In this document: piece by piece, positions 1 through 64,000 of the stretch
Position numbering within the stretch: the first letter of the stretch is position 1
Layout: each line of letters starts with the position of its first letter
NCBI RefSeq assembly: GCF_003019035.1
Contig: NZ_CP027447.1
Source: Escherichia coli
Lineage (GTDB): Bacteria; Pseudomonadota; Gammaproteobacteria; Enterobacterales; Enterobacteriaceae
Length of the DNA stretch: 64,000 nt
Reading direction: 5' to 3' (one strand)
Notes under the pieces: generated by a model
Database searches by the model: none
What the model was told of the DNA's origin: nothing
Seen by the model: only the letters and a program-made list of their open reading frames with translations
Position numbers and translations under genes: made by a program

Positions 1-350
1 ATGAAAAAATAGACTCACTCTCCACCAGACTGGAGAAGAAATCCCGTATTCAGCCGCCTGAGCCTGATGAGGAGGTTAAGAAGCTGCGGGCGGAAGTGAC
101 AGCATTAGCGGTTGAGGCGGAATCTGCCATCGCCGTTCGATTGTCCAGCGCTTTTGAGACGCTGTGTGCATATTGTGCTGAAAACATGATTGATACCCCC
201 AGAGACTTCATGGCAGGCCTGGTCTGTCAACTGGAAAGCACAGCGCGTAGCCTGCGCTCCACATTTGACCTGCCGGACGAGCCAACAGGCAATGCAGCGC
301 CTTCATGGCTGACTGAGCCGACGCCACAGATTAACGGGCTGGAGGCATAA
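1..350 (+). CDS. hypothetical phage early protein, 5' end outside window
   Basis: Open frame runs from position 3 with no upstream stop to TAA at 348-350; it ends 3 nt before the transposase start. Does not resemble Mu Ner. Confidence 0.45.
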   Translation, partial: EKIDSLSTRLEKKSRIQPPEPDEEVKKLRAEVTALAVEAESAIAVRLSSAFETLCAYCAENMIDTPRDFMAGLVCQLESTARSLRSTFDLPDEPTGNAAPSWLTEPTPQINGLEA

Positions 351-353
351 CCA

Positions 354-2135
354 ATGAATGCTGCCCTGACTGAACGACTGGTTTATGTCGCCCGCGCGGC
401 ACGTGACGCGGGGCATGGTAAACGCGGTGCAATATACGACGCTGCCTGTGCTGAACTTGGCATGTCCCGCGCCACTCTGCTGCGCAGGCTGAAGGAGGTC
501 TCTGTGACTGATAAACGCAAAAAACGCGCCGATGCCGGGCGCAGCGCTCTGACCCGCGACGAAGCCGCGCTGATATCTGCCACACTGCGTGAGGCCACCC
601 GCAAGAACGGTAAGCGTCTCTATTCCATCGCAGATGCAGTGGAAACCCTGCGGGCTAACGGCTTTATCTCCGCAGGCAGAACAGATGAAACCACCGGTGA
701 GTTTTTCCCGTTGTCCGAAGATGCCATCAGTCGTGCCCTGCGTAACTATGGCCTGCACCCGGAACAACTGGATGCCCCTGCACCGCATACCGAAGTGGCC
801 AGTCTGCATCCCAATCATGTCTGGCAGATTGACGCCTCACTCTGCACGCTTTACTACCTGAGCAATGGACATAAAGGGCTGCAGGTGATGGACAGCGCGA
901 AGTTCTACAAGAACAAGCCCGCTAACCTTGCCCGTATCGCCAGTGACCGCGTGTGGAGTTACGAGATTACCGACCATGCCAGCGGCTGGATTTACGTTGA
1001 GTATGTGACGGGCGCGGAATCCGGTGAGAACCTGTGTTCTGTGCTTATCAACGCCATGCAGGAGCGCGGTGGCGCAGACGTGCTGCACGGCGTGCCGAAA
1101 ATACTCTATCTCGACCCTGGCTCGGCAAACACCGCGGGTATGACGAAAAACATGTGCCGCTCACTGGGCATCGACCTGATAGCGCACAGGCCGCATAACG
1201 CCCGCGCCACCGGACAGGTGGAAAAGGCGCGTGACATTATCGAACGCAAGCTGGAGCCGGGTCTGAAGTTCCGGCCGGTTCACAGTCTGGAAGAACTCAA
1301 CGCGCTGGCCGCGAAATGGCGCAGCCACTTTAACGCCACGGCTGTTCACAGCCGCCACGGTAAAACCCGCACGGATATCTGGCTGAAGATTACTGCTGAG
1401 CAGCTGAAAAAAGCGCCTTCCGTTGAAGTATGCCGTGAACTGGCTGTGGCGACACCAGAACTCCGCAAAGTCACGCCAAAACTTCGTGTCTCGTTCCGGG
1501 GCACTGAATTTGACGTATCAACGGTACCGGGCGTACTGGTTGGTGAAAAACTGATGATTACCCGTAACCCATGGCGCAGCGATGTGGCACAGGTGGTTCT
1601 GACCGGTGAGGACGGCCACGAGACGTTCTTCCTGGTCGAAGAGGTCAGAAAGAACGAGTTTGGCTTTGCTGAAGGCGCGGCGGTATTTGGCGAAAGTTAC
1701 AAAGCCCTGCCGGAAACCCCGGCACAGATGGCGGCAAAAGAAACCGAAGCGCTGGTTACCGGTACAGACAACGCCGCAGATGCAGCCGCCGCACGCAAGG
1801 CGAAGGCGCTGCCGTTCGGCGGGCGGCTTGACCCGTATAAACATATCGACGACACCACACTTCCGGCCTATATGCCGAAGCGTGGTCAGGCCTCTGACGT
1901 ACGCGGGCCGCGCACTGAACAACGTCCCATGACTCATGTGGAGGCCGCGAAAGCCCTGCGCGATAAGTTCAGCGCCGACGGCCTTACCTGGACGCCGGAA
2001 CATTACCGCCAGTTAACGGCACAGTACCCGGACGGCGTACCGGAAGCTGCACTGGATGAAGTCATGGCCACGCTGACCACGCCGGCCCGCAGCAGCGTTA
2101 TCAGCAGCGTTATCAGCATTGTTAACGGCAACTGA
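354..2135 (+). CDS. Mu-like DDE transposase (A-like, integrase-core family)
   Basis: 593 aa ORF, ATG at 354 with GGAGG upstream; integrase-core-like segment (HVWQIDAS...); sits directly upstream of a B-like ATPase as in Mu A-B. Confidence 0.8.
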   Translation: MNAALTERLVYVARAARDAGHGKRGAIYDAACAELGMSRATLLRRLKEVSVTDKRKKRADAGRSALTRDEAALISATLREATRKNGKRLYSIADAVETLRANGFISAGRTDETTGEFFPLSEDAISRALRNYGLHPEQLDAPAPHTEVASLHPNHVWQIDASLCTLYYLSNGHKGLQVMDSAKFYKNKPANLARIASDRVWSYEITDHASGWIYVEYVTGAESGENLCSVLINAMQERGGADVLHGVPKILYLDPGSANTAGMTKNMCRSLGIDLIAHRPHNARATGQVEKARDIIERKLEPGLKFRPVHSLEELNALAAKWRSHFNATAVHSRHGKTRTDIWLKITAEQLKKAPSVEVCRELAVATPELRKVTPKLRVSFRGTEFDVSTVPGVLVGEKLMITRNPWRSDVAQVVLTGEDGHETFFLVEEVRKNEFGFAEGAAVFGESYKALPETPAQMAAKETEALVTGTDNAADAAAARKAKALPFGGRLDPYKHIDDTTLPAYMPKRGQASDVRGPRTEQRPMTHVEAAKALRDKFSADGLTWTPEHYRQLTAQYPDGVPEAALDEVMATLTTPARSSVISSVISIVNGN

Positions 2136-2145
2136 GGAGGAAAAC

Positions 2146-3312
2146 ATGCTGGTACTGAAGCAGCAACTGAAAGAGGCCCGTATCCCACAGGCGGTGGTGG
2201 CGAGAGCTGTCGATGTTTCTGAGGCCACGCTGGCCCAGATTGTGAATCATAACGCGTGGCCCCGCACCCGCCCCGGAGAAGTGCGCCGGCGTCTTGCGTC
2301 CTGGCTGGAAAGTCAGGGGATTGATACAACGAAGAGTTTTGATGCTGTACAGGGCGCGGCCACGCCCCGTACAGCGGGTACCACAGATAAAACGAGCCTC
2401 AGTGAGGAAGAGAATATGTTACTCAAAAAACAGGTGTTATTTCCAGCAACCAAAAAAGCGTTTGGTCTTTTCCGTGACCCGTTCGCCGACGAAGCCATGC
2501 AGGGTTCTGATGATGTGTTCACCACCCCGGACATTCGCTACGTGCGTGAGGCGCTGTACCAGACAGCCCGTCATGGTGGGTTTATGGCCGTCATCGGTGA
2601 GTCCGGTGCGGGTAAATCCACGCTGCGCCGCGACCTGACTGAACGTATCAACCGCGAGAATGCGCCGGTAATTGTTATCGAGCCATACATCATCGCTATG
2701 GAAGACAACGATGTGAAAGGGAAAACCCTGAAGGCAGCAGCTATTGCCGAAGCCATTATCAGTACCATCGCACCACTGGAAAGCATCAGACGCAGTCAGG
2801 ACGCCCGCTTTCGCCAGTTGCATCGCGTCCTGAAAGACAGCAGCCAGGCGGGGTTCAGCCACGTTCTGGTGATTGAGGAGGCTCACAGTCTGCCCATTCC
2901 GACACTGAAACACCTCAAACGCTTTTTTGAGCTGGAGTCCGGTTTCAAAAAACTGCTGTCCATCGTGCTGATTGGTCAGCCGGAACTGGCGACAAAACTG
3001 TCTGAACGCAATATGGAAGTCCGTGAAGTCGTTCAGCGCTGTGAGGTGGTCGAACTTCTGCCTCTGGACAATAACCTTGAAGAGTTTCTGACGTTCAAAC
3101 TGCAACGGGCCGGTAAACAACTGACGGACATTATGGACGCCAGTGCAGTGGATGCCATACGTGCCCGCCTGAGCAATCCGGGAAGTCATCGTAAAAATAT
3201 GGTCAGCCTGCTGTATCCGCTGGCCGTCAGTAACCTGGTGATAGCCGCCATGAATCTGGCCGCTGAAATCGGGGTTCCACAGGTCAACGCTGACGTTGTC
3301 AAAGGGGTTTAA
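2146..3312 (+). CDS. Mu B-like AAA+ transposition ATPase
   Basis: ATG 2146 preceded by GAGGAGG; Walker A GESGAGKST, Walker B-like VLVIEEAHSL; N-terminal HTH-like segment; overlaps A stop. Track ORF starts at TTG 2119, but the ATG at 2146 has the better RBS. Confidence 0.8.
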   Translation: MLVLKQQLKEARIPQAVVARAVDVSEATLAQIVNHNAWPRTRPGEVRRRLASWLESQGIDTTKSFDAVQGAATPRTAGTTDKTSLSEEENMLLKKQVLFPATKKAFGLFRDPFADEAMQGSDDVFTTPDIRYVREALYQTARHGGFMAVIGESGAGKSTLRRDLTERINRENAPVIVIEPYIIAMEDNDVKGKTLKAAAIAEAIISTIAPLESIRRSQDARFRQLHRVLKDSSQAGFSHVLVIEEAHSLPIPTLKHLKRFFELESGFKKLLSIVLIGQPELATKLSERNMEVREVVQRCEVVELLPLDNNLEEFLTFKLQRAGKQLTDIMDASAVDAIRARLSNPGSHRKNMVSLLYPLAVSNLVIAAMNLAAEIGVPQVNADVVKGV

Positions 3313-3314
3313 TA

Positions 3315-3584
3315 ATGAAATCCACCACAGGTATCAACCAGCAAATCAGCAAAGTGCAGTCAGCCATTATGGCGCTTAAGGCGACGAACACGGATGTACA
3401 AAGCATCACCATCAGGGGTAACAAACCTGTCATCCGCGTTTCCCGGAGTGCGCATTGCATGCGCATGCTTGAGCAGGGAAAGGCCTGTTATCTGTATACC
3501 GGACATGACCACAGGGGATATTTCCGTCAGGGCGTTTTCGAACTGCACGGCTGTCGCGTCGTGTGGCCGGAATCTTTGTGGTAA
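3315..3584 (+). CDS. hypothetical small protein (89 aa) between B and gam
   Basis: ATG 3315 with AAAGGGG RBS, 2 nt after B stop; no recognisable motif. Confidence 0.5.
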   Translation: MKSTTGINQQISKVQSAIMALKATNTDVQSITIRGNKPVIRVSRSAHCMRMLEQGKACYLYTGHDHRGYFRQGVFELHGCRVVWPESLW

Positions 3585-3611
3585 TCAGCACAACTGGAGA
3601 AATCATAAAAT

Positions 3612-4142
3612 ATGGCAAAAAGTACAAAAGGGGCAAAACGTATCAAGTCCGCAGCGGCACTCTGGGTACCAGGGACACGCGAAGAGGTCATTGAGGGCAT
3701 CAGACTGCTCGGTGACGCACAACGTGAACTGGTCAGGGCTGAAACAGAAATGAATGACGCCATTGGCGATATCACCGCACGTTATGCCCCGCTCACCGAG
3801 AGCCTGAAAAAACGCATGGCCGAACTGCAGTCCGGTATTCAGACATGGTGTGAGGCACACCGTGATGAACTGACCGGCAACGGGAAGGTGAAGTTCGCTA
3901 ACCTCACCACCGGCGAGGTGCAGTGGCGAAACCGTCCGCCATCAGTCAGTATCCGTGGAGCGGATAATGTTATTGAACTACTGAGACGTCTGGGGCTTGA
4001 GCGCTTTATTCGTGTAAAAGAGGAAATAAATAAAGATGCCATTCTGAATGAAAAAGAGGCCGTGAAAAATATTCCCGGTATTACCATAAAAAGTGATATT
4101 GAGGATTTTTCAATAATTCCTTTTGAGCAGGATGTGCAGTAA
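3612..4142 (+). CDS. gam: Gam-like host-nuclease inhibitor (Mu Gam / Ku-like DNA end-binding)
   Basis: 176 aa; N-terminus MAK...KRIKSAAA, ETEMNDAI, and C-terminal EDFSIIPFEQ closely match recalled phage Mu Gam. Confidence 0.88.
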   Translation: MAKSTKGAKRIKSAAALWVPGTREEVIEGIRLLGDAQRELVRAETEMNDAIGDITARYAPLTESLKKRMAELQSGIQTWCEAHRDELTGNGKVKFANLTTGEVQWRNRPPSVSIRGADNVIELLRRLGLERFIRVKEEINKDAILNEKEAVKNIPGITIKSDIEDFSIIPFEQDVQ

Positions 4143-4184
4143 ACACACCACGTTAATTATTTAATAAAAATATTTTCTTTTTTA

Positions 4185-4221
4185 TTCCGGCGTCAGCGCC
4201 GTGGGCTTCTGCACGCCGGAA
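4185..4221 (+). promoter_or_regulatory. inverted repeat / hairpin in AT-rich intergenic region after gam
   Basis: ttccggcgt (4185-4193) pairs with acgccggaa (4213-4221), preceded by a T-rich tract; may be a gam terminator or an operator for the next operon. Confidence 0.3.
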
Positions 4222-4239
4222 ACAGAGGAGAATTAAATT

Positions 4240-4434
4240 ATGATATTTAAATGTATTCAGTGCGAGAGGGATATAACAGCCCTGCGTTTTCACAGCGCCA
4301 TCGCCGTGATGTCCGGTAAATACCACATCCCTGCGGTACGCGTCACCCTGGTCTGCCCGTACTGCAGCCAGCATTTTTCGGCGGACGTGCCCGTCATGGA
4401 ATTCTCCCGCCCTGACAGGGAGGACGCGCAATGA
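4240..4434 (+). CDS. small zinc-ribbon protein (64 aa; CxxC...CxxC)
   Basis: ATG 4240 with GAGGAG RBS; Cys pairs CIQC and CPYC about 30 residues apart. Confidence 0.55.
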   Translation: MIFKCIQCERDITALRFHSAIAVMSGKYHIPAVRVTLVCPYCSQHFSADVPVMEFSRPDREDAQ

Positions 4435-4703
4435 TTACCCCACAGGAAGCACGACAGCGCACCCGAACCCTTGTTGAACACTATGTCAACGAGTGTGAAT
4501 GCCGCGACCTCACCGATGTGAAGCACGTCCTGACGGCGCTAATCAGCATGGCCGCTCAGGCCATTGTGGCGACCAACGGAAAGGCGGCTGCCCTGCAGGT
4601 ACTGGTGAACACACTCACCCACACGGCAGAGCATGAGGTGCCGTACCGGATGGAAACCACTGCAGAAGGCGGCCTGCACATCACCGTCAGCCGGAAGCAC
4701 TGA
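4431..4703 (+). CDS. hypothetical protein (90 aa)
   Basis: ATGA start/stop overlap with the preceding gene, GGGAGG RBS; no recognised domain. Confidence 0.5.
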   Translation: MITPQEARQRTRTLVEHYVNECECRDLTDVKHVLTALISMAAQAIVATNGKAAALQVLVNTLTHTAEHEVPYRMETTAEGGLHITVSRKH

Positions 4704-4712
4704 GGGCGCGGC

Positions 4713-5009
4713 ATGACACGAAACACCGAACTCACCCGCACCGCCCTCTACCGTCTGGCCCTGCACCGTTTCGGGCCGGACGCACAGGCCCTGAAACTGA
4801 CAGAAGAGGCCGCTGAACTGGCGGCCAGTGCTGCCCGCAATCTGAACGGACAGGGCAACGAAAGTGACCTCGCGGCAGAGCTGGCAGACGTGGAAATCAT
4901 GACAGAGCAATTGCGCCTTCAGGGGATGGACCGGCTGATTGACTTCCACAAACAGAAAAAACTGGAACGTCTGGCTGCACGACTGGGCGTGATTTACACG
5001 AACGAGTAA
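4713..5009 (+). CDS. MazG-like nucleotide pyrophosphohydrolase-domain protein (putative)
   Basis: 98 aa; EEAAELA and ELADVEI motifs resemble the EExxE and ExxD helices of small MazG/NTP-PPase proteins; GAGGG RBS. Confidence 0.45.
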   Translation: MTRNTELTRTALYRLALHRFGPDAQALKLTEEAAELAASAARNLNGQGNESDLAAELADVEIMTEQLRLQGMDRLIDFHKQKKLERLAARLGVIYTNE

Positions 5010-5023
5010 CCGGGAGGCATTCA

Positions 5024-5239
5024 ATGGCTGACATACTCAGGGAAATCACCGCATGGATACTGATTCTTACTGGCCTGGCGACATGCCTCAGTGCGGGGGC
5101 AGCCCTGGCTGCCCTGCTGATGCACATAACAACACAGTGGTTATGGGAAAAGCTTAAAGCAGCATACAGCCTGAAAGAGCTGTCCGACGCTGTCCGGGCA
5201 TGGAAACGGCAGAAAAATACCGGAGATACAGAACAATGA
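5024..5239 (+). CDS. small membrane protein (71 aa, one predicted TM helix)
   Basis: ATG 5024 with GGGAGG RBS; hydrophobic segment ITAWILILTGLATCLSAGAALAALLM; ATGA overlap with the next gene. Confidence 0.5.
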   Translation: MADILREITAWILILTGLATCLSAGAALAALLMHITTQWLWEKLKAAYSLKELSDAVRAWKRQKNTGDTEQ

Positions 5240-5919
5240 CAGACCAGAATAAACACATTGAGAAACTGAAAAAGTTGCTGGCGCTGGCCGCATCCGGCAA
5301 CCCGCACGAGGCCGCTCTGGCACTGCGCCGAGCCCGTAAACTGATGGATGTTCACGGCATCACACATTCCGACATTGCTATGAGTGATATTGATGAAACC
5401 ATCAGTCATTACTGGCCGACAGGCAGTCTCCGTCCACCGCGCTACATGCTGGGCCTGATGAACATCATCCGCGAGGCATTTGGTGTTAACTCCATCATTC
5501 ACCCCGGCACGCATCCGTCTGTGGGGTTCTACGGTAACCGGGAACGAGCGGCACTGGCTGCGTACACCTGGGAAGTGCTGGTCCGCCAGCTGAAAAAGGC
5601 GCGTCAGCAGTATATCAGCGCACAGAACAAAAGAATAAAAAACGCCACCCGTACCAGCCGTGGAGACCAGTTTGCTGAAGGCTGGGTACTGGCCGTTATC
5701 AGTGAAATACAGTCCTTTGCCCTGACCGATGATGAGCGTGAACTGATGCAACAGTGGCTGGAACATAAATACCCGCAAACGCAAACCACCAGGGCGCGTA
5801 AACCGGGAAGAAGCCGCAATGGCGACGCCTCGCGCTATGCGGGGTTTCGTGAAGGGCAGAACGTCAGACTGCACCGCCCGGTCAGTGGGCAGGAACAACA
5901 GAAACTGGAGGCCAGATGA
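5236..5919 (+). CDS. DUF2786-like phage protein (227 aa)
   Basis: N-terminal motif KLKKLLALAASGNPHEAALALRRARKLM is typical of the DUF2786 family; GGAGA RBS. Confidence 0.55.
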   Translation: MTDQNKHIEKLKKLLALAASGNPHEAALALRRARKLMDVHGITHSDIAMSDIDETISHYWPTGSLRPPRYMLGLMNIIREAFGVNSIIHPGTHPSVGFYGNRERAALAAYTWEVLVRQLKKARQQYISAQNKRIKNATRTSRGDQFAEGWVLAVISEIQSFALTDDERELMQQWLEHKYPQTQTTRARKPGRSRNGDASRYAGFREGQNVRLHRPVSGQEQQKLEAR

Positions 5920-6146
5920 TTACGCTATCAGGTAACAGCCGGAAATTAAAAGCCTGCCGAATATCTGCCAGATACCTTTTTGCCCGCGCCTTTTTTAAGA
6001 ACGTCAGGCCGGGGATCACAATTGGTGTTATTGCCGGACGCGAACAGGTTGAAAAATACATGTCAGGTGCATGGTGGGATAACGACCCTGTCATTGCTGC
6101 CCGTAATATTCATATCAGTTGGGGGGATATTCAGAATGACGGCTGA
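5916..6146 (+). CDS. hypothetical protein (76 aa)
   Basis: ATGA overlap with DUF2786 gene stop, GGAG RBS 5 nt upstream; no domain recognised. Confidence 0.4.
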   Translation: MITLSGNSRKLKACRISARYLFARAFFKNVRPGITIGVIAGREQVEKYMSGAWWDNDPVIAARNIHISWGDIQNDG

Positions 6147-6351
6147 ATCTGTTGTATGTGCCCTGTTCTGGTATTGTTTTGTCGGTTGGTGTACTGCTGA
6201 ACTGCACCGCCGTTCAGGGTTTTATTCACGTTACAGTGGTGCCGGCTACTGGATTAGCTGGTCGGTGATGTTCCTGTGCTGGCCTGTGGCGCTTCCTTTA
6301 TATGTCGGTTATATCGGTGGCGCAGGTAAAAGGAGCAACGATGATGACTAA
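6136..6351 (+). CDS. small membrane protein (71 aa, two predicted TM helices)
   Basis: ATG 6136 preceded by GGGGGG; two hydrophobic, W/C-rich helices; 3' end overlaps gemA start. Confidence 0.45.
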   Translation: MTAESVVCALFWYCFVGWCTAELHRRSGFYSRYSGAGYWISWSVMFLCWPVALPLYVGYIGGAGKRSNDDD

Positions 6352-6793
6352 ACAACGTCTTATCCAGCTCATTCATATTGCCCGTAATGAACTGGGTATG
6401 GATGAAGACACCTACCGCCAGATGTTACAGGGGCTGACCGGTAAAGCCTCAACCAAAGGAATGGATACCACACAACTAAACTGCGTGCTGGAATCCATGA
6501 AAAGGAAAGGCTTTCGCGTTAAGCCTGCCGGAAAAGCCAGCTCCGGTTTACCGCTGGATAACCATCCGCAGTCCAGGAAAATCCGTGCGCTATGGCTTGA
6601 AATGGCTGCTGCCGGCATTGTTCGTGACCGTTCAGAAAATGCATTAGCGCGGTGGATCAAGCGGGAAACGGGCATCAGCGCCCTGCGCTGGCTCAATACT
6701 GAACAGGCAAGCAGTGTTATTGAGAAACTGAAGAAGTGGCAGCACAGAGCTGCGGGAGTAAAACATGAGCGACCTGAATCAGTTTCGAAGTAA
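6341..6793 (+). CDS. gemA: GemA-like protein (Mu gp16 family)
   Basis: ATG 6341 with AAAGGAG RBS; N-terminus MMTKQRLIQLIHIARNELGMDEDTYRQ matches the GemA family; 3' end overlaps mor by 29 nt. Confidence 0.8.
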   Translation: MMTKQRLIQLIHIARNELGMDEDTYRQMLQGLTGKASTKGMDTTQLNCVLESMKRKGFRVKPAGKASSGLPLDNHPQSRKIRALWLEMAAAGIVRDRSENALARWIKRETGISALRWLNTEQASSVIEKLKKWQHRAAGVKHERPESVSK

Positions 6794-7163
6794 AGGGCCG
6801 GAACTCCTGGTGGAGCTGGCACAGCATACCTCTGAGACCGTTCGCGAGATTATTGATATTGAGCCCGCAATTGCCGACCAGATTGGTCAGGCCGTCGCGA
6901 ACCGAATGATGCAGGTCTGGGGCGGGCAAAACGTTTATTTCCCGATGGGCATGGTATGGAAGGTCAGTCAGCGCGACCGGGAAATCTTCAGGGAGTTTAA
7001 CGGACGCAACCACCACGAACTGGCCCGCAAGTTTGGTGTTTCGCTTCAGTGGGTCTACAGCGTGGTTAAGCGGGTCAGAAAAGAAGAACTGGATCGGATG
7101 CAGGGCAGGTTGTTTGATGAAGATCTGCCAGAGGAGACGAAAGACGTTAACAAATCCAGATAA
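6765..7163 (+). CDS. mor: Mor-like middle-operon transcriptional activator
   Basis: 132 aa; GGQNVYFP motif and C-terminal HTH resemble Mu Mor; GGGAG RBS. Confidence 0.82.
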   Translation: MSDLNQFRSKGPELLVELAQHTSETVREIIDIEPAIADQIGQAVANRMMQVWGGQNVYFPMGMVWKVSQRDREIFREFNGRNHHELARKFGVSLQWVYSVVKRVRKEELDRMQGRLFDEDLPEETKDVNKSR

Positions 7164-7205
7164 TTCCTGCTTGTTAAAGTCCTTTCAAAAATCTCCTTAT
7201 TGTAT

Positions 7206-7240
7206 AAAAGCACGGTAGACCCCTTACCGTGCTTTTTTTA
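7206..7240 (+). terminator. rho-independent terminator after mor
   Basis: Stem agcacggta / taccgtgct with 7-nt loop, followed by a T7 run (7234-7240). Confidence 0.6.
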
Positions 7241-7277
7241 TGCTCTCTCTTTAGTATTCAGGATGCAGGGAGAAAAT

Positions 7278-7910
7278 ATGTTTGACGTTTCGTTGTTAAA
7301 TCTGCCATGGGCAACACTGGTGACCCTGACCAGTGGCTATATTGGGTATTTTATTGCGAATGTGGGACTGAAGGATCACCACAAGCCCATTGAGGTGACT
7401 TTTTCTTCGCTGATTTTTGGCCTGACAGCAATGATGGCTTACCAGGCTGTTATGTGGGCAGGTCTGAATGCCTGGCTGGCAACACCACCAGCACTTCTGT
7501 GTGCCGTTACATGCGGTGCGTGGTGGCGCAGGTACGGTCGCAAATGGATGTACAGATTACTGTGGAATAATGATATTTCATGGTCTGACGATACCAGCTC
7601 AGCATGGCAGGCAATGTTTGATCAAACAGGCTTCAGCGTTACCGAGGTCAGAGTGATTCTTCGCGATGGTTCCGGTATGATGTCACGGCTGCCAGGGAAC
7701 TTTGAAGAGTGGCCTAACGGTCCGTTTACCCTGGGGAATAAAGGCGATATGGTTCTTTACGTCACGCACAGCAGCCCTTCAGGCAGTAACGAATGGGAAG
7801 AGTATAAAGGCGTGGTTGATAAGTACTGGGGAGCTCTGGCAACCTATATTCCAGCAGATCAGATTGCCAGAGTGGAGATCAGGCGCGTTCGTGCAACGAA
7901 CGATGAATGA
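7278..7910 (+). CDS. orphan membrane protein (211 aa; three N-terminal TM helices plus about 125-aa soluble C-terminal domain), function unknown
   Basis: ATG 7278 with AGGGAGA RBS 6 nt upstream; hydrophobic helices at roughly residues 8-30, 40-63 and 67-83; sits where Mu carries late activator C; no family recognised. Confidence 0.6.
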   Translation: MFDVSLLNLPWATLVTLTSGYIGYFIANVGLKDHHKPIEVTFSSLIFGLTAMMAYQAVMWAGLNAWLATPPALLCAVTCGAWWRRYGRKWMYRLLWNNDISWSDDTSSAWQAMFDQTGFSVTEVRVILRDGSGMMSRLPGNFEEWPNGPFTLGNKGDMVLYVTHSSPSGSNEWEEYKGVVDKYWGALATYIPADQIARVEIRRVRATNDE

Positions 7911-8295
7911 TGTTTATTTTTTCCCTGGGGCAGGGGCTGCCGGCATAGTGGTTTTATTGGCAGAGGAAGACGATTCTCCTTTTCTACCGGAATCGCGCTC
8001 GAACGTCACGATGTGCTTGCTTTTGGGCTTTTCTGAGTAATCCAGGCTATCATGCTTATTGTTTTGAGTAGTCATTGGAATCATCCTTTTTGTTGCGGGT
8101 CATGTTTCAGCAAACTCGATTCTAAGTTGCCAGGAAGGATGATTTCAATGCCCGACTTATCTATCGTATAGCGGAAAAGAATTTCAGTTCTGTTCACCAG
8201 AACCCATGTTAACCCACTCCAATTCGTTATTTATCTCACGGATCCCCCTTCATTTATCTCATGTCTGATCAAATCAATAATCATCATGAATGTTT

Positions 8296-8312
8296 TGTTT
8301 ATAATTGGTTGA
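8296..8312 (+). promoter_or_regulatory. putative PhoP box upstream of slyB
   Basis: TGTTTA-N5-GGTTGA direct repeat about 125 bp upstream of slyB ATG; slyB is recalled as PhoP-activated. Confidence 0.35.
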
Positions 8313-8435
8313 TCCTACTTTCATTATGATTTGCTCATATTTGGTAGAACATGTAACCATGGATTCACATATGCCATATACTTTGACCATGAGGGATGCT
8401 TGCGTGGCGTTTCATGGTGAACAGGAGATTTTTCA

Positions 8436-8903
8436 ATGATTAAACGCGTATTGGTTGTTTCAATGGTAGGTCTGTCTCTTGTCGGTTGTGTTAATAACGA
8501 CACCCTGTCAGGGGATGTTTATACCGCTTCTGAAGCGAAACAAGTACAGAATGTCAGCTATGGCACCATCGTTAACGTACGTCCGGTACAGATTCAGGGC
8601 GGTGATGATTCCAACGTTATCGGTGCAATTGGCGGTGCTGTTCTTGGTGGTTTCCTGGGGAATACTGTTGGCGGCGGAACCGGGCGTTCTCTGGCTACTG
8701 CAGCAGGCGCTGTTGCAGGTGGCGTAGCCGGTCAGGGCGTACAGAGTGCAATGAACAAAACGCAGGGTGTCGAGCTGGAAATTCGTAAAGACGATGGTAA
8801 TACCATCATGGTGGTACAGAAACAAGGCAACACTCGTTTCTCTCCGGGCCAACGTGTCGTACTGGCCAGCAATGGCAGTCAGGTGACCGTTTCCCCGCGC
8901 TAA
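8436..8903 (+). CDS. slyB: outer membrane lipoprotein SlyB
   Basis: 155 aa; lipobox LVGC and Gly-rich core match E. coli SlyB. Confidence 0.95.
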   Translation: MIKRVLVVSMVGLSLVGCVNNDTLSGDVYTASEAKQVQNVSYGTIVNVRPVQIQGGDDSNVIGAIGGAVLGGFLGNTVGGGTGRSLATAAGAVAGGVAGQGVQSAMNKTQGVELEIRKDDGNTIMVVQKQGNTRFSPGQRVVLASNGSQVTVSPR

Positions 8904-8949
8904 ATAAGTTTGCGTGTGGTCAGGTTACTGACCACACGCCCCCTTCATT

Positions 8950-9390
8950 TCACCCTTTGGCCTGTAACTCAATGATATTATGCTCAAGTTTTGCGATGAG
9001 CTTAATCAGTTGTTCCAGTTCCTCTGCGGAGATGCCATGTAAAATTTCCGCGCGGGTTTTGTTAATAACAGCTTCCATTTCGCTGATCAGCGGCTCTGCC
9101 TTTTCCGTCAGTTTAATACGTTTAGCCCGACGATCGCTGGCACAAGTTTGACGCGAAATTAACCCTTTTTCTTCCAGTTGGTCCAGAGTACGGACCAGTG
9201 ATGGCTGCTCGATGCCAATCGCTTTTGCCAGTTGAATTTGCGACTGGTCTGGAGGTAACTGATGGATATTGTGTAACGTAACCCAATGGGTTTGTGTTAA
9301 CTCCAGCGGTTTCAGGCGATGGTCTATCAGAGCACGCCATATGCGCACCAACCGTGCCAGATCAGAACCTAGTGGCGATTCCAATTTCAT
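8950..9390 (-). CDS. slyA: MarR-family transcriptional regulator SlyA
   Basis: Translation matches SlyA; the annotated start may be the TTG 6 nt inside (9384). Confidence 0.93.
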
Positions 9391-9584
9391 CTCCTTATAA
9401 TTAGCTTGCTAAGATATTATGCGGCTTTTAGAATAGTGTGCAGCAATTGTATTGCTAAAACAAATGTATTGCTGCATTTGGTTACCGTCAGACATATTTT
9501 TCAGAAATTGCGCGTAAATTTTTCGCACTTAAAGAATATTTATTAATCTAACGCAATATATTCGGTCGTAAAGGAATCTACTTT

Positions 9585-9821
9585 GTGAAGTTTATGCTCA
9601 ATGCAACAGGATTGCCCTTACAAGATCTGGTGTTCGGTGCGTCCGTATACTTTCCTCCGTTTTTCAAAGCCTTCGCGTTTGGATTCATCATCTGGCTTGT
9701 CGTACACCGCCTGCTTCGTGGCTGGATCTACGCCGGTGACATCTGGCATCCCTTGTTAATGGATTTATCGCTGTTTGCGATTTGCGTTTGCCTTGCCCTG
9801 GCAATACTGATTGCGTGGTAA
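9585..9821 (+). CDS. ydhI: DUF1656 inner membrane protein YdhI
   Basis: 78 aa hydrophobic protein, upstream of ydhJK as in K-12. Confidence 0.85.
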
Positions 9822-9823
9822 CT

Positions 9824-10681
9824 ATGTCAATTAAAACAATTAAGTATTTCTCAACAATCATTGTAGCGGTAGTTGCGGTTCTTGCCGGATGGTGGCTGTG
9901 GAATTATTACATGCAATCTCCGTGGACACGCGACGGGAAAATACGCGCAGAACAGGTTTCTATCACCCCTCAGGTGTCGGGACGTATTGTTGAGCTGAAT
10001 ATAAAAGACAACCAACTGGTTAACGCGGGGGATCTTCTGCTCACGATCGATAAAACGCCCTTTCAGATCGCCGAGCTGAACGCACAGGCTCAGCTGGCGA
10101 AAGCGCAATCTGACCTCGCAAAAGCCAATAACGAAGCGAATCGTCGTCGTCATCTCTCACAAAATTTTATTTCTGCCGAAGAACTCGATACCGCTAACCT
10201 CAATGTTAAAGCGATGCAGGCCAGTGTTGATGCCGCACAGGCGACGCTGAAACAGGCACAATGGCAACTGGCGCAAACGGAAATTCGCGCCCCGGTGAGT
10301 GGATGGGTGACTAACCTCACTACCCGCATCGGCGATTACGCTGACACCGGGAAACCGCTGTTTGCCCTTGTCGACAGCCACTCGTTTTACGTCATTGGTT
10401 ATTTTGAAGAAACCAAGTTGCGCCATATCCGCGAAGGTGCACCAGCACAAATTACCCTCTATAGTGATAACAAAACGTTACAGGGTCACGTTTCCAGTAT
10501 CGGTCGGGCGATTTATGATCAGAGCGTTGAAAGTGACTCAAGCCTTATTCCGGATGTGAAACCTAACGTCCCCTGGGTTCGACTCGCCCAACGCGTTCCC
10601 GTCCGCTTTGCGCTGGATAAAGTCCCAGGCGATGTCACGCTGGTGTCGGGCACCACCTGTAGCATTGCCGTAGGTCAATAA
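9824..10681 (+). CDS. ydhJ: HlyD-family membrane fusion protein YdhJ
   Basis: ATG at 9824 (MSIKTIKYF...), N-terminal TM then coiled-coil region. Confidence 0.88.
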
Positions 10682-12693
10682 TGAACGCATCGTCATGGTC
10701 CTTGCGCAATTTGCCCTGGTTCAGGGCCACGCTGGCGCAATGGCGTTATGCGTTACGCAATACCATTGCCATGTGTCTGGCGCTGACGGTTGCCTATTAT
10801 TTGAATCTTGATGAACCCTATTGGGCGATGACCTCGGCTGCCGTGGTTAGCTTTCCCACCGTTGGCGGTGTCATCAGCAAAAGCCTCGGACGCATCGCTG
10901 GCAGTTTGCTCGGAGCCATTGCGGCACTGCTTCTTGCCGGACATACACTTAATGAGCCGTGGTTTTTTCTTTTGAGCATGGCGGCGTGGCTTGGCTTTTG
11001 TACCTGGGCCTGTGCGCACTTCACGAATAATGTCGCGTATGCATTTCAACTGGCGGGCTACACGGCTGCCATCATCGCCTTTCCGATGGTTAATATTACT
11101 GAGGCCAGCCAGCTGTGGGATATCGCTCAGGCGCGCGTTTGCGAGGTGATTGTCGGTATTTTGTGCGGCGGCATGATGATGATGATCCTGCCGAGCAGTT
11201 CCGATGCTACAGCCCTTTTAACCGCATTGAAAAACATGCACGCCCGATTGCTGGAACATGCCAGTTTACTCTGGCAGCCTGAAACAACCGATGCCATTCG
11301 TGCAGCACATGAAGGGGTGATTGGGCAGATACTGACCATGAATTTGCTCCGTATCCAGGCTTTCTGGAGCCACTATCGTTTTCGCCAGCAAAACGCGCGC
11401 CTTAATGCGCTGCTCCACCAGCAATTACGTATGACCAGTGTCATCTCCAGCCTGCGACGTATGTTGCTCAACTGGCCCTCACCGCCAGGTGCCACACGAG
11501 AAATTCTCGAACAGTTGCTGACGGCGCTCGCCAGTTCGCAAACAGATGTTTACACCGTCGCACGTATTATCGCCCCGCTACGCCCGACCAACGTCGCCGA
11601 CTATCGGCACGTCGCCTTCTGGCAGCGACTACGTTATTTTTGCCGCCTTTATCTGCAAAGTAGTCAGGAATTACATCGTCTGCAAAGCGGTGTAGATGAT
11701 CATACCAGACTCCCACGGACATCCGGCCTGGCTCGTCATACCGATAACGCCGAAGCTATGTGGAGCGGGCTGCGTACATTTTGTACGTTGATGATGATTG
11801 GCGCATGGAGTATTGCTTCGCAATGGGATGCCGGTGCCAATGCATTAACGCTGGCAGCAATTAGCTGCGTACTCTACTCCGCCGTCGCAGCACCGTTTAA
11901 GTCGTTGTCACTGCTGATGCGTACGCTGGTGTTACTTTCGCTATTCAGCTTTGTGGTCAAATTTGGCCTGATGGTCCAGATTTGCGATCTGTGGCAATTT
12001 TTACTGTTTCTCTTTCCACTGCTGGCGACGATGCAGCTTCTTAAATTGCAGATGCCCAAATTTGCCGCACTGTGGGGGCAACTGATTGTTTTTATGGGTT
12101 CGTTTATCGCTGTCACTAATCCCCCAGTGTATGATTTTGCTGATTTTCTTAACGATAATCTGGCAAAAATCGTTGGCGTTGCGCTGGCGTGGTTAGCGTT
12201 CGCCATTCTGCGTCCAGGATCGGATGCTCGTAAAAGTCGCCGTCATATTCGCGCGCTGCGCCGGGATTTTGTCGATCAACTAAGCCGCCATCCATCACTG
12301 AGTGAAAGCGAATTTGAATCGCTCACTTATCATCACGTCAGTCAGTTGAGTAACAGCCAGGATGCGATGGCTCGCCGTTGGTTATTACGCTGGGGTGTAG
12401 TGCTGCTGAACTGTTCTCATGTTGTCTGGCAATTGCGCGACTGGGAATCGCGTTCCGATCCGTTATCGCGAGTACGGGATAACTGTATTTCACTGTTGCG
12501 CGGAGTGATGAGTGAGCGTGGCGTTCAGCAAAAATCACTGGCGGCCACACTTGAAGAATTACAGCGAATTTGCGACAGCCTTGCCCGTCATCATCAACCT
12601 GCCGCCCGTGAGCTGGCGGCAATTGTCTGGCGGCTGTACTGCTCGCTTTCGCAACTTGAGCAAGCACCGCCGCAAGGTACGCTGGCCTCTTAA
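10681..12693 (+). CDS. ydhK: FUSC-family efflux protein YdhK
   Basis: 670 aa multi-TM protein following ydhJ. Confidence 0.88.
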
Positions 12694-13215
12694 TTACTTA
12701 ATTACACCACAGGCATAGCGTTCACCGCCACCGCCCAGCGGTTTAGGTTGATCGGACATATTATCCCCGCCAACGTGGACCATCAGCGCTTTGCCTTTGA
12801 TTTCATCCAGTGATTTCAGACGAGGCGCGATGACGGCATCGGTAGCTTTGCCATCATTATTGACGACCAGTGCAGGCAGATCGCCTAAATGCCCGGCACC
12901 TTCTGGCCCTTCATGTTTACCGGTATTTTGTGGATCAAGATGCCCGCCTGCGGATTCCGCGGCGCTGGCTTTGCCATCTTTGGTGGCTGGCTGGCAGCTT
13001 CCTTTGGCATGAATATGGAAGCCATGTTCACCGGGAGGTAATGCTTTCAGATCGGGTGAGAACTCCAGACCTTTATCGGTTTCAGTAATGGTAACGCTAC
13101 CAATTGACTGCCCAACCCCTTGCGACGTGACGAGGTTCATCTCGACTTTTTCACTGGCAGCTTGTGCGCCGGTCGCAACAACCAGCGCCAGAATGGCCAG
13201 ACTAAAACGTTTCAT
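12694..13215 (-). CDS. sodC: periplasmic Cu/Zn superoxide dismutase
   Basis: Start MKRFSLAILALV (signal peptide); His-rich Cu/Zn SOD motifs; track ORF extends 17 codons upstream. Confidence 0.92.
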   Translation of the reverse strand: MKRFSLAILALVVATGAQAASEKVEMNLVTSQGVGQSIGSVTITETDKGLEFSPDLKALPPGEHGFHIHAKGSCQPATKDGKASAAESAGGHLDPQNTGKHEGPEGAGHLGDLPALVVNNDGKATDAVIAPRLKSLDEIKGKALMVHVGGDNMSDQPKPLGGGGERYACGVIK

Positions 13216-13295
13216 AGGACCTCCGTTCATTGTGCATTCCTGAATAAGTGTAAACCAGTGACACATTTTTGAACGGCGGCTATTCCTAAAAGTGC

Positions 13296-14192
13296 TTACG
13301 GTACGTCGTAACCCAATGCCGCTTTACGGATACGGAACCATTGTTGACGGGTCATTTTCAGTGTTTCAGCTTCGACAGCTGCCCGTACGCGCTCAATTTT
13401 ACCTGAGCCGATAATTGGCAGCGGCTGCGACGGTAAACGTAATACCCAGGCGTAAACCACCTGTTCAATCGAGCCCGCGTTTAACTCCTCCGCCACCACA
13501 GCCAGTTCATCACGCAGCGGCTGGAAATAATCATCATTAAACAGACGACCACCACCAAGGCAGGACCACGCCATCGGACGAACACGCAGTTGTTGCAGTT
13601 GGTCGAGCGTGCCATCCAGCAGTAACGGCTGATGCACCGGGGATATTTCCACCTGATTAGTGGCAAGGGTAAACGGCAGGCGTGATTGCAACAGGGCAAA
13701 TTGCGCGGGCGTGAAGTTGGATACACCAAAATGGCGCACTTTGCCGCTCTGATGCAGATGTTTAAACGCGTCCGCCACTTCATCGGCATCCATTAACGGG
13801 TCTGGTCGGTGGATTAACAGCAGATCCAGATGATCGGTCGCGAGATTAATTAGCGACTGTTCGGCGCTCTTAATGATGTGATCGCGGTCAGTGATGTAAT
13901 GACCAATGACGTTTTCTTCACGCGCGGTCGTCGCGATACCGCATTTACTGACGATTTCCATCCGTTCACGCAGGTGAGGAGCCAGTTTCAGCGCCTCGCC
14001 AAACGCCGCTTCGCACTGATAGCCACCATAAATATCAGCATGGTCCACGGTGGTCACGCCGAGATCCAGATGCTCTTCAATAAAACTGACCAGCTGGCGG
14101 GCGGACATATTCCAGTCCATCAATCGCCAGTAGCCCATCACAAAACGGGAAAACTCCGGGCCTTGCGGCGCAATAGTAATACGCTGAACCAT
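13296..14192 (-). CDS. ydhF: aldo-keto reductase family oxidoreductase YdhF
   Basis: 298 aa AKR-like protein. Confidence 0.9.
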   Translation of the reverse strand: MVQRITIAPQGPEFSRFVMGYWRLMDWNMSARQLVSFIEEHLDLGVTTVDHADIYGGYQCEAAFGEALKLAPHLRERMEIVSKCGIATTAREENVIGHYITDRDHIIKSAEQSLINLATDHLDLLLIHRPDPLMDADEVADAFKHLHQSGKVRHFGVSNFTPAQFALLQSRLPFTLATNQVEISPVHQPLLLDGTLDQLQQLRVRPMAWSCLGGGRLFNDDYFQPLRDELAVVAEELNAGSIEQVVYAWVLRLPSQPLPIIGSGKIERVRAAVEAETLKMTRQQWFRIRKAALGYDVP

Positions 14193-14240
14193 AATCGCTT
14201 CCTCTTATCAGATATGAGAGGAGTATACGCAAGATTAGGC

Positions 14241-14480
14241 TCAAAAGAGTGATGGTTGCTCCGGTTCGTCTGATGACGCTGGCTTATTTGCGCGTAATTT
14301 GCGCATTAATCGCTGCCGACAAAGGCGCAGCACCTCTTGTTTTTCGCCATCGCTCATTTTATTCCAGTTAAAACGCTCATCCCGACTACGAAAACAGCCG
14401 CGACAAAACCCGCGTTCGTCAGACTGGCAAATTCCCCGGCACGGGCTCTGGACGGGAAAGAACTCTAATTGCTCCGCCAC
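14241..14480 (-). CDS. ydhL: DUF1289 Cys-rich protein YdhL
   Basis: Approx. 79 aa from a GTG start (VAEQLEFFPVQSPCRGICQ...); Cys-rich motif. Confidence 0.7.
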   Translation of the reverse strand: MAEQLEFFPVQSPCRGICQSDERGFCRGCFRSRDERFNWNKMSDGEKQEVLRLCRQRLMRKLRANKPASSDEPEQPSLF

Positions 14481-14582
14481 TTCGCCCTCCTCAAATAAGA
14501 TTATTACCATTATTGAAGCTGTTAATGCCCAAAGTAGCAACTTTGCTTGCACTAGACCGACTGGTCTACTACACTCCAACGC

Positions 14583-15182
14583 ATGAACAAACACACCGAA
14601 CATGATACTCGCGAACATCTCCTGGCGACGGGCGAGCAACTTTGCCTGCAACGTGGATTCACCGGGATGGGGCTAAGCGAACTCCTAAAAACTGCTGAAG
14701 TGCCGAAAGGGTCCTTCTATCACTACTTTCGCTCTAAAGAAGCGTTTGGCGTTGCCATGCTTGAGCGCCATTACGCCGCATATCACCAGCGACTGACTGA
14801 GTTGCTGCAATCCGGCGAAGGTAACTACCGCGACCGCATACTGGCTTATTACCAGCAAACACTGAACCAGTTTTGCCAACATGGAACCATCAGTGGTTGC
14901 CTGACAGTAAAACTCTCTGCCGAAGTGTGCGATCTGTCAGAAGATATGCGTAGCGCGATGGATAAAGGCGCTCGCGGCGTGATCGCCCTGCTCTCGCAGG
15001 CGCTGGAAAATGGCCGTGATAGCCATTGTTTAACCTTTTGTGGCGAACCGCTGCAACAGGCACAAGTGCTTTACGCACTATGGCTGGGTGCGAATCTGCA
15101 GGCCAAAATTTCGCGCAATTCCGAGCCACTGGAAAACGCGCTGGCACATGTAAAAACTATTATTGCGACGCCTGCCGTTTAG
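14583..15182 (+). CDS. nemR: TetR-family repressor NemR
   Basis: 199 aa TetR-like N-terminal HTH, directly upstream of nemA. Confidence 0.92.
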   Translation: MNKHTEHDTREHLLATGEQLCLQRGFTGMGLSELLKTAEVPKGSFYHYFRSKEAFGVAMLERHYAAYHQRLTELLQSGEGNYRDRILAYYQQTLNQFCQHGTISGCLTVKLSAEVCDLSEDMRSAMDKGARGVIALLSQALENGRDSHCLTFCGEPLQQAQVLYALWLGANLQAKISRNSEPLENALAHVKTIIATPAV

Positions 15183-15218
15183 CAGGCATTTTTTATCACC
15201 AGACGACCGGGAGCCTTT

Positions 15219-16316
15219 ATGTCATCTGAAAAACTGTATTCCCCACTGAAAGTGGGCGCAATAACTGCGGCAAACCGTATTTTTATGGCACCGCTGACGC
15301 GTCTGCGCAGTATTGAACCGGGTGACATCCCTACCCCGTTGATGGCGGAATACTATCGCCAACGTGCCAGTGCCGGTTTGATTATTAGCGAAGCCACGCA
15401 AATTTCTGCCCAGGCAAAAGGATATGCAGGTGCGCCTGGCATCCATAGTCCGGAACAAATTGCCGCATGGAAAAAAATTACCGCTGGCGTTCATGCTGAA
15501 AATGGTCATATGGCCGTACAGCTGTGGCACACCGGACGCATTTCTCACGCCAGCCTGCAACCTGGCGGTCAGGCACCGGTAGCGCCTTCAGCACTTAGCG
15601 CGGGAACTCGTACTTCTCTGCGCGATGAAAATGGTCAGGCGATCCGTGTTGAAACATCCATGCCGCGTGCGCTTGAACTGGAAGAGATTCCGGGTATCGT
15701 CAATGATTTCCGTCGGACCATTGCTAACGCGCGTGAAGCCGGTTTTGATCTGGTAGAGCTCCACTCTGCTCACGGTTATTTGCTACATCAGTTCCTTTCC
15801 CCTTCTTCAAACCATCGTACCGATCAGTACGGCGGCAGCGTGGAAAATCGCGCACGTCTGGTGCTGGAAGTGGTCGATGCAGGGATTGAAGAATGGGGTG
15901 CCGATCGCATTGGCATTCGCGTTTCGCCAATCGGTACTTTCCAGAACACAGATAACGGCCCGAATGAAGAAGCCGATGCACTGTATCTGATTGAACAACT
16001 GGGTAAACGCGGCATTGCTTATCTGCATATGTCAGAACCAGATTGGGCGGGGGGTGAACCGTATACTGATGCGTTCCGCGAAAAAGTACGCGCCCGTTTC
16101 CACGGTCCGATTATCGGCGCAGGTGCATACACGGTAGAAAAAGCCGAAACGCTGATCGGCAAAGGGTTAATTGATGCGGTGGCATTTGGTCGTGACTGGA
16201 TTGCAAACCCGGATCTGGTCGCCCGCTTGCAGCGCAAAGCTGAGCTTAACCCACAGCGTGCCGAAAGTTTTTACGGTGGCGGCGCGGAAGGCTACACGGA
16301 TTACCCGACGCTGTAA
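15219..16316 (+). CDS. nemA: N-ethylmaleimide reductase (Old Yellow Enzyme family)
   Basis: 365 aa OYE-family flavoprotein. Confidence 0.93.
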
Positions 16317-16396
16317 TCCAACATTGCGAGCGGCGCAAAGCCGCCGCTATACTAAAACAACATTTTGAATCTGTTAGCCATTTTGAGGATATAAAG

Positions 16397-16804
16397 ATGC
16401 GTCTTCTTCATACCATGCTGCGCGTTGGCGATCTGCAACGCTCCATCGATTTTTATACCAAAGTACTGGGCATGAAACTGCTGCGTACCAGCGAAAACCC
16501 GGAATACAAATACTCACTGGCGTTTGTTGGCTACGGCCCGGAAACCGAAGAAGCGGTGATTGAACTGACCTACAACTGGGGCGTGGATAAATACGAACTC
16601 GGCACTGCTTATGGTCACATCGCGCTTAGCGTTGATAACGCCGCTGAAGCGTGCGAAAAAATCCGTCAAAACGGGGGTAACGTGACCCGTGAAGCGGGTC
16701 CGGTAAAAGGCGGTACTACGGTTATCGCGTTTGTGGAAGATCCGGACGGTTACAAAATTGAGTTAATCGAAGAGAAAGACGCCGGTCGCGGTCTGGGCAA
16801 CTAA
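16397..16804 (+). CDS. gloA: glyoxalase I (lactoylglutathione lyase)
   Basis: 135 aa; [21 protein letters not shown] matches GloA. Confidence 0.95.
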
Positions 16805-16906
16805 TCTCCTGCCGGGCGTGAACTCCTCGCGCCCGCATCTTTACTGCATCGACAAGTAATATTTGTCATAATGCGCGCTGCAATTTATCCGTATTAAGAG
16901 AATCAG

Positions 16907-17554
16907 ATGTCCGATAACGCTCAACTTACCGGTCTGTGCGACCGTTTTCGTGGTTTTTATCCTGTTGTGATCGATGTTGAAACAGCCGGATTTAACGCCA
17001 AAACCGATGCGCTGCTTGAGATTGCCGCCATCACCCTGAAAATGGATGAACAAGGCTGGCTGATGCCGGACACCACATTACATTTCCACGTCGAACCATT
17101 TGTCGGCGCAAATTTGCAGCCAGAGGCCCTCGCCTTCAACGGTATTGACCCGAACGATCCCGATCGCGGCGCGGTCAGCGAATACGAGGCGCTGCACGAA
17201 ATTTTTAAAGTTGTACGTAAAGGCATTAAAGCGAGCGGCTGTAACCGCGCCATTATGGTGGCGCACAACGCCAATTTCGATCACAGCTTTATGATGGCCG
17301 CCGCAGAACGCGCCTCACTGAAACGTAACCCGTTCCACCCTTTCGCCACTTTTGACACTGCTGCACTGGCCGGGCTGGCACTCGGACAAACCGTATTGTC
17401 AAAGGCTTGCCAGACCGCTGGCATGGACTTCGACAGCACCCAGGCGCACTCCGCGTTGTACGACACCGAACGCACTGCTGTGCTGTTTTGTGAAATCGTC
17501 AACCGCTGGAAACGTCTGGGAGGCTGGCCGCTACCTGCCGCCGAAGAGGTGTAA
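16907..17554 (+). CDS. rnt: ribonuclease T
   Basis: 215 aa DEDD exonuclease ([10 protein letters not shown]). Confidence 0.95.
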
Positions 17555-17646
17555 TCGAGTCGATGCCTGATGACATGCAATGATTCAGGCATCTATAGTG
17601 AGGCTATTCCACGCATCATGCATGATATTCACGGGGAATAGCGTTA

Positions 17647-20600
17647 ATGGCAGATAATCTAAACCCTTCATCGCCCCTGCCGGACGTGTTTTCACCGGCG
17701 ACCCGCGACTGGTTTCTTCGCGCCTTTAAACAGCCGACCGCTGTCCAGTCGCAAACCTGGCATGTGGCGGCGCGAGGCGAACATGCGCTGGTGATTGCAC
17801 CGACTGGCTCCGGGAAAACGCTGGCAGCATTTCTCTACGCCCTCGATCAGCTCTTCCGCGAAGGCGGCGAAGATACCCGCGAGGCGCATAAGCGTAAAAC
17901 CTCACGCATTCTCTATATTTCACCGATCAAAGCTCTGGGCACCGACGTTCAGCGCAACTTGCAGATCCCGTTACAGGGTATTGCCGATGAACGGCGGCGG
18001 CGCGGCGAAACGGAAGTCAATCTTCGCGTGGCGATCCGTACTGGCGATACGCCTGCACAGGAACGCAGCAAACTCACCCGTAATCCGCCGGATATTCTGA
18101 TCACCACACCCGAATCACTCTATCTGATGCTGACCTCCCGCGCGCGCGAAACGCTACGCGGCGTCGAAACGGTAATTATTGATGAAGTCCACGCGGTAGC
18201 GGGCAGTAAACGTGGTGCGCATCTGGCGTTAAGTCTGGAGCGGCTCGATGCGCTGCTCCACACCTCAGCACAGCGAATTGGCCTTTCTGCCACTGTACGC
18301 TCAGCCAGCGATGTGGCAGCATTTCTTGGTGGCGATCGCCCGGTTACGGTAGTCAACCCGCCCGCAATGCGCCATCCGCAGATACGGATTGTCGTACCGG
18401 TCGCCAATATGGATGATGTCTCATCGGTCGCCAGCGGCACCGGCGAAGACAGCCATGCCAGCCGGGAAGGCTCCATCTGGCCATATATTGAAACGGGTAT
18501 CCTTGATGAAGTTTTGCGCCATCGCTCGACCATTGTCTTTACTAATTCGCGGGGGCTGGCGGAAAAACTGACGGCACGATTGAATGAGCTTTACGCCGCT
18601 CGCTTACAGCGTTCCCCGTCTATCGCCGTTGATGCGGCCCATTTCGAGTCGACCTCCGGCGCAACCTCTAACCGTGTACAAAGTAGCGACATTTTTATTG
18701 CCCGCTCACACCACGGCTCCGTCTCTAAAGAACAACGAGCAATCACCGAACAGGCGCTGAAATCGGGTGAATTACGCTGCGTGGTCGCAACCTCCAGTCT
18801 CGAACTGGGGATTGATATGGGCGCGGTGGATCTGGTGATTCAGGTGGCGACGCCGCTTTCTGTTGCCAGTGGGTTACAACGCATTGGACGTGCCGGACAT
18901 CAGGTTGGCGGTGTATCTAAAGGGCTTTTTTTCCCCCGAACCCGGCGTGACTTAGTCGATTCCGCAGTCATTGTAGAGTGTATGTTCGCAGGCAGGCTGG
19001 AAAACCTGACACCACCGCATAATCCACTCGACGTCCTTGCGCAGCAAACCGTTGCCGCCGCGGCGATGGATGCATTACAGGTAGACGAATGGTACTCCCG
19101 CGTACGCCGTGCCGCACCGTGGAAAGATCTGCCAGGACGTGTTTTTGACGCCACGCTGGATATGCTTTCCGGGCGCTATCCCTCTGGCGATTTTTCTGCT
19201 TTTCGCCCCAAACTAGTCTGGAACAGGGAGACCGGGATATTGACCGCCCGACCTGGCGCTCAATTGTTGGCGGTTACCAGCGGCGGCACCATTCCGGATC
19301 GTGGCATGTATAGCGTGTTATTACCCGAAGGTGAAGAACAGGCCGGTTCGCGGCGGGTGGGTGAACTGGATGAGGAGATGGTATATGAGTCACGGGTGAA
19401 CGATATTATCACTCTTGGCGCAACCTCATGGCGGATCCAGCAAATCACCCGCGATCAGGTGATTGTGACTCCTGCTCCAGGTCGTTCTGCCCGCCTTCCC
19501 TTCTGGCGTGGTGAAGGTAACGGACGTCCGGCAGAATTAGGCGAGATGATCGGCGATTTTCTCCATTTACTGGCGGATGGCGCGTTCTTTTCCGGGACTA
19601 TTCCCCCGTGGTTGGCAGAAGAAAATACGATCGCCAATATTCAGGGGTTGATTGACGAGCAGCGCAACGCGACGGGTATCGTTCCAGGTAGTCGTCATCT
19701 TGTCCTCGAACGGTGCCGTGATGAAATTGGTGACTGGCGTATTATTTTGCACTCTCCCTATGGAAGACGGGTGCATGAACCCTGGGCGCTGGCGATTGCC
19801 GGGCGAATACATGCACTATGGGGCGCTGACGCGTCTGTGGTTGCCAGTGATGACGGCATTGTTGCGCGCATTCCTGACACCGATGGTAAATTGCCTGATG
19901 CCGCGATTTTTTTGTTTGAACCAGAAAAGTTGCTGCAAATTGTCCGCGAGGCGGTAGGCAGCTCGGCACTTTTCGCCGCCCGTTTTCGCGAATGCGCCGC
20001 GCGGGCATTATTAATGCCGGGCCGCACGCCGGGCCATCGCACCCCGCTCTGGCAACAACGACTGCGCGCCAGTCAGTTGCTGGAAATCGCTCAGGGATAT
20101 CCGGATTTTCCGGTCATTCTCGAAACCCTACGCGAATGTCTGCAAGATGTTTATGATCTTCCCGCGCTGGAACGTTTGATGCGTCGCCTGAACGGTGGCG
20201 AAATTCAAATATCCGATGTAACGACCACTACGCCCTCGCCTTTCGCCGCCAGTTTATTGTTCGGCTATGTCGCGGAATTTATGTACCAGAGCGACGCCCC
20301 GCTGGCAGAGCGCCGGGCATCCGTACTGTCGCTGGACAGCGAGTTACTGCGCAATCTACTCGGACAGGTCGAACCGGGGGAATTACTCGACCCGCAGGTC
20401 ATTCGCCAGGTGGAAGAAGAGTTGCAACGACTGGCTCCTGGCAGAAGAGCGAAAGGTGAAGAAGGATTGTTCGACCTGCTGCGCGAACTGGGGCCAATGA
20501 CCGTTGAAGACCTGGCGCAACGGCATACAGGCAGCAGTGAAGAGATTGCGTCGTATCTGGAAAATCTTCTTGCAGTAAAACGAATCTTCCCGACGATGAT

Positions 20601-22263
20601 TAGCGGGCAGGAGCGTCTTGCCTGTATGGATGATGCCGCCAGGCTGCGCGATGCCCTCGGCGTACGACTACCAGAGTCACTGCCAGAGATTTATTTGCAC
20701 CGAGTCAGTTACCCGCTTCGCGACCTCTTTCTGCGCTATCTCCGGGCTCATGCTCTGGTCACGGCTGAACAACTGGCTCATGAGTTTAGTCTCGGTATTG
20801 CCATTGTCGAAGAGCAACTTCAGCAACTGCGCGAACAGGGTCTGGTGATGAATCTGCAACAAGACATCTGGGTGAGCGATGAAGTATTTCGTCGTCTGCG
20901 TTTGCGCTCGCTGCAAGCCGCCAGAGAAGCGACACGTCCCGTTGCGGCCACGACCTATGCGCGATTGCTGCTGGAACGTCAGGGCGTATTACCCGCCACC
21001 GATGGTAGCCCGGCACTCTTTGCCTCAACATCGCCAGGCGTTTATGAGGGCGTGGATGGCGTGATGCGGGTGATCGAACAGCTTGCTGGCGTTGGTTTAC
21101 CCGCCTCACTCTGGGAAAGCCAGATCCTGCCTGCCCGCGTACGCGACTATTCGCCAGAAATGCTCGATGAATTACTGGCAACCGGAGCGGTTATCTGGTC
21201 GGGGCAAAAAAAGCTGGGTGAAGATGACGGCCTGGTGGCACTGCATCTACAGGAATATGCCGCAGAATCGTTCACTCCCGCCGAAGCGGATCAGGCGAAT
21301 CGTTCGGCGCTGCAGCAAGCGATAGTCGCTGTTCTGGCTAACGGAGGAGCCTGGTTTGCACAACAAATCAGCCAACGGATACGCGATAAAATCGGCGAAT
21401 CGGTTGATCCCTCGGCACTGCAAGAGGCGTTATGGGCGCTGGTCTGGCAAGGCGTCATCACCAGCGATATTTGGGCACCGTTACGCGCCCTCACCCGCAG
21501 CAGTTCCAACGCACGCACCTCAACTCGCCGCAGTCACCGGGCTCGTCGTGGGCGTCCTGTCTATGCGCAACCCGTCTCGCCGCTGGTATCTTACAACACA
21601 CCAAAGCTGGCCGGACGCTGGTCGTTATTGCAGGTGGAGCCACTAAACGATACCGAAAGGATGCTGGCGCTGGCGGAAAATATGCTCGACCGCTACGGCA
21701 TCATCAGTCGTCAGGCGGTGATAGCCGAAAATATCCCTGGCGGTTTTCCATCGATGCAAACGCTTTGTCGAAGTATGGAAGACTCCGGGCGAATTATGCG
21801 GGGTCGTTTTGTAGAAGGTCTGGGTGGCGCGCAATTCGCTGAACGTCTGACTATTGACCGATTGCGTGACCTGGCGACACAAACCGCGCAAACGCGCCAC
21901 TATACACCAGTGGCGCTCTCCGCCAACGATCCGGCTAATGTGTGGGGAAATCTTCTGCCCTGGCCTGCACATCCGGCAACGCTGGTTCCAACGCGTCGGG
22001 CGGGTGCGCTGGTGGTCGTTTCTGGCGGCAAATTGTTACTTTATCTGGCGCAAGGTGGCAAAAAAATGCTGGTCTGGCAGGAAAAAGAGGAATTACTCGC
22101 CCCAGAGGTTTTCCACGCGCTGACTACCGCACTGCGTCGCGAACCACGGCTGCGCTTTACGCTGACAGAAGTGAATGATCTACCAGTCCGACAAACGCCG
22201 ATGTTTACGCTGCTGCGTGAGGCGGGATTTTCAAGTTCGCCACAAGGGCTGGATTGGGGATAG
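17647..22263 (+). CDS. lhr: large ATP-dependent helicase Lhr
   Basis: 1538 aa; Walker A APTGSGKT, DEVH box. Confidence 0.95.
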   Translation: MADNLNPSSPLPDVFSPATRDWFLRAFKQPTAVQSQTWHVAARGEHALVIAPTGSGKTLAAFLYALDQLFREGGEDTREAHKRKTSRILYISPIKALGTDVQRNLQIPLQGIADERRRRGETEVNLRVAIRTGDTPAQERSKLTRNPPDILITTPESLYLMLTSRARETLRGVETVIIDEVHAVAGSKRGAHLALSLERLDALLHTSAQRIGLSATVRSASDVAAFLGGDRPVTVVNPPAMRHPQIRIVVPVANMDDVSSVASGTGEDSHASREGSIWPYIETGILDEVLRHRSTIVFTNSRGLAEKLTARLNELYAARLQRSPSIAVDAAHFESTSGATSNRVQSSDIFIARSHHGSVSKEQRAITEQALKSGELRCVVATSSLELGIDMGAVDLVIQVATPLSVASGLQRIGRAGHQVGGVSKGLFFPRTRRDLVDSAVIVECMFAGRLENLTPPHNPLDVLAQQTVAAAAMDALQVDEWYSRVRRAAPWKDLPGRVFDATLDMLSGRYPSGDFSAFRPKLVWNRETGILTARPGAQLLAVTSGGTIPDRGMYSVLLPEGEEQAGSRRVGELDEEMVYESRVNDIITLGATSWRIQQITRDQVIVTPAPGRSARLPFWRGEGNGRPAELGEMIGDFLHLLADGAFFSGTIPPWLAEENTIANIQGLIDEQRNATGIVPGSRHLVLERCRDEIGDWRIILHSPYGRRVHEPWALAIAGRIHALWGADASVVASDDGIVARIPDTDGKLPDAAIFLFEPEKLLQIVREAVGSSALFAARFRECAARALLMPGRTPGHRTPLWQQRLRASQLLEIAQGYPDFPVILETLRECLQDVYDLPALERLMRRLNGGEIQISDVTTTTPSPFAASLLFGYVAEFMYQSDAPLAERRASVLSLDSELLRNLLGQVEPGELLDPQVIRQVEEELQRLAPGRRAKGEEGLFDLLRELGPMTVEDLAQRHTGSSEEIASYLENLLAVKRIFPTMISGQERLACMDDAARLRDALGVRLPESLPEIYLHRVSYPLRDLFLRYLRAHALVTAEQLAHEFSLGIAIVEEQLQQLREQGLVMNLQQDIWVSDEVFRRLRLRSLQAAREATRPVAATTYARLLLERQGVLPATDGSPALFASTSPGVYEGVDGVMRVIEQLAGVGLPASLWESQILPARVRDYSPEMLDELLATGAVIWSGQKKLGEDDGLVALHLQEYAAESFTPAEADQANRSALQQAIVAVLANGGAWFAQQISQRIRDKIGESVDPSALQEALWALVWQGVITSDIWAPLRALTRSSSNARTSTRRSHRARRGRPVYAQPVSPLVSYNTPKLAGRWSLLQVEPLNDTERMLALAENMLDRYGIISRQAVIAENIPGGFPSMQTLCRSMEDSGRIMRGRFVEGLGGAQFAERLTIDRLRDLATQTAQTRHYTPVALSANDPANVWGNLLPWPAHPATLVPTRRAGALVVVSGGKLLLYLAQGGKKMLVWQEKEELLAPEVFHALTTALRREPRLRFTLTEVNDLPVRQTPMFTLLREAGFSSSPQGLDWG

Positions 22264-22313
22264 ATAAAGAACTGACGGATGCCCGTTCGCATCCGTCAGT
22301 ATTGCAGGACGGA

Positions 22314-22661
22314 TTATTCCGCGTCCGGCTCTTCAGACTTGTATTTAGCGGCAGTTTCTTTGATCAGCTGCTGCAGTTCGCCACGCTGATACATTTCGAT
22401 CACGATATCACAACCGCCGACCAGCTCGCCGTCAACCCACAGTTGCGGGAAAGTCGGCCAGTTAGCATATTTCGGCAGTTCCGCACGAATGTCCGGATTC
22501 TGCAGGATATCAACATAGGCAAAACGTTCGCCACATGCGGCAAGCGCCTGGACTGCCTGGGCAGAGAAACCGCAGCTCGGCAGTTTCGGTGAACCTTTCA
22601 TGTACAGCAGGATCGGGTTTTCAGCAATCTGGCGTTGGATTTTTTCGATAGTGGTGCTCAT
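22314..22661 (-). CDS. grxD: monothiol glutaredoxin Grx4
   Basis: 115 aa; CGFS active site. Confidence 0.95.
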   Translation of the reverse strand: MSTTIEKIQRQIAENPILLYMKGSPKLPSCGFSAQAVQALAACGERFAYVDILQNPDIRAELPKYANWPTFPQLWVDGELVGGCDIVIEMYQRGELQQLIKETAAKYKSEEPDAE

Positions 22662-22995
22662 TGTCTTGCTTCCTCAAACTTCTTTACGGCAGTAATCTGA
22701 CATTGTAGCGGGTCAGTGCGGCATCGGAAAATAACATTTTCATCACGCTTTTGCTATTTTATCCCTTTGTTCTATTTGTTGCATTTCAAATATTCGTTTC
22801 TTCCCTTATGCACGGCAAACTGGCGTGTTTATAACCATTTTTAGCTTTCACTGCTGCATTTTTTTGCGCTCGCCGACGAAACGTATTTTTTAACAATAAA
22901 AGCTATTAACTTTCTCTTCTTCTATGCATTAGAATCATCAAGTTTTGTAAATCAGACGCAGGCATGATAGACCTGCCTTAACAGAGGGACGCTCA

Positions 22996-23823
22996 GTGGC
23001 GCGGATAAACCGTATTTCGATCACGCTCTGTGCTTTACTTTTTACCACCCTGCCTTTAACGCCTATGGCCCATGCTTCAAAGCAAGCCAGGGAGAGTTCT
23101 GCTACCACTCATATCACCAAAAAAGCAGATAAAAAGAAAAGCACGGCAACCACCAAAAAGACCCAGAAAGCCAGCCAGAAAACAGCGAAAAAAGCCGCCA
23201 GTAAAAGTACGATCAAAAGCAAAACCGCTTCTTCCGTTAAAAAATCTTCCATTACCGCTTCTAAAAACGCCAAAACTCGCAGCAAACACGCCGTCAATAA
23301 AACGGCCTCAGCCAACTTTACCGAAAAGTGTACCAAACGTAAGGGCTATAAATCGCATTGTGTGAAAGTCAAAACTGCCGCGTCAGGAACCCTTGCCGAC
23401 GCGCACAAAGCGAAGGTGCAAAAAGCCACGAAAGTGGCAATGAATAAACTGATGCAGCAAATTGGTAAGCCATATCGTTGGGGCGGCAGCTCACCGCGTA
23501 CCGGTTTTGATTGCAGCGGCCTGGTTTATTACGCTTATAAAGATTTGGTGAAAATTCGTATTCCGCGTACGGCGAATGAAATGTATCACCTGCGAGATGC
23601 AGCGCCAATCGAACGTAGTGAACTGAAAAACGGCGACCTGGTCTTTTTCCGTACTCAGGGACGCGGTACAGCCGATCATGTCGGCGTATATGTCGGCAAC
23701 GGCAAATTTATTCAGTCACCGCGTACGGGTCAGGAAATTCAAATCACTTCTCTCAGTGAAGACTACTGGCAGCGCCACTATGTTGGCGCTCGCCGGGTAA
23801 TGACCCCAAAAACACTTCGCTAA
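22996..23823 (+). CDS. mepH: NlpC/P60 peptidoglycan endopeptidase MepH (YdhO)
   Basis: Signal peptide, K/T/A-rich linker, C-terminal NlpC/P60 domain (GFDCSGLV...H). Confidence 0.9.
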   Translation: MARINRISITLCALLFTTLPLTPMAHASKQARESSATTHITKKADKKKSTATTKKTQKASQKTAKKAASKSTIKSKTASSVKKSSITASKNAKTRSKHAVNKTASANFTEKCTKRKGYKSHCVKVKTAASGTLADAHKAKVQKATKVAMNKLMQQIGKPYRWGGSSPRTGFDCSGLVYYAYKDLVKIRIPRTANEMYHLRDAAPIERSELKNGDLVFFRTQGRGTADHVGVYVGNGKFIQSPRTGQEIQITSLSEDYWQRHYVGARRVMTPKTLR

Positions 23824-23950
23824 AACTTTACCCTGTTGTTACGGCAACAGGGTAAGTTCATCTTTTGTCTCACCTTTTAATTTGCTACCCTATCCATACG
23901 CACAATAAGGCTATTGTACGTATGCAAATTAATAATAAAGGAGAGTAGCA

Positions 23951-24532
23951 ATGTCATTCGAATTACCTGCACTACCATATGCTAAAGATGCTCTGGCACC
24001 GCACATTTCTGCGGAAACCATCGAGTATCACTACGGCAAGCATCATCAGACTTATGTGACTAACCTGAACAACCTGATTAAAGGTACCGCGTTTGAAGGT
24101 AAATCACTGGAAGAGATTATTCGCAGCTCTGAAGGTGGCGTATTCAACAACGCAGCTCAGGTCTGGAACCATACTTTCTACTGGAACTGCCTGGCACCGA
24201 ACGCGGGTGGCGAACCGACTGGAAAAGTCGCTGAAGCTATCGCCGCATCTTTTGGCAGCTTTGCCGATTTCAAAGCTCAGTTTACTGATGCAGCGATCAA
24301 AAACTTTGGTTCTGGCTGGACCTGGCTGGTGAAAAACAGCGATGGCAAGCTGGCTATCGTTTCAACCTCTAACGCGGGTACTCCACTGACCACCGATGCA
24401 ACTCCGCTGCTGACCGTTGATGTCTGGGAACACGCTTATTACATCGACTATCGCAATGCACGTCCTGGCTATCTGGAGCACTTCTGGGCGCTGGTGAACT
24501 GGGAATTCGTAGCGAAAAATCTCGCTGCATAA
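23951..24532 (+). CDS. sodB: Fe superoxide dismutase
   Basis: 193 aa; [20 protein letters not shown] matches SodB. Confidence 0.96.
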
Positions 24533-24540
24533 TAACTGAT

Positions 24541-24625
24541 GGCAAATGCAGCATTGCCTGATGCGCTTCGCTTACCATGCCAACACGGATGAGTCGTTAA
24601 CACCGCATCCGGCAAGATAAATCGC
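24541..24625. repeat. REP-like palindromic element downstream of sodB
   Basis: gcctgatgcgcttcgc ... ccgcatccggcaag resembles REP consensus halves. Confidence 0.4.
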
Positions 24626-24643
24626 ACGTTGCCAGCAACTGTA

Positions 24644-24672
24644 ACGCAGAAGGTTATCCTTCTGCGTTTTTG
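24644..24672 (+). terminator. intrinsic terminator between sodB and ydhP
   Basis: gcagaagg / ccttctgc stem followed by a T-rich run. Confidence 0.55.
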
Positions 24673-24677
24673 TTTAA

Positions 24678-25847
24678 TTAGCTGTTGGCAACGCAAACTG
24701 TTTCAGGTTGTTTTCTGGCTGACATAAACACCAGCAATAATGCCAGTCCCGCGACAATCGCCCCCATCACCGGCACAAAGCTGTATCCCAGCCCAGCAGA
24801 AATTACCGCACCACCAGCAGCTGCTCCCAGCGCATTTCCAAGATTAAAGGCACCAATATTGACTGATGAAGACAGACCTGGCGCTTCACTGGCGACACGC
24901 ATCACGCGCATCTGTAACGGCGGTACGACCGCAAAGGTTGCAGCGCCCCACACCACCATGCTAATAGCTGCGCCGAACTCATTGCGGGCCAGGAACGGGA
25001 TTGCCAGCATAATCACCATCAGCAGCAACAAAAAGCCTTTCAACGTGCCGTTAACTGAACGATCTGCCAGTTTGCCGCCGAGATAGTTACCGATAGAGAA
25101 TCCGACACCAATCAGCACCAGCATTGCTGTGACGAACACCGGTGTTGCGTGGGTAATACTTTGCAGTACCGGAGAGATATAGGTGTAGAGGGTAAACATT
25201 GCACCAGCTCCCAGTACCGTCGTCAGCAATGCAGACCGCACCTGCGGACGCATTAATACCGCCAGCTCTTTTTTCACTTCAGGTCGTGCCCCTGCACCAC
25301 CTTTAGGTAATGAGAAGAACAGACTTACCATTGAAATCACGCCCAGCCCCGCCGTTGCCAGAAATGACATCCGCCAGCCGATGGTTTCACCCAACCAGGT
25401 CGCCGCCGGCACGCCACCGATATTTGCCAGGGTTAACCCCATAAACATAGTGGCAACTGCGCTGGCCTGTTTATGTTTTGGCACCACGCTTGCGGCCACG
25501 ACTGAACCCAAACCAAAAAATGCTCCGTGATTCAGGCTGGTCAAAATGCGAGAAAGCATCAGGGTCATATAATCCGGCGCGATGGCGGAAAGTACGTTGC
25601 CGAGCGTGAAAATCGCCATCAGGAAAATCAACGCACTGCGGCGGGCACGATGAGAAAGTAGAAGCGTCATCAGCGGCGCGCCCACCATTACGCCAACTGC
25701 ATAGGCACTGATTAACATTCCGGCAGCGGGAATCGAGACATCTACACCGCGCGCAATGACGGGCAACAAGCCCATTGGCGAGAACTCCGTTGTCCCGATA
25801 CCAAACGCGCCAATCGCCAGCGCCAGCAACGGATAGTTAATTTTCAT
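24678..25847 (-). CDS. ydhP: MFS transporter YdhP
   Basis: 389 aa, 12-TM MFS-like. Confidence 0.9.
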   Translation of the reverse strand: MKINYPLLALAIGAFGIGTTEFSPMGLLPVIARGVDVSIPAAGMLISAYAVGVMVGAPLMTLLLSHRARRSALIFLMAIFTLGNVLSAIAPDYMTLMLSRILTSLNHGAFFGLGSVVAASVVPKHKQASAVATMFMGLTLANIGGVPAATWLGETIGWRMSFLATAGLGVISMVSLFFSLPKGGAGARPEVKKELAVLMRPQVRSALLTTVLGAGAMFTLYTYISPVLQSITHATPVFVTAMLVLIGVGFSIGNYLGGKLADRSVNGTLKGFLLLLMVIMLAIPFLARNEFGAAISMVVWGAATFAVVPPLQMRVMRVASEAPGLSSSVNIGAFNLGNALGAAAGGAVISAGLGYSFVPVMGAIVAGLALLLVFMSARKQPETVCVANS

Positions 25848-26012
25848 GCCTTATCTCCACCTCTTCGCGTCATTACGCGATATTCATTAAAGTGGCGAAA
25901 GCATGACAGCAATCACAAAAAAATGAAAATAACAAAAAGAGAAAACACTTTTGCCATTTTGCTAACAAACAGGAAGGAGATGCGAGGGAGAGCGCGCTCC
26001 CTCGAGAGGAAA

Positions 26013-26102
26013 TCAGTGCAGCGCGGCAGTCAAACCCACGGCCACGATCAAACCGAGGACGATAATCGTTGTTACCAGTGAAAATTTAAGGTCGGTGCTC
26101 AT
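26013..26102 (-). CDS. ynhF: small membrane protein YnhF (29 aa)
   Basis: Minus-strand translation MSTDLKFSLVTTIIVLGLIVAVGLTAALH; below the track length cut-off, found by hand. Confidence 0.6.
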   Translation of the reverse strand: MSTDLKFSLVTTIIVLGLIVAVGLTAALH

Positions 26103-26400
26103 CAAGTTTTCTCCTTTTTTATTACCACACAAAAAGTGATATTACGCATTTTTACACACTGTGATGAAAAAATCTCCCGTCATTTATAATGATAAGTGTT
26201 TTTACCACTTCCCCTTTTCGTCAAGATCGGCCAAAATTCCACGCTTACACTATTTGCGTACTGGCCATTGACCCCTTCCTGACGCTCCGTGTCGTTTTTC
26301 CGGCGTACCGCAACACTTTTGTTGTGCGTAAGGTGTGTAAAGGCAAACGTTTACCTTGCGATTTTGCAGGAGCTGAAGTTAGGGTCTGGAGTGAAATGGA

Positions 26401-27426
26401 ATGGCAACAATAAAAGATGTAGCGAAACGAGCAAACGTTTCCACTACAACTGTGTCACACGTGATCAACAAAACACGTTTCGTCGCTGAAGAAACGCGCA
26501 ACGCCGTGTGGGCAGCGATTAAAGAATTACACTACTCCCCTAGCGCGGTGGCGCGTAGCCTGAAGGTTAACCACACTAAGTCTATCGGTTTGCTGGCGAC
26601 CAGCAGCGAAGCGGCCTATTTTGCCGAGATCATTGAAGCGGTTGAAAAAAATTGCTTCCAGAAAGGTTACACCCTGATTCTGGGTAATGCGTGGAACAAT
26701 CTTGAGAAACAGCGGGCTTATCTGTCGATGATGGCGCAAAAACGCGTCGATGGTCTGCTGGTGATGTGTTCTGAGTACCCAGAGCCGTTGCTGGCGATGC
26801 TGGAAGAGTATCGCCATATCCCAATGGTGGTAATGGACTGGGGTGAAGCAAAAGCTGACTTCACCGATGCGGTCATTGATAACGCGTTCGAAGGCGGCTA
26901 CATGGCCGGGCGTTATCTGATTGAACGCGGTCACCGCGAAATCGGCGTTATCCCCGGCCCGCTGGAACGTAACACTGGCGCAGGCCGCCTTGCCGGTTTT
27001 ATGAAGGCGATGGAAGAAGCGATGATCAAGGTGCCGGAAAGCTGGATTGTACAGGGTGACTTTGAACCTGAATCCGGTTATCGCGCCATGCAGCAAATAC
27101 TGTCGCAGCCGCATCGCCCTACTGCCGTCTTCTGTGGTGGCGATATCATGGCAATGGGCGCACTTTGTGCTGCTGATGAAATGGGTCTGCGCGTGCCGCA
27201 GGATGTTTCGCTGATCGGTTATGATAACGTGCGCAACGCCCGCTATTTTACGCCGGCGCTGACCACGATCCATCAGCCAAAAGATTCGCTGGGTGAAACA
27301 GCGTTCAACATGCTGTTGGATCGTATCGTCAACAAACGTGAAGAACCGCAGTCCATTGAAGTGCATCCGCGCTTGATTGAACGCCGCTCCGTGGCTGACG
27401 GCCCGTTCCGCGACTATCGTCGTTAA
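26401..27426 (+). CDS. purR: purine repressor (LacI family)
   Basis: 341 aa; N-terminus [23 protein letters not shown]. Confidence 0.96.
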
Positions 27427-28355
27427 TCACCCGTTGCGGGAGTCTCTTCCGGCTCCCGCAGCCACTCCTTATTCAGCGTCTCACTATCGCCGAGATACTC
27501 AAGCAACCAGGTTAACGCAGGCGACATATCATTTTGCTGCCATGTCAGACAACATGCCGAATCCGGAAAGGGGTTTTCCAGTTCTAATGCTACCCACTTC
27601 CCCTCATTAAGCCACGGTTTGGCGAAATGTGTTGGCACCATCCCTATGCATAATCCTGCCGAGATACAGGTTGCCGATGATTCCCAGTCAGGCACGACAA
27701 GTCTTTTTTGGTTATCCAGCAACCAGGTAATACGTTTAGGTAGCGTTCGCGAGGTGTCTTCGCGCACCAATGACGGCCAGTTGCGCAACGTATCATCGCT
27801 GAACGGGCCATCCATCAACGCCAGCGGGTGGTGACTGGCAACAACGCAACTCCAGCTTAGCATCCCCATATCCCGGAAGGCATAACGACCACCTACCGGA
27901 ATCGCGCGTGTTGCGCCAATCGCCAGTTCCACGCGCCCGTCGGAAAGCGCATCCCAGACACCATTGAACACTTCCTGAAAGACAAGAAGTTCGACATCAT
28001 CAAAATGGCGATAAAAATCAACGATCATCTGCCGTGTACGTTCTGGCCTGACAATATTATCCACTGCGATAGCTAACTGACCGCGCCAGCCGTTCGCTAT
28101 CTGCTGACATTGCTGCCGGGTGATCTGCATTTTTTTGACAACAGAGCGCCCTTCTTTGAGAAACCACGCCCCGGCAGCGGTCAGTTCCACATCACGGTGA
28201 CGTCGTTCAAACAGCGGCACCGCCAGCCACTCTTCCAGCTGACGCACGGTATAGCTGACCGCAGAAGGAACGCGATGCAACTCCTGTGCCGCAGCGCTAA
28301 AACTACCATTACGCGCTACCGCATCAACAACTTCGAGTGAATATTCTGACCACAT
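27423..28355 (-). CDS. punR: LysR-family regulator PunR (YdhB)
   Basis: 310 aa LysR-type, divergent from punC. Confidence 0.9.
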
Positions 28356-28467
28356 AGTCTGCCTGCAAAATTTTTGAAACCAGTCATCAAATATTACCGT
28401 TTCACAACACTAATTTCACTCCCTACACTTTGCGGCGGTGTTTAATTGAGAGATTTAGAGAATATAC

Positions 28468-29679
28468 ATGCAACCTGGGAAAAGATTTTTAGTCTGGCTG
28501 GCGGGTTTGAGCGTACTCGGTTTTCTGGCAACCGATATGTATCTGCCTGCTTTCGCCGCCATACAGGCCGACCTGCAAACGCCTGCGTCTGCTGTCAGTG
28601 CCAGCCTTAGTCTGTTCCTTGCCGGTTTTGCCGCAGCCCAGCTTCTGTGGGGGCCGCTCTCCGACCGTTATGGTCGTAAACCGGTATTATTCATCGGCCT
28701 GACAATTTTTGCGTTAGGTAGTCTGGGGATGCTGTGGGTAGAAAACGCCGCTACGCTGCTGGTATTGCGTTTTGTACAGGCTGTAGGTGTCTGCGCCGCG
28801 GCGGTTATCTGGCAAGCGTTAGTGACGGATTATTATCCTTCACAGAAAGTTAACCGTATTTTTGCGACCATCATGCCGCTGGTGGGTCTATCTCCGGCAC
28901 TGGCTCCTCTGTTAGGAAGCTGGCTGCTGGTCCATTTTTCCTGGCAGGCGATTTTCGCCACCCTGTTTGCCATTACCGTGGTGCTGATTCTGCCTATTTT
29001 CTGGCTCAAACCCACGACGAAGGCCCGTAACAATAGTCAGGATGGTCTGACCTTTACCGACCTGCTACGTTCTAAAACCTATCGCGGCAACGTGCTGATA
29101 TATGCGGCCTGTTCAGCCAGTTTTTTTGCATGGCTGACCGGCTCACCGTTCATCCTTAGTGAAATGGGCTACAGCCCGGCAGTTATTGGTTTAAGTTATG
29201 TCCCGCAAACTATCGCGTTTCTGATTGGTGGTTATGGCTGTCGCGCCGCGCTGCAGAAATGGCAAGGCAAGCAGTTATTACCGTGGTTGCTGGTACTGTT
29301 TGCTGTCAGCGTCATTGCGACCTGGGCTGCGGGCTTCATTAGCCATGTGTCGCTGGTCGAAATCCTGATCCCATTCTGTGTGATGGCGATTGCCAACGGT
29401 GCGATCTACCCGATTGTTGTCGCCCAGGCGCTGCGTCCCTTCCCACATGCAACTGGTCGCGCCGCAGCGTTGCAGAACACTCTGCAACTGGGTCTGTGCT
29501 TCCTCGCAAGTCTGGTAGTTTCCTGGCTTATCAGTATCAGCACGCCATTGCTCACCACCACCAGCGTGATGTTATCAACAGTAGTGCTGGTCGCTCTGGG
29601 TTACATGATGCAACGTTGTGAAGAAGTTGGCTGCCAGAATCATGGCAATGCCGAAGTCGCTCATAGCGAATCACACTGA
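28468..29679 (+). CDS. punC: MFS purine nucleoside transporter PunC (YdhC)
   Basis: 403 aa, 12-TM MFS. Confidence 0.9.
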
Positions 29680-29969
29680 TCTATATCGATATACTTATAC
29701 TTAGGCTGCTAACAAAATTTTGTTGTATGATTGAAATTAGCGGCCTATACTAATTTCGAGTTGTTAAAGCTACGATAAATATTATGTTTTTACGGGGACA
29801 GGATCGTTCCCGACTCACTATGGATGGTCATTTCGGCAAGGGTTCCTCCTTTCCCTCTGTTCTACGTCGGATTATAGACTCGCGGTTTTTTCTGCGAGAT
29901 TTCTCACAAAGCCCAAAAAGCGTCTACGCTGTTTTAAGGTTCTGATCACCGACCAGTGATGGAGAAACT

Positions 29970-31118
29970 ATGAGTTCATCGTGTATAGAAGAAGTCAGTG
30001 TACCGGATGACAACTGGTACCGTATCGCCAACGAATTACTTAGCCGTGCCGGTATAGCCATTAACGGTTCTGCCCCGGCGGATATTCGTGTCAAAAACCC
30101 CGATTTTTTTAAACGCGTTCTGCAGGAAGGATCGTTGGGGTTAGGCGAAAGTTATATGGATGGCTGGTGGGAATGTGACCGACTGGATATGTTTTTTAGC
30201 AAAGTCTTACGCGCAGGTCTCGAGAACCAACTCCCCCATCATTTCAAAGACACGCTGCGTATTGCCGGCGCTCGTCTCTTCAATCTGCAGAGTAAAAAAC
30301 GTGCCTGGATAGTCGGCAAAGAGCATTACGATTTGGGTAATGACTTGTTCAGCCGCATGCTTGATCCCTTCATGCAATATTCCTGTGCTTACTGGAAAGA
30401 TGCCGATAATCTGGAATCTGCCCAGCAGGCGAAGCTCAAAATGATTTGTGAAAAATTGCAGTTAAAACCAGGGATGCGCGTACTGGATATTGGCTGTGGC
30501 TGGGGCGGACTGGCGCACTACATGGCGTCTAATTATGACGTAAGCGTGGTCGGCGTAACCATTTCTGCCGAACAGCAAAAAATGGCTCAGGAACGCTGTG
30601 AAGGCCTGGATGTCACCATTTTGCTGCAAGATTATCGTGACCTGAACGACCAGTTTGACCGTATTGTTTCTGTGGGGATGTTCGAACACGTCGGACCGAA
30701 AAATTACGATACCTATTTTGCGGTGGTGGATCGTAATTTGAAACCGGAAGGTATATTCCTGCTCCATACCATCGGTTCGAAAAAAACCGATCTGAATGTT
30801 GATCCCTGGATTAATAAATATATTTTTCCGAACGGTTGCCTGCCCTCTGTACGCCAGATTGCTCAGTCCAGCGAACCCCACTTTGTGATGGAAGACTGGC
30901 ATAACTTCGGTGCTGATTACGATACTACGTTGATGGCGTGGTATGAACGTTTCCTCGCCGCATGGCCAGAAATTGCGGATAACTACAGTGAACGCTTTAA
31001 ACGGATGTTTACCTATTATCTGAATGCCTGTGCAGGTGCTTTCCGCGCACGTGATATTCAGCTCTGGCAGGTGGTGTTCTCTCGCGGAGTCGAAAACGGC
31101 CTTCGAGTCGCTCGCTAG
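29970..31118 (+). CDS. cfa: cyclopropane-fatty-acyl-phospholipid synthase
   Basis: 382 aa; SAM-binding motif VLDIGCGWGG. Confidence 0.95.
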   Translation: MSSSCIEEVSVPDDNWYRIANELLSRAGIAINGSAPADIRVKNPDFFKRVLQEGSLGLGESYMDGWWECDRLDMFFSKVLRAGLENQLPHHFKDTLRIAGARLFNLQSKKRAWIVGKEHYDLGNDLFSRMLDPFMQYSCAYWKDADNLESAQQAKLKMICEKLQLKPGMRVLDIGCGWGGLAHYMASNYDVSVVGVTISAEQQKMAQERCEGLDVTILLQDYRDLNDQFDRIVSVGMFEHVGPKNYDTYFAVVDRNLKPEGIFLLHTIGSKKTDLNVDPWINKYIFPNGCLPSVRQIAQSSEPHFVMEDWHNFGADYDTTLMAWYERFLAAWPEIADNYSERFKRMFTYYLNACAGAFRARDIQLWQVVFSRGVENGLRVAR

Positions 31119-31157
31119 AGGCTATTCTATCGCCCCCGCTCCGGGGGCGATTTCAGA

Positions 31158-31799
31158 TCAGGCTTCTGTACCTGGTTGATTCATGGCATTTTCTCGTGCC
31201 GCCAGCACACGTTCTACCGTATCAACCACTGCCTGAGTTTGTGGATCGATTTCAATGTTGACGCGTGCGCCAAGTTTTTTCTTCCCAAGAGTCGTGCGTT
31301 CCAGTGTTTCCGGAATTAAATGGACGCAAAAACGCGTTGGCGTGACTTCGCCGACGGTCAGGCTAATACCGTCGATGCCAATAAATCCTTTGTACAGGAT
31401 ATATTTCATCAACTGACTATCCTGGACTTTAAACCAGATCTGACGATTATTTTCCGAGGTTAATATTTTCGCTACTTCAGCGGTGGTCATAATATGACCT
31501 GACATTAAGTGTCCGCCAATTTCATCGCTGAATTTCGCCGCTCGCTCAACGTTTACCCAATCCCCCACTTTTAAATCGCCAAGATTAGTAATGCGTAACG
31601 TTTCTTTCATCAGGTCAAAACTGACATGGTTGCCGTTAATTTCCGTCACGGTCAGGCAGCAACCGTTATGCGCCACGGAAGCACCGGTTTCCAGACCGTC
31701 CAGCATGTGGTCGGGTAACTCCACCACATGCGTGCGAAAATTTGGTTTCTCGTCAATCGACACCAGTTTTGCGGTGCCCTGTACAATCCCCGTAAACAT
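31158..31799 (-). CDS. ribC: riboflavin synthase alpha chain
   Basis: 213 aa; [11 protein letters not shown], lumazine-binding repeats. Confidence 0.95.
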
Positions 31800-31992
31800 A
31801 CTTACAACTCCTGAAATCAGTTAAGACATTCTGTTCAGCACAATAGCAGGTGGCAAACGCCCTTACCAGTGAAGGGGTAAGAATGGCTATTTTTTCACTG
31901 GAGAATTAATAAATCCTCGCTACAATAGACTGAATTTCCCCTGCTTCTTCTTTTTGCTGCCCATTCAGGCGGCTTTTTAGTCTCTCATATAA

Positions 31993-33387
<1,395 letters not shown>

Positions 33388-33396
33388 TAAAGACAA

Positions 33397-33430
33397 GGCG
33401 CAACCTTCACGGGTTGCGCCTGTGTTTTTA
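33397..33430. terminator. hairpin terminator between convergent mdtK and ydhQ
   Basis: ggcgcaacc / ggttgcgcc stem followed by tgtgttttt. Confidence 0.6.
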
Positions 33431-34684
33431 CGCAGGCTGGAGCGTTGCGCCAATCCCGTCTTCGTCTGGCTGTAGTTTCAGTGCGTTACACAGAGTTTGC
33501 CGACTGGCATCTGTTATCTCAACGTGTATATCACCAGTAACTTCCCCTTTCACATTGATGAAGTCAGGTGAAATTTCTTTCGCACTGGTTTGCAGGCAAA
33601 TCGCTCCCTCTCCGCGCAGGCGTTTCACTTTAAGTTGCACATGCGTTGCCGCACCAGTGATTAGCCACAGTTTTCCGCCATTTAGATTGATGTTACCAAC
33701 ACTGAAAGTGACACTGTCACCTTTTACCGTACTGCCGTCGAGAATCAATACACCGCCCTGCTGTACAGTAATCGTTGATTGTTGCAGATCTGCGCCATAG
33801 CCAATAATCATTGAAGCGCCGTCCAGTAATGCAACACTACCGGTCAGTTCAACCGGTGCGCGATCTTCCTCTACGACAAAATTTTCGTCCGCGCTGGTGG
33901 GTGACAACAGGATCACTGTCCCACCTTGTATTACCGCATTTTCCAGCGTACCGGCATGCACTTCAGCCCGACCACCCACATTAACGGACAGGTTTTGCGT
34001 CTTACCGGAACTGTAGAGCTGAAGACCATCCGTCCCCAGACGATAGATGGCTCCATTCTCAACAATAGTGTCAGAGTCTTCACCACCGAGATTATTCATG
34101 GTGCCACCAGCAAGCAACGTATCATTGGCTTTCCCCGCCAGCATAAAAACGCCACCCTGATTAATCTCACAATTGCTGGCTTCCCCACCTGGATACACCA
34201 ACAATTCACCACCTTCATCTACCACGACCGCTGAGGTTGTCCCATTGACCAACAGGCCACCCTCTTGATCGAGAATAATTTTTTCCGCGCGATGGCCTTC
34301 CAGTACACGCAGGTTACCGCCATTTTCCAGCAACAAACCGCAGGCATAACCTTTATCAACGCTGAATTCACCTTCGGGATGGCGGCCATTAACCGTAGCG
34401 AGCGTAGAGAGACTAATTGCGCCTCCCTCGGACTGAACAATATCTGTAGCAATGGCACCGTCGCTGACCGATAGCGTGCCATTGTTGCCGTACTGTGTGC
34501 ATTTGGCGATCCCACCGGTTGCCACTTTCAACCAGCCAGCCCCCGTGACCACGGTATTTTCGGCTCTTCCGCCAGCCTCAACAATTAACTCGCCTTCAGT
34601 AAGTTGCGTCGCGCCAATGACCTCGCCGGTCTTAACAATTTGCACGTTCCCGTCGCTCATCAAGTTTTTCGCATCAGATCCCAT
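33428..34684 (-). CDS. ydhQ: autotransporter-adhesin-related protein YdhQ
   Basis: 418 aa Gly/Thr-rich beta-helix-like repeats. Confidence 0.88.
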   Translation of the reverse strand: MGSDAKNLMSDGNVQIVKTGEVIGATQLTEGELIVEAGGRAENTVVTGAGWLKVATGGIAKCTQYGNNGTLSVSDGAIATDIVQSEGGAISLSTLATVNGRHPEGEFSVDKGYACGLLLENGGNLRVLEGHRAEKIILDQEGGLLVNGTTSAVVVDEGGELLVYPGGEASNCEINQGGVFMLAGKANDTLLAGGTMNNLGGEDSDTIVENGAIYRLGTDGLQLYSSGKTQNLSVNVGGRAEVHAGTLENAVIQGGTVILLSPTSADENFVVEEDRAPVELTGSVALLDGASMIIGYGADLQQSTITVQQGGVLILDGSTVKGDSVTFSVGNINLNGGKLWLITGAATHVQLKVKRLRGEGAICLQTSAKEISPDFINVKGEVTGDIHVEITDASRQTLCNALKLQPDEDGIGATLQPA

Positions 34685-34991
34685 GATTTATTCCTTTGCT
34701 GCATCTGTGTGCCTTTATTGCTACCTAAGTGTAAAGGCTACGAAGGATTTATCCACGACAGATTTGAGATGGTGGCAAACAACTCTGTTTAAACTCTGAT
34801 ACACGGATTATTGGGTTGTATCAGATGTAAATGCGATCCTGAATAAAAATCGCCCTTGCAAATCAACAAAATATAGCCAATTTGCTTAAAAGCTCTGCAA
34901 ACGGTCGAAATAGCGCAGAAAATTACGTTTTGCCTCTTGCCACCTTCCCACTCTGCCGCTAATATTCGTCCCCGTTGTCACCTACAACGTT

Positions 34992-35068
34992 GCGTTCATA
35001 GCTCAGTTGGTTAGAGCACCACCTTGACATGGTGGGGGTCGTTGGTTCGAGTCCAATTGAACGCACCA
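34992..35068 (+). tRNA. valV: tRNA-Val (anticodon GAC)
   Basis: 77-nt cloverleaf GCGTTCATAGCTCAGTTGGTTAGAGC...TTCGAGTCC...ACGCACCA. Confidence 0.93.
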
Positions 35069-35072
35069 TCCT

Positions 35073-35149
35073 GCGTCCGTAGCTCAGTTGGTTAGAGCAC
35101 CACCTTGACATGGTGGGGGTCGGTGGTTCGAGTCCACTCGGACGCACCA
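35073..35149 (+). tRNA. valW: tRNA-Val (anticodon GAC)
   Basis: Second near-identical 77-nt tRNA 4 nt downstream, ending CCA. Confidence 0.93.
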
Positions 35150-35257
35150 GATTTTCTTAATCTGGTCTTCTCATTTTTTCCCTCTGTTTCTTCTCTGTAT
35201 CCAATACGTTAAAAGATTTACACTGTATTCGTATGCGTTATCAGAAGGAGAATCGCT

Positions 35258-35563
35258 ATGGCAACTTTGTTACAACTTCATTTTTCTTTCAATGGCCCAT
35301 TTGGCGACGCAATGGCTGAGCAGCTTAAACCGCTTGCTGAGTCGATTAATCAGGAACCTGGTTTTCTGTGGAAGGTATGGACAGAAAGTGAAAAGAACCA
35401 CGAAGCCGGTGGGATCTACCTTTTTACTGATGAAAAAAGCGCCCTTGCCTATCTGGAAAAACATACTGCCCGACTGAAAAATCTCGGCGTTAAGGAAGTT
35501 GTCGCCAAAGTTTTCGATGTCAATGAGCCACTGAGTCAAATCAATCAGGCAAAACTCGCCTGA
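35258..35563 (+). CDS. ydhR: putative monooxygenase YdhR
   Basis: 101 aa. Confidence 0.88.
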
Positions 35564-35688
35564 CAGAATTTAATCAAGGGCGGTTAGCGCCCTTTTCATC
35601 CCTGTCTGAAATTTCTCAAATTCTAAAAATCTCAACCAAACTTATCTGATAACACTAAATTCGAAAGAATGCTTACAGGTAAGTAACA

Positions 35689-37293
35689 ATGAAAAAAATT
35701 GCTATTGTGGGTGCCGGGCCTACGGGGATCTACACCTTATTCTCGCTTCTACAGCAACAAACGCCACTTTCTATTTCTATCTTCGAGCAGGCTGATGAAG
35801 CCGGTGTCGGGATGCCATACAGTGATGAGGAAAACTCAAAACTGATGCTGGCAAATATTGCCAGTATTGAAATACCGCCGATTTATTGTACGTATCTCGA
35901 ATGGCTACAAAAGCAAGAAGCCAGCCATCTCCAACGTTATGGCGTTAAAAAAGAAACTTTGCACGATCGTCAGTTTTTACCGCGAATTCTGCTGGGCGAA
36001 TATTTCCGCGATCAATTTTTACGATTAGTAGACCAGGCACGACAGCAAAAATTTGCAGTGGCTGTTTATGAATCATGCCAGGTTACCGATCTGCAAATTA
36101 CAAATGCTGGCGTCATGATCGCTACAAATCAGGATTTACCCAGCGAGACGTTTGATTTAGCGGTGATTGCCACGGGTCACGTCTGGCCTGATGAAGAAGA
36201 AGCAACCAGAACGTATTTTCCCAGCCCGTGGTCAGGCCTGATGGAAGCAAAGGTCGATGCGTGTAACGTGGGTATTATGGGAACATCCTTGAGCGGACTG
36301 GATGCGGCAATGGCAGTGGCTATTCAGCATGGTTCGTTCATTGAAGATGATAAACAACACGTCGTTTTTCACCGCGATAACGCAAGTGAAAAGCTAAATA
36401 TTACGTTAATGTCGCGCACGGGTATTTTACCCGAAGCCGATTTCTATTGCCCTATTCCCTACGAGCCCTTACACATCGTCACTGATCAGGCATTAAATGC
36501 TGAGATTCAAAAAGGCGAATATGGCCTTTTGGATCGGGTATTTAGATTGATAGTAGAGGAAATCAAGTTTGCTGATCCAGGCTGGAGCCAACGCATAGCC
36601 TTAAAGAGCCTGAATGTCGATTCCTTTGCTCAAGCCTGGTTTGCCGAGCGCAAACAACGCGACCCATTTGACTGGGCAGAAAAAAATCTCCAGGAAGTCG
36701 AACGCAATAAACGAGAAAAACATACTGTTCCCTGGCGTTATGTCATTCTGCGCCTGCATGAAGCTGTACAGGAAATTGTTCCACATCTGAATGAACACGA
36801 CCATAAACGGTTCAGTAAAGGCCTTGCCCGGGTTTTCATCGATAATTATGCGGCAATCCCTTCAGAGTCTATTCGTCGACTACTGGCCTTACGTGAAGCG
36901 GGAATCATTCATATACTCGCCCTCGGTGAAGACTACGAAATGGAAATTAATGAGTCGCGCACCGTCCTGAAAACGGAAGACAATAGCTACTCGTTTGACG
37001 TTTTTATTGATGCCCGCGGGCAGCGTCCGCTTAAAGTGAAAGATATTCCTTTCCCTGGACTACGCGAACAAGTACAGAAAACAGGGGATGAAATACCGGA
37101 TGTTGGCGAAGATTATACGTTACAGCAACCCGAAGATATTCGTGGGCGCGTAGCGTTCGGCGCGTTGCCCTGGTTGATGCACGACCAGCCTTTCGTTCAG
37201 GGACTTACGGCATGTGCAGAAATTGGTGAGGCGATGGCTCGAGCGGCCGTAAAGCCTGCGTCCCGTGCACGTCGGCGTCTTTCGTTTGATTAA
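35689..37293 (+). CDS. ydhS: FAD/NAD(P)-binding protein YdhS
   Basis: 534 aa; N-terminal Rossmann GAGPTG motif. Confidence 0.9.
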   Translation: MKKIAIVGAGPTGIYTLFSLLQQQTPLSISIFEQADEAGVGMPYSDEENSKLMLANIASIEIPPIYCTYLEWLQKQEASHLQRYGVKKETLHDRQFLPRILLGEYFRDQFLRLVDQARQQKFAVAVYESCQVTDLQITNAGVMIATNQDLPSETFDLAVIATGHVWPDEEEATRTYFPSPWSGLMEAKVDACNVGIMGTSLSGLDAAMAVAIQHGSFIEDDKQHVVFHRDNASEKLNITLMSRTGILPEADFYCPIPYEPLHIVTDQALNAEIQKGEYGLLDRVFRLIVEEIKFADPGWSQRIALKSLNVDSFAQAWFAERKQRDPFDWAEKNLQEVERNKREKHTVPWRYVILRLHEAVQEIVPHLNEHDHKRFSKGLARVFIDNYAAIPSESIRRLLALREAGIIHILALGEDYEMEINESRTVLKTEDNSYSFDVFIDARGQRPLKVKDIPFPGLREQVQKTGDEIPDVGEDYTLQQPEDIRGRVAFGALPWLMHDQPFVQGLTACAEIGEAMARAAVKPASRARRRLSFD

Positions 37294-37304
37294 AGGTAAA
37301 GCTA

Positions 37305-38117
37305 TCAGCACTCAACAAACTGATGCTGTTCATTAAGACGATAGCGGACTCCGGCTCGAATATTGTTTTCACCTTCAATGGCGACGGCGAAGCGAACTCT
37401 TTCGCCGTCATGATATGCCAGTGCGGCGCTTCCTCCTGGCCCGAGAATAATTGAGTCGACCACGCCCGTGCTCACTACCGTTGAATTTTCACCGCTGGCA
37501 ATGATGTGTACATTGTCGCCGCTGTTGGCAATTCTGGCGTTTGCGCCAAAGCTGGCGATTTGCACCAGGTCACCATTACTGGCGACATGACATCGTTCAC
37601 CCAATGTACAAACGCGTACTCGCATTCCGGTATTCGCAATCCGACTGCTATCTCCAGCGCTGCTTATCCGCGAAGAATTGCCGGTTACAGCAACCCGTGC
37701 GCGTTCACCGGAGCTGCCAATGTGACTGTTAAAGCCGACACTTCCAATCCGCACGCTATAACCCATACTGGCAATTTGCGCGGCATACCCAGCAGTTGCG
37801 ATTCTGGCATTATCCTCACAACAGCCGATGCGAGCATGATCGTCGCTGCGGGCAAACTGACTGCAAAATGGTCTCTCTCCGGGATCTGTGGCCAGTTTTT
37901 GCATAGAAGAAACTTCCTGATGCGCGAAGTTTTCATCCGCCAGCCATTTTTTCCACGCATACTCAACCAGACTCTCCGCCCAGTCCGTATATCCTTCCTC
38001 AATCAGTGCATGATGAATATCGGCATAACTACCGCCACGTGGGAAATGGCGCAGAAACCAGCGATACATCACCGCTCCGATACGCCATTCTCGCAGGTCT
38101 GCTCGTGTAATGATCAT
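37305..38117 (-). CDS. ydhT: YdhT (FNR-regulated ydhYVWXUT operon)
   Basis: 270 aa. Confidence 0.88.
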   Translation of the reverse strand: MIITRADLREWRIGAVMYRWFLRHFPRGGSYADIHHALIEEGYTDWAESLVEYAWKKWLADENFAHQEVSSMQKLATDPGERPFCSQFARSDDHARIGCCEDNARIATAGYAAQIASMGYSVRIGSVGFNSHIGSSGERARVAVTGNSSRISSAGDSSRIANTGMRVRVCTLGERCHVASNGDLVQIASFGANARIANSGDNVHIIASGENSTVVSTGVVDSIILGPGGSAALAYHDGERVRFAVAIEGENNIRAGVRYRLNEQHQFVEC

Positions 38118-38120
38118 TCG

Positions 38121-38906
38121 TTAGTGCCGGTGATAGCCATCGACCATGCTTTTAAAGGTTTCGTGTGGCGTACGCCCCGTGGTGCAAAGATAAAGATGAC
38201 CGAAGATAAAAAAGAGGCTTATAAATGCCAGAGCAAAATGCGCCTGCAATAACCAGTATCTTACGCCAGGAAACATATCTCCCACGGCTTGCGGATAGAG
38301 ACACAGCAGCCCCGTCAATAGTAACAACGGCAGCAATCCATACATGACACCAACATAGGCGACCTGCTGTAAGGGATTAAATTTAGACTGTGTTGTTGCC
38401 GGGAAAGGATGTTCTTCCCCCTGCATAATACCAAACAAATAAAATCGCGTTTGTTTTGCCGCTCGCTCCAGCCAACCCTGACGACGAATGCGATAGTGGT
38501 GACCATTACCCCCAACGGCATTGATCAGAACAAAGCCGAGCCAGCATGCCAGTAACAAAAATCCGCAAACTTCATGCACCGCAACCAGACTTTTAACCGC
38601 AGTTGCGCCCACCAGCGCAAAGTGATTTATCAGCCCACTTGCCAGCAACAATACAAAGAGTAACGCATTCGACCAGTGCCATAATCTGACCGCTTTGCTG
38701 TAAAGATAAACCTTCTCACCATGGTCGGTGGCTGATTTCTTCACGCCACGAGCACGAAGCAAGGCATGCAGCCCCAGCACCAACCACATCCCTACCAGCA
38801 ATAGTCCGGCAATGATCAACCACACCGGCCAAAATTGGGGAGTGAACTGTGGCACATAGTTCGCCAACTGGCTCTGAAACTGTTCAGCATGTTGCGACGG
38901 GTTCAT
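38121..38906 (-). CDS. ydhU: PhsC-like membrane cytochrome b YdhU
   Basis: 261 aa multi-TM. Confidence 0.88.
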   Translation of the reverse strand: MNPSQHAEQFQSQLANYVPQFTPQFWPVWLIIAGLLLVGMWLVLGLHALLRARGVKKSATDHGEKVYLYSKAVRLWHWSNALLFVLLLASGLINHFALVGATAVKSLVAVHEVCGFLLLACWLGFVLINAVGGNGHHYRIRRQGWLERAAKQTRFYLFGIMQGEEHPFPATTQSKFNPLQQVAYVGVMYGLLPLLLLTGLLCLYPQAVGDMFPGVRYWLLQAHFALAFISLFFIFGHLYLCTTGRTPHETFKSMVDGYHRH

Positions 38907-39571
38907 ACATTTTCCTTTTTAATCAAATGTTGACCGAACCGGCGATACAGGTGCGGTTTCCCGGCACCAGGTAGCTGATATTGATAGTATTTATTTTCCT
39001 GCAACCACGCCTGAATTTCTGGGCTATCTTCGCGACCAAAGATCAAGGCGTGTTCCGGGCAGGCGCTGACGCAAATGGGCGGAAAGCCTTTTGCCAGTCG
39101 GGACTCAGCGCAGAAATCACATTTATCTGCCACTTTAGTGACAGGGTTAAGGTAGCGAACCTGGTAAGGACAAGCGCCAATGCAATAACTGCAGCCGATG
39201 CACTGCGATTTTTCTACCCGTACGATCCCCTGCTCATCACGCCACGATGCCGCTGTCGGACAAACGTCGATGCACGGAGCATCTTCGCAGTGCTGACATG
39301 ACTGGCGAAAAAAGTGATACTGCGTTTCGTTGTCGTTATCGGTGACTGGAATGTGTGCTATCGATAAACGGCTTCCCTGAGCGGGGACGTGATTGGTTTT
39401 ACGGCATGCGCGGGCGCAAATATTACAGCCATTGCACCGTGACTCGTCATGAATCATGGCATACCGAACTTTCTTTTCTTGCCTCGTGTTCGCTAACAGA
39501 GAAGACGCAGAACCAGTAAAAAAGATTACTGTTCCCATCCCCAGAACAAATTTGCGTCGAGTGAAGGACAT
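38903..39571 (-). CDS. ydhX: ferredoxin-like 4Fe-4S protein YdhX with Tat signal
   Basis: Start at MSFTRRKFVLG (twin-arginine motif); several CxxCxxCxxxCP motifs. Confidence 0.85.
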   Translation of the reverse strand: MSFTRRKFVLGMGTVIFFTGSASSLLANTRQEKKVRYAMIHDESRCNGCNICARACRKTNHVPAQGSRLSIAHIPVTDNDNETQYHFFRQSCQHCEDAPCIDVCPTAASWRDEQGIVRVEKSQCIGCSYCIGACPYQVRYLNPVTKVADKCDFCAESRLAKGFPPICVSACPEHALIFGREDSPEIQAWLQENKYYQYQLPGAGKPHLYRRFGQHLIKKENV

Positions 39572-39634
39572 CTGATTATCCCCTAATGCAGTGGCTGCAA
39601 CTGTCCACCCTATCCATGACATCTCCCTGAAATT

Positions 39635-40282
39635 TCAGGGGTTCTGAAACTGCTCTACCTCGAACCATTCGCATAAGCCATACGCCTTGCCATAGTTCAT
39701 AAATCGCTCGCTAAACAAGTACAACACCGCCGTCGATGACTCCACCTGCCGTATATCGGCATATTCAGGTGCAACATCCATCGCGGCGATCGCGGCTTCA
39801 ATCTGCGCTTCCTGGAAGTAATATGGCGCTTGCATCAGCATGGCGACTTTGTAAGGACGAGGATACGTCTGGCACTCAAAACGAACGGCGTGTGCAATAG
39901 CGCGACAAATGTCCTGCTCCACAACTTGCAAAGACATCGCCGCGTAGTTTTCACTCATGGCCTGCGTTGAGTAATAGTAATCATCCTGGCTTCCCGTCAT
40001 ACACGCGATATCCGCGTAGTCTCCGTTCTGCTTAATGTTTTCCAGCAAAACTGACAGTTCCTCTTCTGCAACCGAATAGGGCGGCGAGAGAAACACGGCG
40101 CGCGCCACCAACTGCCCAGCCGCAGAATGCTGGCGAATGAACTCTGCCAGGATTTCAGCAGGTTCTGGTTCGGTTACCGTATCAACGGGGTGACGCATCC
40201 CCTGCAACCATTGCCGCTTCGCCTCGTCAATTTCGCTGACTTCCGCTAACGGCAATTCATCCTGATGATTCATCTCACCCAT
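39635..40282 (-). CDS. ydhW: YdhW
   Basis: 215 aa. Confidence 0.88.
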   Translation of the reverse strand: MGEMNHQDELPLAEVSEIDEAKRQWLQGMRHPVDTVTEPEPAEILAEFIRQHSAAGQLVARAVFLSPPYSVAEEELSVLLENIKQNGDYADIACMTGSQDDYYYSTQAMSENYAAMSLQVVEQDICRAIAHAVRFECQTYPRPYKVAMLMQAPYYFQEAQIEAAIAAMDVAPEYADIRQVESSTAVLYLFSERFMNYGKAYGLCEWFEVEQFQNP

Positions 40283-40285
40283 TCC

Positions 40286-43035
<2,750 letters not shown>

Positions 43036-43491
43036 TTATTTCGCATCCTCTTCGCAAACACAGTGCTGACAATTCAGCAGACTGATATTAAGCATTCAAC
43101 TAATACGCTGCTGACTCTGTCCCCAACACCAGATATTTTCCCTAACCCGATAGTGTATGAGAAAAGATTTAACGCTGATAAACTAATCCTTTATGGTTAG
43201 GAGAAAAAAATAATGTGATTATTCTGAACTCTTAACATTGATCGTTATCAATTAAAATCACAAAGCAAGAAATTATAAGTGAACTGATATTTATTATCAT
43301 TTGAAATAAATTTAACTTAAACGACAATTATTTGTGACGTTCATTGCAGAAAATAAAAATAACATTATCGTTATAAATTAAAATACATACCGAAATTCGT
43401 ATAATTTCAGCAGTTGTTATTTAGAATGATTAACTCGACCGCAACTGAAGCAAGAATATCAGGATGAAGCTTATCGCCTCATCCTGAATGG

Positions 43492-43701
43492 TCATTTTAC
43501 CAGTGCGTTAATGACGGTTTCCATCGCCTGCTTTTCCAGCTCACTGCGCTGAATGCGTTTATTGGCTAATGCTGTACGTAATACGCCCGCGATAACAATA
43601 TGCTTTGGTTCCTGCCCCAGATCGCGCATTTCCAACACAACTTTACCGACAACTCTGCACATTTCTCGGTACAGTTCATCCTCTTTTGTCCGATTTCCCA
43701 T
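43492..43701 (-). CDS. fumD: fumarase D (YdhZ)
   Basis: 69 aa. Confidence 0.85.
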   Translation of the reverse strand: MGNRTKEDELYREMCRVVGKVVLEMRDLGQEPKHIVIAGVLRTALANKRIQRSELEKQAMETVINALVK

Positions 43702-44257
43702 TCTTTATACCTATTTATCATGCCAACTATCAGCATATATCAATCTAACCAATTAGACAAAAATCAAACAAAATCAGACAAATAACGCGATAAATTATTT
43801 TAACTGTAGCAATTGAGCGATGATGTATTTATACACCGGATGAACTTTCACTTATCTTCACAGTGACAACCCCGGCACCAGACGTTGCGCAAACAGCGAA
43901 GTTTTTGCGTAACCTTTTCCCTGGAACGTTAAATCTTTGATAACAATTTATTGTCTAACAAGTTGTATATTTTTTGAAACGCTGTTTTTGTTTTCCTTTT
44001 GGATTAATTTCAGCGTATAATGCGCGCCAATTGACTCTTGAATGGTTTCAGCACTTTGGACTGTAGAACTCAACGACTCAAAAACAGGCACTCACGTTGG
44101 GCTGAGACACAAGCACACATTCCTCTGCACGCTTTTTCGATGTCACCTATCCTTAGAGCGAGGCACCACCACTTTCGTAATACCGGATTCGCTTTCCGGC
44201 AGTGCGCCCAGAAAGCAAGTTTCTCCCATCCTTCTCAACTTAAAGACTAAGACTGTC

Positions 44258-45670
44258 ATGAAAAAGACCAAAATTGTTTGCACCATCGGACCGAAAACCG
44301 AATCTGAAGAGATGTTAGCTAAAATGCTGGACGCTGGCATGAACGTTATGCGTCTGAACTTCTCTCATGGTGACTATGCAGAACACGGTCAGCGCATTCA
44401 GAATCTGCGCAACGTGATGAGCAAAACTGGTAAAACCGCCGCTATCCTGCTTGATACCAAAGGTCCGGAAATCCGCACCATGAAACTGGAAGGCGGTAAC
44501 GACGTTTCTCTGAAAGCGGGTCAGACCTTTACTTTCACTACTGATAAATCTGTTATCGGCAACAGCGAAATGGTTGCGGTAACGTATGAAGGTTTCACAA
44601 CTGACCTGTCTGTTGGCAACACCGTACTGGTTGACGATGGTCTGATCGGTATGGAAGTTACTGCCATTGAAGGTAACAAAGTTATCTGTAAAGTGCTGAA
44701 CAACGGCGACCTGGGTGAAAACAAAGGTGTGAACCTGCCTGGCGTTTCCATTGCCCTGCCAGCACTGGCTGAAAAAGACAAACAGGACCTGATCTTTGGT
44801 TGCGAACAAGGCGTAGACTTTGTCGCTGCTTCCTTTATTCGTAAGCGTTCTGACGTTATCGAAATCCGTGAGCACCTGAAAGCGCACGGCGGCGAAAACA
44901 TCCACATCATCTCCAAAATCGAAAACCAGGAAGGCCTCAACAACTTCGACGAAATCCTCGAAGCCTCTGACGGCATCATGGTTGCGCGTGGCGACCTGGG
45001 TGTAGAAATCCCGGTAGAAGAAGTTATCTTCGCCCAGAAGATGATGATCGAAAAATGTATCCGTGCACGTAAAGTCGTTATCACTGCGACCCAGATGCTG
45101 GATTCCATGATCAAAAACCCACGCCCGACTCGCGCAGAAGCCGGTGACGTTGCAAACGCCATCCTCGACGGTACTGACGCAGTGATGCTGTCTGGTGAAT
45201 CCGCAAAAGGTAAATACCCGCTGGAAGCGGTTTCTATCATGGCGACCATCTGCGAACGTACCGACCGCGTGATGAACAGCCGTCTCGAGTACAACAATGA
45301 CAACCGTAAACTGCGCATTACCGAAGCGGTATGCCGTGGTGCCGTTGAAACTGCTGAAAAACTGGATGCTCCGCTGATCGTGGTTGCTACCCAGGGCGGT
45401 AAATCTGCTCGCGCAGTACGTAAATACTTCCCGGATGCCACCATCCTGGCACTGACCACCAACGAAAAAACGGCTCATCAGTTGGTACTGAGCAAAGGCG
45501 TTGTGCCGCAGCTGGTTAAAGAGATCACTTCTACTGATGATTTCTACCGTCTGGGTAAAGAACTGGCTCTGCAGAGCGGTCTGGCACACAAAGGCGACGT
45601 CGTAGTTATGGTTTCTGGTGCACTGGTACCGAGCGGCACTACTAACACCGCATCTGTTCACGTCCTGTAA
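44258..45670 (+). CDS. pykF: pyruvate kinase I
   Basis: 470 aa from [20 protein letters not shown]; track ORF starts 72 codons upstream in the leader. Confidence 0.96.
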
Positions 45671-45700
45671 TATTGCTTTTGTGAATTAATTTGTATATCG

Positions 45701-45728
45701 AAGCGCCCAGATGGGCGCTTTTTTTATT
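45701..45728 (+). terminator. pykF intrinsic terminator
   Basis: aagcgcccagatgggcgctt hairpin followed by T8. Confidence 0.8.
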
Positions 45729-45968
45729 TAATCGATAACCAGAAGCAATAAAAAATCAAATCGGATTTCACTATATAATCTCACTTTATCTAAGATGAAT
45801 CCGATGGAAGCATCCTGTTTTCTCTCAATTTTTTTATCTAAAACCCAGCGTTCGATGCTTCTTTGAGCGAACGATCAAAAATAAGTGCCTTCCCATCAAA
45901 AAAATATTCTCAACATAAAAAACTTTGTGTAATACTTGTAACGCTACATGGAGATTAACTCAATCTAG

Positions 45969-46217
<249 letters not shown>

Positions 46218-46235
46218 TAGTACCTGTGAAGTGAA

Positions 46236-46266
46236 AAATGGCGCACATTGTGCGCCATTTTTTTTG
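46236..46266 (+). terminator. lpp intrinsic terminator
   Basis: aatggcgcaca / tgtgcgccatt stem followed by T8. Confidence 0.85.
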
Positions 46267-46280
46267 TCTGCTATTTACCA

Positions 46281-47285
46281 CTACTGCGTCGCGCGTAACA
46301 TATTCCCTTGCTCTGGTTCACCATTCTGCGCTGACTCTACTGAAGGCGCATTGCTGGCTGTGGGAGTTGCTCCACTGCTCACCGCAACCGGATACCCTGC
46401 CCGACGATACAACGCTTTATCGACTAACTTCTGATCTACACCCTTATTGTCTTTAAATTGCGTAAAGCCTGCTGGCAGTGTGTATGGCATTGTCTGAACG
46501 TTCTGCTGTTCTTCTGCTGATAGTGGTCGATGTACTTCAACATAACGCATCCCGTTCGGTTCCACGGAATATTTCACCGGTTCGTTGATCACTTTCACCG
46601 GCGTTCCCGTCCGCACGCTGGAGAACAAGGCTTTAATATCCGGCGCATTCATGCGAATACAGCCCGAACTGACGCGCAAACCGACGCTGTCCGGCGCACT
46701 GGTGCCATGAATGAGGTATTCGCCATTACCATGCGCGAGGCGCAGTGCGTAACGTCCTAGTGGGTTATTTGGCCCGGCAGGAACGACTGGCGGTAATTTA
46801 ATGCCACGCTCCAGCGAACGCTGACGAATGCCCGCCGTAGGCGTCCAGGTTGGGTTAGGGATTTTCTGCCCCACACGCGTTTCCATCACCGGCGTTTCCA
46901 GCCCCTGCAAACCAATACCAATCGGATAAACCTGCACGATATTTTCTCCCGGCGGATAATAATAAAGGCGCAGCTCTGCAAGGTTAACGATAATCCCCTG
47001 ACGCGGCGCATCAGGTAATAACAGTTGCGAAGGAATAGTTATCGTCGTACCGGGTTTTGGCACCGGAGCGATAGTGTTATTAGCTTCAAGGATCAACATT
47101 GCCGCAGTATCAAAACGTCGGGCGATGGCCTGAAGGTTTTTATCCCCTTCTTGCACCGTATACGTTTGATTTTGCCCAACCAGTCGGCTTCCGGTTGGAG
47201 GTAGCGGATAATCAACCGCCCAGGCTGCCTGGATGGCGCTAAAAGCGCCGATAAGCGTGAGTGTAAGCAAAGACGCGCGTTTCAT
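46281..47285 (-). CDS. ldtE: L,D-transpeptidase LdtE (YnhG)
   Basis: 334 aa; YkuD domain with HGT and SGCIRM catalytic motifs. Confidence 0.92.
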
Positions 47286-47433
47286 TGTAAACCTCCTGTA
47301 TTTGCCGGAGACTCACGCTGAAACGTCGGATGGTGCTTATGTTCACCTGAAACCAAAACACTCCTGTGCAGGTCAGTGTAAACATTGACCATCCGGCAAT
47401 GTGAGCCAACCGGATGAAAGCTGTCCCTTTAGT

Positions 47434-47850
47434 TTAGCTAAGTGCAGCGGCTTTGGCGCGAATTGCGCGAATCATCGCTTCCAGACCTTGTGAACGAGAT
47501 GGGGTGAGATGTTGGGTGAGCGCCATTTTTTCAAACCACGGACGCACATCGAAATTGACAATATCCTGCGGCGTCATCTGATCGTAGAGAATAAAGACGA
47601 CCGCAATAAGCCCTTTCACAATCGCCGCATCGCTGTCGCCCTGCAATTCAATAATTCCCTGCGCATTCTGGCGCATGACAATCCACACCTGACTCTGGCA
47701 GCCCTGAATGCTATTTTGTGAGCTTCTGTCTTCGGCGCGTAATTCTGGCAGACGCTGGCCCAGCTCAATAATGTAGAGATATTTCTCTTCCCAGTTGGCG
47801 CAGCGTAAAAAATTACGCAGCAATTTTTCTTTATCCGGCAATAAAGCCAT
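47434..47850 (-). CDS. sufE: cysteine desulfuration protein SufE
   Basis: 138 aa. Confidence 0.95.
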
Positions 47851-47862
47851 AGTGCCTCCCTG

Positions 47863-49083
47863 TTATCCCAGCAAACGGTGAATACGTTGCAGGCCGGTCA
47901 CCAGACGATCCATTTCTTCATGGGTGTTATACATGGCCAGCGACGCCCGACACATAGCAGGAACGTTGTAATAGGCCATCAATGGCATTGCGCAGTGATG
48001 TCCGGTACGCACAGCAATGCCGTAGTTATCGAGAAAACTGCCAACATCATAGGCGTGGTGTTTACCGAGATTAAAAGCAATAACGCCAAGCCTGTTCTGC
48101 GGGCCATAGAGAGTGAGATCCGGTACAGATTCCAGCTGTGATAACGCGTAGTGCATCAGATTCTGTTCATACTCGGCTATGTTATTAAGCCCCAGCGCCG
48201 ACACATACTCCAGCGCCGCGCCAAGACCAATGATGCCTCCGGTATTGGGTGTGCCGGCTTCAAACCGCCATGGTGCTTTGGTCCAGGTAGTCCCTTCACT
48301 CAGGCTGACGGTGGCGATCATAGAACCGCCCCCTTCCCACGGCGGCATCTCCTGCAACAAGGCTTCTTTGACATAAAGAATGCCAATTCCGGTAGGGCCA
48401 TACAGTTTATGCCCGGAAAACACGTAAAAATCGCAATCCAGCGCCTGAACATCCACCGGATGATGCATCACCGCCTGAGCGCCATCCACCAGCACTTTTG
48501 CGCCATGTTGATGCGCAAGTGTGATCATTTCCGCCAGCGGATTTTCCGTTCCCAGCACGTTGGAGACATGAGTAATTGCCAGCAGGCGAGTTTTCTCATC
48601 GAACAGATTAGGTAGCATCTCCAGTTGCAGCGTACCGTCGGGGTTGAGAGGGATCACACGCAGCTCTGCGCCAACGCGTGCACAAAGCATCTGCCAGGGG
48701 ACAATGTTAGCGTGGTGCTCCATCTGACTGATGATGATGTTATCGCCCGCCCGCACATTGCTGTTACCCCAGCTATTGGCGACCAGATTGATCCCTTCCG
48801 TCGTGCCGCGGACGAACACCAGCTCTTCCGCCGAACGGGCATTAATAAACAGCGATGCCCGCTTGCGCACGTTCTCCATTTTCTCGGTCGCCTGGGCGCT
48901 TAAGGTATGAATACCGCGATGCACCGCCGCGTAGCCATGACGATAAAACTCGGCCTCGGCGTCAATCACCTGGCTCGGTTTCTGTGCACTGGCGGCGCTG
49001 TCGAGATAAGCCAGCGGCAAACCGTTTACCTCACGCGAAAGCACCGGAAAGTCGGCCCGCACTTTGTCGACGGAATAAGTCAT
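47863..49083 (-). CDS. sufS: cysteine desulfurase SufS
   Basis: 406 aa PLP-dependent. Confidence 0.95.
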
Positions 49084-50351
49084 CTTGCACCTCCTGGCAG
49101 CCGTTGACCGATTCGGGCCAGCACCTGCTGTTTAAGCCCCTCATCACGCAGTGCTTCCGTCAGTTCAGCAGCAAAGGCGTAAATGATCATCTGCTGGGCA
49201 TCCTGCTGATTGATCCCGCGCGAGCGCAGATAGAACATCTGTTCATCATCAATACGCCCCACCGTCGCGCCGTGGCTGCATTTCACATCATCTGCATAGA
49301 TTTCCAGCTGCGGTTTCGTATCCACTTCCGCCAGTTTGCCCATCAGCAGATTATTGTTGGTCATCTGACCATCCGTTTTGATGGCGTGCTGCGCGACGTT
49401 GATCAAACCGTTAAATACCGCGCGGCCTTTGTCGCTGACGATAGTTTTATGCAACTGTCGACTGTTACAAAAACCTTTATTGTGTTCCAGCCAGGTACGG
49501 GTATCACACACCTCGTTTTTCACCGGCATCGCCAGGCTATTGATCCGCAGCGTGCTGTTTTCGCCATTGAGTTGCGTACTGGTGTTGTGTCGTAACACTG
49601 CGCCACCCAGCAGGAAACTGTGGCTAAATGCGGTGGCATCGTCAGCCAGCAACAAATCGTTATGGGCAAAGTGGTGACTGACCGGGTTTTCAAACGCCAG
49701 CTTGATATGCTGCAAGTGGGCGTTCGCTGCGACGTTGATAGTGAACCGTGCGCCGGTGAAGTGACGAGCATCATTAAGGCTGACAAAATGTTCGATCACC
49801 GTTGCTTCGGCACCTTCCGCCAGATCCAGATGATGTCGGTAATGGGCAGTATTCACCTCTTCACCTGCCACGCCCTGGGTGATATGCATTAACAGCAATG
49901 GCTTTACCGGCCGTTGACCGCGCTTCACGGCGATATGCGTCACGCTATGCGCCAGGCTTTCCGTCAAATGCAGAAACACTTCCGCCTGAATAGCGTCGGG
50001 TAACCCCTGACGGTCGTCGTTAATGCTCACTTCATATCCGCTGCCTTCAGTTGCATCGCTCAGTGCTGACACGTAACGTCCATCGACAAATACCAGCCGC
50101 ACAGCGTCTAACGTTAACGCTAAGGCATCACGCTGCTGTGGGGATATTTCTCCCGCAATGCTGACAAACTGGCTATTGGTCAGCTCTTCCAGCGGCGTAT
50201 ATTTCCAGTTTTCATGTTTACGTGTCGGCAGTCCGGTACGCAGCAATTGTTGTAAATGCTGCTGTGCTTGCGGGGAGCGTTTTGCACCCTCGGCTTCAAA
50301 CAAATGATGCCACTGTTGCAGCGCGTTACTGCTGTTCGGTAAGCCAGCCAT
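49080..50351 (-). CDS. sufD: Fe-S cluster assembly protein SufD
   Basis: Start [14 protein letters not shown]; overlaps sufC 3' end. Confidence 0.93.
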
Positions 50352-51072
50352 AACCCTGCTCCTCCAGTTGTTTGACCAACGTGAAATCACCGGATTTCAC
50401 AATTCGTCCCTGATACAGCACATGGACGTAATCAGGCTTGATGTAGTCGAGAATGCGTTGGTAGTGCGTAACAATGATGAATGAACGCTTGCCGTCACGC
50501 AGCGAGTTCACGCCATCGGCAACCACTTTTAATGCGTCAATATCCAGCCCGGAGTCCGACTCATCAAGAATGCATAACTCCGGTTCCAGCACCGCCATTT
50601 GCAAAATATCGTTGCGCTTTTTCTCGCCGCCGGAAAAACCAACGTTTACCGAACGGGTTAATAAATCTTCCGGCATCTTCAGGAGAGCGATTTTCTCCTC
50701 CATCAAATCCTGAAAATCAAAGCGGTCGAGCGTTTCCTGGCCGCGATAGCTGCGCACCGCATTAAGTGCCGTTTGCAGGAAAAACTGGTTACTGACGCCG
50801 GGAATTTCCACCGGATACTGGAAGGCCATAAAGATGCCTTCACCTGCACGATCTTCCGGCGACAGCGCAAGCAAATCTTTGCCTTTGAACTCAACCGTGC
50901 CGCCCGTCACCTCATAATCTTCTCGCCCGGCAAGCGTTGCCGATAAGGTACTTTTGCCAGAACCGTTTGGCCCCATAATGGCGTGAACTTCGCCGGGACG
51001 AACGTCGAGGCTTAATCCACGCAGGATAGCTTTATCTTCCACGCTGACGTGTAAATCTTTAATACTTAACAT
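50326..51072 (-). CDS. sufC: Fe-S cluster assembly ATPase SufC
   Basis: 248 aa ABC ATPase (GPNGSGKST). Confidence 0.96.
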   Translation of the reverse strand: MLSIKDLHVSVEDKAILRGLSLDVRPGEVHAIMGPNGSGKSTLSATLAGREDYEVTGGTVEFKGKDLLALSPEDRAGEGIFMAFQYPVEIPGVSNQFFLQTALNAVRSYRGQETLDRFDFQDLMEEKIALLKMPEDLLTRSVNVGFSGGEKKRNDILQMAVLEPELCILDESDSGLDIDALKVVADGVNSLRDGKRSFIIVTHYQRILDYIKPDYVHVLYQGRIVKSGDFTLVKQLEEQGYGWLTEQQ

Positions 51073-51081
51073 GTTTATTCC

Positions 51082-52569
51082 TTATCCGACGCTGTGTTCA
51101 AGACTGATGGCGAGGAGTTTTTGTGCTTCAACGGCAAATTCCAGCGGCAGTTCTGAGAACACGTCTTTGCAGAAACCGTTAACAATCATCGAGATGGCGT
51201 CTTCTTCGCTGATCCCGCGTTGCAGGCAGTAAAACAGTTGATCTTCACCAATACGTGATGTCGTTGCCTCGTGCTCCAGTTGTGCGCTGTTATTGCGACA
51301 TTCGACATACGGGAAGGTATGCGCCCCACAATTAGCGCCAATCAGCATTGAGTCGCACTGAGTGAAATTGCGCGCATTGGTTGCCGTCGGCATGATTTTC
51401 ACTAAGCCGCGATAACTGTTCTGACTATGTCCGGCAGAGATCCCTTTCGAGATAATGGTCGATTTGGTGTTTTTACCGATGTGGATCATCTTGGTGCCGG
51501 TATCCGCTTGCTGATGACCGCTGGTCAGTGCCACTGAGTAAAACTCACCAATGGAGTTATCGCCGCGCAAAATGCAGCTGGGATATTTCCACGTAATCGC
51601 TGACCCGGTTTCTGATTGCGTCCATGACATTTTGCTGTTTTCGCCTTCGCACAAAGCACGCTTGGTGACGAAGTTGAGAATACCGCCGGTGTTGTTATCG
51701 CCAGGGAACCAGTTTTGTACCGTGGAATATTTCACCTCGGCGTTTTTATGGATGATGACTTCCACCACCGCCGCGTGTAACTGATAGCTGTCACGCACCG
51801 GAGCGGAACAGCCTTCAATGTAGCTGACATAGCTGTCTTCGTCGGCCACCAGAATGGTGCGCTCAAACTGCCCTGTTTTTTCCGCGTTAATGCGAAAATA
51901 GGTGGAAAGTTCCATCGGGCAGCGCACGCCTTTAGGCACATAAATAAACGTACCGTCAGAGGCTACCGCCGCATTAAGTGCGGCAAAGAAGTTGTCATTC
52001 CCCGGCACCACGGTGCCGAGATATTTACGCACCAGTTCCGGGTGATCGTGGATCGCCTCGCCAAAGGAACAGAAAATAATTCCCTGCTCCGCCAGTTTTT
52101 CGCGATAAGTGGTGGCAACCGAAACAGAGTCGAAAATGGCATCCACCGCCACCTCTTTGCCTTCCCGCACGGGAACGCCCAACTGCTCAAACGCCGCCTC
52201 CACCTCTTTACTTAAAAAGGCGTTCGCGCCAGTTTGCTGCACCGCGCCGGGTTCAGACGCGCAGTTGTCGTCACAATTACCGCACGATGGTGCTGAGTAG
52301 TAGCTGTAATCCTGATAATTCAGCTTGTCGTAGTGCGCTTTCAACCAGTGCGGTTCTTCCATCTCCAGCCATGCGCGATAGGCGTTGAGACGAAACTCCA
52401 GCATCCACTCCGGCTCATTACGCTTCGCCGAAATTGCGCGCACCACCTCTTCGTTTATTCCCTTTGCCAGCTCATCGGTGGCTAACTGGGTGAAGAATCC
52501 TTCTTTATAATTCAGCGGGCCGCCGGTCCAGGTTTTGACATCGTCAGTTGCTTCAGTATTACGAGACAT
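51082..52569 (-). CDS. sufB: Fe-S cluster scaffold SufB
   Basis: Start [14 protein letters not shown]; track ORF extends 13 codons further upstream. Confidence 0.95.
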
Positions 52570-52577
52570 AGTACCGC

Positions 52578-52946
52578 CTATACCCCAAAGCTTTCGCCAC
52601 AGCCACATTCATTCTGGGCTTTAGGGTTGTGAAATTTGAATATCTGATTAAGTCCTTCACGAACGAAATCGACTTCCGTGCCATCAATAAACGGCATCGC
52701 TTGCAGCGGGACAAACAGCTTCGCGCCGTCGTGTTCAAACAGCAGATCGTCTTTGTCCGGCTCGCTAACACTGTCGAGCACATAGCCAAAGCCCGCGCAG
52801 CCCGTTTGCTTCACGCCTAAGCGCACGCCGACCATACCCGGCTGCTTTGCCACCAGCTCGCGGATGTGGACAGCGGCTGCGGGTGTCAGCGTTAAGCCCT
52901 GCCAGGCGAAATCCTGTGGATTAAAGGTTCCTGAATGCATGTCCAT
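52578..52946 (-). CDS. sufA: Fe-S cluster A-type carrier SufA
   Basis: 122 aa, C-terminal CGCGESF. Confidence 0.95.
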
Positions 52947-53224
52947 CGATTTACCTCACTTCATCGCTTTCAGCGTATAACAGCATGTTAGTGATAATGA
53001 TTATCAGTTCAACCCAGCAAACGCAGGGGCTTTACCGTAAAACATGCTTTTTTCCTGCTTTTAATAAGCATAGACCCTGATGTGTGGGTTAACAGGCACG
53101 CTAAGAATTAGGTATCTCATTGTTAGATAATGATTATTATCTAAGGAGCATTAAGGCTGTGATGAAAAAGAAAAAGTTGTATTGAAAATGACTATTTAAG
53201 AGATAGGTAAAAAAGTGCAGCGTT

Positions 53225-53295
53225 CAGAAATAAGAAAACCCTTAAGTCTGTGCGACACAGGCTTAAGGGTTTCTACCCCATCCGGCGCTTATCTC
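53225..53295 (-). ncRNA. rydB: candidate small RNA (RydB position) ending in a minus-strand intrinsic terminator
   Basis: 16-bp near-perfect hairpin (53237-53271) followed, on the minus strand, by a U-rich tract; RydB is recalled to lie between sufA and ydiH. Boundaries are approximate and the sequence identity is not verified. Confidence 0.3.
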
Positions 53296-53494
53296 CGGCA
53301 CTCTCAGTGGCTTAGCTCTTGAAGGGGCGATAAGAATAATCTCATAAAGCTAACCCGCCGTTTTAACACAAACTGCGATTAGTATTATTTTTGAACAATA
53401 TCAGGCGGGTAGATAAGCAGTATTAAGAAGGTCATCGAACCTGGACGGAGGTTAATCCAGGTCGATTTGGCGAAATTGCGGCATTAAGTCAGGA

Positions 53495-53683
53495 TCAATG
53501 CACGCCCAGACGCCAGGCAAAGTAGATTTCTTCTTTTAATTCAGCAGAAGAGAGAGTAAGCAGGTCAGCAAATTCAAGTTCTAGTTGTTTCAGACGTTTG
53601 AGATATTGGGCAGGTGAAAGATTGCTCTGGTCACGGCGTAAAAATTCAATGGCCAGCTGGGTGGGATCAAGTTGAGTAGACAT
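53495..53683 (-). CDS. ydiH: small protein YdiH (62 aa)
   Basis: Start MSTQLDPTQLAIEFLRR; track ORF extends upstream. Confidence 0.8.
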   Translation of the reverse strand: MSTQLDPTQLAIEFLRRDQSNLSPAQYLKRLKQLELEFADLLTLSSAELKEEIYFAWRLGVH

Positions 53684-53782
53684 AGCATCCTCGCTTTTAG
53701 ACAAGACCTGCACAGTATACCACCGTTTACTGTGCAGATAATGACCAAAAGCAATATGCGTCACACTTTTCTGGTGACAACG

Positions 53783-54193
53783 TCACAAAATGGCGGTCGT
53801 TAATCGTGACGAACAGCACAAACGCCCTTTCTCATCGAAGATTTCAATCTGCCAGACCTGGTGACGCGAACCGAGATGCAACGGTTTGCATACGCCGCGC
53901 ACCCGCCCTTCTCGTGCCGAGCGGACGTGGTTAGCATTGATTTCCAGACCAACCACCTTTTGCTCACCTTCGGTACATAAATAGCCGGCAACGGAACCGA
54001 TACTTTCGGCCAGCACCACAGACGCGCCTCCATGCAGCAACCCGAAAGGCTGCTTTGTCCGGGAGTCTACTGGCATTGTCGCTTCAAGGGTGTCATCACC
54101 AATATGTTCAAAGCGAATATCCAGCAACCCCACCATGTTTCCTTCACCCATAGCATTCAATGCTTCCAGGGTGATTTTTCGTTTCCATATCAT
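53783..54193 (-). CDS. menI: 1,4-dihydroxy-2-naphthoyl-CoA thioesterase (hotdog fold)
   Basis: 136 aa PaaI-like. Confidence 0.92.
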   Translation of the reverse strand: MIWKRKITLEALNAMGEGNMVGLLDIRFEHIGDDTLEATMPVDSRTKQPFGLLHGGASVVLAESIGSVAGYLCTEGEQKVVGLEINANHVRSAREGRVRGVCKPLHLGSRHQVWQIEIFDEKGRLCCSSRLTTAIL

Positions 54194-57100
54194 TTAATAA
54201 TCTCCAGTAAAGCCTGCACAGGATGGCGTACCCCCGTGCCTTCGACCCGTTTTACCTGGCTACGGCAGGAATATCCGGTCGCCAGACAGCGATTACGCGG
54301 CAGTCGCTGCATCGCCTGATGCCAGGATAACTCATAGATCCCGAGCGAATTTTTATGGTTTTTCGCTTCATGTCCGTAAGTCCCTGCCATGCCGCAGCAA
54401 CCCACGCTGACATTTTCCAGTTTCGCGCCAAAACGGGCAAATATCGCGGCCCATTGTGCTGGCGCGCCCGGCAAAGCGGTAACTTCGGTACAGTGACCAA
54501 AGAAATACCATGATTCACCGCTGACTGTAGCCACTGGCTGTGAGTCAAGTGCGCTTGCCAGCCATTCATTCGCCAGTAAGACGTTAAACTCGCCACGTTC
54601 CTCGCCCAGCGCCAGTTTATATTCATCGCGATAACAAAGTACCAGCGCCGGATCGACGCCCACCATTGGCATCCCCAGCTTCGCCATACGGTTGAGGAAA
54701 TCCGCCGTCTTTTTCGCCGTCTTCGCAAAACGATTAAGAAAGCCTTTGATATGCTGGGCTTTGCCATTTGGCGAAAATGGCAGTAACACAGGCTGGAAAC
54801 CTAATTTTTCAACCAGACGGACAAAATCCGCCACCACTTGCGCATCGTAATAGCTGGTAAAGGGGTCCTGCACCACCAACACCGTGCGCGCTTTCTGCTC
54901 TGCATTGAGAGCTTCAAGCTGTTCCAGCGTCATATTCGCCGAGCGATGCCCCACCATTTGTTGTTGTAGCGAGGGGACTGACAGCAGTGGCAAATCAACC
55001 ATGCCGATATGTTTTTCCGAGAGTTTGCGCACCAGCGGCTGGTTAATGAAGAAGTTAAAGGTTTTCGGCGCGCGTGCCATCAGCGGTGCGTAGCTCTCGA
55101 CCGTAGCAACGAGGTGGTCGCGAAGCGGGCGTAAATAACGGGTGTGATAGAGCTGCAGAAAACGAGAGCGAAACTCCGGCACATCAATTTTGATGGGGCA
55201 CTGGGTCGAACACGCTTTACAGGCCAGACAGCCCGACATAGCCTCTTTGACTTCGTGTGAGAAGTCGTATTCGCCTTTATTCGCATGCCAGCTATTGCGC
55301 GTGCGGGCAATTAACGTCCGTAAACTGACGCCGGATTCAGGCAGTTCTTGTTCCAGTTTGAGTGGGTCAACGCCGCGATCCGCCAACAAGCGCAGCCATT
55401 CACGCACCAGCGTTGCGCGCCCTTTCGGTGAATGAATCCGGTTCTGGGTGATCTTCATCGACGGACACATCGGACTACGGGCATCAAAGTTGAAGCATAA
55501 ACCGTTGCCGTTACACTCCATCGCACCGCGCCACTGCTGGCGTACCGCAATGGGGATCTGCCGATCAAATGTACCGCGCTTCACCGCGTCCACTTTCATC
55601 ATCGGCGCATCGAGACCTTCTGGCGGGCAAATCTTCCCTGGGTTGAGTCGGTTATGCGGGTCAAATGCCGCTTTCACTTTGCGCAGTTCTGCAAAAAGTT
55701 CCTCACCGAAAAACGCCGGGCTGTATTCAGCGCGAAAACCTTTGCCGTGCTCGCCCCACAACAAACCACCGTATTTCGCAGTCAGCGCCACCACGTCATC
55801 AGAGATTTGCTTCATCAAAATCTCTTGTTGTGGATCGCACATATCCAGTGCCGGACGGACGTGCAAGACACCTGCGTCGACGTGACCGAACATACCGTAG
55901 CTTAAGCCGTGGCTGTCGAGCAGCGCGCGAAATTCAGCAATATAATCGGCCAGATGTTCCGGCGGTACGCAGGTATCCTCAGCAAACGGAATTGGCTTAG
56001 CGGCACCTTTGGCATTGCCAAGCAGACCAACGGCTTTTTTGCGCATCGCATAGATACGTTCAACGCCCGCCAGTTCGCGGCACACCTGCCAGCCAATCAC
56101 ACCTGCCTGTTGGCTGGCAATCAGCTCATCAAGCCGCACACAGAGTGCATTAACTCGCTCGTCAATCAGCGCCTCATCATCACCAGCAAATTCCACAATG
56201 TTCAGCCCGAGCATTTCTTTGTCAGGTACATCGGTAATCAACTCGCTGACGGAATGCCAGACAATATCTTCCCGCGCCAGATTCAGCACTTTTGAGTCCA
56301 CCGTCTCTACCGAAAGCGCCCGCGCCTCAACCATAAACGGCGCATTACGCAGCGCAGAGTCAAAAGAGTCATATTTGACATTCACCAAACGGCGCACTTT
56401 AGGCAAGGGCGTAATATCCAGCCGCGCTTCGGTAATAAAGGCCAGCGTCCCTTCTGAACCCGTCAGAATGCGCGTCAGGTCGAACTCGGTCATCTCATCG
56501 TTAAAGACATGACGCAGATCGTAACCGGTAAGAAAGCGGTTAAGCTTGGGGAAGTTGTCGATGATTAACTGGCGTTGCTGACGGCAACGTTGATAAACCG
56601 TGTTATAAATTCGCCCGATTGTGGTATTGGATTTACCCAGCGTTTCCGCCAGTTCGACGGGTAAAGGTTGCGTATCGAGAATATCGCCCCCCAACAACAC
56701 CGCGCGTACGCCAAGTACGTGATCTGACGTTTTGCCATAGACCAGCGATCCCTGACCGGATGCATCGGTATTGATCATCCCGCCGAGCGTTGCCCGGTTG
56801 CTGGTGGAAAGTTCTGGCGCAAAAAAGTAGCCAAAGGGTTTCAGGTACTGATTGAGTTGGTCTTTAATCACCCCGGCCTCAACGCGCACCCAGCCCTCTT
56901 CAGGGTTAATTTCGATGATGCGGTTCATATGGCGGGACATATCAACAATAATCCCCTGGTTGAGCGCCTGACCGTTAGTGCCGGTACCGCCGCCGCGGGG
57001 GGTAAAGATCAACGATGAATAGCGTTCCTGCGCGGCAAGACGGGCGATCATCGCTACATCTGCGGTTGAACGCGGAAATACCACCGCATCGGGGAGAAGT

Positions 57101-57246
57101 TGGTAAATACTGTTGTCGGTCGACATTGTCAGACGATCGGCATAACTTGTCGCCGTATCGCCAGTAAAACCCTGTTGCTCCAGCTCTTGCAAAAAATTAA
57201 GCACCAATTGAACGACGCCAGGTGCCTGGGAAATCTGTGGAATCAT
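54190..57246 (-). CDS. ydiJ: FAD-linked oxidoreductase with C-terminal Fe-S domain YdiJ
   Basis: 1018 aa. Confidence 0.93.
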   Translation of the reverse strand: MIPQISQAPGVVQLVLNFLQELEQQGFTGDTATSYADRLTMSTDNSIYQLLPDAVVFPRSTADVAMIARLAAQERYSSLIFTPRGGGTGTNGQALNQGIIVDMSRHMNRIIEINPEEGWVRVEAGVIKDQLNQYLKPFGYFFAPELSTSNRATLGGMINTDASGQGSLVYGKTSDHVLGVRAVLLGGDILDTQPLPVELAETLGKSNTTIGRIYNTVYQRCRQQRQLIIDNFPKLNRFLTGYDLRHVFNDEMTEFDLTRILTGSEGTLAFITEARLDITPLPKVRRLVNVKYDSFDSALRNAPFMVEARALSVETVDSKVLNLAREDIVWHSVSELITDVPDKEMLGLNIVEFAGDDEALIDERVNALCVRLDELIASQQAGVIGWQVCRELAGVERIYAMRKKAVGLLGNAKGAAKPIPFAEDTCVPPEHLADYIAEFRALLDSHGLSYGMFGHVDAGVLHVRPALDMCDPQQEILMKQISDDVVALTAKYGGLLWGEHGKGFRAEYSPAFFGEELFAELRKVKAAFDPHNRLNPGKICPPEGLDAPMMKVDAVKRGTFDRQIPIAVRQQWRGAMECNGNGLCFNFDARSPMCPSMKITQNRIHSPKGRATLVREWLRLLADRGVDPLKLEQELPESGVSLRTLIARTRNSWHANKGEYDFSHEVKEAMSGCLACKACSTQCPIKIDVPEFRSRFLQLYHTRYLRPLRDHLVATVESYAPLMARAPKTFNFFINQPLVRKLSEKHIGMVDLPLLSVPSLQQQMVGHRSANMTLEQLEALNAEQKARTVLVVQDPFTSYYDAQVVADFVRLVEKLGFQPVLLPFSPNGKAQHIKGFLNRFAKTAKKTADFLNRMAKLGMPMVGVDPALVLCYRDEYKLALGEERGEFNVLLANEWLASALDSQPVATVSGESWYFFGHCTEVTALPGAPAQWAAIFARFGAKLENVSVGCCGMAGTYGHEAKNHKNSLGIYELSWHQAMQRLPRNRCLATGYSCRSQVKRVEGTGVRHPVQALLEIIK

Positions 57247-57321
57247 TATATTGACCCTTTCCTGCGGTCTGTGATGTAGGTCGATACACTGTTCTTTCAG
57301 GCTGCTAATAGCGCACTGAAA

Positions 57322-57462
57322 GGTGATGTTTGTTTACTCTATGGATTTCGAGTTGCAGGAAGGCGGCAAGCGAGTGAACTCCAGGAGCTTACAAAAGTAA
57401 GTGACTGGGGTGAACGAACGTAGCCGCAGCACATGCAATTTGAAATACGACGAGTAAATCGT
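57322..57462. repeat. ERIC (IRU) enterobacterial repetitive intergenic consensus element
   Basis: Contains aagtaagtgactggggtgaacg (ERIC2 primer-like) and gtgaactccaggagcttaca (ERIC1R complement-like) in the ydiJ/ydiK divergent intergenic region. Confidence 0.7.
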
Positions 57463-57632
57463 TTGCGTGTTGCCTGAGTTGTTGTACCACATTTTTTTCT
57501 AACACGCCCATCAGAATTAAGGGCAGAATCGGCCTGTTAAAAACCGCTGAAATTGCTCATCATTATGCAGGTGAGTTTCGCGTGTTCACGTCGCGTCGAC
57601 GATTTGACGCACAAAAAAGGTGAAAAGTAGTT

Positions 57633-58745
57633 ATGGTAAATGTTCGTCAGCCCAGGGATGTCGCACAAATTCTGCTTTCGGTGCTGTTTTTAGCCATCAT
57701 GATTGTGGCATGTCTGTGGATTGTACAACCCTTTATTCTCGGCTTTGCATGGGCTGGTACGGTGGTTATCGCCACCTGGCCGGTATTGTTACGTTTGCAA
57801 AAGATCATGTTTGGTCGCCGCTCTCTCGCCGTTCTGGTGATGACGCTGTTATTAGTGATGGTGTTTATCATCCCTATTGCCTTGCTGGTTAACAGTATCG
57901 TCGACGGCAGCGGTCCGCTAATTAAAGCCATTTCCAGCGGTGACATGACGTTACCCGATCTGGCGTGGCTTAATACCATTCCGGTGATTGGCGCGAAGCT
58001 GTATGCAGGCTGGCACAACTTGCTGGATATGGGGGGTACGGCGATCATGGCGAAAGTCCGTCCTTATATTGGCACCACCACCACCTGGTTCGTTGGGCAG
58101 GCGGCGCATATCGGGCGCTTTATGGTGCATTGTGCGCTGATGCTTCTCTTCAGTGCCCTGCTGTACTGGCGCGGTGAACAGGTGGCACAAGGCATTCGCC
58201 ATTTTGCAACCCGTCTGGCAGGCGTTCGCGGAGATGCCGCCGTACTGCTGGCGGCACAGGCTATCCGCGCGGTGGCGCTGGGTGTGGTGGTGACGGCGTT
58301 AGTACAGGCTGTGCTTGGCGGTATCGGCCTCGCCGTATCCGGCGTGCCTTATGCAACTTTGCTCACGGTGTTAATGATCCTCTCCTGCCTTGTCCAGCTT
58401 GGACCGTTGCCGGTACTGATTCCGGCGATTATCTGGCTCTACTGGACTGGCGATACCACCTGGGGAACGGTATTGTTAGTTTGGAGCGGTGTGGTTGGCA
58501 CGCTGGATAACGTCATCCGCCCAATGTTAATTCGCATGGGTGCCGATTTACCGCTGATCCTGATTCTCTCTGGCGTTATTGGTGGTTTGATTGCTTTCGG
58601 GATGATCGGCCTGTTTATTGGTCCGGTTCTGTTAGCCGTTTCCTGGCGTCTTTTTGCCGCGTGGGTGGAAGAAGTCCCACCGCCGACGGACCAACCGGAA
58701 GAAATTCTCGAAGAACTTGGCGAAATCGAGAAATCGAATAAGTAA
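57633..58745 (+). CDS. ydiK: AI-2E-family membrane protein YdiK
   Basis: 370 aa multi-TM. Confidence 0.92.
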   Translation: MVNVRQPRDVAQILLSVLFLAIMIVACLWIVQPFILGFAWAGTVVIATWPVLLRLQKIMFGRRSLAVLVMTLLLVMVFIIPIALLVNSIVDGSGPLIKAISSGDMTLPDLAWLNTIPVIGAKLYAGWHNLLDMGGTAIMAKVRPYIGTTTTWFVGQAAHIGRFMVHCALMLLFSALLYWRGEQVAQGIRHFATRLAGVRGDAAVLLAAQAIRAVALGVVVTALVQAVLGGIGLAVSGVPYATLLTVLMILSCLVQLGPLPVLIPAIIWLYWTGDTTWGTVLLVWSGVVGTLDNVIRPMLIRMGADLPLILILSGVIGGLIAFGMIGLFIGPVLLAVSWRLFAAWVEEVPPPTDQPEEILEELGEIEKSNK

Positions 58746-58930
58746 TTTCTCATCAGGCGGCTCTGCCGCCTGATTGTTAACCCCTGCTAATTGATATTTG
58801 CTTGCTCTTCCCCATATTTTCCTGCTTACCGCCATTCAGCTGGTAGTACCTGTCGCAAATTCTTTACAGTTTTTAAACTAATGAGACGAATCTGATCGAC
58901 GCAAAAAGTCCGTATGCCTACTATTAGCTC

Positions 58931-59036
58931 ACGGTTATAAATCAACATATTGATTTATAAGCATGGAAATCCCCTGAGTGAAACAACGAATTGCTGTGTG
59001 TAGTCTTTGCCCATCTCCCACGATGGGCTTTTTTTT
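58931..59036 (+). ncRNA. rprA: small regulatory RNA RprA
   Basis: acggttataaatcaacatattgatttataagcatggaaatcccctgagtg...cccatctcccacgatgggcttttttt matches recalled RprA including its terminator. Confidence 0.88.
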
Positions 59037-59173
59037 AACATTTTTCCGCTTCGCTACCTCGCCCCTCACGCTTTCCAATAATGTTGCACAAGATACTGTG
59101 ACTCTCTTCAAGCCGTCAGCAGGCTGATAATGTTATTTATATTTTATTGTTTATTTCATGCAGCCATTACACG

Positions 59174-59530
59174 ATGAACGCTTATGAACTCCAGGCACTT
59201 CGCCATATTTTTGCCATGACTATTGATGAATGCGCGACCTGGATTGCCCAGACCGGTAACAGTGAAAGCTGGCGTCAGTGGGAAAATGGCAAATGCGCCA
59301 TTCCTGATTGTGTAGTCGAGCAACTGTTGGCTATGCGTCAGCAACGAAAAAAACATCTTCATGCCATCATAGAGAAAATAAATAACCGCATCGGCAACAA
59401 CACCATGCGTTTTTTCCCCGACTTAACCGAGTTTCAACAAGTCTACCCTGATGGCAATTTTATTGACTGGAAGATCTATCAATCGGTAGCCGCTGAATTA
59501 TATGCACACGATCTGGAGCGGCTTTGTTAA
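59174..59530 (+). CDS. ydiL: YdiL (DUF1870)
   Basis: 118 aa from MNAYELQALRHIF. Confidence 0.88.
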   Translation: MNAYELQALRHIFAMTIDECATWIAQTGNSESWRQWENGKCAIPDCVVEQLLAMRQQRKKHLHAIIEKINNRIGNNTMRFFPDLTEFQQVYPDGNFIDWKIYQSVAAELYAHDLERLC

Positions 59531-59629
59531 TTTCCCCACAGAAAGGAATTGTCGTTGTTACAACAATAATGAACGGATACTGACACAACATCGCTACACT
59601 TTTTAAAGCACCTTTGCTAAGTAGAACCT

Positions 59630-60844
59630 ATGAAAAATCCCTATTACCCTACCGCACTGGGGTTGTATTTTAATTACCTGGTGCATGGTATGGGCGTCAT
59701 TTTGATGAGCCTGAATATGGCCTCGCTGGAGACGCTTTGGCAGACTAATGCCGCGGGCGTCTCGATAGTTATCTCATCACTGGGCATTGGTCGATTAAGT
59801 GTCTTGCTTTTTGCAGGATTATTATCCGATCGCTTTGGTCGCCGCCCTTTTATCATGCTCGGGATGTGCTGCTATATGGCCTTCTTTTTTGGCATCCTGC
59901 ACACCAATAACATCATTATCGCTTATGTTTTTGGCTTTCTGGCGGGAATGGCAAACAGTTTTCTCGATGCAGGCACCTATCCCAGTTTGATGGAAGCTTT
60001 TCCACGCTCACCGGGTACAGCCAATATTTTAATTAAAGCATTTGTTTCCAGCGGACAATTTTTATTACCGCTAATTATCAGCCTGTTAGTGTGGGCTGAA
60101 CTGTGGTTCGGTTGGTCCTTTATGATTGCCGCAGGCATTATGTTTATTAACGCTCTGTTTTTATACCGTTGTACGTTCCCACCCCATCCGGGTCGTCACT
60201 TACCTGTCATAAAGAAAACCACCAGCTCTACGGAACATCGCTGTTCAATTATCAATTTAGCCAGTTATTCCCTATATGGCTATATCTCAATGGCAACGTT
60301 TTATCTGGTTAGCCAGTGGCTGGCACAATACGGACAGTTTGTCGCTGGAATGTCATACACTATGTCGATCAAACTACTCAGTATCTACACCGTGGGTTCG
60401 CTGCTTTGTGTATTTATTACCGCTCCACTCATTCGTAATACCGTTCGCCCAACAACATTACTGATGCTGTACACCTTTATCTCATTTATCGCCCTGCTCA
60501 CCGTCTGCCTGCATCCCACATTTTATGTGGTGATAATATTTGCTTTCGTCATCGGTTTTACCTCCGCAGGCGGTGTTGTACAAATTGGCCTGACGTTAAT
60601 GGCGGAACGTTTTCCCTACGCTAAAGGAAAAGCAACGGGGATCTATTACAGTGCGGGCAGCATTGCAACATTTACCATTCCGTTGATTACGGCTCATCTT
60701 TCGCAAAGAAGTATTGCCGATATTATGTGGTTCGATACCGCCATCGCTGCCATCGGCTTTATACTGGCACTGTTTATTGGCTTACGCAGTCGCAAAGAAA
60801 CGCGGCATCACTCGCTAAAGGAAAATGTCGCTCCGGGTGGGTAA
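59630..60844 (+). CDS. ydiM: MFS transporter YdiM
   Basis: 404 aa 12-TM. Confidence 0.9.
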   Translation: MKNPYYPTALGLYFNYLVHGMGVILMSLNMASLETLWQTNAAGVSIVISSLGIGRLSVLLFAGLLSDRFGRRPFIMLGMCCYMAFFFGILHTNNIIIAYVFGFLAGMANSFLDAGTYPSLMEAFPRSPGTANILIKAFVSSGQFLLPLIISLLVWAELWFGWSFMIAAGIMFINALFLYRCTFPPHPGRHLPVIKKTTSSTEHRCSIINLASYSLYGYISMATFYLVSQWLAQYGQFVAGMSYTMSIKLLSIYTVGSLLCVFITAPLIRNTVRPTTLLMLYTFISFIALLTVCLHPTFYVVIIFAFVIGFTSAGGVVQIGLTLMAERFPYAKGKATGIYYSAGSIATFTIPLITAHLSQRSIADIMWFDTAIAAIGFILALFIGLRSRKETRHHSLKENVAPGG

Positions 60845-61070
60845 TGCAATATTCTTTTCAGGTCATGCAAGATCTTACGGATAAATAACTCTGTCTGCGC
60901 TAACTAAGGAAAATCGCGATCAAAAACAAACTATGACATGCAATATTCCTGGAAACATAAACTTTATGCCATGTACCCAGGGAAAATCATCTTCAGTATA
61001 GTAATTATGTAAACCGTCGGAGAACAATACGTACGGTAACGAAATTATCTTTCAGCAAGGAGCTGTGAAA

Positions 61071-62336
61071 ATGTCTCAAAATAAGGCTTTCAGCACGCCA
61101 TTTATCCTGGCTGTTCTTTGTATTTACTTCAGCTATTTCCTGCACGGTATTAGTGTTATTACGCTTGCCCAAAATATGACATCTCTGGCAGAAAAGTTTT
61201 CCACTGACAACGCGGGCATTGCCTATTTAATTTCCGGTATCGGTTTGGGGCGATTGATCAGTATTTTATTCTTCGGTGTGATCTCCGATAAGTTTGGTCG
61301 TCGGGCGGTGATATTAATGGCAGTAATAATGTATCTGCTATTCTTCTTTGGTATCCCTGCTTGCCCGAATTTAACTCTCGCCTACTGTCTGGCAGTGTGC
61401 GTAGGTATCGCTAACTCAGCGCTGGATACGGGTGGCTACCCCGCGCTCATGGAATGCTTTCCGAAAGCCTCTGGTTCGGCGGTCATACTGGTTAAAGCGA
61501 TGGTGTCATTCGGGCAAATGTTCTACCCAATGCTGGTGAGCTATATGTTGCTCAATAACATCTGGTACGGCTATGGGCTGATTATTCCGGGTATTCTGTT
61601 TGTACTGATCACACTGATGCTGTTGAAAAGCAAATTCCCCAGCCAGTTGGTGGACGCCAGCGTAGCTAATGAATTACCGCAAATGAACAGCAAACCGTTA
61701 GTCTGGCTGGAAGGTGTTTCATCAGTACTGTTCGGTGTAGCCGCATTCTCGACCTTTTATGTGATTGTGGTGTGGATGCCCAAATATGCGATGGCTTTTG
61801 CTGGTATGTCAGAAGCTGAGGCATTAAAAACCATCTCTTATTACAGTATGGGTTCGCTGGTCTGTGTCTTTATTTTTGCCGCACTGCTGAAAAAAATGGT
61901 CCGGCCCATCTGGGCTAATGTATTTAACTCTGCACTGGCAACAATAACAGCTGCCATTATCTACCTGTACCCTTCTCCATTGGTGTGTAATGCCGGAGCC
62001 TTTGTTATCGGTTTCTCAGCAGCTGGCGGCATTTTACAGCTCGGCGTTTCGGTCATGTCAGAGTTTTTCCCCAAAAGCAAAGCCAAAGTCACCAGTATAT
62101 ATATGATGATGGGTGGACTGGCTAACTTTGTTATTCCGCTGATTACCGGTTATCTGTCGAACATCGGCCTGCAATATATCATTGTTCTCGATTTTACTTT
62201 CGCGCTGCTGGCCCTGATTACCGCAATTATTGTTTTTATCCGCTATTACCGCGTTTTCATTATTCCTGAAAATGATGTGCGGTTTGGCGAACATAAATTT
62301 AGCACCCGGTTAAACACAATTAAGCATAGAGGTTAA
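61071..62336 (+). CDS. ydiN: MFS transporter YdiN
   Basis: Start [11 protein letters not shown]; paralogous to ydiM. Confidence 0.9.
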
Positions 62337-62347
62337 AGGAGTTAATT

Positions 62348-63214
62348 ATGGATGTTACCGCAAAATACGAATTGATTGGGTTGATGGCCTATCCCATCCG
62401 CCACAGTTTATCGCCTGAAATGCAGAATAAAGCCTTAGAAAAAGCGGGATTGCCATTTACCTATATGGCCTTTGAAGTGGATAACGATACTTTTCCCGCA
62501 GCAATTGAAGGATTAAAAGCCCTCAAAATGCGTGGAACTGGTGTGTCGATGCCGAACAAACAACTGGCGTGTGAATATGTTGATGAATTAACGCCAGCGG
62601 CCAAACTGGTGGGTGCCATCAACACCATCGTTAATGATGATGGCTATCTGCGTGGCTATAACACCGACGGCACGGGTCATATTCGCGCCATTAAAGAGAG
62701 CGGTTTTGATATCAAAGGCAAAACGATGGTGCTATTAGGGGCCGGTGGTGCCTCAACGGCAATTGGCGCGCAGGGGGCAATTGAAGGTTTAAAAGAAATT
62801 AAACTCTTTAACCGTCGGGATGAGTTCTTCGATAAAGCCCTCGCCTTCGCGCAGCGGGTTAACGAAAACACCGATTGCGTCGTGACAGTCACCGATCTCG
62901 CCGATCAGCAAGCCTTTGCTGAAGCCCTGGCTTCCGCCGACATTTTAACCAATGGCACCAAAGTGGGTATGAAACCCCTTGAGAATGAATCATTGGTTAA
63001 TGATATCAGTCTGTTACATCCGGGACTTCTGGTCACTGAATGCGTGTATAACCCGCATATGACGAAGTTATTGCAGCAGGCGCAACAAGCGGGTTGCAAA
63101 ACGATTGATGGATACGGCATGTTGTTGTGGCAAGGGGCTGAACAGTTCACGTTATGGACTGGCAAAGATTTCCCTCTGGAATATGTTAAACAGGTCATGG
63201 GGTTCGGTGCCTGA
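62348..63214 (+). CDS. ydiB: quinate/shikimate dehydrogenase
   Basis: 288 aa AroE paralog ([10 protein letters not shown] Rossmann motif). Confidence 0.93.
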
Positions 63215-63244
63215 CAGGCTGACCGCGTGCAGAAAGGGTAAAAA

Positions 63245-64000
63245 ATGAAAACCGTAACTGTAAAAGATCTCGTCATTGGTACGGGCGCACCTAAAATCAT
63301 CGTCTCGCTGATGGCGAAAGATATCGCCAGCGTGAAATCCGAAGCTCTCGCCTATCGTGAAGCGGACTTTGATATTCTGGAATGGCGTGTGGACCACTAT
63401 GCCGACCTCTCCAATGTGGAGTCTGTCATGGCGGCAGCAAAAATTCTCCGTGAAACCATGCCAGAAAAACCGCTGCTGTTTACCTTCCGCAGTGCCAAAG
63501 AAGGCGGCGAGCAGGCGATTTCCACCGAGGCTTATATTGCACTCAATCGTGCAGCCATCGACAGTGGCCTGGTTGATATGATCGATCTGGAGTTATTTAC
63601 CGGCGATGATCAGGTTAAAGAAACCGTCGCCTACGCCCACGCGCATGATGTGAAAGTTGTCATGTCCAACCATGACTTCCATAAAACGCCGGAAGCCGAA
63701 GAAATCATTGCCCGTCTGCGCAAAATGCAGTCCTTCGACGCCGATATTCCTAAGATTGCGCTGATGCCGCAAAGTACCAGCGATGTGCTGACGTTGCTTG
63801 CCGCGACCCTGGAGATGCAGGAGCAGTATGCCGATCGTCCAATCATCACGATGTCGATGGCAAAAACTGGCGTAATTTCTCGTCTGGCTGGTGAAGTATT
63901 TGGGTCGGCGGCAACTTTTGGTGCGGTAAAAAAAGCCTCTGCGCCAGGGCAAATCTCGGTAAATGATTTGCGTACGGTATTAACTATTTTACATCAGGCA
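63245..64000 (+). CDS. aroD: 3-dehydroquinate dehydratase type I (3' end truncated by window)
   Basis: [26 protein letters not shown]...; open to the window end. Confidence 0.93.

Follow-up and report, generated by a model that had tools for sequence, protein, structure and literature searches.

A DUF3102-family early gene ahead of the transposase in a B3/BcepMu-type Escherichia coli prophage: a putatively constant C-terminal module and an exchangeable N-terminal cassette

The reading frame that precedes the transposase gene at the edge of the window (the whole 64,000-nucleotide stretch of Escherichia coli DNA analysed here, contig NZ_CP027447.1) is the 3' part, coding for the C-terminal third, of an early gene with 304 codons from a transposable prophage of the B3/BcepMu type; the product, we propose with moderate confidence, would act as an accessory or adaptor protein of the transposition module. 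The family of this gene is already catalogued (PF11300, phrog_1748) and is ordinary in B3/BcepMu-type phages; the window ORF is itself a gene of a common E. coli prophage, and the B3/BcepMu layout was described two decades ago. The new detail is a modular pattern, a modest lead rather than a discovery, in which a C-terminal module that tracks the transposase appears to be joined to an N-terminal cassette that passes between lineages. Of the early genes kept throughout this group of phages, the DUF3102 gene is one of the few that still lack a function, and the combination of constant module and shuffled cassette provides a concrete, testable hypothesis for transposition in transposable phages.

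The gene and its family

Frame 3 of the plus strand is open from the window edge over 115 sense codons to a TAA at 348–350 (ORF 3–350), nucleotides 1 and 2 completing an AAT codon. Since reading frames that run off the window are unlisted, the ORF listing gives only an internal, GTG-started piece at 96–350. The 115 residues are 100% identical to residues 190–304 of WP_000533821.1, a 304-aa protein of E. coli M9682-C1 whose 915-nt gene (locus L001, positions 5436–6350) is annotated as 'DUF3102 domain-containing protein'. Judged by this alignment, the full gene has 304 codons, 189 of them upstream of the window, which holds the 3' 38%; an earlier, sequence-only reading had correctly given the ORF a length of at least 116 aa. 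The two features first needed here are:

1–350, + strand: DUF3102-family early gene, codons 190–304 and stop (putative constant C-terminal module), assigned by amino acid identity, phrog_1748 and dN/dS
341–345, + strand: GGAGG ribosome-binding site (Shine–Dalgarno) of the transposase gene, read from the sequence; it overlaps the final codons of the ORF and is separated by 8 nt from the transposase ATG at 354

Only its truncation at the window edge would speak for a chance ORF or a pseudogene remnant without a product. A megablast search with window positions 1–2200 matched E. coli chromosomes at 98.3% identity, in 638 of 5426 complete genomes, and Klebsiella phage KP12 clone 2 and Escherichia phage Phi06_2974 B at 89%. 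Nearly all differences between the window part of the gene and that of Klebsiella phage KP12 are synonymous (dN/dS 0.04, Nei–Gojobori), and by the same method dN/dS for the whole gene is 0.09–0.18 against eight variants. When 1.84 billion cluster representatives were searched exhaustively without a profile, this returned 1650 relatives at E ≤ 1e-3, mostly of about 300 aa. In the proteome of an ESBL E. coli, the DUF3102 protein QGA32870 was detected by peptides (PMC9927464); an HTH protein has the adjacent accession number and Gam lies five accession numbers away (PMC9927464), an order that matches the PhiKM-type gene order. The comparisons indicate that the ORF is a genuine gene under purifying selection. 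With dN/dS of 0.04–0.18, 1650 family representatives, length and synteny kept, and the family detected in a proteome (PMC9927464), a chance frame or remnant merits next to no credence.

The full-length orthologue scores 28.5 bits against Pfam PF11300 (DUF3102; cutoff 24.4) over aa 65–173 and is therefore a member, and the profile matches 113 of 126 family representatives. The window fragment (aa 190–304) lies outside the DUF3102 domain and has no Pfam match. The protein also belongs to phrog_1748, annotated 'unknown function' (E 8.4e-141, aa 1–302 over 302 profile positions), to which the window fragment alone aligns at profile positions 187–300 (E 7.6e-40). A tblastn search of 50,697 phage records matched 68, with identities of 51% to B3 ORF13, 52% to phiE255 gp41 and 40% to BcepMu gp10. 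The initial description of the ORF as being of unknown identity must be given up where the family is concerned, and stands as regards function: literature searches for DUF3102, and for BcepMu combined with two-hybrid, found no functional study. NCBIfam and PADLOC scans of the DUF3102 protein gave no meaningful match, and nor did PADLOC for neighbouring cargo ORFs, the PADLOC library being one of defence proteins, not anti-defence proteins. A profile search of PDB sequences returned no significant solved-structure relative; the MafG hit (E 0.09) looks like a chance similarity of 'MSVRELxxxLR'.

N-terminally extended relatives (430–545 aa) also exist, with no Pfam domain in the extensions. In three of 526–537 aa (P0205, P0235 and P0248) and in a distant relative, L004:2105–3718, an N-terminal extension of about 250 aa without a Pfam match is rich in paired cysteines, with repeated C-x2-C and C-x-H patterns.

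The early operon and the comparison with Mu

Gene order identifies the element as a B3/BcepMu-type transposable prophage with a divergent layout, not the layout of Mu, since the lysis and late genes are found beyond the repressor and are encoded on the opposite strand. The early operon reads towards the prophage end at about window position 8271. In L001, the early order is winged HTH (wHTH), DUF3102, transposase, B protein, Gam, small ORFs, a gp16-family protein, Mor and the prophage end. The elements of this layout are:

Upstream of the window (L001), strand opposite to the early operon: divergent 153-aa HTH_31/HTH_3 repressor (cI/P22-c2-type), by Pfam
Upstream of the window (L001), early-operon strand: 62-aa HTH gene, TIGR04111 BcepMu gp16 family, 94 bits against a cutoff of 34
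Directly upstream of the DUF3102 gene (L001), early-operon strand: 102-aa IclR-type winged-HTH gene, by family scan
354–2135, + strand: transposase A, 593 aa, with an rve DDE core at aa 152–282; phrog_310
2146–3312, + strand: transposition ATPase B (AAA_22, ExeA-type, AAA+), start set by homology to the RefSeq annotation; phrog_296
6765–7163, + strand: Mor-family activator, last conserved gene of the early operon (Pfam Mor, 148 bits)
8232–8271, + strand: right end of the prophage, with repeated TTTATCTCA motifs and terminal ...TGATCA; homology breaks at about 8271–8278

Synteny was compared across 88 loci, 80 of them from viral contigs (52–100% identity) and the rest from phages and genomes. 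The order wHTH, DUF3102, tnpA, tnpB was kept in every locus with enough flank. The spacer between the wHTH stop and the DUF3102 start measures 9–19 nt in 78 of 79 loci and that between the DUF3102 stop and the tnpA start at most 17 nt in 63 of 78; the other 15 loci carry one small ORF, inserted precisely at this DUF3102–tnpA junction. The four genes form one tightly packed operon. Metagenome representatives of 36–45% identity, Pseudomonas phage Bise and 'Microcystis phage' Mae-JY22 keep the same gene order. The exceptions are 243-aa DUF3102-only proteins of Enterobacter and Citrobacter phage-plasmids, which precede a Mor-family gene and have no transposase in their vicinity. In Fc02, a B3-like phage, transcription of the early pE operon, to which the homologous position belongs, begins within 10 min after induction, and the authors state that most pE-operon ORFs have no assigned function (PMC9936078).

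Two details of these loci may be recorded. The ORF inserted in PhiKM encodes 105 aa (L008:4921–5238), with no Pfam, PHROG-level or PADLOC annotation found, and at the tnpA start the DNA of PhiKM abruptly becomes 98% identical to the window. The 243-aa proteins of the IncFIB/IncFIC phage-plasmids (L089:4899–5630 and L090:4899–5630) are 43% identical to aa 66–163; tail genes follow, and an intein-containing RecA is also encoded.

The closest relatives described in phages are Pseudomonas phage B3 ORF13 (YP_164049) and, from Burkholderia, phiE255 gp41 and BcepMu gp10 (YP_024683), all of about 305–317 aa and alike in both the DUF3102 domain and the C-module, at 40–52% identity over 86–97% of the protein. 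They occupy the same position, with an IclR-type wHTH gene before and an rve transposase and AAA+ B gene after, which places the E. coli gene in the positional orthologue group of B3 ORF13 and BcepMu gp10. They differ in host genus, and BcepMu has an extra small ORF, gp11, between the wHTH gene and gp10. Sequence and position together make the window ORF the predicted equivalent of B3 ORF13, BcepMu gp10 and phiE255 gp41.

The sequence-only reading had measured this region against Mu, proposing that the ORF does not look like Ner and that the regulatory region may be organised differently. Both proposals are borne out. The only likeness to Mu Ner is that both genes adjoin a transposase gene on its 5' side within an early operon, which is also all that would favour a divergent regulator of the Ner/Cro or repressor type. 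Mu Ner is a 75-aa protein of the HTH_35/SfsB type, and the Ner sequence used as query matches the SfsB family at E 3e-27. BLASTP with this query gave a best E of 1.0 against the 304-aa protein, which is not of the HTH_35/SfsB type and shares no domain with Ner, and no similarity to the upstream 62-aa HTH. Nor is the protein a phage cI/c-type repressor: it has no HTH_3 or HTH_31 match and its gene lies on the early-operon strand. HMM searches of the full-length orthologue, together with extension upstream in L001, revealed neither a Ner nor a repressor homolog, and both identities were rejected on Pfam, NCBIfam and BLASTP. Moreover, the positions of Ner and c are filled upstream, by the 62-aa gp16-family HTH and the divergent HTH_3/HTH_31 repressor, respectively. 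A regulator of the Ner or repressor kind is accordingly given a negligible probability.

From the repressor onwards, the region runs through divergent repressor, 62-aa gp16-family HTH, 102-aa wHTH, DUF3102 and transposase, unlike that of Mu. Mu is simply the wrong yardstick, the same layout having been described for B3 and BcepMu. The 62-aa HTH is the Ner/Cro analogue by position, because it is the first gene after the divergent repressor; its homologue in Fc02 is named 'ner-like' by the authors (PMC9936078). In L004, a distant relative, the N-terminally extended DUF3102 gene comes directly after a true, Ner-type HTH_35 gene, and the divergent repressor is of the HTH_3 type.

Modular structure and proposed role

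An AF2 model of the protein (m34dfcffd7290, 126 diverse relatives) is entirely helical, with a mean pLDDT of 89. Its N-terminal domain comprises helices at 20–40, 48–79, 82–92 and 97–111, after which four short helices extend as far as residue 161; its C-terminal part consists of long helices at 164–203, 210–249 and 256–276, followed by a lower-confidence tail at 277–304. The model predicts two modules, a DUF3102 domain (aa ~46–165) and a C-module (aa 164–276) with a flexible tail. The parts that fall in the window, with helix coordinates mapped from residue numbers, are:

3–44, + strand: end of the long helix 164–203, a coiled-coil-like linker between N-domain and C-module (AF2, pLDDT 84–98)
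63–263, + strand: C-module helices 210–249 (nt 63–182) and 256–276 (nt 201–263) (AF2, pLDDT 95–98); this segment is common to Fc02-type proteins without the DUF3102 domain
300–308, + strand: P-S-W, an instance of the family P-x-W motif in the low-confidence C-terminal tail, by alignment

Predicted helices 82–92 and 97–111, with a conserved 'LG' turn between them, look like a helix-turn-helix, a resemblance read from the model and not from a database match. Plasmid KfrA-type proteins have an N-terminal HTH and a long coiled-coil tail, and the DUF3102 protein, with its small helical, HTH-like head followed by long helices, presumably resembles them in architecture. No KfrA_N Pfam match was obtained among the 126 members scanned, and the genetic context of KfrA-type proteins differs. 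In the tail, P-x-W occurs within the last 70 aa of 52 of the 126 representatives, where the remainder of the proteins would predict 0.012 per 70 aa; in these relatives only 0.5% of all residues are tryptophan. The motif is a candidate docking peptide.

The two parts of the protein differ in how they follow the rest of the operon. Across 67 loci, pairwise distances of aa 166–280 correlate with those of tnpA and tnpB at r 0.91–0.92, and wHTH distances correlate with tnpA and tnpB at r 0.8–0.9, while the DUF3102 core (aa 46–165) gives r of 0.35–0.52 against every other segment. Prophages whose tnpA genes are ≥98% identical can have cores only 75% identical, and in such pairs dS lies at 1.3–2.3 in the core and at about 0.07 in the flanks. 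Sliding along the DNA of L001 and L018 illustrates the boundary: identity is 98–100% from codon ~150 through tnpA and 47–69% over codons 75–135. Clustering of aa 80–135 yielded at least 10 alleles, each common to lineages with transposases 59–99% identical to the L001 enzyme. Variation is greatest in the putative recognition helix and its following loop, for example APQVARRMMQASMKF, AYRTSVRMMQASTKY and SKRTAQVMMQASLKY. The core (aa 46–165) is under purifying selection, with dN/dS of 0.06–0.17. These comparisons indicate a cassette at aa 80–135 of the N-terminal domain whose alleles, at least 10 in number, appear to have been exchanged between lineages, and they mark the part in the window as a putative constant C-terminal module that tracks transposase type.

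Two groups of phages provide what look like natural swaps of one part or the other. Fc02 gp13 and the JBD25/JBD67-type homologues of Pseudomonas occupy the same position before a homologous transposase (Fc02-type and window-type transposases are 57% identical). Fc02 gp13 (324 aa) is like the E. coli protein at aa 167–281 only, with 39% identity, or 48% to B3 ORF13; its N-terminal ~180 aa are unrelated by BLASTP and have no DUF3102 match. Burkholderia phage KS10 shows the reverse. Its gp15, 'similar to BcepMu gp10' and directly before the transposase according to the genome paper (PMC2628397), follows a BcepMu-gp16-like HTH gene, matches the family profile at aa 44–224 only (DUF3102 N-domain and first long helix; hhalign 97.8%, E 1e-12) and has a C-terminal region not homologous to the family C-module. 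The KS10 transposase is of the MuA/D3112 type (Mu-transpos_C, 67.6 bits), in contrast to the Tn552/IS481-like rve enzyme here, and the two are 22% identical in the DDE core.

Together, these data have led us to favour an adaptor model in which the constant C-terminal module would be matched to the transposase, the B ATPase or both, the N-terminal cassette, being exchangeable, would give the protein a specificity that varies, either towards DNA or towards a partner from host or phage, and the DUF3102 protein would recruit or regulate the transposition machinery during lytic replication. The model is suggested by the fixed synteny, the co-variation of the C-module with tnpA and tnpB, and the domain swaps in Fc02 and KS10; transcription of the pE operon in Fc02 (PMC9936078) and detection of the family in an E. 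coli proteome (PMC9927464) also argue for it. A more specific version, in which the protein would be a dedicated third component of transposition, docking on the transposase or B through the C-module and P-x-W while the cassette sets the DNA site or host factor, is put forward tentatively. An AF2 fusion of DUF3102-(GGGGS)6-TnpA (18 paired and 48 unpaired rows; no PAE or coordinates) gave a poor model (pLDDT 66, pTM 0.36) in which the transposase core folded badly and the tail gained no order over the monomer.

Other roles would also fit an early gene in this position. The protein could be an early DNA-binding transcription regulator, acting with the adjacent wHTH or in an early-to-middle switch, its place before tnpA being a matter of operon packing. 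For four lineage-crossing alleles, no allele-linked 11-mers were found outside the gene within ±4.5 kb, flanks that stop short of the phage ends; this argues against a nearby allele-specific site or a linkage to repressor alleles within the DNA covered. One allele-linked 19-mer was rejected, since it belongs to the coding sequence of a Dam methylase carried as cargo. Pfam scans and the profile search of PDB sequences gave no significant match to a known DNA-binding family, the HTH-type groups considered being ParB/SopB-like, SAP and bZIP-Maf proteins. The C-module changes with the transposase family in KS10 and stays when the N-domain is replaced in Fc02. A regulator of this kind therefore seems unlikely.

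Alternatively, the protein might serve host takeover, or counter or evade host defences, the cassette varying through contact with a host factor or through immune sensing. The exchange of at least 10 cassette alleles across lineages between flanks that are 98–100% identical speaks for such a role, and the early expression of the gene (PMC9936078) and the replacement of the whole N-terminal part in Fc02-type phages agree with it. The selection on the cassette is, however, purifying, not positive (dN/dS 0.06–0.17, aa 46–165), and the gene is always present, at a fixed position next to tnpA and not in the variable cargo regions; PADLOC matches are also absent, from a library that holds defence, not anti-defence, proteins. 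We regard such a role as rather improbable, and the adaptor model remains the preferred one.

Prophage end and cargo

The prophage ends at about 8271, with the sequence ...CATTTATCTCATGTCTGATCA/AATCAAT, also given as ...TTATTTATCTCACGGATCCCCCTTCATTTATCTCATGTCTGATCA/AATCAAT, where the slash marks the junction between the terminal CA and host DNA. In other E. coli genomes the same end adjoins different genes (kefF, inaA, gspL), and in L001 the same end motif lies next to a truncated gspL. The repeated TTTATCTCA motifs are probably transposase-binding sites. Window positions 8272–64000 match 5425 of 5426 E. coli genomes and are thus core chromosome.

Most relatives have a transposase of 589 aa; that in the window reaches 593 aa because of a 12-nt tandem duplication near the 3' end of tnpA (~2080–2130), which yields ...ARSSVISSVISIVNGN instead of ...ARSSVISIVNGN. 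The window prophage departs from the M9682-C1 copy from nt 7120, inside the C-terminus of Mor. Beyond this point lie an extra ORF for a predicted membrane protein of 210 or 236 aa (7200/7278–7910, + strand) and a small ORF (7914–8084, − strand), both without a Pfam or PADLOC match; the membrane-protein gene, placed between Mor and the prophage end, is probably cargo (a 'moron' gene). A variable cargo region separates the lysis genes from the repressor (L001:2195–4367, L002:3018–3788, L008:597–2874). In M9682-C1 it encodes a small P-loop 'ABC transporter ATPase' and two hypothetical proteins; KP12 and PhiKM have Dam-type DNA adenine methylases there.

Follow-up and report, generated by a model that had tools for sequence, protein, structure and literature searches.

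Does the transposition ATPase gene of a Mu-like prophage encode one protein or two? The question arises from a 64,000-nt stretch of Escherichia coli DNA (hereafter the window, meaning the whole stretch analysed), in which the ribosome-binding and start motif at the head of gene B is met again, in frame, inside the gene. Transposition ATPases (MuB, TnsC, TniB, and IstB) govern the site and timing of mobile DNA insertion, and the prophage family concerned is present in 636 of 5426 complete E. coli genomes (~12%) and widespread in Proteobacteria. An earlier, sequence-only reading of the locus had suggested either an ancestral duplication or a second B isoform of ~298 aa lacking the N-terminal segment. 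Our comparative analysis gives strong support to the latter as a prediction, namely through conservation of the internal ATG, its Shine-Dalgarno (SD) sequence, and the open mRNA around them, as well as through relatives that possess the short form only; it speaks against the former.

The A-B locus and the domains of B

The gene order is that of a Mu-like early operon, i.e., A, then B, then a Gam homologue (3612-4142), with the features under study listed in Table 1. Gene A, annotated as a DDE-type integrase/transposase in close relatives, ends at its own TGA stop (2133-2135), and this stop codon is overlapped by the SD of the first B start. B is annotated at full length in relatives; the protein matches Pfam AAA_22 (PF13401) at residues 142-285, scoring 72.8 bits where the cutoff is 27, and PHROG 296, described as "DNA transposition protein", across residues 1-387 (E=2.7e-93), and carries a Walker A motif (GxxGxGK[ST]) in the form GESGAGKS at residues 151-158, of which G154, G156, and K157 are invariant across 148 sequences.

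The segment originally described as HTH-like is resolved by AF2 and Foldseek as a four-helix XRE-type domain. Its AF2 model has a pLDDT of 92.9 (helices 3-10, 15-21, 26-35, and 43-56), with Foldseek TM-scores of 0.55-0.70 to HigA, HipB, 434 Cro, and the 434 repressor (1pra); the match to HTH_3 is weak, with PF01381 precomputed on Serratia homologues. Residues N34, H35, and P39 of this domain are invariant and W38 nearly so. The linker that follows is hypervariable, with many indels in the alignments and AF2 pLDDT values below 50 for residues 69-94; Met91 lies at the end of this low-confidence stretch, with the AAA+ module next. The AF2 model of the whole protein has a pLDDT of just 68.7, and a search for a homologue of solved structure, using the family profile against all PDB chains, returned generic P-loop matches alone at E<=0.01.

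Table 1. Features of the A-B locus, with positions in the window
Feature	Position	Strand	Basis or remark
Transposase A, 593 aa, rve DDE integrase core	354..2135	+	ORF list; Pfam rve E=3e-9
SD of full-length B start, GAGGAGG, 5-nt spacer	2134..2140	+	Sequence; anti-SD duplex -12.1 kcal/mol
B-long, full-length B3/BcepMu-type transposition ATPase, 388 aa, ExeA family/AAA_22	2146..3312	+	Pfam, PHROG
N-terminal domain, residues 1-60, four-helix XRE/Cro-type helix-turn-helix	2146..2325	+	AF2, Foldseek
Variable, disordered linker, residues 61-90 (disorder to ~94)	2326..2415	+	AF2, alignments
A+T-richer, weakly structured mRNA stretch around internal start	2386..2446	+	Family folding energies
Internal SD, GAGGA, 7-nt spacer to ATG 2416	2404..2408	+	Sequence; duplex -6.5 kcal/mol
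Internal in-frame ATG, Met91, proposed B-short start	2416..2418	+	Conserved in homologues
B-short, predicted 298-aa isoform	2416..3312	+	Same frame as B-long

A repeated SD and ATG motif

Direct comparison of the two copies bears out the positions and the in-frame spacing of ~270 nt first read from the sequence. The core of copy 1, TGAGGAGGAAAACATG (2133-2148), takes in the SD of the first B start, while that of copy 2, TGAGGAAGAGAATATG (2403-2418), takes in the internal SD; the full stretches are TGAGGAGGAAAACATGCTGGTACTGAAGCAG (2133-2163) and TGAGGAAGAGAATATGTTACTCAAAAAACAG (2403-2433). The offset is 270 nt, or 90 codons, with the frame unchanged, so that translation from ATG 2146 yields 388 aa and that from ATG 2416 the anticipated 298 aa. 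The copies agree at 13/16 positions from SD to ATG and at 20/31 over the full stretch, and the first residues encoded are alike (ML.LK..L versus MLL.KQ.L). Ungapped extension by 60 nt on either side of both copies uncovered no further likeness, and a repeat search returned just one 19-nt family, of 74% identity, whose third member, at 2874, is a chance copy. The 16-mer with <=3 mismatches occurs 3 times in the 64-kb window, where 0.48 occurrences would be expected (0 shuffles reached 3). As a repeat, the likeness is thus weak but above chance.

Both copies are an SD sequence and an ATG followed by Leu codons, and a duplication is not supported. Identity falls to background outside the 31 nt, and the first B start in most relatives lies across the A stop codon and is preceded by other sequence; a segmental or tandem origin was rejected on these grounds. 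The peptide EEEN, previously read in both copies, is not protein in copy 1, where these letters form the spacer between the A stop and the B start. There, EEEN could be translated solely from TTG 2119, which is without an SD, and we rejected this codon as a B start; the annotations checked all use ATG 2146 or its equivalent, the latter being the annotated B start of phages JD18 and Komp_PAO1_1 and of three close relatives (five records in all). Of the two SD duplexes in the window, the internal one is the weaker (Table 1).

Conservation of the putative internal start

Met91 is invariant in 23 close homologues (64-100% identity). Across the wider family, an ATG is present in 49/49 loci, placed 15 or 9 codons ahead of the conserved Phe106, with the loci drawn from Enterobacterales, Pasteurellaceae, Neisseria, Burkholderia, Pseudomonas, Stenotrophomonas, Comamonas, Orbaceae, delta-proteobacteria, and a cyanophage. 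When one representative was taken from each of 148 different 50%-identity clusters, Met was found 9-17 residues ahead of the conserved Phe in 147 of them, with hypervariable residues upstream; the sole representative without it is P0196.

An SD core (GGAG/GAGG/AGGA) precedes this ATG at a spacing of 3-9 nt (mode 7) in 41 of 42 distinct homologue DNAs, the exception being phage Komp_PAO1_1 (L010), whereas other in-frame internal ATGs of the same genes have such a core in 18/300 cases. The positional profile displays one sharp peak from -18 to -7, with ~2.3 cores per sequence, while 6-nt bins elsewhere average ~0.1. Varied amino-acid pairs encode the core (EE, ED, KD, KE, QE-C, TE, ME, WE-V, PE, and VE), at sliding codon positions, and in at least 35 different peptide contexts. 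Under a null of synonymous recoding, 27.5 of the 42 would be expected to hold a core (Poisson-binomial P=3e-8 for all 42 and 2e-6 for 35 distinct peptide contexts, uncorrected for phylogeny, i.e., with related sequences treated as independent save for the collapsing of identical contexts). Because the surrounding peptide is acidic, ~65% of synonymous recodings retain the core on that account alone, so that the choice of amino acids explains much of the SD signal.

The mRNA is also predicted to be open at this site. Mean folding energies for the family in 40-nt windows are ~-4 kcal/mol from -30 to +30, versus -7 to -14 kcal/mol farther off. The 48 nt around the ATG average -5.1 kcal/mol compared to -8.1 kcal/mol in synonymous recodings, with the real sequence less folded than its recodings in 95% of 42 sequences (Wilcoxon 3e-10, with no phylogeny correction), and GC3 around the internal ATG is 0.57 versus 0.70 gene-wide. 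A crude sigma-70 scan of positions 1900-2600 gave no internal promoter for a separate short mRNA. Upstream of the internal start, a hairpin at 2344-2376 is stable in the window; it was rejected as a conserved element, as a substitution in KP12 breaks one of its pairs with no compensation.

Two relatives possess the short form as a gene in its own right. In L044 (a Treponema MAG) and L046 (Geomonas silvestris), A is followed by a stand-alone B of 286 and 283 aa, respectively, lengths that match the predicted 298 aa of B-short. Each of these genes begins at a Met aligned to Met91, is preceded by a strong SD, and has its frame closed by a stop 4 or 22 codons before the start Met. We counted these two alone as short-only. 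The entries P0184/L093 and P0211/L095 were set aside because their contigs are 5'-truncated with the frame open to the contig end, and P0197/L094 was judged ambiguous, being interrupted by a single additional A within an A9 run, which may be a sequencing error. Possibly split layouts are seen in L037 and L094. On 5'-truncated contigs, gene callers picked the internal ATG themselves (P0075, P0119, P0184, and P0211), a point of relevance to annotation, and the distant ExeA-type homologue L063 starts at a Met aligned to Met91 (MYLDFYGL).

By sequence comparison, then, we show here that the ATG, SD, spacing, and predicted open mRNA are conserved across a very wide family despite an unconserved linker. 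From this pattern, the second motif is likely to be a true site of translation initiation within B, kept by selection.

Alternative explanations

Could the conserved signals reflect the protein rather than the start? Acidic residues and Met-Leu-Leu might serve the folded protein, e.g., in capping or contacting the AAA+ module, in which case the SD-like DNA would simply follow from the use of Glu/Asp codons and only full-length B would be made. The strong conservation, as protein, of the segment after Met (MLLKKQVLFPATKKAFGLFRDPF) fits such a role, as does the persistence of the SD core in most recodings. Yet the residues before Met are conserved neither in identity nor in position (KD, QEC, WEV, TEE, KES, and others) while the core stays at SD spacing; the core is also found more often than the recoding null predicts, synonymous sites additionally keep the mRNA open, Met is kept (and not replaced by Leu, Ile, or Val) in all but one of the cluster representatives, and the stand-alone genes begin at this same Met. 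We thus regard a protein-level motif as an unlikely explanation. That the site is a fossil, left when an HTH gene was joined to an ExeA-type ATPase gene whose old start signals linger with no present function, is quite unlikely, even though the start of L063 and the short-only or possibly split layouts (L044, L046, L037, and L094) would be expected from such a history: unselected signals would not outlast divergence to 36-45% identity beside a scrambled linker, and the synonymous-site signals argue for ongoing selection. A fusion origin is, at the same time, compatible with an internal start that is still in use.

The internal SD-like sequence might instead act on elongating ribosomes, through a domain-boundary pause that aids HTH folding or as a stimulator of frameshifting. 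The site does lie exactly at the boundary between linker and AAA+ module, and its ATG leads into the run CTC AAA AAA CAG in the window. However, a conserved ATG at a fixed spacing of 3-9 nt is what marks initiation, and SD-induced ribosome pausing is itself disputed. The A-run is unconserved (relatives have MLLRKQ, MLLAKQ, or MLMNKQ) and the ORF list shows no evident alternative-frame ORF; with its Lys-Lys run unconserved, programmed frameshifting at this sequence was rejected. A role in elongation is accordingly very unlikely. Least probable of all is a segmental duplication of the gene start, or a pure chance resemblance, without biological meaning; the identity of the two cores and their shared first residues would be accounted for, but nothing is alike outside the 31 nt, and relatives conserve the internal site independently of the first start, which they precede with different sequence.

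A proposed model for two B isoforms

The reading we favour is that of an internal translation start, with one B gene probably giving rise to two isoforms, as judged from comparative sequence data: B-long and an HTH-less B-short of 298 aa. Ribosomes would start at two places on the A-B mRNA. At ATG 2146, the strong SD would direct synthesis of B-long, consisting of the XRE-type HTH, the flexible linker, and the ExeA-type AAA+ ATPase, with this first start probably coupled translationally to A where it overlaps the A stop. At ATG 2416, GAGGA 7 nt upstream within an unstructured stretch would direct synthesis of B-short, i.e., the AAA+ module alone from the end of the linker, together with its conserved N-terminal segment. 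We infer that B-short is made in vivo and would co-assemble with B-long on target DNA, in an oligomer or filament that depends on ATP. The number of peripheral HTH domains carried by the assembly would then be set by how often each start is used, and this dose would tune whatever function the HTH serves, e.g., contacts with transposase A, contacts between filaments, or DNA recognition. Mixed oligomers of ClpB95/ClpB80 and of T7 gp4A/gp4B operate in this manner. Alternatively, B-short may exert a dampening effect like that of Tn5 Inh. By analogy only, B-short could be cast as a regulatory partner of B-long.

Literature on B proteins of B3, BcepMu, and Mu-like phages yielded no report of two products, and a search for proteomic, toeprint, or ribosome-profiling records of a short B found none. 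Tentatively, and with somewhat less than even confidence, we extend the model to almost the whole set of B3/BcepMu-type transposable phages and prophages, with their thousands of homologues, which might make two forms of B from one gene; the HTH-less form would co-assemble as a built-in regulator, setting target capture, immunity, or how fast replicative transposition proceeds. If true, this would constitute a layer of control undescribed for any MuB/TnsC/TniB/IstB-type transposition ATPase, and one operating in a prophage family common among E. coli genomes. An isoform pair with and without the HTH would also afford a genetically separable handle on the function of the N-terminal domain.

Comparison with known systems

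One point of reference is MuB, an ATPase encoded after transposase A, whose role B is predicted to share. Compared by description, both proteins have a four-helix HTH N-terminal domain on a flexible tether to an AAA+ module; MuB comprises 312 aa, including four compact N-terminal helices with an HTH, a flexible link, and the AAA+ module (PMC11292022). The resemblance in size between Mu B and a ~298-aa isoform, raised initially in support of the short form, is thus misleading: as the length of MuB already includes its own N-terminal domain, its counterpart is the full-length 388-aa B. The MuB filament protomer (8xvb_A) ranks second among Foldseek matches to the AF2 model of whole B, with its pLDDT of 68.7 (E=2.5e-5; TM 0.34/0.47), alongside Cdc6/ORC and TnsC, and the family profile searched against all PDB chains (MuB 8xvb included) gave no sequence homology to MuB. 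The proteins differ in that the AAA+ module of B is of the ExeA/AAA_22 type, and Mu B has no SD plus start at its domain junction (near residues 53-86). The role of the MuB N-terminal HTH domain was itself left open in a 2024 cryo-EM study (PMC11292022).

True homologues of B, by comparison, are found in phages B3, BcepMu (gp08, "Eha"), and JBD/Fc02, with 50-60% identity over the full length (55-60% for the B3 and BcepMu proteins) and the same A-B order. Their B genes contain the same internal ATG and SD, with no difference in kind.

Outside of transposition, there is a likeness to ClpB (ClpB95/ClpB80) and ClpA, in which an internal in-frame start within an AAA+ gene gives an isoform without the N-terminal accessory domain. 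The E. coli ClpB isoforms co-assemble, and M. tuberculosis ClpB reportedly also exists in two isoforms, one full length and one N-terminally truncated. ClpB differs in belonging to a chaperone AAA+ clade as opposed to the initiator/transposition ATPases, and in an N-domain that binds substrate where that of B is an HTH; B-short, moreover, is only predicted. In phage T7, gene 4 encodes gp4A and gp4B from one ORF by means of an internal SD and ATG, with both products entering one oligomer and the short form lacking a small N-terminal nucleic-acid-recognition domain. There is no homology between the two systems, gp4 being a RecA-type helicase with a Zn-finger in place of an AAA+ protein with an HTH. 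The Inh protein of Tn5/IS50 derives from the transposase itself and has its own promoter, whereas B-short would derive from the ATPase partner. By analogy with these cases, the proposed B isoform pair is likely to be of the same kind as those of ClpB, T7 gp4, and Tn5 Inh.

The transposition module and the domains of B

The gene content of the early region (A, B and Gam), its homologs and its distribution together identify the setting as a Mu-type prophage of the B3/BcepMu kind, represented here by its A-B transposition module. B matches PHROG 296 ("DNA transposition protein") end to end in a profile search and shows 50-60% identity to its counterparts in the transposable phages B3, BcepMu, phiE255 and JBD18; a Gam homolog follows B. 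Of 5426 complete E. coli genomes, 636 carry the same early region at 95-99% identity, as does phage PhiKM. With the first 25 kb of the window as query, the PhiKM match spans only ~366-7123 (97.8%), and no near match to ~7.1-25 kb was found in the phage collection, which suggests a mosaic prophage. Tandem tRNA-Val(GAC) genes possibly mark chromosomal DNA past the prophage end. At the 3' end of A, a perfect tandem duplication (CAGCAGCGTTAT twice) adds four residues, SSVI, to the transposase; the unit is present in single copy in the relatives EcPF7, KP12 and PhiKM.

Positions of features in the window
Feature	Position	Description	Basis
Transposase A	354-2135	rve-type DDE, 593 aa	ORF and profile match
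12-bp tandem duplication	2090-2113	3' end of A	
B	2146-3312	P-loop ATPase, ExeA/AAA_22 family, 388 aa	ORF and profile match
Motif copy 1	2133-2163	region of first B start	
Hairpin	2344-2376	linker-coding RNA	
Motif copy 2	2403-2433	region of internal ATG 2416	
tRNA-Val(GAC), two copies	34992-35149	tandem	

In an AlphaFold2 model of full-length B, built on a 23-sequence alignment, an N-terminal domain of four helices (residues 3-10, 15-21, 26-35 and 43-56) is followed by a low-confidence stretch (residues 69-94), behind which the chain adopts an AAA+ fold. Modelled by itself (pLDDT 92.9), the N-domain resembles XRE/Cro-type HTH proteins (HigA, HipB, 434 Cro and the 434 repressor, 1pra; TM 0.55-0.70), and the whole-protein model resembles AAA+ proteins of the initiator clade, i.e., Cdc6/ORC, the MuB filament protomer 8xvb (rank 2) and TnsC; no sequence relative of B was found among solved structures. 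The N-domain is not a recent addition to B: it is present in the aligned phage and enterobacterial homologs and in a further 20-sequence N-domain alignment, with N34, H35 and P39 invariant and W38 nearly so. Met91 lies where the disordered linker ends, immediately N-terminal to the strongly conserved MLLKKQVLFPATKKAFGLFRDPF.

Conservation of the proposed internal start region

The repeated ribosome-binding and start motif reported in the sequence-only reading is real: its copies lie 270 nt apart in the same frame and agree at 20 of 31 bases overall, with 13 matches among the 16 that run from SD to ATG; initiation at ATG 2416 would give a product of the proposed 298 aa (B-short). Copy 1 is a conventional gene start, with the A stop TGA (2133-2135) inside GAGGAGG and the ATG five bases on; the "EEEN" of this copy is untranslated. 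Most family members have the first ATG overlapping or abutting the A stop (ATGA, TGATG or TAATG), with the SD within the end of A, and this overlap suggests that the long form (B-long) is translationally coupled to A. Sequence upstream of the first ATG in relatives differs from that of the window; the "repeat" itself is therefore not conserved, but the start-region character of each site is.

Homolog DNA, taken from annotated phages and by scanning a single genome of each species, yielded 49 true family loci (identity 36-99%). All carry an ATG ahead of the conserved Phe106, at a distance of 15 codons in the MLLRKQxLxP type and of 9 codons in the ML[ST]P type. In an independent protein set (n = 148; the window protein and 147 representatives, one per 50%-identity cluster), a Met precedes the conserved Phe by 9-17 residues in 147 sequences (-15 in 108, -9 in 23, -14 in 14 and -17 in 2), and the residues directly upstream of it are hypervariable. 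The sole sequence without a junction Met is P0196 (…EEDFVVIPKQALSQ), in which the Val, read from protein only, could represent a GTG start.

GGAG, GAGG or AGGA stands 3-9 nt from the ATG (mode 7) in 41 of 42 distinct upstream sequences, compared with 18 of 300 other in-frame ATGs of the same genes; by position, the SD cores form one sharp peak, at -18 to -7. The amino acids spelling this core vary and its codon position slides: GAG-GAA (EE), AAG-GAC (KD), CAG-GAG-TGC (QEC), ACG-GAG (TE), ATG-GAG (ME), TGG-GAG-GTG (WEV), CCG-GAG (PE) and AAG-GAG-TCA (KES) all occur. When the seven codons upstream of the ATG were synonymously recoded with each gene's own codon usage, a core was expected in 27.5 of 42 (Poisson-binomial P 3e-8, or 2e-6 after collapse to 35 distinct peptide contexts, phylogeny being ignored in both).

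In 40-nt windows, folding energy averages about -4 kcal/mol between -30 and +30 of the ATG and -7 to -14 farther off. In 95% of sequences, the 48 nt at the centre fold less strongly than their synonymous recodings do (-5.1 vs -8.1 kcal/mol; Wilcoxon 3e-10), and GC3 near the internal ATG falls to 0.57 from 0.70. Family-wide, folding energy is most negative near -60; in the window, a stable GC-rich hairpin (CUGUACAGGGCG...CGCCCCGUACAG) lies 40-70 nt upstream of the ATG. One of its pairs is broken without compensation by a KP12 substitution, making it only a candidate conserved structure.

Long forms are predicted at 379-429 aa, short ones at 283-310 aa. Two loci encode only a short B without the HTH domain, downstream of an rve transposase: a Treponema MAG (L044, 1570-2430; 58-nt gap, 286 aa) and Geomonas silvestris (L046, 1531-2382; 43-nt gap, 283 aa). 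Each begins at the Met that is internal in other members, behind a strong SD (TAGGAGAAAAAG-ATG and GGGGAGGTAGAG-ATG, respectively) and with an in-frame stop 4 and 22 codons upstream, respectively. The short form is thus a viable architecture.

Size had been offered as a link between B-short and Mu B, an argument that fails: MuB itself carries a flexibly tethered four-helix HTH NTD (PMC11292022), so full-length B is the counterpart. The filament map does not show this NTD, which is oriented away from the DNA channel and, in the authors' words, "warrants further investigation" (PMC11292022). No SD-preceded start was found near the NTD/AAA+ junction of Mu B (312 aa; L092, 2359-3297), where candidates at residues 53, 64, 74 and 86 form anti-SD duplexes of -3.4 kcal/mol or weaker; the internal start is thus specific to the ExeA-type B family.

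Discussion

The ATG, SD, spacing and open mRNA structure are conserved at a domain boundary, and short-only genes exist. The best-supported reading of these sequences is that a conserved internal translation initiation region yields a predicted HTH-less B-short beside B-long; the two isoforms proposed earlier gain support from comparative genomics. The internal start would be in use in this prophage, B-short and B-long would co-assemble, and their ratio would tune how densely the ATPase assembly carries HTH domains.

Among the rivals, a purely protein-level motif carries the most weight. The null of ~65% means that much of the SD signal is carried by acidic peptide context; the changing amino-acid pairs and sliding positions are predicted by nucleotide-level, not protein-level, selection. 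Next in weight is a fossil of gene fusion. HTH domain and ATPase are separate ORFs at L037 (1124-2424) and L094 (1236-2454), on which we do not rely, since both are metagenomic assemblies and in L094 a single A, part of an A9 run in the linker, accounts for the departure from a fused frame; an error in the assembly, slippage or a true split could each explain it. An element for an elongation pause or frameshift ranks third.

Last comes duplication or chance resemblance without further meaning, which is effectively excluded. The 16-base SD-to-ATG motif, with ≤3 mismatches allowed, has 3 matches in the window vs 0.48 expected; flank comparison and a repeat search found no similarity between the copies beyond 31 bases, and the ancestral duplication once suggested is rejected on this ground.

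Literature on MuB domains, B3/BcepMu B, transposable phages and internal starts, mostly outside subscription journals, yielded no report of two B products, and to our knowledge the literature describes no isoform of this kind for this protein class. ClpB, T7 gp4 and Tn5 Inh offer analogies for a two-isoform B, with ClpB isoforms reportedly present in M. tuberculosis. In-frame internal starts that cost a protein its N-terminal accessory domain form a known class, of which the predicted B case is unusually deeply conserved.

Follow-up and report, generated by a model that had tools for sequence, protein, structure and literature searches.

The gene at 3315..3584 (+) in the 64,000-nucleotide stretch of Escherichia coli DNA analysed here (the window) encodes an 89-aa protein, ORF89. 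ORF89 is probably a divergent member of the phage Mu Kil (Kil/Cim, gp5) superfamily that is carried by a BcepMu-like E. coli prophage and acts as an early host-directed binder. Its remote homology to Mu Kil is supported by profile-profile comparison, by cross-matches between PHROG and Pfam families, by synteny and by the predicted fold. The original prediction had placed the gene in the "kil position". We found homology to Kil itself, with a profile-profile E of about 1e-5 over the whole length of Kil.

Positions 1 to about 8270 of the window are occupied by one arm of a transposable prophage, and all early genes listed here lie on the plus strand. The prophage DNA is essentially that of Escherichia phage PhiKM (Bcepmuvirus), whose "hypothetical protein" XRL29422.1 matches the ORF89 product at 100% identity. 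The reading frame runs from the ATG at 3315 to the TAA at 3582-3584. The Shine-Dalgarno sequence AAAGGGG, read from the sequence at 3301..3307 (+), is positioned 7 nt before the ATG and within the 3' end of the upstream gene B. The stop codon of B (TAA 3310-3312) is separated from the ORF89 ATG by 2 nt, and 27 nt lie between the ORF89 stop and the ATG of gam at 3612. These coordinates and gaps agree with the earlier description of an 89-aa frame with a good ribosome-binding site, tightly packed between B and gam. Since the Shine-Dalgarno sequence sits inside B, the arrangement suggests that the start of ORF89 is translationally coupled to B. In the distant loci L007, L010 and L012 the Kil-like gene likewise follows B after 1-2 nt. 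When 2900-4300 was scanned for promoters and terminators, the sites were no more numerous than in shuffled sequences, so we saw no sign of a separate ORF89 transcription unit.

The names given to the two flanking genes proved correct. The upstream gene, B (2119..3312, +), encodes a transposition ATPase of the ExeA/AAA_22 type (AAA_22 E 4e-20; PHROG 296 'DNA transposition protein' E 8e-94), which NCBI names as ExeA family. In the program-made list, B opens with TTG 2119, so that its frame runs over the end of the transposase gene. The length of 1167 nt annotated for B in PhiKM and Klebsiella phage KP12 corresponds to a start at ATG 2146 (MLVLKQQL...), and this is likely the true start rather than TTG 2119. 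The downstream gene, gam (3612..4142, +), encodes the host-nuclease inhibitor and DNA-end protection protein (Phage_Mu_Gam E 5.6e-41; PHROG 491 E 1e-73).

ORF89 is a real protein-coding gene under purifying selection. Its length alone is not significant, since dozens of chance ORFs of similar length occur across all frames of the region in the program-made ORF list. This, and the fact that ORF89 is hypothetical in all databases, is what speaks for a chance ORF or an untranslated spacer between B and gam, the latter having been named as an alternative along with the original prediction. The comparison with the 69%-identical homologue of phage KP12 answered this point in favour of a coding gene: the differences at codon positions 1/2/3 were 20/17/50, with pN 0.19 against pS 0.80, and only the ORF89 frame showed pN far below pS, while the two shifted frames gave omega > 1. 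Moreover, the start (MKS...) and the length are constant in homologues at 61-70% identity. The substitution pattern, the conserved start and length and the wide occurrence together led us to conclude that the gene is conserved and under purifying selection. With a deep family and a confident predicted fold in addition, the spacer reading is effectively refuted, and we give it practically no chance. The overlapping ORFs at 3394-3753 (+) and 3360-3548 (-) were considered as well and rejected, since the substitutions fit the ORF89 frame only.

The ORF89 region was found in 636 of 5426 complete E. coli genomes (~12%). An identical protein is encoded on at least 1000 contigs, always under a hypothetical or uncharacterised name, and related prophages with an ORF89-type protein occur in Salmonella, Klebsiella, Enterobacter and Citrobacter. 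At 90% identity, two clusters have about 310 members each, one being that of ORF89 itself and the other that of the 67%-identical protein P0010. In 50,697 phage records, tblastn turned up no more than three close homologues, each either labelled hypothetical or left unannotated, and it did not detect BcepMu itself. Several singleton variants of the 89-aa protein carry frameshifts or truncations (P0002, P0004, P0014, P0015 and P0079-P0085); they reflect sporadic decay or errors in sequencing and not a second isoform.

To define the family, we ran a HMMER profile built from close homologues against 1.84 billion representative proteins, exhaustively and with no word index. The search returned 84 representatives (50% identity clusters) at E ≤ 1e-3, mostly 85-120 aa long. 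ORF89 matched PHROG 2041 from end to end (E 3e-36), and all 67 aligned family members matched it too. No family was found for ORF89 in NCBIfam or PADLOC scans, permissive E-values included. There was also no Pfam match even at E 10, in a Pfam copy that lacked PF26843 and gave 0 matches for Mu Kil itself. Against PDB sequences, the family profile reached nothing better than E 0.28, with unrelated proteins (ArsD, proteasome α4).

In the 67-sequence alignment, W84 is invariant (67/67) and L21, P38 and A57 are near-invariant. Further strongly conserved positions are G25, C48, G55, Y59, G68, R71, G73, Q74, F75, G79, C80, R81 and E86. The C-terminal motif of ORF89, G79-C80-R81-V82-V83-W84 (codons at 3552..3566, +), was recognised from column statistics and alignments and reads G-C-R/Q-V/I-x-W across the family. 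The statement that the product has no recognisable motif therefore holds for Pfam, NCBIfam and PADLOC, but not in view of the PHROG 2041 match and this conserved C-terminal motif.

The product had also been described as Cys/His-containing. It does have three cysteines (48, 58, 80) and four histidines (47, 64, 66, 78), but this is not a feature of the family, in which only C48 (75% of the 67 members) and C80 (84%) recur. H47 is present in 12%, H64 in 18% and H78 in 16% of the members, and H66 and C58 are variable. Mu Kil has a single cysteine. We considered a zinc site and rejected it, since four conserved ligands were not found and only C48 and C80 recur.

A remote homology search, proposed together with the original prediction, recovered Mu Kil. 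With single sequences the similarity is small: BLASTP aligned only the C-terminal 22 residues of ORF89 with Mu Kil (LHGCRVVW against LNGCQIIW), and the family HMM gave only 15-17 bits on Mu Kil. The counterpart of the C-terminal motif in Mu Kil is G68-C69-Q70-I71-I72-W73. When we compared the family alignment (67 sequences) with the Mu Kil alignment by hhalign, the score was 28-30, with E 1.4e-5 to 4e-5 and a probability of 70-80%, over 69 columns that comprise all of Kil. In the controls, 200 column-shuffled Kil alignments gave a mean of 10.3 (sd 2.2) and a maximum of 22.4, so that none reached 28, and the reversed Kil alignment gave 14.8. Of the 18 early and middle proteins of Mu that we compared, Kil alone stood out (29.9, probability 80%); next came gp12, with 16.5 over 14 columns.

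The PHROG and Pfam families connect the two proteins further. ORF89 matched the Kil family PHROG 6381 ('Kil protein for bacterial septation inhibition') weakly (E 0.019) but over nearly its full length, and it was not matched by PHROG 2743, the family of Mu Kil itself. Mu Kil (AAF01084, 74 aa) matched its own PHROG 2743, then PHROG 6381 (E 1.3e-9) and PHROG 2679, and it matched PHROG 2041 weakly (E 0.2) over the full length. Within the ORF89 family, PHROG 6381 was matched by 6/67 members (best E 1.3e-5) and PHROG 2743 likewise by 6/67 (best E 3.9e-5). Three members, P0129, P0138 and P0141, found with the ORF89 profile in the search of 1.84 billion proteins (E 1e-5 to 1.5e-4), carry the precomputed Pfam entry PF26843 (Kil_protein), to which Mu Kil and its near relatives are also assigned. 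For ORF89's own cluster the precomputed Pfam field is empty, with no PF26843 recorded. These intermediate sequences, with their PHROG 6381/2743 and PF26843 matches, close the chain from ORF89 to Mu Kil.

AlphaFold2 modelled ORF89 from the 67-sequence alignment with pLDDT 90.9 and pTM 0.80. The elements of the model are H5-23, E28-32, E39-42, H46-53, E58-65, E68-77 and E80-87. As an independent check, Mu Kil was modelled with no input but its own narrow alignment; this model reached pLDDT 90.1 and pTM 0.75, with elements H2-17, E21-26, E33-37, H41-44, E48-54, E57-66 and E69-73. Both models have the order α-β-β-α-β-β-β, in register with the hhalign result. By the element order of the predicted models, ORF89 and Mu Kil would thus have the same fold. 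A Foldseek search against BFVD gave one significant match, an uncharacterised family member, and Mu Kil was absent among the top 50 matches.

The low-scoring fold neighbours of ORF89 have a Pol-β nucleotidyltransferase (NTase) core. This is the one observation in favour of ORF89 being a mini NTase or a RelA-SpoT-like enzyme (toxSAS, MenT or Tas1-type) that modifies nucleotides or tRNA. In the 67 members, however, we found neither the hG[GS] loop of such enzymes nor their conserved catalytic carboxylates ([DE]x[DE] with one more acidic residue). The sole conserved acidic residue is E86 (85%), which is C-terminal and lacking in Mu Kil, and ORF89 matched no Pfam or NCBIfam enzyme family. We therefore consider an enzyme of this kind highly improbable. 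Since the fold scores are low and neither a conserved Asp/Glu pair nor a G[GS] loop occurs in the family, we read the modelled ORF89 as a small, non-catalytic α+β domain, perhaps with a degenerate NTase-like fold, rather than as an enzyme. A bolder proposal, very doubtful in our view, is that the whole Kil superfamily (Mu Kil and PHROG 2041) is a miniaturised dead NTase/RelA-SpoT fold that kills by occupying the site of a partner. Such a protein would resemble RsfS/Iojap or a pseudo-enzyme, and its partner might be the ribosome, a tRNA or a nucleotide-signalling protein. If this were true, 'septation inhibition' would be a secondary effect. ORF89 had no match to the RsfS sequence family.

The protein has a mass of 10.1 kDa and a basic pI of 9.85. 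It has no hydrophobic segment (the maximum 19-residue Kyte-Doolittle window is 0.38) and is predicted from this to be soluble and cytoplasmic, with no membrane segment. Charge is not a conserved property of the family, since the pI of its members spans 5.2-11.2, and with it even the chemistry of the surface varies, which speaks somewhat against a shared function with Mu Kil. For the same reason, nucleic-acid binding, which the basic pI of ORF89 might suggest, was rejected as a family property.

We then turned to the surroundings of distant relatives. Seven distant members, with 24-39% identity to ORF89, were located on the contigs that encode them. All seven lie in a Mu-type early operon downstream of an AAA_22 B protein, which is of either the short MuB type (238-297 aa) or the long ExeA type (394-424 aa). 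Four directly adjoin B, with gaps of 1-12 nt, and three follow after two or three small ORFs. The operons contain an rve/Mu transposase, GemA and Mor, and some of them also DUF3164, Dam or HU.

That the link to AAA_22 B is kept with both MuB-type and ExeA-type partners could mean that ORF89 is a transposition accessory which works with B, in B loading, target choice or target immunity, any toxicity being a side effect. The gaps of 1-2 nt, suggestive of coupled translation and a fixed stoichiometry, point in the same direction. However, two or three unrelated ORFs separate B from the gene in 3/7 of the distant loci, and the adjacency may be mere operon order. In addition, transposition of Mu in vitro is known to need only A, B and the host HU/IHF. 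The kil gene itself belongs to the dispensable 'semi-essential early' region of Mu (PMC4553209). We regard a role as transposition accessory as unlikely, and a host-directed binder related to Kil as the better reading.

The other genes of the prophage arm also fit a Mu-like early region. The part of the early operon in the window starts with the DDE transposase A (354..2135, +), named 'transposase' in PhiKM and KP12, with weak matches of the IS481/IS21 rve type. Downstream of gam lie several small ORFs, one of them a 64-aa ORF (4240-4434, +) with two CxxC pairs, which is zinc-ribbon-like and matched PHROG 3401 (E 1e-40). The GenBank record of PhiKM has a CDS on the minus strand opposite to this ORF (window 4153-4431; L001 6839-7060). 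The minus-strand ORF at 4153-4431 had no PHROG match, and the PhiKM record probably has the wrong strand here. Further along, the early operon carries a 98-aa MazG-like NTP pyrophosphohydrolase fragment or homologue (4713-5009, +; PHROG 2245 E 8e-34) and a DUF2786/DUF7168 protein (5200-5919, +; Pfam E 3e-26 and 5e-11); the distant Mu-like locus L009 has a protein of this latter family in its early region as well. The genes gemA and mor (6302..7163, +; gemA 6302-6793, mor 6765-7163; GemA E 1.6e-40, Mor E 1.1e-43) lie distally in this early operon, at its end, and show that the block is a Mu-type early region.

After mor, the last ORF before the prophage end encodes 236 aa (7200-7910, +), and its residues 27-236 matched PHROG 12870, a family of unknown function (E 1e-133). 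Its true start is probably internal, at the M at residue 27. It had no NCBIfam or PADLOC match and may be a moron or cargo gene. The prophage-host junction on the slyB side lies at approximately 8269..8278: with 6800-9400 as the query, prophage matches extend to query position 1479 and host matches begin at 1470. The host sequence beyond the junction carries slyB and slyA. None of the 5426 complete E. coli genomes has the prophage end joined to slyB (at least 80% cover of 6800-9400), which fits Mu-like random transpositional insertion. The remainder of the prophage, including the repressor and the late genes, is located to the left of the window's first position. Rfam gave no match in the prophage arm, while in the host sequence it identified RNA genes at 26010-26400 (-), 34992-35146 (+), 35111-35274 (-), 53268-53328 (-) and 58931-59038 (+), namely STnc550, two tRNAs overlapped by an antisense match to HPnc0260, rydB and RprA, which are ordinary E. 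coli content.

Since ORF89 adjoins gam, in a region rich in small accessory genes, we also considered a counter-defence or accessory function with no intrinsic toxicity, for example as an inhibitor of a host nuclease or of immunity beside Gam. Genes of that kind are typically small and diverge fast, as this one does. There is also a precedent nearby in Mu: E6 (Mup07, 'gnarl2'), a semi-essential early gene, has been assigned a host-modifying role as a 'gnarl' counter-defence gene that affects O-antigen and UDP-glucose pathways (bioRxiv 10.1101/2023.04.06.535777). E6/Mup07 (L002 4784-5047) lies two genes downstream of kil. The prophage has no gene at the corresponding place, since the kil-like gene is the only one between B and gam. 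Against such a function, the sole characterised homologue, Mu Kil, is defined by host killing. The family spans 84 or more clusters (50% identity) and keeps one tryptophan invariant, which suggests a conserved target and not a strain-specific one. No similarity to defence models was found, although PADLOC covers defence systems and not anti-defence proteins. Taken together, we consider the counter-defence alternative quite unlikely.

By analogy with Mu Kil, the likely function of ORF89 is that of an early host-toxic binder which commits the cell to lytic growth. The Mu kil gene was genetically defined in the 1980s. Its product reportedly kills the host without phage replication, as Waggoner et al. 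are said to have found in 1989. Mu Kil also affects cell shape or division and is identical with cim; a GenBank note and the PHROG label are among the sources for these properties. ORF89 would be made together with A and B within minutes of derepression and would bind a host protein stoichiometrically. Contact would likely be made through the conserved side of the β3-β5 sheet, with Y59, R71, Q74, F75, C80, R81, W84 and E86, and through the C-terminal GCRVxW(x)E motif. The cell would then be arrested in growth or division and killed even when the phage does not replicate, as reported for Mu Kil, which would make induction irreversible and commit the cell to lytic growth. At about 20% identity, the killing phenotype of Mu Kil may not be conserved in ORF89. 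In the literature that we searched, no mechanism or target was reported for Mu Kil, and Mu kil was mostly cited in passing. Experimental work on any PHROG 2041 member was likewise not found.

The link to Kil places a widespread 'hypothetical' protein in the Mu Kil superfamily and gives an annotation to thousands of database entries. The deep alignment provides invariant surface residues for mutagenesis (the eight of the putative contact face above), and two concordant, confident structural models are now supplied. Two members with an E. coli host at about 20% identity offer a practical comparative route to a common target. Beyond the link to Kil, ORF89 is an ordinary accessory gene of a transposable prophage, and the link is mainly of annotation value and unsurprising to a specialist.

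The name Kil is shared with λ Kil and Rac KilR, which are FtsZ-directed division inhibitors. The likeness lies in the name, in being small early prophage proteins and in being lethal when expressed. Some papers conflate Mu kil with these FtsZ-directed proteins, and the FtsZ inhibition attributed to 'kil' in the literature belongs to the unrelated λ and Rac proteins. The kil products of Mu, Rac and λ have no significant similarity (PMC3961180). λ Kil, a short peptide, is predicted to have a helix-turn-helix core (PMC11762379), whereas ORF89 is a predicted α-β-β-α-β-β-β sheet domain. Judged by this predicted fold and the literature, ORF89 does not appear to be of the λ Kil/Rac KilR type.

ORF89 is only about 20% identical to Mu Kil. 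Its β3-β4 hairpin is longer, and its C-terminus is extended by 5 residues with the family-conserved E86, which Mu Kil does not have. Its family, PHROG 2041, has no functional label and is linked here to the Kil PHROGs. Its host phage is a BcepMu-like myovirus and not a Muvirus, and its partner B is of the long ExeA type. ORF89 is alone in the interval from B to gam, whereas five genes occupy it in Mu. In both phages the order is the same, with kil in Mu and ORF89 in the prophage each being the first gene after B.

Follow-up and report, generated by a model that had tools for sequence, protein, structure and literature searches.

Four small genes and a conserved intergenic hairpin in the early operon of a BcepMu-like prophage of Escherichia coli

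Position of the segment in the early operon

The window, that is, the whole stretch of 64,000 nt of E. coli DNA that was analysed, contains the segment considered here immediately downstream from gam. The gene gam ends at position 4142 and is followed, as read from the sequence, by a gap of 97 nt (4143-4239), which comprises an AT-rich tract and a GC-rich hairpin, and then by four short genes, ORF1 to ORF4 (Table 1). The original prediction had described a hairpin after gam and four genes, each led by a Shine-Dalgarno sequence and joined by ATGA overlaps or short gaps, which encode, among others, a zinc-ribbon, a MazG-like and a single-TM protein. All these features are present at the positions of Table 1, the three protein descriptions hold (for ORF1, ORF3 and ORF4, respectively), and the upstream gene is indeed gam: RefSeq names its product 'host-nuclease inhibitor Gam family protein' and the protein is 61% identical to Mu Gam.

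Table 1. Features of the segment and of its surroundings in the window
Feature	Position	Strand	Basis and remarks
gam, host-nuclease inhibitor, Ku-like	3612..4142	+	phrog_491, E 9.7e-74; upstream boundary of the segment
AT-rich tract with terminal pyrimidine run TTTTCTTTTTT (4173-4183)	4143..4184	+	sequence
GC-rich hairpin, core of the conserved intergenic element	4185..4221	+	fold, conservation
ORF1, 64 aa, C4 zinc ribbon (modelled)	4240..4434	+	phrog_3401; SD GAGGAG at 4225-4230
ORF2, 90 aa	4431..4703	+	phrog_3691; ATGA overlap with ORF1
ORF3, 98 aa, MazG-family (from sequence)	4713..5009	+	phrog_2245; 9-nt gap before; SD GAGGG
ORF4, 71 aa, predicted small membrane protein	5024..5239	+	phrog_3958; 14-nt gap before; SD GGGAGG
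DUF2786 gene	5236..5919	+	RefSeq, phrog_421; ATGA overlap with ORF4
mor	6765-7163	+	ORF list, RefSeq
Predicted intrinsic terminator 3' of mor	7206..7236	+	13-bp stem followed by T-run (consensus scan)

All four ORFs are real genes. The RefSeq annotation contains exactly these four CDSs, each of which matches its own PHROG family end to end (E from 8e-34 to 1.7e-55). ORF1, ORF2 and ORF3 are under purifying selection, as judged by dN/dS, and ORF4 was counted as a gene because it is annotated in RefSeq, has a PHROG family of its own and encodes a hydrophobic segment.

ORF1-4 are not a self-contained operon, as had been proposed, but belong to the larger early operon of a BcepMu-like prophage. In fact, an unbroken and tight chain of genes on the same strand leads from the transposase through gam, ORF1-4, the DUF2786 gene and GemA to Mor, and both gene order and annotations agree with RefSeq and with phage PhiKM. 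A consensus scan, which weak promoters may escape, predicted no sigma-70-like promoter on the + strand between 3200 and 8400, and the AT-rich tract, considered as a candidate promoter, had no consensus match in it. No terminator was found by consensus scan between 4143 and 7206. We also considered the hairpin after gam as a terminator: directly after its stem come AAACAGAGGAG (+ strand) and AATAAAAAAG (- strand), it is absent from the list of the terminator scan, and it is not a terminator, because no U-tract follows on either strand. The coupled chain continues to a strong predicted terminator at 7206-7236, which is likely to be the end of the early transcription unit containing ORF1-4.

The closest known arrangement is the semi-essential early region of Mu (gam, gp11-gp14, gemA, mor), which is the same kind of operon in the same place: in both phages gam and the next gene are about 98 nt apart, with a homologous AT-rich tract, GC hairpin, GAAACAG and Shine-Dalgarno sequence (between gam and gp11 in Mu), and several small genes come next, followed by GemA and Mor. 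The genes after the Mu hairpin, gp11-gp14, are however unrelated to ORF1-4, and the present prophage differs from Mu in its BcepMu-type layout, with an early operon reading towards the genome end. For Mu, a single long transcript is described that starts from the early promoter Pe and runs through the semi-essential genes, a region that in Mu-type phages has for decades been called 'largely uncharacterised' (PMC3820752). By this likeness, upon induction of the prophage the early promoter would transcribe straight through the segment. We read the segment as belonging to the early operon of a BcepMu-like transposable prophage, in its semi-essential half, and not as a module of its own, and we give this explanation as a whole, inferred steps included, a probability of about 0.6.

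Variable genes between the hairpin and the DUF2786 gene

The segment is present in 636 of 5426 complete E. coli genomes, and the prophage family in about one in eight of them, ST131 included. The DUF2786 gene, which follows the variable genes in nearly all relatives, is the downstream boundary of a slot that begins at the hairpin and whose gene sets differ among relatives: they carry ORF1-2-3, ORF1-3, ORF1 with other genes, or ORF3 alone. Among the lineages sampled through Gam, at least 11 have an ORF3-like gene after gam. In several lineages (L150, L160/161, L190, L191, L205 and the L004/L046 type) ORF1 and ORF3 are overlapping neighbours immediately after gam, while ORF1 occurs without ORF3 in others (L087-L118, L148, L153, L123, L124) and ORF3 without ORF1 in others again (L154, L179, L185, L187-189). 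Two ORF1-ORF3 fusion proteins (P0026 and P0036) were left out of the evidence as possible frameshift artefacts. A zinc-ribbon gene also lies directly upstream of distant MazG-like genes of unrelated phages at 3 of 15 loci, but profile comparison did not show these genes to be members of the ORF1 family. We found no literature on the RefSeq accessions of these proteins.

The four genes are not inherited together as one accessory unit, as had been supposed: ORF1 and ORF3 are early genes with wide conservation among Mu-like phages, whereas ORF2 and ORF4 are sporadic. ORF2, with a conserved CxC and without any significant Pfam or PDB match, is lineage-restricted and mosaic; many relatives lack it, its homologues are few and highly similar to one another, copies at 42-46% and 74% identity are carried by relatives among viral contigs, and its dN/dS (0.16-0.51; 0.46-0.51 among E. 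coli copies) is the highest of the region. ORF4 is missing from many otherwise near-identical prophages and has no significant match in a Pfam scan; its product has one predicted transmembrane segment (residues 12-30, Kyte-Doolittle mean over 19 residues 2.02) and a charged C-terminal tail. ORF2 and ORF4 would be described best as lineage-specific additions. That none of the four genes is a recognisable core function of Mu was upheld in part: a tblastn search of Mu, D108 and BcepMu found no homologue of ORF1 or ORF3, and the ORF2 and ORF4 homologues named in databases come nearly all (ORF2) or all (ORF4) from E. coli.

ORF3 is, as judged from its sequence, a member of the MazG superfamily in which the acidic motif for metal binding is retained. 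It matches phrog_2245, 'nucleoside triphosphate pyrophosphohydrolase' (E 8e-34), and the newer PGAP annotation gives it the same name. The motif that we sought, EExxE followed after 12-28 residues by ExxD, on two helices, is present as E31-E32-A-A-E35 and E56-L-A-D59. Among 22 close homologues E31, E32, E56, D59, E61 and E65 are invariant; a set of 26 diverse homologues shows no variation at E31, E35 and D59 and at least 90% conservation at E32 and E56. As a single sequence ORF3 has no significant match to Pfam MazG or PRA-PH (E 0.026 and 0.17, respectively) and no BLAST-level similarity to any characterised MazG-type member, and both the sequence alone and the profile of close homologues gave only noise against PDB sequences. 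Pfam MazG (PF03819) is however matched by 14 of the 26 diverse family members at E<=0.1 and by 3 of them at E<=1e-3, and the broadened family profile matches the MazG-type PDB chains 5ie9 (E 1.5e-3), 2q73, 2q5z and 2gta. The structural model of ORF3 is a two-helix hairpin only (pLDDT 77.6), for which Foldseek placed 5ie9, 2gta, 4qgp and HisE near the top at E 0.5-2, which is not significant. Selection on ORF3 is strong when measured against diverged relatives (dN/dS 0.09-0.16); the value of 0.67 against the near-identical copy L028 derives from 6 differences only.

ORF3 resembles the all-alpha NTP pyrophosphohydrolases in its predicted single small helical domain of about 100 aa, in its EExxE...ExxD motif and in its profile matches, to which the non-significant fold matches may be added. 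The named enzymes of this type are the Bacillus-conserved MazG (5ie9), YpjD (2gta), the integron iMazG (2q73/2q5z), Atd1 and a plasmid MazG-like dUTPase, the last three of which reside on mobile elements, as ORF3 does. It differs from them in that its similarity to Pfam MazG/PRA-PH is marginal from the single sequence and in that it is often paired with a zinc-ribbon gene, a pairing not described for the characterised enzymes. In two relatives without ORF3 (L093 and L101), the slot holds, after ORF1 and before the DUF2786 gene, a dATP/dGTP pyrophosphohydrolase of family PF04447 (E 7.5e-44), of the same enzyme superfamily as ORF3 but of a separate family, 163 aa long and without sequence match to ORF3. 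PF04447 (DUF550) is the family that includes MazZ of Z-genome phages; here there are no Z-base pathway genes. Because a different NTP pyrophosphohydrolase replaces ORF3 in some relatives, an activity of this type seems to be selected at the slot.

We propose that ORF3 would act in lytic growth as a small oligomeric NTP pyrophosphohydrolase, converting a nucleoside triphosphate to NMP and PPi. As for its substrate, our tentative preference is for dUTP or another unwanted (d)NTP, so that ORF3 would do house-cleaning that protects the DNA made by replicative transposition; a MazG-like/PRA-PH protein replaces dut on E. coli plasmids (bioRxiv 10.1101/2020.05.25.114553). Next in our ranking, and unlikely, comes an alarmone such as (p)ppGpp, by analogy with Atd1 of Pectobacterium phage PcCB7V, which hydrolyses ppGpp and relieves TIR-STING toxicity (bioRxiv 10.1101/2022.06.09.495361).

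The original prediction had also called the corresponding region of Mu a known hotspot for host-takeover and anti-defence genes. The slot is indeed a cargo hotspot, with contents that vary between relatives; an anti-defence role for any of the four genes is unsupported by direct evidence. An island of early counter-defence factors that disarm host immunity, where, for example, ORF3 would degrade (p)ppGpp or a nucleotide signal of immunity while other systems would be blocked by ORF1, ORF2 and ORF4, seems to us rather unlikely. It would fit a cargo hotspot, the mosaic and fast-evolving ORF2, the protection that the MazG-like Atd1 confers by depleting (p)ppGpp, and the Lar-like restriction-alleviation domain encoded in the slot of the relative L087 (phrog_599, E 7e-7; TIGR03655, E 7e-5). 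This last match is, however, below the curated cut-off and concerns a gene other than ORF1, and neither PHROGs nor NCBIfam shows a named anti-defence (Lar-like) family for any of ORF1-4; the NCBIfam scan gave only sub-threshold noise (YnfU, S7, HisE). When ORF1 was compared with Lar directly, there was no Lar hit in either collection and hhalign gave 8% against the Lar-like phage protein. PADLOC, whose models cover host defence systems and not counter-defence, gave no hit for eight proteins of the region at E<=0.1. A tblastn search with ORF3 at E<=0.01 matched five of 50,697 phage records, none from a Pectobacterium phage, the source of Atd1, in a collection that may not include PcCB7V itself. 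ORF1 and ORF3 are under strong purifying selection across Mu-like lineages in which Gam is only 55-75% identical, a pattern that resembles a lasting function of the phage more than counter-defence cargo with a fast turnover.

The AT-rich tract and hairpin after gam

The AT-rich tract and hairpin are the most conserved piece of the segment, nearly invariant where the flanking synonymous sites are saturated: the hairpin keeps 13-15 of 15 identical bases and the flanks only 5-10 of 15. The hairpin has 12 pairs, one bulged C and an apical mini-stem of 3 bp. The RNA fold of 4143-4245 has an energy of -29.8 kcal/mol (z = -3.8), and 0 of 200 shuffled sequences were as stable. In this minimum-energy fold the pyrimidine run also pairs with the Shine-Dalgarno region of ORF1 (4172-4181 with 4224-4233), a pairing that is generic for a U-rich against a purine-rich sequence and weak in several variants. 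The window has a single copy of the 31-nt hairpin core, shuffled sequences have 0, and 37 viral contigs have one copy each. The element follows gam or DUF3164 and is always on the coding strand and directly 5' of a ribosome-binding site, and GenBank records leave it unannotated. It has no match in Rfam at E<=1 (3000-8400, either strand), and we found no literature on a hairpin after gam.

The hairpin is not specific to ORF1, for which it might have been, for example, an autoregulatory site: it also precedes Mu gp11, MazG-like genes and unrelated genes of 60-88 aa, and several lineages have ORF1 after gam without it.

We propose that the element works in the mRNA, as an intercistronic punctuation mark and most likely as a processing or stability site, where the message downstream from a cut in the AU-rich tract would carry the stem-loop as a cap at its 5' end. 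A second effect may be a weaker translation of the cistron that comes next, since the pyrimidine run can pair with the Shine-Dalgarno sequence of that cistron. Known intercistronic processing or stability hairpins include the early RNase III sites of T7, the lambda N leader and the ompA-type 5' stem-loop stabilisers. The present element would share with them a stable bulged stem-loop in a gap between the cistrons of a long early transcript, beside an AU-rich single-stranded tract and a ribosome-binding site; its sequence is unrelated to theirs, and it belongs to no Rfam family.

Alternatively, the hairpin could work as DNA, either as a palindrome bound by a protein or as a boundary sequence that promotes recombination between modules, which we consider unlikely. 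Its sequence is more conserved than its structure, with a GGCG/CGCC core and a loop motif CGTCAG common to the types; the flanking AT-rich DNA is likewise conserved between Mu and the present prophage, and the element coincides exactly with the point at which modules are swapped, both upstream (gam or DUF3164) and downstream. Moreover, true covariation is scarce (one compensatory pair in the close family and one in the wider set), and with so little of it the conservation could reflect a sequence-specific DNA site or recent recombination. Against this, pairing is kept in 98% of cells across 20 hairpin variants, with one compensatory pair and five wobble-only pairs, and also when the stems differ by phage type (CGGCGU/ACGCCG, GGCGCG/CGCGCC, CGGCGC/GCGCCG). 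The one-sided changes at these five pairs, for example apical GCC/GGU, GCU/GGU and GUC/GGU, give the G-U that RNA tolerates, and RNA is favoured over duplex DNA because substitutions in the stem mostly give such wobbles. The orientation of the element is also constant, with a ribosome-binding site just downstream on the coding strand.

ORF1 and its possible relation to ORF3

ORF1 is, according to its structural model, a zinc ribbon. It has a CxxC-30-CxxC pattern and matches phrog_3401 (E 1e-40); none of the four cysteines (C5, C8, C39, C42) varies among 28 family members, whose identity reaches down to 18%. The AlphaFold model (pLDDT 91) is an all-beta zinc ribbon with strands at 16-24, 31-38 and 45-51, and its fold matches are mostly zinc-ribbon proteins. 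By itself ORF1 gave nothing significant in Pfam and no PDB sequence match. Many Mu-like phages have it as the gene next to gam or DUF3164 on the downstream side, and its dN/dS against diverged relatives is 0.07-0.19.

We considered as negligible the possibility that some of the ORFs, such as ORF1, are artefacts: the GenBank record of PhiKM (L002) has a minus-strand CDS at 5854-6075 over the start of ORF1 and no ORF1 called, against which stand the selection, the invariant cysteines, the confident model, the position conserved in unrelated Mu-like phages and the RefSeq annotation.

NrdR is the repressor of ribonucleotide reductase genes. Its N-terminal zinc ribbon is the best match of the ORF1 model among solved structures (Foldseek probability 0.95-0.99, TM 0.48-0.50 over about 49 residues, at E 0.14-0.5, which is not significant), and phage proteins annotated as NrdR-like N-terminal domain also match the model; hhalign however gave 2.6%, and ORF1 has no ATP-cone domain. 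Among viral structures the model is matched best by a protein with the annotation MazG-like, which, like the recurrent gene pair, speaks for a link between ORF1 and ORF3, although this link is not universal.

On sequence evidence, it is most likely that ORF3 cleans or manipulates the nucleotide pool and that ORF1 is its nucleic-acid-binding partner, or a regulator of it. A more specific relation would be a two-gene module similar to com-mom, in which ORF1 is an RNA-binding zinc finger of Com type that activates translation of the overlapping downstream gene, the ancestral one being ORF3, with ORF2 inserted later. The ORF1 family profile aligns with Mu Com by hhalign (probability 85%, P 6e-6), with both zinc knuckles aligned from residue 1, and five other small zinc-binding proteins used as controls gave 2.6-59%. 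The two proteins share a size of about 62-64 aa (62 for Com), an N-terminal CCCC zinc site and a transposable phage as their source, and the 3' end of ORF1 overlaps the next gene in every lineage, as com does. Com binds a hairpin in the mom mRNA, next to a structure that inhibits translation (PMC6483171). We judge this module very unlikely all the same. The Com family is absent from the Pfam scan of ORF1 even at E<=10; the spacer between the knuckles is about 30 residues in ORF1 and 16 in Com, and profiles of zinc knuckles easily match by chance. In six lineages, no significant inhibitory structure was predicted where the downstream genes begin (z from -0.7 to +1.4), and the conserved hairpin is upstream, not downstream, of ORF1 and occurs also without it, as in Mu. 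ORF1 further differs from Com in its all-beta ribbon, in having no mom-like target gene and in being an early gene, while com is a late one.

The segment is, then, an ordinary stretch of a very common Mu-type prophage early operon, with a conserved hairpin of RNA type and four real small genes. If these genes were only house-cleaning and filler, this would be routine annotation. At the other extreme there would be an old, undescribed module of two genes, in which a Com-like RNA-binding zinc finger controls or works with a nucleotide pyrophosphatase that reshapes early host nucleotide or alarmone pools, with the AT-rich tract and hairpin as a conserved regulatory RNA element of Mu-type early messages, Mu included; we hold this to be a long shot. 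If true, such a module could blunt abortive infection dependent on dNTP depletion or on (p)ppGpp. ORF1 with ORF3 is in any case a recurrent zinc-ribbon/MazG gene pair, and the substrate of ORF3 would reveal a nucleotide problem that a transposing phage faces. The intergenic element, conserved, unannotated and common to the model phage Mu, can therefore be mutated directly in Mu.

Early-operon context of the four genes

Positions 1 to ~8272 of the window belong to a transposable prophage and form its right-hand end; its left end lies outside the window. Position ~8272 is about 160 nt upstream of slyB, and the host genes slyB and slyA come next. The gene order is the same in RefSeq records and in phage PhiKM (PQ738613; Bcepmuvirus, 97% identical to the window). 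The 1.1-kb segment made up of the hairpin and four ORFs (ORF1-ORF4) is present in 636 of 5426 complete E. coli genomes, with insertion sites that vary among strains (kefF, aga operon, near dedA), as is expected of a transposing phage.

Features of the right-hand end of the prophage, in window coordinates
Feature	Coordinates	Strand	Remarks
DDE transposase	354-2135	+	Mu-type C-terminus; annotation
B/ExeA-type ATPase	2119-3312	+	
89-aa protein	3315-3584	+	
gam	3612-4142	+	
Hairpin	4185-4221		12 pairs, one bulged C, 3-bp apical stem
ORF1	4240-4434	+	zinc ribbon
ORF2	4431-4703	+	
ORF3	4713-5009	+	MazG-like
ORF4	5024-5239	+	single-TM
DUF2786 protein	5236-5919	+	3' of ORF1-ORF4; followed by two small proteins
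GemA/gp16		+	followed by Mor
Mor	6765-7163	+	
Intrinsic terminator	7206-7236		strong; consensus scan
210-aa protein	7278-7910	+	phrog_12870; several hydrophobic stretches (sequence read by eye)
56-aa ORF	7914-8084	-	phrog_15726; very end of the prophage

The hairpin lies exactly where it had been described (fold of the region -29.8 kcal/mol, z = -3.8). Reading the sequence also confirms the earlier account of the four ORFs, with the Shine-Dalgarno sequence of each and the junctions. The ORFs are real genes: RefSeq annotates all four and each matches a PHROG family of its own. Against diverged relatives, dN/dS was 0.07-0.19 for ORF1, 0.09-0.16 for ORF3 and 0.16-0.51 for ORF2; the value of 0.67 for ORF3 against a nearly identical locus (L028) rests on only 6 differences. 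The GenBank record of PhiKM omits ORF1 and has instead a minus-strand ORF (5854-6075) over the hairpin and the ORF1 start, which is most likely a mis-call; conservation and dN/dS point to ORF1 as the real gene.

The genes are coupled, as had been proposed: they are tightly packed, with ATGA overlaps at ORF1/ORF2 and ORF4/DUF2786 and gaps of 9 nt (ORF2 to ORF3) and 14 nt (ORF3 to ORF4). A 7-bp hairpin (UUCUCCC...GGGAGGA, 4395-4431) can sequester the ORF2 Shine-Dalgarno within the end of ORF1, which fits translational coupling; its stability is not unusual (z = -0.7).

The original prediction also considered the four genes as an operon of their own, and this part did not hold. A consensus scan of the + strand between 3200 and 8400 revealed no promoter-like site, the overlapping of genes extends beyond ORF4, through DUF2786 and further, and the first good terminator past the segment is the one 3' of mor. 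The hairpin after gam was considered as an intrinsic terminator and ruled out, since the U-tract is absent on either strand. In Mu, the early promoter is described as giving a single long transcript across the semi-essential genes (PMC3820752). On these grounds ORF1-ORF4 are best regarded as the fifth to eighth cistrons of the early operon. Beyond the post-mor terminator, the 210-aa and 56-aa ORFs have a moron-like placement and only some relatives have them; neither product had a match in PADLOC.

The conserved element after gam

The AT-rich tract and hairpin after gam (the element) are the most conserved piece of the segment. Over the ~50 nt that start with the pyrimidine run and end with the hairpin, 45-48 of 51 positions are identical among relatives in which synonymous sites of the flanking genes have reached saturation (dS 1.1-2.2) or these genes have been wholly replaced. 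Within the window-type family, stem positions are 98% paired; one U-A/C-G exchange is compensatory, and at five positions the variation is confined to G-U. Each of the 37 contigs gathered with the hairpin core carries a single copy.

Phage Mu (NC_000929) has the same layout as window positions 4143-4239 in its 98-nt gap between gam and gp11 (6326-6423), namely, in this order, an AT-rich box, TTCTTTT, the GC stem GGCGCGA/TCGCGCC, GAAACAG and a ribosome-binding site. The Mu-type element is also found in D108, SfMu and Yersinia Mu-like phages, and it is unannotated in all these records. Further Gam-bearing lineages show the stem variants CGGCGC/GCGCCG and have the loop motif CGUCAG in common. By a simple pattern, the core was found <=120 nt from the gam stop in 28 of the 61 sampled loci. 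Since the gene 3' of the element varies by lineage, the element belongs to the junction and not to ORF1. An Rfam search of 3000-8400 on both strands (E<=1) returned nothing resembling it.

Gene content between the hairpin and DUF2786

We gathered 79 viral contigs via ORF3, 37 via the hairpin core and 80 via Gam. All window proteins were mapped onto the first two sets, and the profiles of ORF1, ORF2, ORF3 and Gam onto the third. Gene content between the hairpin and the DUF2786 gene (the slot) differs among relatives, so that the site is indeed a hotspot; the four genes are not co-inherited and the relatives hold different combinations, which excludes a single accessory unit. Precisely, the slot contains ORF1-ORF2-ORF3-ORF4 in the window type, ORF1-ORF2-ORF3 in TW14425 and others, and ORF1-ORF3 in the L004/L046 type, where the upstream gene is DUF3164, not gam. 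In two IMG/VR contigs (L093 and L101), which lack ORF3, ORF1 and a 67-aa gene are accompanied by a 163-aa PF04447 dATP/dGTP pyrophosphohydrolase (E 7.5e-44), about 460 nt 3' of the hairpin and belonging to another family than ORF3 within the same enzyme superfamily. In a third IMG/VR contig (L087), ORF1 shares the slot with two genes, one for a small membrane protein and one whose product has a zinc domain of the Lar-like restriction-alleviation type (phrog_599, E 7e-7; TIGR03655, E 7e-5, under the curated cut-off). The remaining relatives have other combinations. For ORF1-ORF4 themselves, compared with PHROGs and NCBIfam anti-defence families, we found no evidence supporting the anti-defence role that had been suggested.

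In the set sampled independently via Gam, an overlapping ORF1-ORF3 pair immediately follows gam in the IMG/VR loci L150, L160/161, L190, L191 and L205 (at ~3020-3515, without hairpin or ORF2; Gam in these loci is only 55-75% identical). In L154, L179, L185 and L187-189, which lack ORF1, the gene after the hairpin encodes an ORF3-like protein whose C-terminus is extended by a helical stretch of ~65 aa. ORF1 is present without ORF3 in L148 and L153. Extended ORF3 relatives (including the database proteins P0012, P0030 and P0031) total 158-169 aa, the extra ~65-70 aa being of two unrelated kinds. In phages with the classic Mu gene order, distant ORF1 relatives lie directly 3' of DUF3164. The family of ORF1 is a small one, with only 38 matching clusters among 1.84 billion representatives. 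Mu, D108 and BcepMu gave no tblastn match to ORF1 or ORF3. Judging from these sequence comparisons, ORF1 and ORF3 have long been part of Mu-type early regions. Some database proteins are chimeric (P0087, an ORF1-ORF2 deletion fusion; P0026 and P0036, ORF1-ORF3 fusions), and they may be assembly or sequencing artefacts, because P0036 also has a C-terminal frameshift.

Predicted functions and proposed mechanism

Profile matches place ORF3 in the MazG superfamily: it matches phrog_2245 (E 8e-34), the EExxE...ExxD residues are kept across its family, and 14 of 26 family members match Pfam MazG (E<=0.1, best 2.5e-5). In the PDB, the family profile matched 5ie9 (E 1.5e-3), and iMazG-type 2q73/2q5z and YpjD at E 0.07-0.16. 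The structure model is modest (pLDDT 78), with fold matches to MazG-type enzymes below significance. The newer PGAP name is 'nucleoside triphosphate pyrophosphohydrolase family protein'.

ORF1 is confidently modelled as an all-beta zinc ribbon (pLDDT 91). Its top solved-structure match, the NrdR N-terminal ribbon, is not significant; its top viral match, at E 0.023, comes from Gordonia phage GodonK (UniProt A0A4D6E2J6), is annotated MazG-like and may be a zinc ribbon-MazG fusion. The family profile matched Mu Com with 85% probability and five other small zinc proteins with 2.6-59%. ORF1 probably binds nucleic acids and acts as a partner or regulator of ORF3.

Hydropathy gives ORF4 a single, clear transmembrane segment. 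For ORF2, Pfam and PDB searches detected no relatives of known function. Named database homologues of both are almost all from E. coli, and ORF2 copies at 42-46% and 74% identity occur in viral-contig relatives of unknown host. ORF2 outpaces its neighbours, having the highest dN/dS of the region (0.46-0.51 among E. coli copies, where neighbours are 95-100% identical), and its alignment within E. coli is mosaic, two N-terminal types being combined with two C-terminal types.

We infer the following order of events. The early transcript would pass through the segment, and the AU-rich tract with the stem-loop would act as a punctuation mark in the mRNA, at which endonucleolytic cleavage would leave a 5' hairpin to protect the downstream message; this proposal agrees with the orientation, in which the AU-rich single-stranded part lies 5' of a stable stem. 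In the predicted fold, the pyrimidine run of the window could also pair with the ORF1 Shine-Dalgarno, a pairing that is weaker in other variants. ORF3 is then predicted to hydrolyse a nucleoside triphosphate. The other NTP pyrophosphohydrolase found where ORF3 is absent, together with MazG-like genes after gam in many lineages, suggests that this activity itself is what is selected at the slot. As an alternative substrate, ORF3 might hydrolyse (p)ppGpp, by analogy with phage Atd1, for which this hydrolysis has been shown (bioRxiv 10.1101/2022.06.09.495361). For ORF3 we favour a putative house-cleaning role, with dUTP or some other unwanted (d)NTP as substrate, on the precedent of a MazG-like/PRA-PH protein that takes the place of dut in E. 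coli (bioRxiv 10.1101/2020.05.25.114553). Two features merit experiment, the unannotated element 3' of gam and the recurrent pairing of a zinc-ribbon gene with a MazG-like one.

Follow-up and report, generated by a model that had tools for sequence, protein, structure and literature searches.

A small predicted zinc-ribbon protein in the early region of BcepMu-like prophages of Escherichia coli and other Enterobacterales

The window analysed here is a 64,000-nucleotide stretch of an Escherichia coli genome (contig NZ_CP027447.1). It carries a Mu-like transposable prophage of the BcepMu type, whose outward-reading early operon occupies positions 1 to ~7250 (Table 1). The ORF under study encodes MIFKCIQCERDITALRFHSAIAVMSGKYHIPAVRVTLVCPYCSQHFSADVPVMEFSRPDREDAQ, a protein of 64 aa, and lies in the distal part of a single co-oriented string of early genes that runs from the transposase to Mor, between gam and gemA/mor. 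The position of the zinc-ribbon gene corresponds to the "semi-essential early" region of phage Mu. A strong intrinsic terminator (7206–7236; 13-bp stem and T-run) directly follows mor, and the host genes slyB and slyA, recognized from their translated ORFs, begin near 8436. The closest phage record was Escherichia phage PhiKM (Bcepmuvirus), with 97.7% identity over positions 3600–5100. In JJ1886 and SCU-101, the same gene string stops at Mor and host genes come directly after it, which is the BcepMu layout.

Table 1. Early genes of the prophage and features of the zinc-ribbon locus (window positions)
Feature	Position	Strand	Remarks
Transposase	354–2135		co-oriented early gene string
MuB-like / ExeA-family ATPase	2119–3312		co-oriented early gene string
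89-aa ORF	3315–3584		directly 3' of MuB-like gene; phrog_2041
Gam	3612–4142		PF07352
T-rich tract (4173–4186) and 33-nt GC-rich hairpin (4187–4219)	4173–4219	+	gam-to-zinc-ribbon intergenic region; neighbouring element, not part of the gene
Shine–Dalgarno GAGGAG	4225–4230	+	9 nt upstream of ATG
Zinc-ribbon ORF (C4 zinc-ribbon protein, predicted)	4240–4434	+	64 aa; phrog_3401; RefSeq WP_001295928.1-like "hypothetical protein"
First zinc knuckle, C5-I-Q-C8	4252–4263	+	codons C5 4252–4254, C8 4261–4263
Long beta-hairpin between knuckles, residues 16–38	4285–4353	+	DSSP on AF2 model
Second zinc knuckle, C39-P-Y-C42	4354–4365	+	codons C39 4354–4356, C42 4363–4365; family motif L-x-C-P-[HY]-C
Variable C-terminal tail (SRPDREDAQ here)	4402–4431	+	low model confidence; mostly neutral to acidic in the family
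ATGA stop/start overlap with 90-aa ORF	4431–4434	+	sequence and ORF list
90-aa ORF	4431–4703	+	next after zinc-ribbon ORF
MazG-like ORF	4713–5009		98 aa; phrog_2245, E 8e-34
71-aa hydrophobic ORF	5024–5239		phrog_3958
DUF2786/DUF7168 gene	5200–5919		longest-ORF start at 5200 gives 239 aa
Two small ORFs	5916–6146, 6136–6351
GemA	6302–6793
Mor	6765–7163

Among the neighbouring genes, the 89-aa ORF occupies the same position as kil in Mu, and its product weakly matched the PHROG of the Mu Kil septation inhibitor (E 0.019). The MazG-like protein is of the all-alpha NTP pyrophosphohydrolase type, with Pfam PRA-PH reached only below threshold. A nucleotide-pool enzyme recurs in this early region, since the same region of related phages contains either a MazG-like gene or a PF04447 dATP/dGTP pyrophosphohydrolase, and gp06 of BcepMu is annotated as a pyrophosphatase. 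The 71-aa ORF extends past the start of the DUF2786/DUF7168 gene when that gene is taken as its longest ORF. This start is probably too early because PGAP places that of the equivalent gene in JJ1886 later (684 nt, about 227 aa), where it overlaps the upstream gene by 4 nt. Between mor and host slyB, an ORF of 210 aa (7278–7910) belongs to phrog_12870 (E 1e-133; annotated as of unknown function). It is likely a moron at the prophage end, as it is missing from the equivalent prophages of JJ1886 and SCU-101, in which the end sequence is different.

An earlier note, made from the sequence alone, had described an ORF of 64 aa with CxxC motifs at residues 5–8 and 39–42, and this description proved exact. 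Sequence comparisons identified the ORF as a genuine gene under purifying selection. Differences from a 56%-identical homolog (L004; related loci are given here by their L numbers) numbered 19, 16, and 35 at codon positions 1, 2, and 3, respectively, and the dN/dS ratio (Nei–Gojobori) ranged from 0.08 to 0.35 over all pairs with unsaturated dS. PGAP calls the plus-strand ORF as a "hypothetical protein" in both JJ1886 (WP_001295928.1) and SCU-101 (WP_000576352.1). A 401-bp segment comprising the end of gam, the hairpin, the ORF, and the start of the next ORF (4100–4500) matched 623 of 5426 complete E. coli genomes. The ATGA overlap suggests translational coupling between the zinc-ribbon ORF and the 90-aa ORF; the same 4-nt overlap was present in L006 and L016, but with a different downstream gene.

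That the real gene is instead the ORF on the opposite strand (4153–4431, 92 aa), or that the stretch contains no gene, has a negligible probability. The PhiKM record (PQ738613) does annotate a minus-strand "hypothetical protein" over the same stretch (23520–23741 of that record, corresponding to window positions 4153–4431) and leaves the plus-strand ORF unannotated. However, the minus-strand frame is interrupted by a stop codon in L004, and because it is not conserved, we consider the PhiKM annotation to be on the wrong strand. The minus-strand ORF had no PHROG match, whereas the plus-strand ORF matched phrog_3401 over its full length (E 1.2e-40, residues 1–64 on profile positions 1–64 of 64). 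The third-position excess, the dN/dS well below 1, the PGAP calls, the strong Shine–Dalgarno sequence, and the orientation shared with the whole operon also speak for the plus strand, and on these comparative data the opposite-strand and no-gene readings are refuted.

The position of the gene within the operon was assessed via promoters, terminators, and the layout of related loci. No promoter-like site was detected on the plus strand in 3000–8500, and no canonical terminator was detected between gam and the zinc-ribbon ORF. Nothing here indicates that the gene opens an accessory operon, as the earlier note had proposed; it lies inside the co-oriented string. The early genes of Mu form a single early transcript from Pe. 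Given the co-orientation, the lack of an intervening promoter or terminator, and the analogy with the Mu transcript, we infer that the zinc-ribbon gene would be co-transcribed with the early genes. Its placement first after gam and directly after a hairpin, also claimed earlier, holds for only some clades; elsewhere there is no hairpin, and the ORF directly adjoins or overlaps gam, DUF3164, or a different ORF.

The hairpin itself is a well-conserved element. RNA folding of 4140–4245 gave −29.8 kcal/mol (z = −4.1), and the element was near-identical in DNA across loci in which the flanking coding sequence is saturated at synonymous sites, with one compensatory C:G to T:A change. It was found in the window, L008, L009, L010–L015, L055–L084, and L102–L104, where it follows gam or DUF3164. 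In L102–L104, another gene stands between the hairpin and the zinc-ribbon ORF; L006, L016, L087, and L097–L101 carry the zinc-ribbon gene without a hairpin upstream of the ORF; and a degenerate copy of the hairpin remains where the zinc-ribbon gene is missing. Judging by these patterns, the hairpin belongs to the 3' boundary of gam/DUF3164 and is not tied to the zinc-ribbon gene, and we rejected it as a regulator specific to that gene. Sequestration of the ribosome binding site, seen in the fold of 4140–4245, did not look conserved in the L010-type sequence when read by eye. Neither strand of the element forms a canonical terminator, and an Rfam scan of 3500–8500 yielded no match. The gap between gam and gp11 of Mu (6326–6423 of NC_000929, L022) is analogous, with an AT-rich stretch, a GC hairpin, GAAACAG, and a Shine–Dalgarno sequence, but its stem sequence is different. 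Candidate roles for the hairpin are RNA processing or stability, attenuation, and module-boundary recombination. It is conserved separately after gam/DUF3164, has an analogue in Mu, and may be a more interesting object than the zinc-ribbon gene.

The phrog_3401 match was the sole library match of the zinc-ribbon protein; this PHROG is annotated as of "unknown function", and its RefSeq members are called "hypothetical". Scans with Pfam, NCBIfam, and PADLOC gave nothing above cut-off, with sub-threshold matches to generic zinc knuckles (DUF7560, Zn_ribbon_20, YnfU, and Sgf11), and no family among the PADLOC-DB anti-phage defence models matched at E ≤ 0.1. The literature searched mentioned neither the accessions nor phrog_3401, and searches on Mu-like zinc-ribbon or anti-defence proteins yielded one relevant study, that of the phage protein Enki, as a precedent. 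By sequence comparison, the family is already catalogued but uncharacterised, and belongs to no characterised family.

We estimated the distribution of the family with two large protein searches (word-indexed and exhaustive HMMER), which recovered a narrow family only, and by sampling 80 viral contigs via the MuB-like protein, that is, blind to the zinc-ribbon gene. The MuB-based sampling yielded more divergent members than the protein searches, and by both routes phrog_3401 was found only in BcepMu-like transposable prophages of Enterobacterales. The zinc-ribbon gene was present in 70 of the 80 MuB-sampled loci. Two of the remaining 10 were truncated; the other eight (L089–L096) form one sublineage, in which a MazG-like gene lies directly 3' of DUF3164. 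No ORF with two CxxC motifs was detected in the early region of BcepMu. As the gene is missing from both L089–L096 and BcepMu, it is, on this sequence sampling, dispensable for the lineage. One member of the sublineage, L092, encodes just after its MazG-like gene a different, basic protein of 155 aa (9704–10171) with a CxxC...CxxC pattern (C12/C15 and C42/C45).

Conservation within the family is concentrated at the putative zinc site. Five residues (C5, C8, L37, C39, and C42) were invariant in 19 non-redundant homologs with identities down to 23%, and V33, P40, Y/F46, and P51 were nearly invariant; the invariance of the cysteines had been seen first in 13 homologs. The earlier note had named loss of the four cysteines in homologs as one observation that would count against a zinc ribbon, and all four were retained in each of the 19. 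The spacing between the Cys pairs was constant at 29–30 residues across the family, with the pattern CX2C-X30-CX2C in the protein of the window. Composition was far more variable: the net charge ranged from −13 to +4 and the pI from 4.05 to 8.95, most of the divergent members being strongly acidic with acidic tails, and the net charge of the tail ranged from −7 to +1. No basic residue was conserved in the family, K4 being replaced by Q, N, T, or L.

The zinc-ribbon protein also diverges quickly. Its identity between loci was 31–56%, whereas in the same phages the transposase and the MuB-like protein were mostly 73–95% identical (63% for the transposase in one locus), MazG was 59–76% identical, and GemA/Mor were 32–92% identical, with Mor dropping to the level of the zinc-ribbon gene in one locus. 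Of the early genes that these phages share, it diverges fastest by these comparisons. Two database proteins looked like domain fusions. P0016 is a deletion-derived fusion of residues 1–26 of the zinc-ribbon protein to Mor, and P0004 joins residues 1–51 to the C-terminus of the 90-aa ORF at a shared "VP" dipeptide. Both are products of prophage decay or assembly error and not natural domain fusions; many other database "variants" were frameshifted reads.

The fold of the protein was predicted with AF2 from a 13-sequence alignment. The model is all-beta with a pLDDT of 89.4, falling to 52 in the last residue block, which is the tail. DSSP assigned strands to residues 16–25, 30–38, and 45–51, with a short strand at each knuckle; the hairpin formed by residues 16–38 and the strand 45–51 make up a three-stranded antiparallel sheet linking the knuckles. 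The model is thus a confident predicted zinc ribbon of classic topology, and together with the invariant cysteines it bears out the small C4 zinc-ribbon signature that had been noticed in the sequence. Structural searches gave no significant neighbour among solved structures or predicted viral ones. The best Foldseek match had an E of 0.15 against the PDB (NrdR zinc ribbon, TM 0.48) and of 0.023 against BFVD, and a PDB sequence profile search gave nothing below E 0.2. One of the non-significant BFVD matches (E 0.026, TM 0.54) covered part of a protein from Gordonia phage GodonK (133 aa) that is annotated as "MazG-like"; its gene was not present in the initial 50 kb of that genome (122 kb).

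Several characterised proteins invite comparison, and with them three other readings of the function. Com of Mu, which the earlier note had not considered, is a zinc-ribbon RNA binder and a translational activator of mom. Like the protein studied here, Com (PF10122; 62 aa) is small, has four Cys ligands, and comes from a transposable phage; Com has an N-terminal knuckle "x-I-[KR]-C-x-N-C-x-K" and a second knuckle "C-P-x-C-x-x-H", and com overlaps the downstream mom much as the zinc-ribbon ORF overlaps the next ORF. In hhalign, the family reached a probability of 76% against Com with a single sequence and 55% with a richer profile–profile comparison, both knuckles being in register in each case; this is above the values for Ogr (0.9%), NrdR (5.9%), and Mu gp13 (24%). 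By profile comparison, Com is the nearest characterised protein, at a similarity below significance. A Com-like RNA binder that regulates translation of a neighbour, via the upstream hairpin or the overlapping downstream ORF, would also fit the strongly conserved hairpin found immediately upstream in many clades. However, none of 13 family members matched PF10122 at E ≤ 10, as opposed to 2.7e-9 for Mu Com as the positive control, and a further profile–profile run (62%) placed only one knuckle in the alignment, and that out of register. The family is neutral to very acidic, in contrast to the strongly basic Com, and the segment between the knuckles has 16 residues in Com but 30 here. Given the unmatched profile, the run out of register, and the difference in charge, we do not claim membership of the Com family. 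The hairpin tracks the 3' end of gam/DUF3164 and not the zinc-ribbon gene, the junction between the zinc-ribbon ORF and its downstream gene folds no better than shuffled sequence (z = 0.30), and that downstream gene is not mom but varies by clade. We consider a Com-like role improbable.

A DNA-binding regulator of phage promoters is, in our judgement, very improbable, whether an activator of the Ogr/Delta type, to which the earlier note had likened the protein, or another regulator such as a NrdR-like zinc ribbon. P2 Ogr and P4 Delta (PF04606) are likewise small phage proteins with four Cys ligands, and the C4 protein is encoded in the regulatory/early region near GemA and Mor. However, PF04606 was matched at E ≤ 10 by none of the 13 members, as against 1.1e-21 for P2 Ogr (NC_001895), used as the positive control; hhalign against Ogr gave a probability of 0.9%; and Ogr has the spacing CX2C-X22-CX4C. 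With the profile, hhalign, and the Cys pattern all against it, membership of the Ogr/Delta family was excluded. The gene also differs from Ogr/Delta in its setting, being in an early operon, and the Mu-like phage that carries it already has an activator of the Mor family; the gene is missing from a sublineage that retains Mor and GemA. The N-terminal zinc ribbon of NrdR (PF22811; PDB 9fzf, 7p37, and 9gex) provided the best, albeit weak, PDB matches in Foldseek (E 0.15–1, the best of them 0.15–0.6; TM about 0.48), none of which was significant, and hhalign gave 5.9%. NrdR has a basic, DNA-binding ribbon fused to an ATP-cone, whereas the protein here stands alone, is not basic, and belongs to a family with no conserved basic surface. 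As for the remaining alternative, a subunit or regulator of a phage early protein that is not host-directed, we give it a small chance. The partner would be the adjacent MazG-like NTP pyrophosphatase or the product of the coupled downstream ORF. A stop/start overlap with the downstream gene was present in every clade examined, the overlapping gene being MazG-like in L006, L008, L016, and L017; an NTP pyrophosphatase (MazG-like or PF04447) was found nearby in most loci; and the GodonK match could be read in the same direction, but was not significant. The coupled gene, however, belongs to three unrelated families depending on the clade (90-aa, 67-aa, or MazG-like). At least 10 loci (e.g., L057, L062, L067, L085, and L101–L104) have the zinc-ribbon gene without any NTP pyrophosphatase, and L089–L096 have MazG without the zinc-ribbon gene. 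These patterns of presence and absence ruled out obligate pairing with MazG or with the downstream ORF.

Other small Cys-rich proteins are encoded in the semi-essential early region of Mu. These are gp6 (Mup06, E5; 4542–4772 of NC_000929, L022) and gp13 (Mup13, E14; 7471–7653), both uncharacterised and at operon positions different from that of the zinc-ribbon gene. Mu gp6, with the pattern CPGC...CPWC, reached 69% in hhalign with both knuckles aligned in the first alignment, and 31% with one knuckle when the richer family profile was used. Mu gp13, which has four CxxC motifs resembling a double zinc ribbon, reached 24%. At the sequence level, the similarity of gp6 and gp13 to the zinc-ribbon family is not robust. 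The two proteins do indicate that small zinc proteins recur in the early regions of transposable phages.

The reading that we favour, while rating it at slightly less than an even chance, is that the zinc-ribbon protein is a dispensable, protein-binding accessory factor, a modulator of the host or of its defences; this is a better fit than a nucleic-acid-binding regulator. It would be a zinc-stabilised single-domain protein, with a three-stranded antiparallel sheet clamped by two CxxC knuckles and, after it, a short tail that varies and is often acidic. The zinc site would serve as the scaffold, with specificity residing in the diverging surface and tail. The protein would act by binding another protein, most plausibly a host factor, a host defence protein, or a protein of DNA metabolism, and not DNA or RNA. 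We base this reading on the lack of a conserved basic residue, the fast divergence, the dispensability, and the lack of a fixed gene partner. A conserved DNA- or RNA-binding role is argued against by the same lack of a conserved basic residue and by the mostly strongly acidic composition of the divergent members, with the caveat that a small number of members have a mildly basic pI (8.95 at most). Fast divergence may also arise where a very small scaffold protein is only weakly constrained.

A precedent of kind may be seen in Enki, a 52-aa zinc-ribbon phage protein that inhibits AbiH and retron defences (bioRxiv 10.1101/2024.06.14.598830). Enki is of the same size class, a predicted zinc ribbon, phage-encoded, and accessory. 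The likeness is one of kind only, and the phage type and host of Enki differ from a BcepMu-like prophage of E. coli. A more specific version of the protein-binding reading, which we regard as possible but unlikely, sees in the protein a zinc-scaffolded inhibitor that evolves rapidly, is peculiar to BcepMu-like phages of enterobacteria, and acts on a host protein. That host protein would belong to a defence system or be a factor of DNA metabolism or replication that matters for replicative transposition; with the invariant ribbon as the scaffold, changes in the surface and in the acidic tail would follow those in the target. Of the interpretation in the earlier note, the zinc ribbon thus stands, on the cysteines and the AF2 model, and the suggested inhibitor of a host protein is the possible and better reading that we infer, whereas the Ogr/Delta comparison and the opening of an operon fell away.

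At present, the protein joins the other small zinc-ribbon proteins that are catalogued as "hypothetical". The distal early regions of transposable phages are for the most part uncharacterised, and that of Mu is no exception. On the protein-binding reading, if true, the gene would encode a small effector, and its prophage is present in ~11% of complete E. coli genomes, among them that of JJ1886, an ST131 strain. With its rapid divergence, the protein is a reasonable candidate for a factor of counter-defence or host takeover in transposable phages. Should the inhibitor reading hold, it would represent a new family of phage proteins for counter-defence or host takeover, present in about one in 10 complete E. 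coli genomes.

Follow-up and report, generated by a model that had tools for sequence, protein, structure and literature searches.

Enzymes of the all-alpha NTP pyrophosphohydrolase (NTP-PPase) superfamily cleave the alpha-beta phosphoanhydride of a nucleoside 5'-triphosphate and complete their active site by assembling into homo-oligomers (dimers or tetramers). Their hallmark is a Mg2+ site made up of four acidic residues, which are Glu119, Glu122, Glu138 and Asp141 in MazG of Mycobacterium tuberculosis and Glu46, Glu49, Glu74 and Asp77 in the dUTPase of Campylobacter jejuni, where basic residues also participate in substrate hydrolysis (PMC10014863). Two phage-encoded proteins of this type are of particular interest here. 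MazG of cyanophage S-PM2 prefers dGTP and dCTP and leaves (p)ppGpp untouched (Rihtman et al. 2019, PMC6850273). Pectobacterium phage PcCB7V encodes Atd1, which hydrolyses ppGpp with a Km of about 50 µM, lowers the cellular (p)ppGpp level and protects against TIR-STING toxicity, so that alarmone-triggered toxin activation and abortive infection are stopped (Ho et al., bioRxiv 10.1101/2022.06.09.495361). A published MazG of the Burkholderia phages KL1/AH2 belongs to siphoviruses, not to transposable phages, and a literature search on MazG in Mu-like or transposable phages found nothing relevant.

The genome of PcCB7V, which was reached via an accession given in PMC8879037, carries two all-alpha NTP-PPase genes (L088, 3605-3865 and 33984-34346). 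QQG33552.1 consists of 120 residues, is annotated as 'hydrolase' and scored 35.4 bits on Pfam MazG; the annotation of QQG33500.1 is PRA-PH, and a nucleotidyltransferase gene is found two genes away. A tblastn search with E. coli MazG did not locate Atd1. However, the candidates in the screen that led to Atd1 were ORFs no more than four genes away from a phage nucleotidyltransferase (Ho et al., bioRxiv 10.1101/2022.06.09.495361), and because of this design Atd1 is most likely QQG33500.1. This protein of 86 residues has a single domain with the motif pair QEEVEEL...VEMSDL (EExxE...ExxD) and, like the protein described below, stays below the Pfam cut-offs.

The window analysed here is the whole stretch of 64,000 nucleotides of Escherichia coli DNA. 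On its + strand, an ORF of 98 codons (ATG...TAA) at 4713-5009 encodes the product MTRNTELTRTALYRLALHRFGPDAQALKLTEEAAELAASAARNLNGQGNESDLAAELADVEIMTEQLRLQGMDRLIDFHKQKKLERLAARLGVIYTNE. The Shine-Dalgarno-like GAGGG in front of this ORF overlaps the TGA of the preceding gene, which is a sign of translational packing within an operon, and 14 nt lie between its own stop codon and the start of the next gene. A comparison with orthologues of about 75% identity gave approximately 13, 13 and 46 differences at codon positions 1, 2 and 3, and dN/dS values of 0.11-0.17 according to Nei-Gojobori. Thus, purifying selection on the frame is strong, and the ORF is a real, conserved gene.

The gene is part of the early operon in a transposable prophage of the BcepMu type (Table 1), which agrees with the genomic setting proposed in an earlier note made from the sequence of the window. 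The genes for transposase, MuB-like ATPase, Gam, GemA and Mor are co-linear on one strand and end at the phage terminus; according to the PHROG assignments, several small ORFs without assigned function belong to the operon as well. The layout of BcepMu, whose early operon heads towards the genome end, is the same. The gene order is shared, at 97-99% identity, by a RefSeq prophage and by PhiKM, an isolated phage of the genus Bcepmuvirus, and both label the counterpart of the 98-codon gene 'hypothetical protein'. The annotation of PhiKM contains no dUTPase or other nucleotide-metabolism enzyme. On the + strand, no promoter-like site was found for the gene and no terminator-like site close to it, the nearest ones being located at 3950-3966 and 6276-6292. 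Since an early-operon gene without such sites of its own would follow the operon, it is expected to be silent in the lysogen, and its product would be made once the phage is induced or infecting.

Table 1. Features of the prophage segment and of the 98-codon gene, in coordinates of the window
Feature	Position	Strand	Basis or remark
Early operon carrying the gene	354-7163	+	ORFs, PHROG assignments, PhiKM and RefSeq prophage annotation
rve-type transposase	354-2135	+	ORF, PHROG
MuB/ExeA-like ATPase	2119-3312	+	ORF, PHROG
Gam	3612-4142	+	ORF, PHROG
64-aa Cys-rich protein (CxxC...CPxC), PHROG 3401, conserved	4240-4434	+	Two genes upstream of 4713-5009
Shine-Dalgarno-like GAGGG	4702-4706	+	Direct sequence reading; 6 nt 5' of ATG
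Minimal all-alpha NTP pyrophosphohydrolase-like gene, 98 codons	4713-5009	+	PHROG 2245 match
First acidic motif (EExxE), EEAAELA, E31-E32-A-A-E35-L-A; predicted metal ligands, helix 1	4803-4823	+	Conservation, alignments
Second acidic motif (ExxD), ELADVEI, E56-L-A-D59-V-E61-I; predicted metal ligands, helix 2	4878-4898	+	Conservation, alignments
Conserved basic patch, K83-L-E-R86-L87, C-terminal half of helix 2	4959-4973	+	Conservation
DUF2786 protein	5236-5919	+	ORF, PHROG
GemA	6302-6793	+	ORF, PHROG
Mor	6765-7163	+	ORF, PHROG
Strong intrinsic terminator, 13-bp stem and T-run, closing the early operon after mor	7206-7236	+	Sequence
Prophage end ...TGATCA, followed by host DNA (slyB upstream region)	8266-8271		Similarity break, sequence

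The similarity to the same prophage located elsewhere in other E. coli genomes breaks at 8271-8273, and host slyB follows at 8436, about 165 bp past the prophage end. In E. coli MSB1_4I the same phage interrupts dgcQ; the use of different host sites is consistent with near-random transposition. With regard to a target-site duplication, note that the second phage end falls outside the window. The first 9 kb of the window is present to at least 80% in 121 of 5,426 complete E. coli genomes (about 2%). Some further observations concern the surroundings of the gene. At the site of the Cys-rich protein, the GenBank record of PhiKM lists a gene on the opposite strand (L001, 5441-5662), which is probably a mis-annotation. 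Beyond the early-operon terminator, a gene transcribed separately (about 7278-7910, + strand; phrog_12870) encodes a protein of 210 residues, probably a membrane protein as judged from its sequence. It was found in only some of the otherwise 97-99% identical prophages, resembles variable cargo of the phage terminus and might have a role in lysogenic conversion or exclusion. Rfam matches above the gathering threshold at 26010-26400, 34992-35146, 53268-53328 and 58931-59038 (STnc550, two tRNAs with an overlapping antisense HPnc0260, rydB, and RprA) are ordinary features of the E. coli chromosome.

The 98-residue product matched PHROG 2245, 'nucleoside triphosphate pyrophosphohydrolase', with E = 7.9e-34; residues 1-97 were aligned to positions 113-211 of the profile, which comprises 218 positions. 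Weaker matches were obtained for three further NTP-PPase/MazG-like PHROGs. Whereas the HMM search advocated in the earlier note was therefore clearly positive for this phage family, the scores of the single protein for the curated profiles, although pointing in this direction too, were below the cut-offs: 13.1 bits (E = 0.12) for Pfam MazG (PF03819; gathering threshold 22 bits), 15.7 bits for Pfam PRA-PH (PF01503; cut-off 21.3) and 15.6 bits for NCBIfam HisE (TIGR03188; cut-off 42.7). Pfam dUTPase_2 did not match the protein, and a PDB sequence search with the single protein gave sub-threshold or spurious matches (designed repeat proteins, IWS1). Among the relatives, 21 of 78 matched Pfam MazG at E < 0.01. 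The proposal of a MazG-like NTP-PPase thus holds at the level of the superfamily, where the PHROG match, the structural model and the conserved motifs support it, but membership of the Pfam MazG family is not supported.

A profile search among 1.84 billion cluster representatives gave 9,470 matches at E <= 1e-3 and 1,800 at E <= 1e-10; among the matches listed, most have a length of 85-200 residues. A first family alignment that included long C-terminal extensions had resulted in a profile of 168 positions with one irrelevant PDB match, and the alignment was rebuilt. Compared with solved structures, the family profile gave marginal E-values for 5IE9 (0.006), 2Q73 (0.03), 2Q5Z (0.06), 2GTA (0.1) and 1VMG (0.6); with these five MazG-type structures, the two acidic motifs were correctly aligned. 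The same motifs were aligned in a profile-profile comparison (hhalign) with an E. coli-type MazG alignment, which gave a weak E-value of 0.014 at a reported probability of 3%. For the bona fide Pfam MazG of phage PcCB7V, the profile-profile E-value was 0.0044.

The closest cluster at 90% identity contains 650 sequences. Close homologues (62-97% identity) were found only in prophages of Enterobacterales and are nearly all unnamed; one of them, a JGI record, is labelled 'NTP pyrophosphatase (non-canonical NTP hydrolase)'. Further relatives are present in phages of Cellulophaga, Flavobacterium, Clostridium, Xanthomonas, Stenotrophomonas and Aeromonas, and for the first four of these hosts deposited relatives bear an NTP-PPase label. 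The protein resembles the members of PHROG 2245, which include proteins of Cellulophaga phage phi10:1, Flavobacterium phage 1/32 and Clostridium phage phiCT19406B, in size and in the core EExAEL...AEEIADVEIMxEQ. PHROGs and some phage records already name the family NTP-PPase; unlike these members, the RefSeq and GenBank orthologues of the gene are still labelled 'hypothetical protein', and the gene is a so far unannotated member. In the literature searched, we found no experimentally characterised member of PHROG 2245 and no report of an activity of the family. Some of the orthologues and other relatives are longer (166-180 residues) due to an extra C- or N-terminal domain of about 70-80 residues (P0012, P0030, P0031, P0048, P0051, P0053, P0055; L014, L029, L033). 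This domain is absent from the copy studied here, nothing similar to it was found within the window, and a Pfam scan of the longer relatives for domain fusions gave nothing significant.

The two acidic motifs that had drawn attention to the gene, EEAAELA and ELADVEI, are indeed present in the product, at residues 31-37 and 56-62. Their conservation was assessed in an alignment of 78 relatives which are 32-96%, most of them 33-52%, identical to the protein. E31, D59 and Q66 are invariant; Y13, A16, G21, Q25, E32, E35, L36, E56, A58, V60, I62, M63, K83, R86 and L87 are conserved in at least 90% of the sequences. The charged core that emerges from this alignment is E32-x2-E35-x20-E56-x2-D59 plus a basic pair, and the four-acidic Mg2+ pattern of the superfamily, (E)ExxE...ExxD, is present. 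The first motif aligns with EEMGEL of Bacillus MazG (5IE9), EETYEV of E. coli MazG and TEAAEF of the PcCB7V MazG, the second one with EELGDV (5IE9) and ELGDL (E. coli MazG). On the basis of their conservation, K83 and R86 are probably phosphate-binding residues. Note that the neighbouring Gam protein contains a chance instance of the pattern EExxE(12-28)ExxD and that, of the 411 long reading frames in the window, 4 have the looser pattern ExxE...ExxD. For this reason, the acidic motif by itself is not diagnostic; it is the conservation that exceeds chance. An assignment by motif, as originally put forward, would have been insufficient, but the motifs in question turned out to be the conserved core of a large family.

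An AlphaFold2 model based on the alignment of 78 sequences reached a mean pLDDT of 94.9 and a pTM of 0.80. It consists of two long helices (9-44 and 50-90), and in the model the helices of this all-helical subunit fit the four-helix-bundle active site of the superfamily. The top matches in a Foldseek search were DCTPP1, HisE, Bacillus MazG, RS21-C6, AF1178, YpjD, E. coli MazG and MazZ of cyanophage S-2L, with weak E-values of 0.1-3. A model of a linked dimer, in which the linker imposes the proximity of the subunits, had a pTM of 0.80 and a pLDDT of about 95 for both domains. With proximity forced in this way, it resembled chains of dimeric dUTPases best, with 5MYD as the top match. The predicted fold agrees with that of the all-alpha NTP-PPase superfamily.

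In the following, the protein is compared with known members of this superfamily. The single-domain MazG proteins, i.e. SSO3215 of Sulfolobus solfataricus (1VMG), the Bacillus protein 5IE9, integron iMazG (2Q5Z/2Q73), YpjD of B. subtilis (2GTA) and mouse RS21-C6 / human DCTPP1, are among its nearest counterparts, but the profile E-values are only 0.006-0.6, and the residues determining substrate specificity are not transferable. E. coli MazG (3CRA) is a tandem-domain protein of 263 residues, in contrast to the 98 residues found here, and the profile-profile link to it is the weak one reported above. Sub-threshold scores and the phage early-operon context led us to reject a function as HisE, i.e. 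as phosphoribosyl-ATP pyrophosphohydrolase (PF01503, PDB 1YVW; HisIE 6J22): there is no histidine-biosynthesis context, and a phage has no obvious use for the hydrolysis of PR-ATP. With the dimeric dUTPases (phage/Staphylococcus 5MYD, C. jejuni 1W2Y) the protein shares only 11-13% identity. These enzymes owe their uracil specificity to an extra mobile domain, which the protein does not have. With S-PM2 MazG it would have in common that a phage encodes an auxiliary, MazG-type pyrophosphohydrolase for acting on the nucleotide pool of the host.

The distribution of the family was analysed in IMG/VR, where 383 of 600 pattern matches encode relatives. More than 60 of the 80 loci kept are contigs of transposable phages, and in these the gene occupies the same slot, 3' of gam (where detectable) and 5' of gemA/mor, down to an identity of 45%; the slot is kept even where tblastn detects no transposase. 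The more distant loci have no Mu-like neighbours. On one contig without detectable Mu-like genes, a distant relative that likewise belongs to PHROG 2245 lies in a replication module, beside genes for a DnaD-like loader, the helicase DnaB, RusA and a DNA methyltransferase. Mu and BcepMu contain no homologue; Mu gp9 was considered as a candidate and discarded (E = 0.94, motif missing). Because of its absence from both phages, the gene is an accessory one, which is dispensable for the transposable lifestyle.

The gene, its family and context, the match of its predicted fold and the conservation of its motifs are what we observed, and we assign a probability of about 0.8 to the reading that the product is an enzyme of the all-alpha NTP-PPase superfamily (MazG / HisE / dimeric dUTPase). 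For catalysis, oligomeric state, substrate and physiological role, we infer the following scenario. The helical hairpins of two subunits would pack into a four-helix bundle, in which E32, E35, E56 and D59, aided by E31 and E61, may hold one or more Mg2+ ions, while the phosphates are probably bound by the conserved K83 and R86. The alpha-beta phosphoanhydride of a nucleoside 5'-triphosphate would be cleaved, yielding NMP and pyrophosphate. In this manner the enzyme could act on the host nucleotide pool during replication by transposition, and its targets would most likely be non-canonical dNTPs (dUTP, dITP) or particular canonical dNTPs. If the protein is an enzyme, the odds are slightly better than even that it serves the ordinary purpose of adjusting or cleaning the (d)NTP pool. 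Cyclic oligonucleotides, which the earlier note had listed as a further substrate to be assayed, are unlikely on chemical grounds, since they possess neither a 5'-triphosphate nor a phosphoanhydride that an enzyme of this class could cleave.

Which other explanations could account for these data? The idea that the ORF arose by chance, or that the true gene is an antisense ORF of 161 codons (4539-5024) spanning the whole region, can practically be dismissed: divergence in the + frame is dominated by third positions, with a dN/dS of about 0.13, the + strand product has thousands of homologues, and the + strand gene has a Shine-Dalgarno site, is packed into the operon and was called by both RefSeq and GenBank. 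Given the codon-position bias and the purifying selection acting on the + frame, we consider the antisense ORF an artefact. The same selection is also relevant to the question whether the protein is catalytic at all. It is very small, consists of two helices and has weak sequence-profile links to characterised enzymes; hence, it might act as a small dimeric regulator or bind other proteins, having kept only the shape of an NTP-PPase. Phage dimeric dUTPases double as signalling proteins that derepress pathogenicity islands, and the top match of the dimer model, 5MYD, stems from a study of dUTPases in signalling. However, besides the strong purifying selection, it is the charges of the metal and phosphate site (E31, E32, E35, E56, D59, K83, R86), and not just a hydrophobic interface, that are conserved across more than 70 divergent relatives. 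The nature of these residues makes a purely structural or regulatory role quite improbable.

The main rival explanation is counter-defence: a protein of the same enzyme class could also have a different job, namely the destruction of a nucleotide signal instead of the cleaning of dNTPs. The target could be (p)ppGpp as for Atd1, dITP as in the Kongming system, or the ITP/dITP made by RADAR. Atd1, a MazG-like phage protein removing ppGpp, is the experimental precedent; by analogy with this similarly small enzyme, (p)ppGpp removal is conceivable for the protein studied here, and the probable Atd1 equals it in its minimal architecture, i.e. a phage-encoded single-domain all-alpha NTP-PPase with twin acidic motifs. 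Moreover, dITP is a known immune messenger, and the gene lies in the accessory, non-essential portion of the early operon, surrounded by small genes without assigned function, where phages often place genes for host takeover. These similarities do not extend to kinship: the Atd1 candidate comes from another sequence family with no detectable family-level relationship (BLASTP E = 0.24, hhalign E = 0.12), PcCB7V contains no member of the family described here, and this large lytic phage of the Vequintavirinae has its gene next to a nucleotidyltransferase and not in a Mu-like early operon. In addition, the cyanophage MazG once proposed to degrade ppGpp does not do so, the family is also housed in ordinary replication modules, and a PADLOC scan of the protein and four neighbours gave no match, with no defence or anti-defence genes recognised nearby. 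Weighing both sides, we regard signal destruction as an unlikely function. Its most specific version is still somewhat less likely: the protein would serve transposable phages as an early enzyme dedicated to counter-defence, which upon induction erases a (p)ppGpp or dITP/ITP signal, so that no abortive infection occurs during replicative transposition.

The analysis turns a former 'hypothetical protein' into a candidate enzyme with named predicted catalytic residues. According to the annotation of the near-identical phage PhiKM, this is the sole nucleotide-metabolism gene of the phage, and it offers a handle on the early management of nucleotides or stress signals. If the substrates are ordinary or non-canonical dNTPs, the gene would represent routine phage housekeeping. 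If the counter-defence function holds true, PHROG 2245 would constitute a second family of Atd1-like anti-defence pyrophosphatases, unrelated in sequence and spread across thousands of phages; with an alarmone or a nucleotide immune messenger as the substrate, counter-defence would become the function of a very large family of phage proteins.
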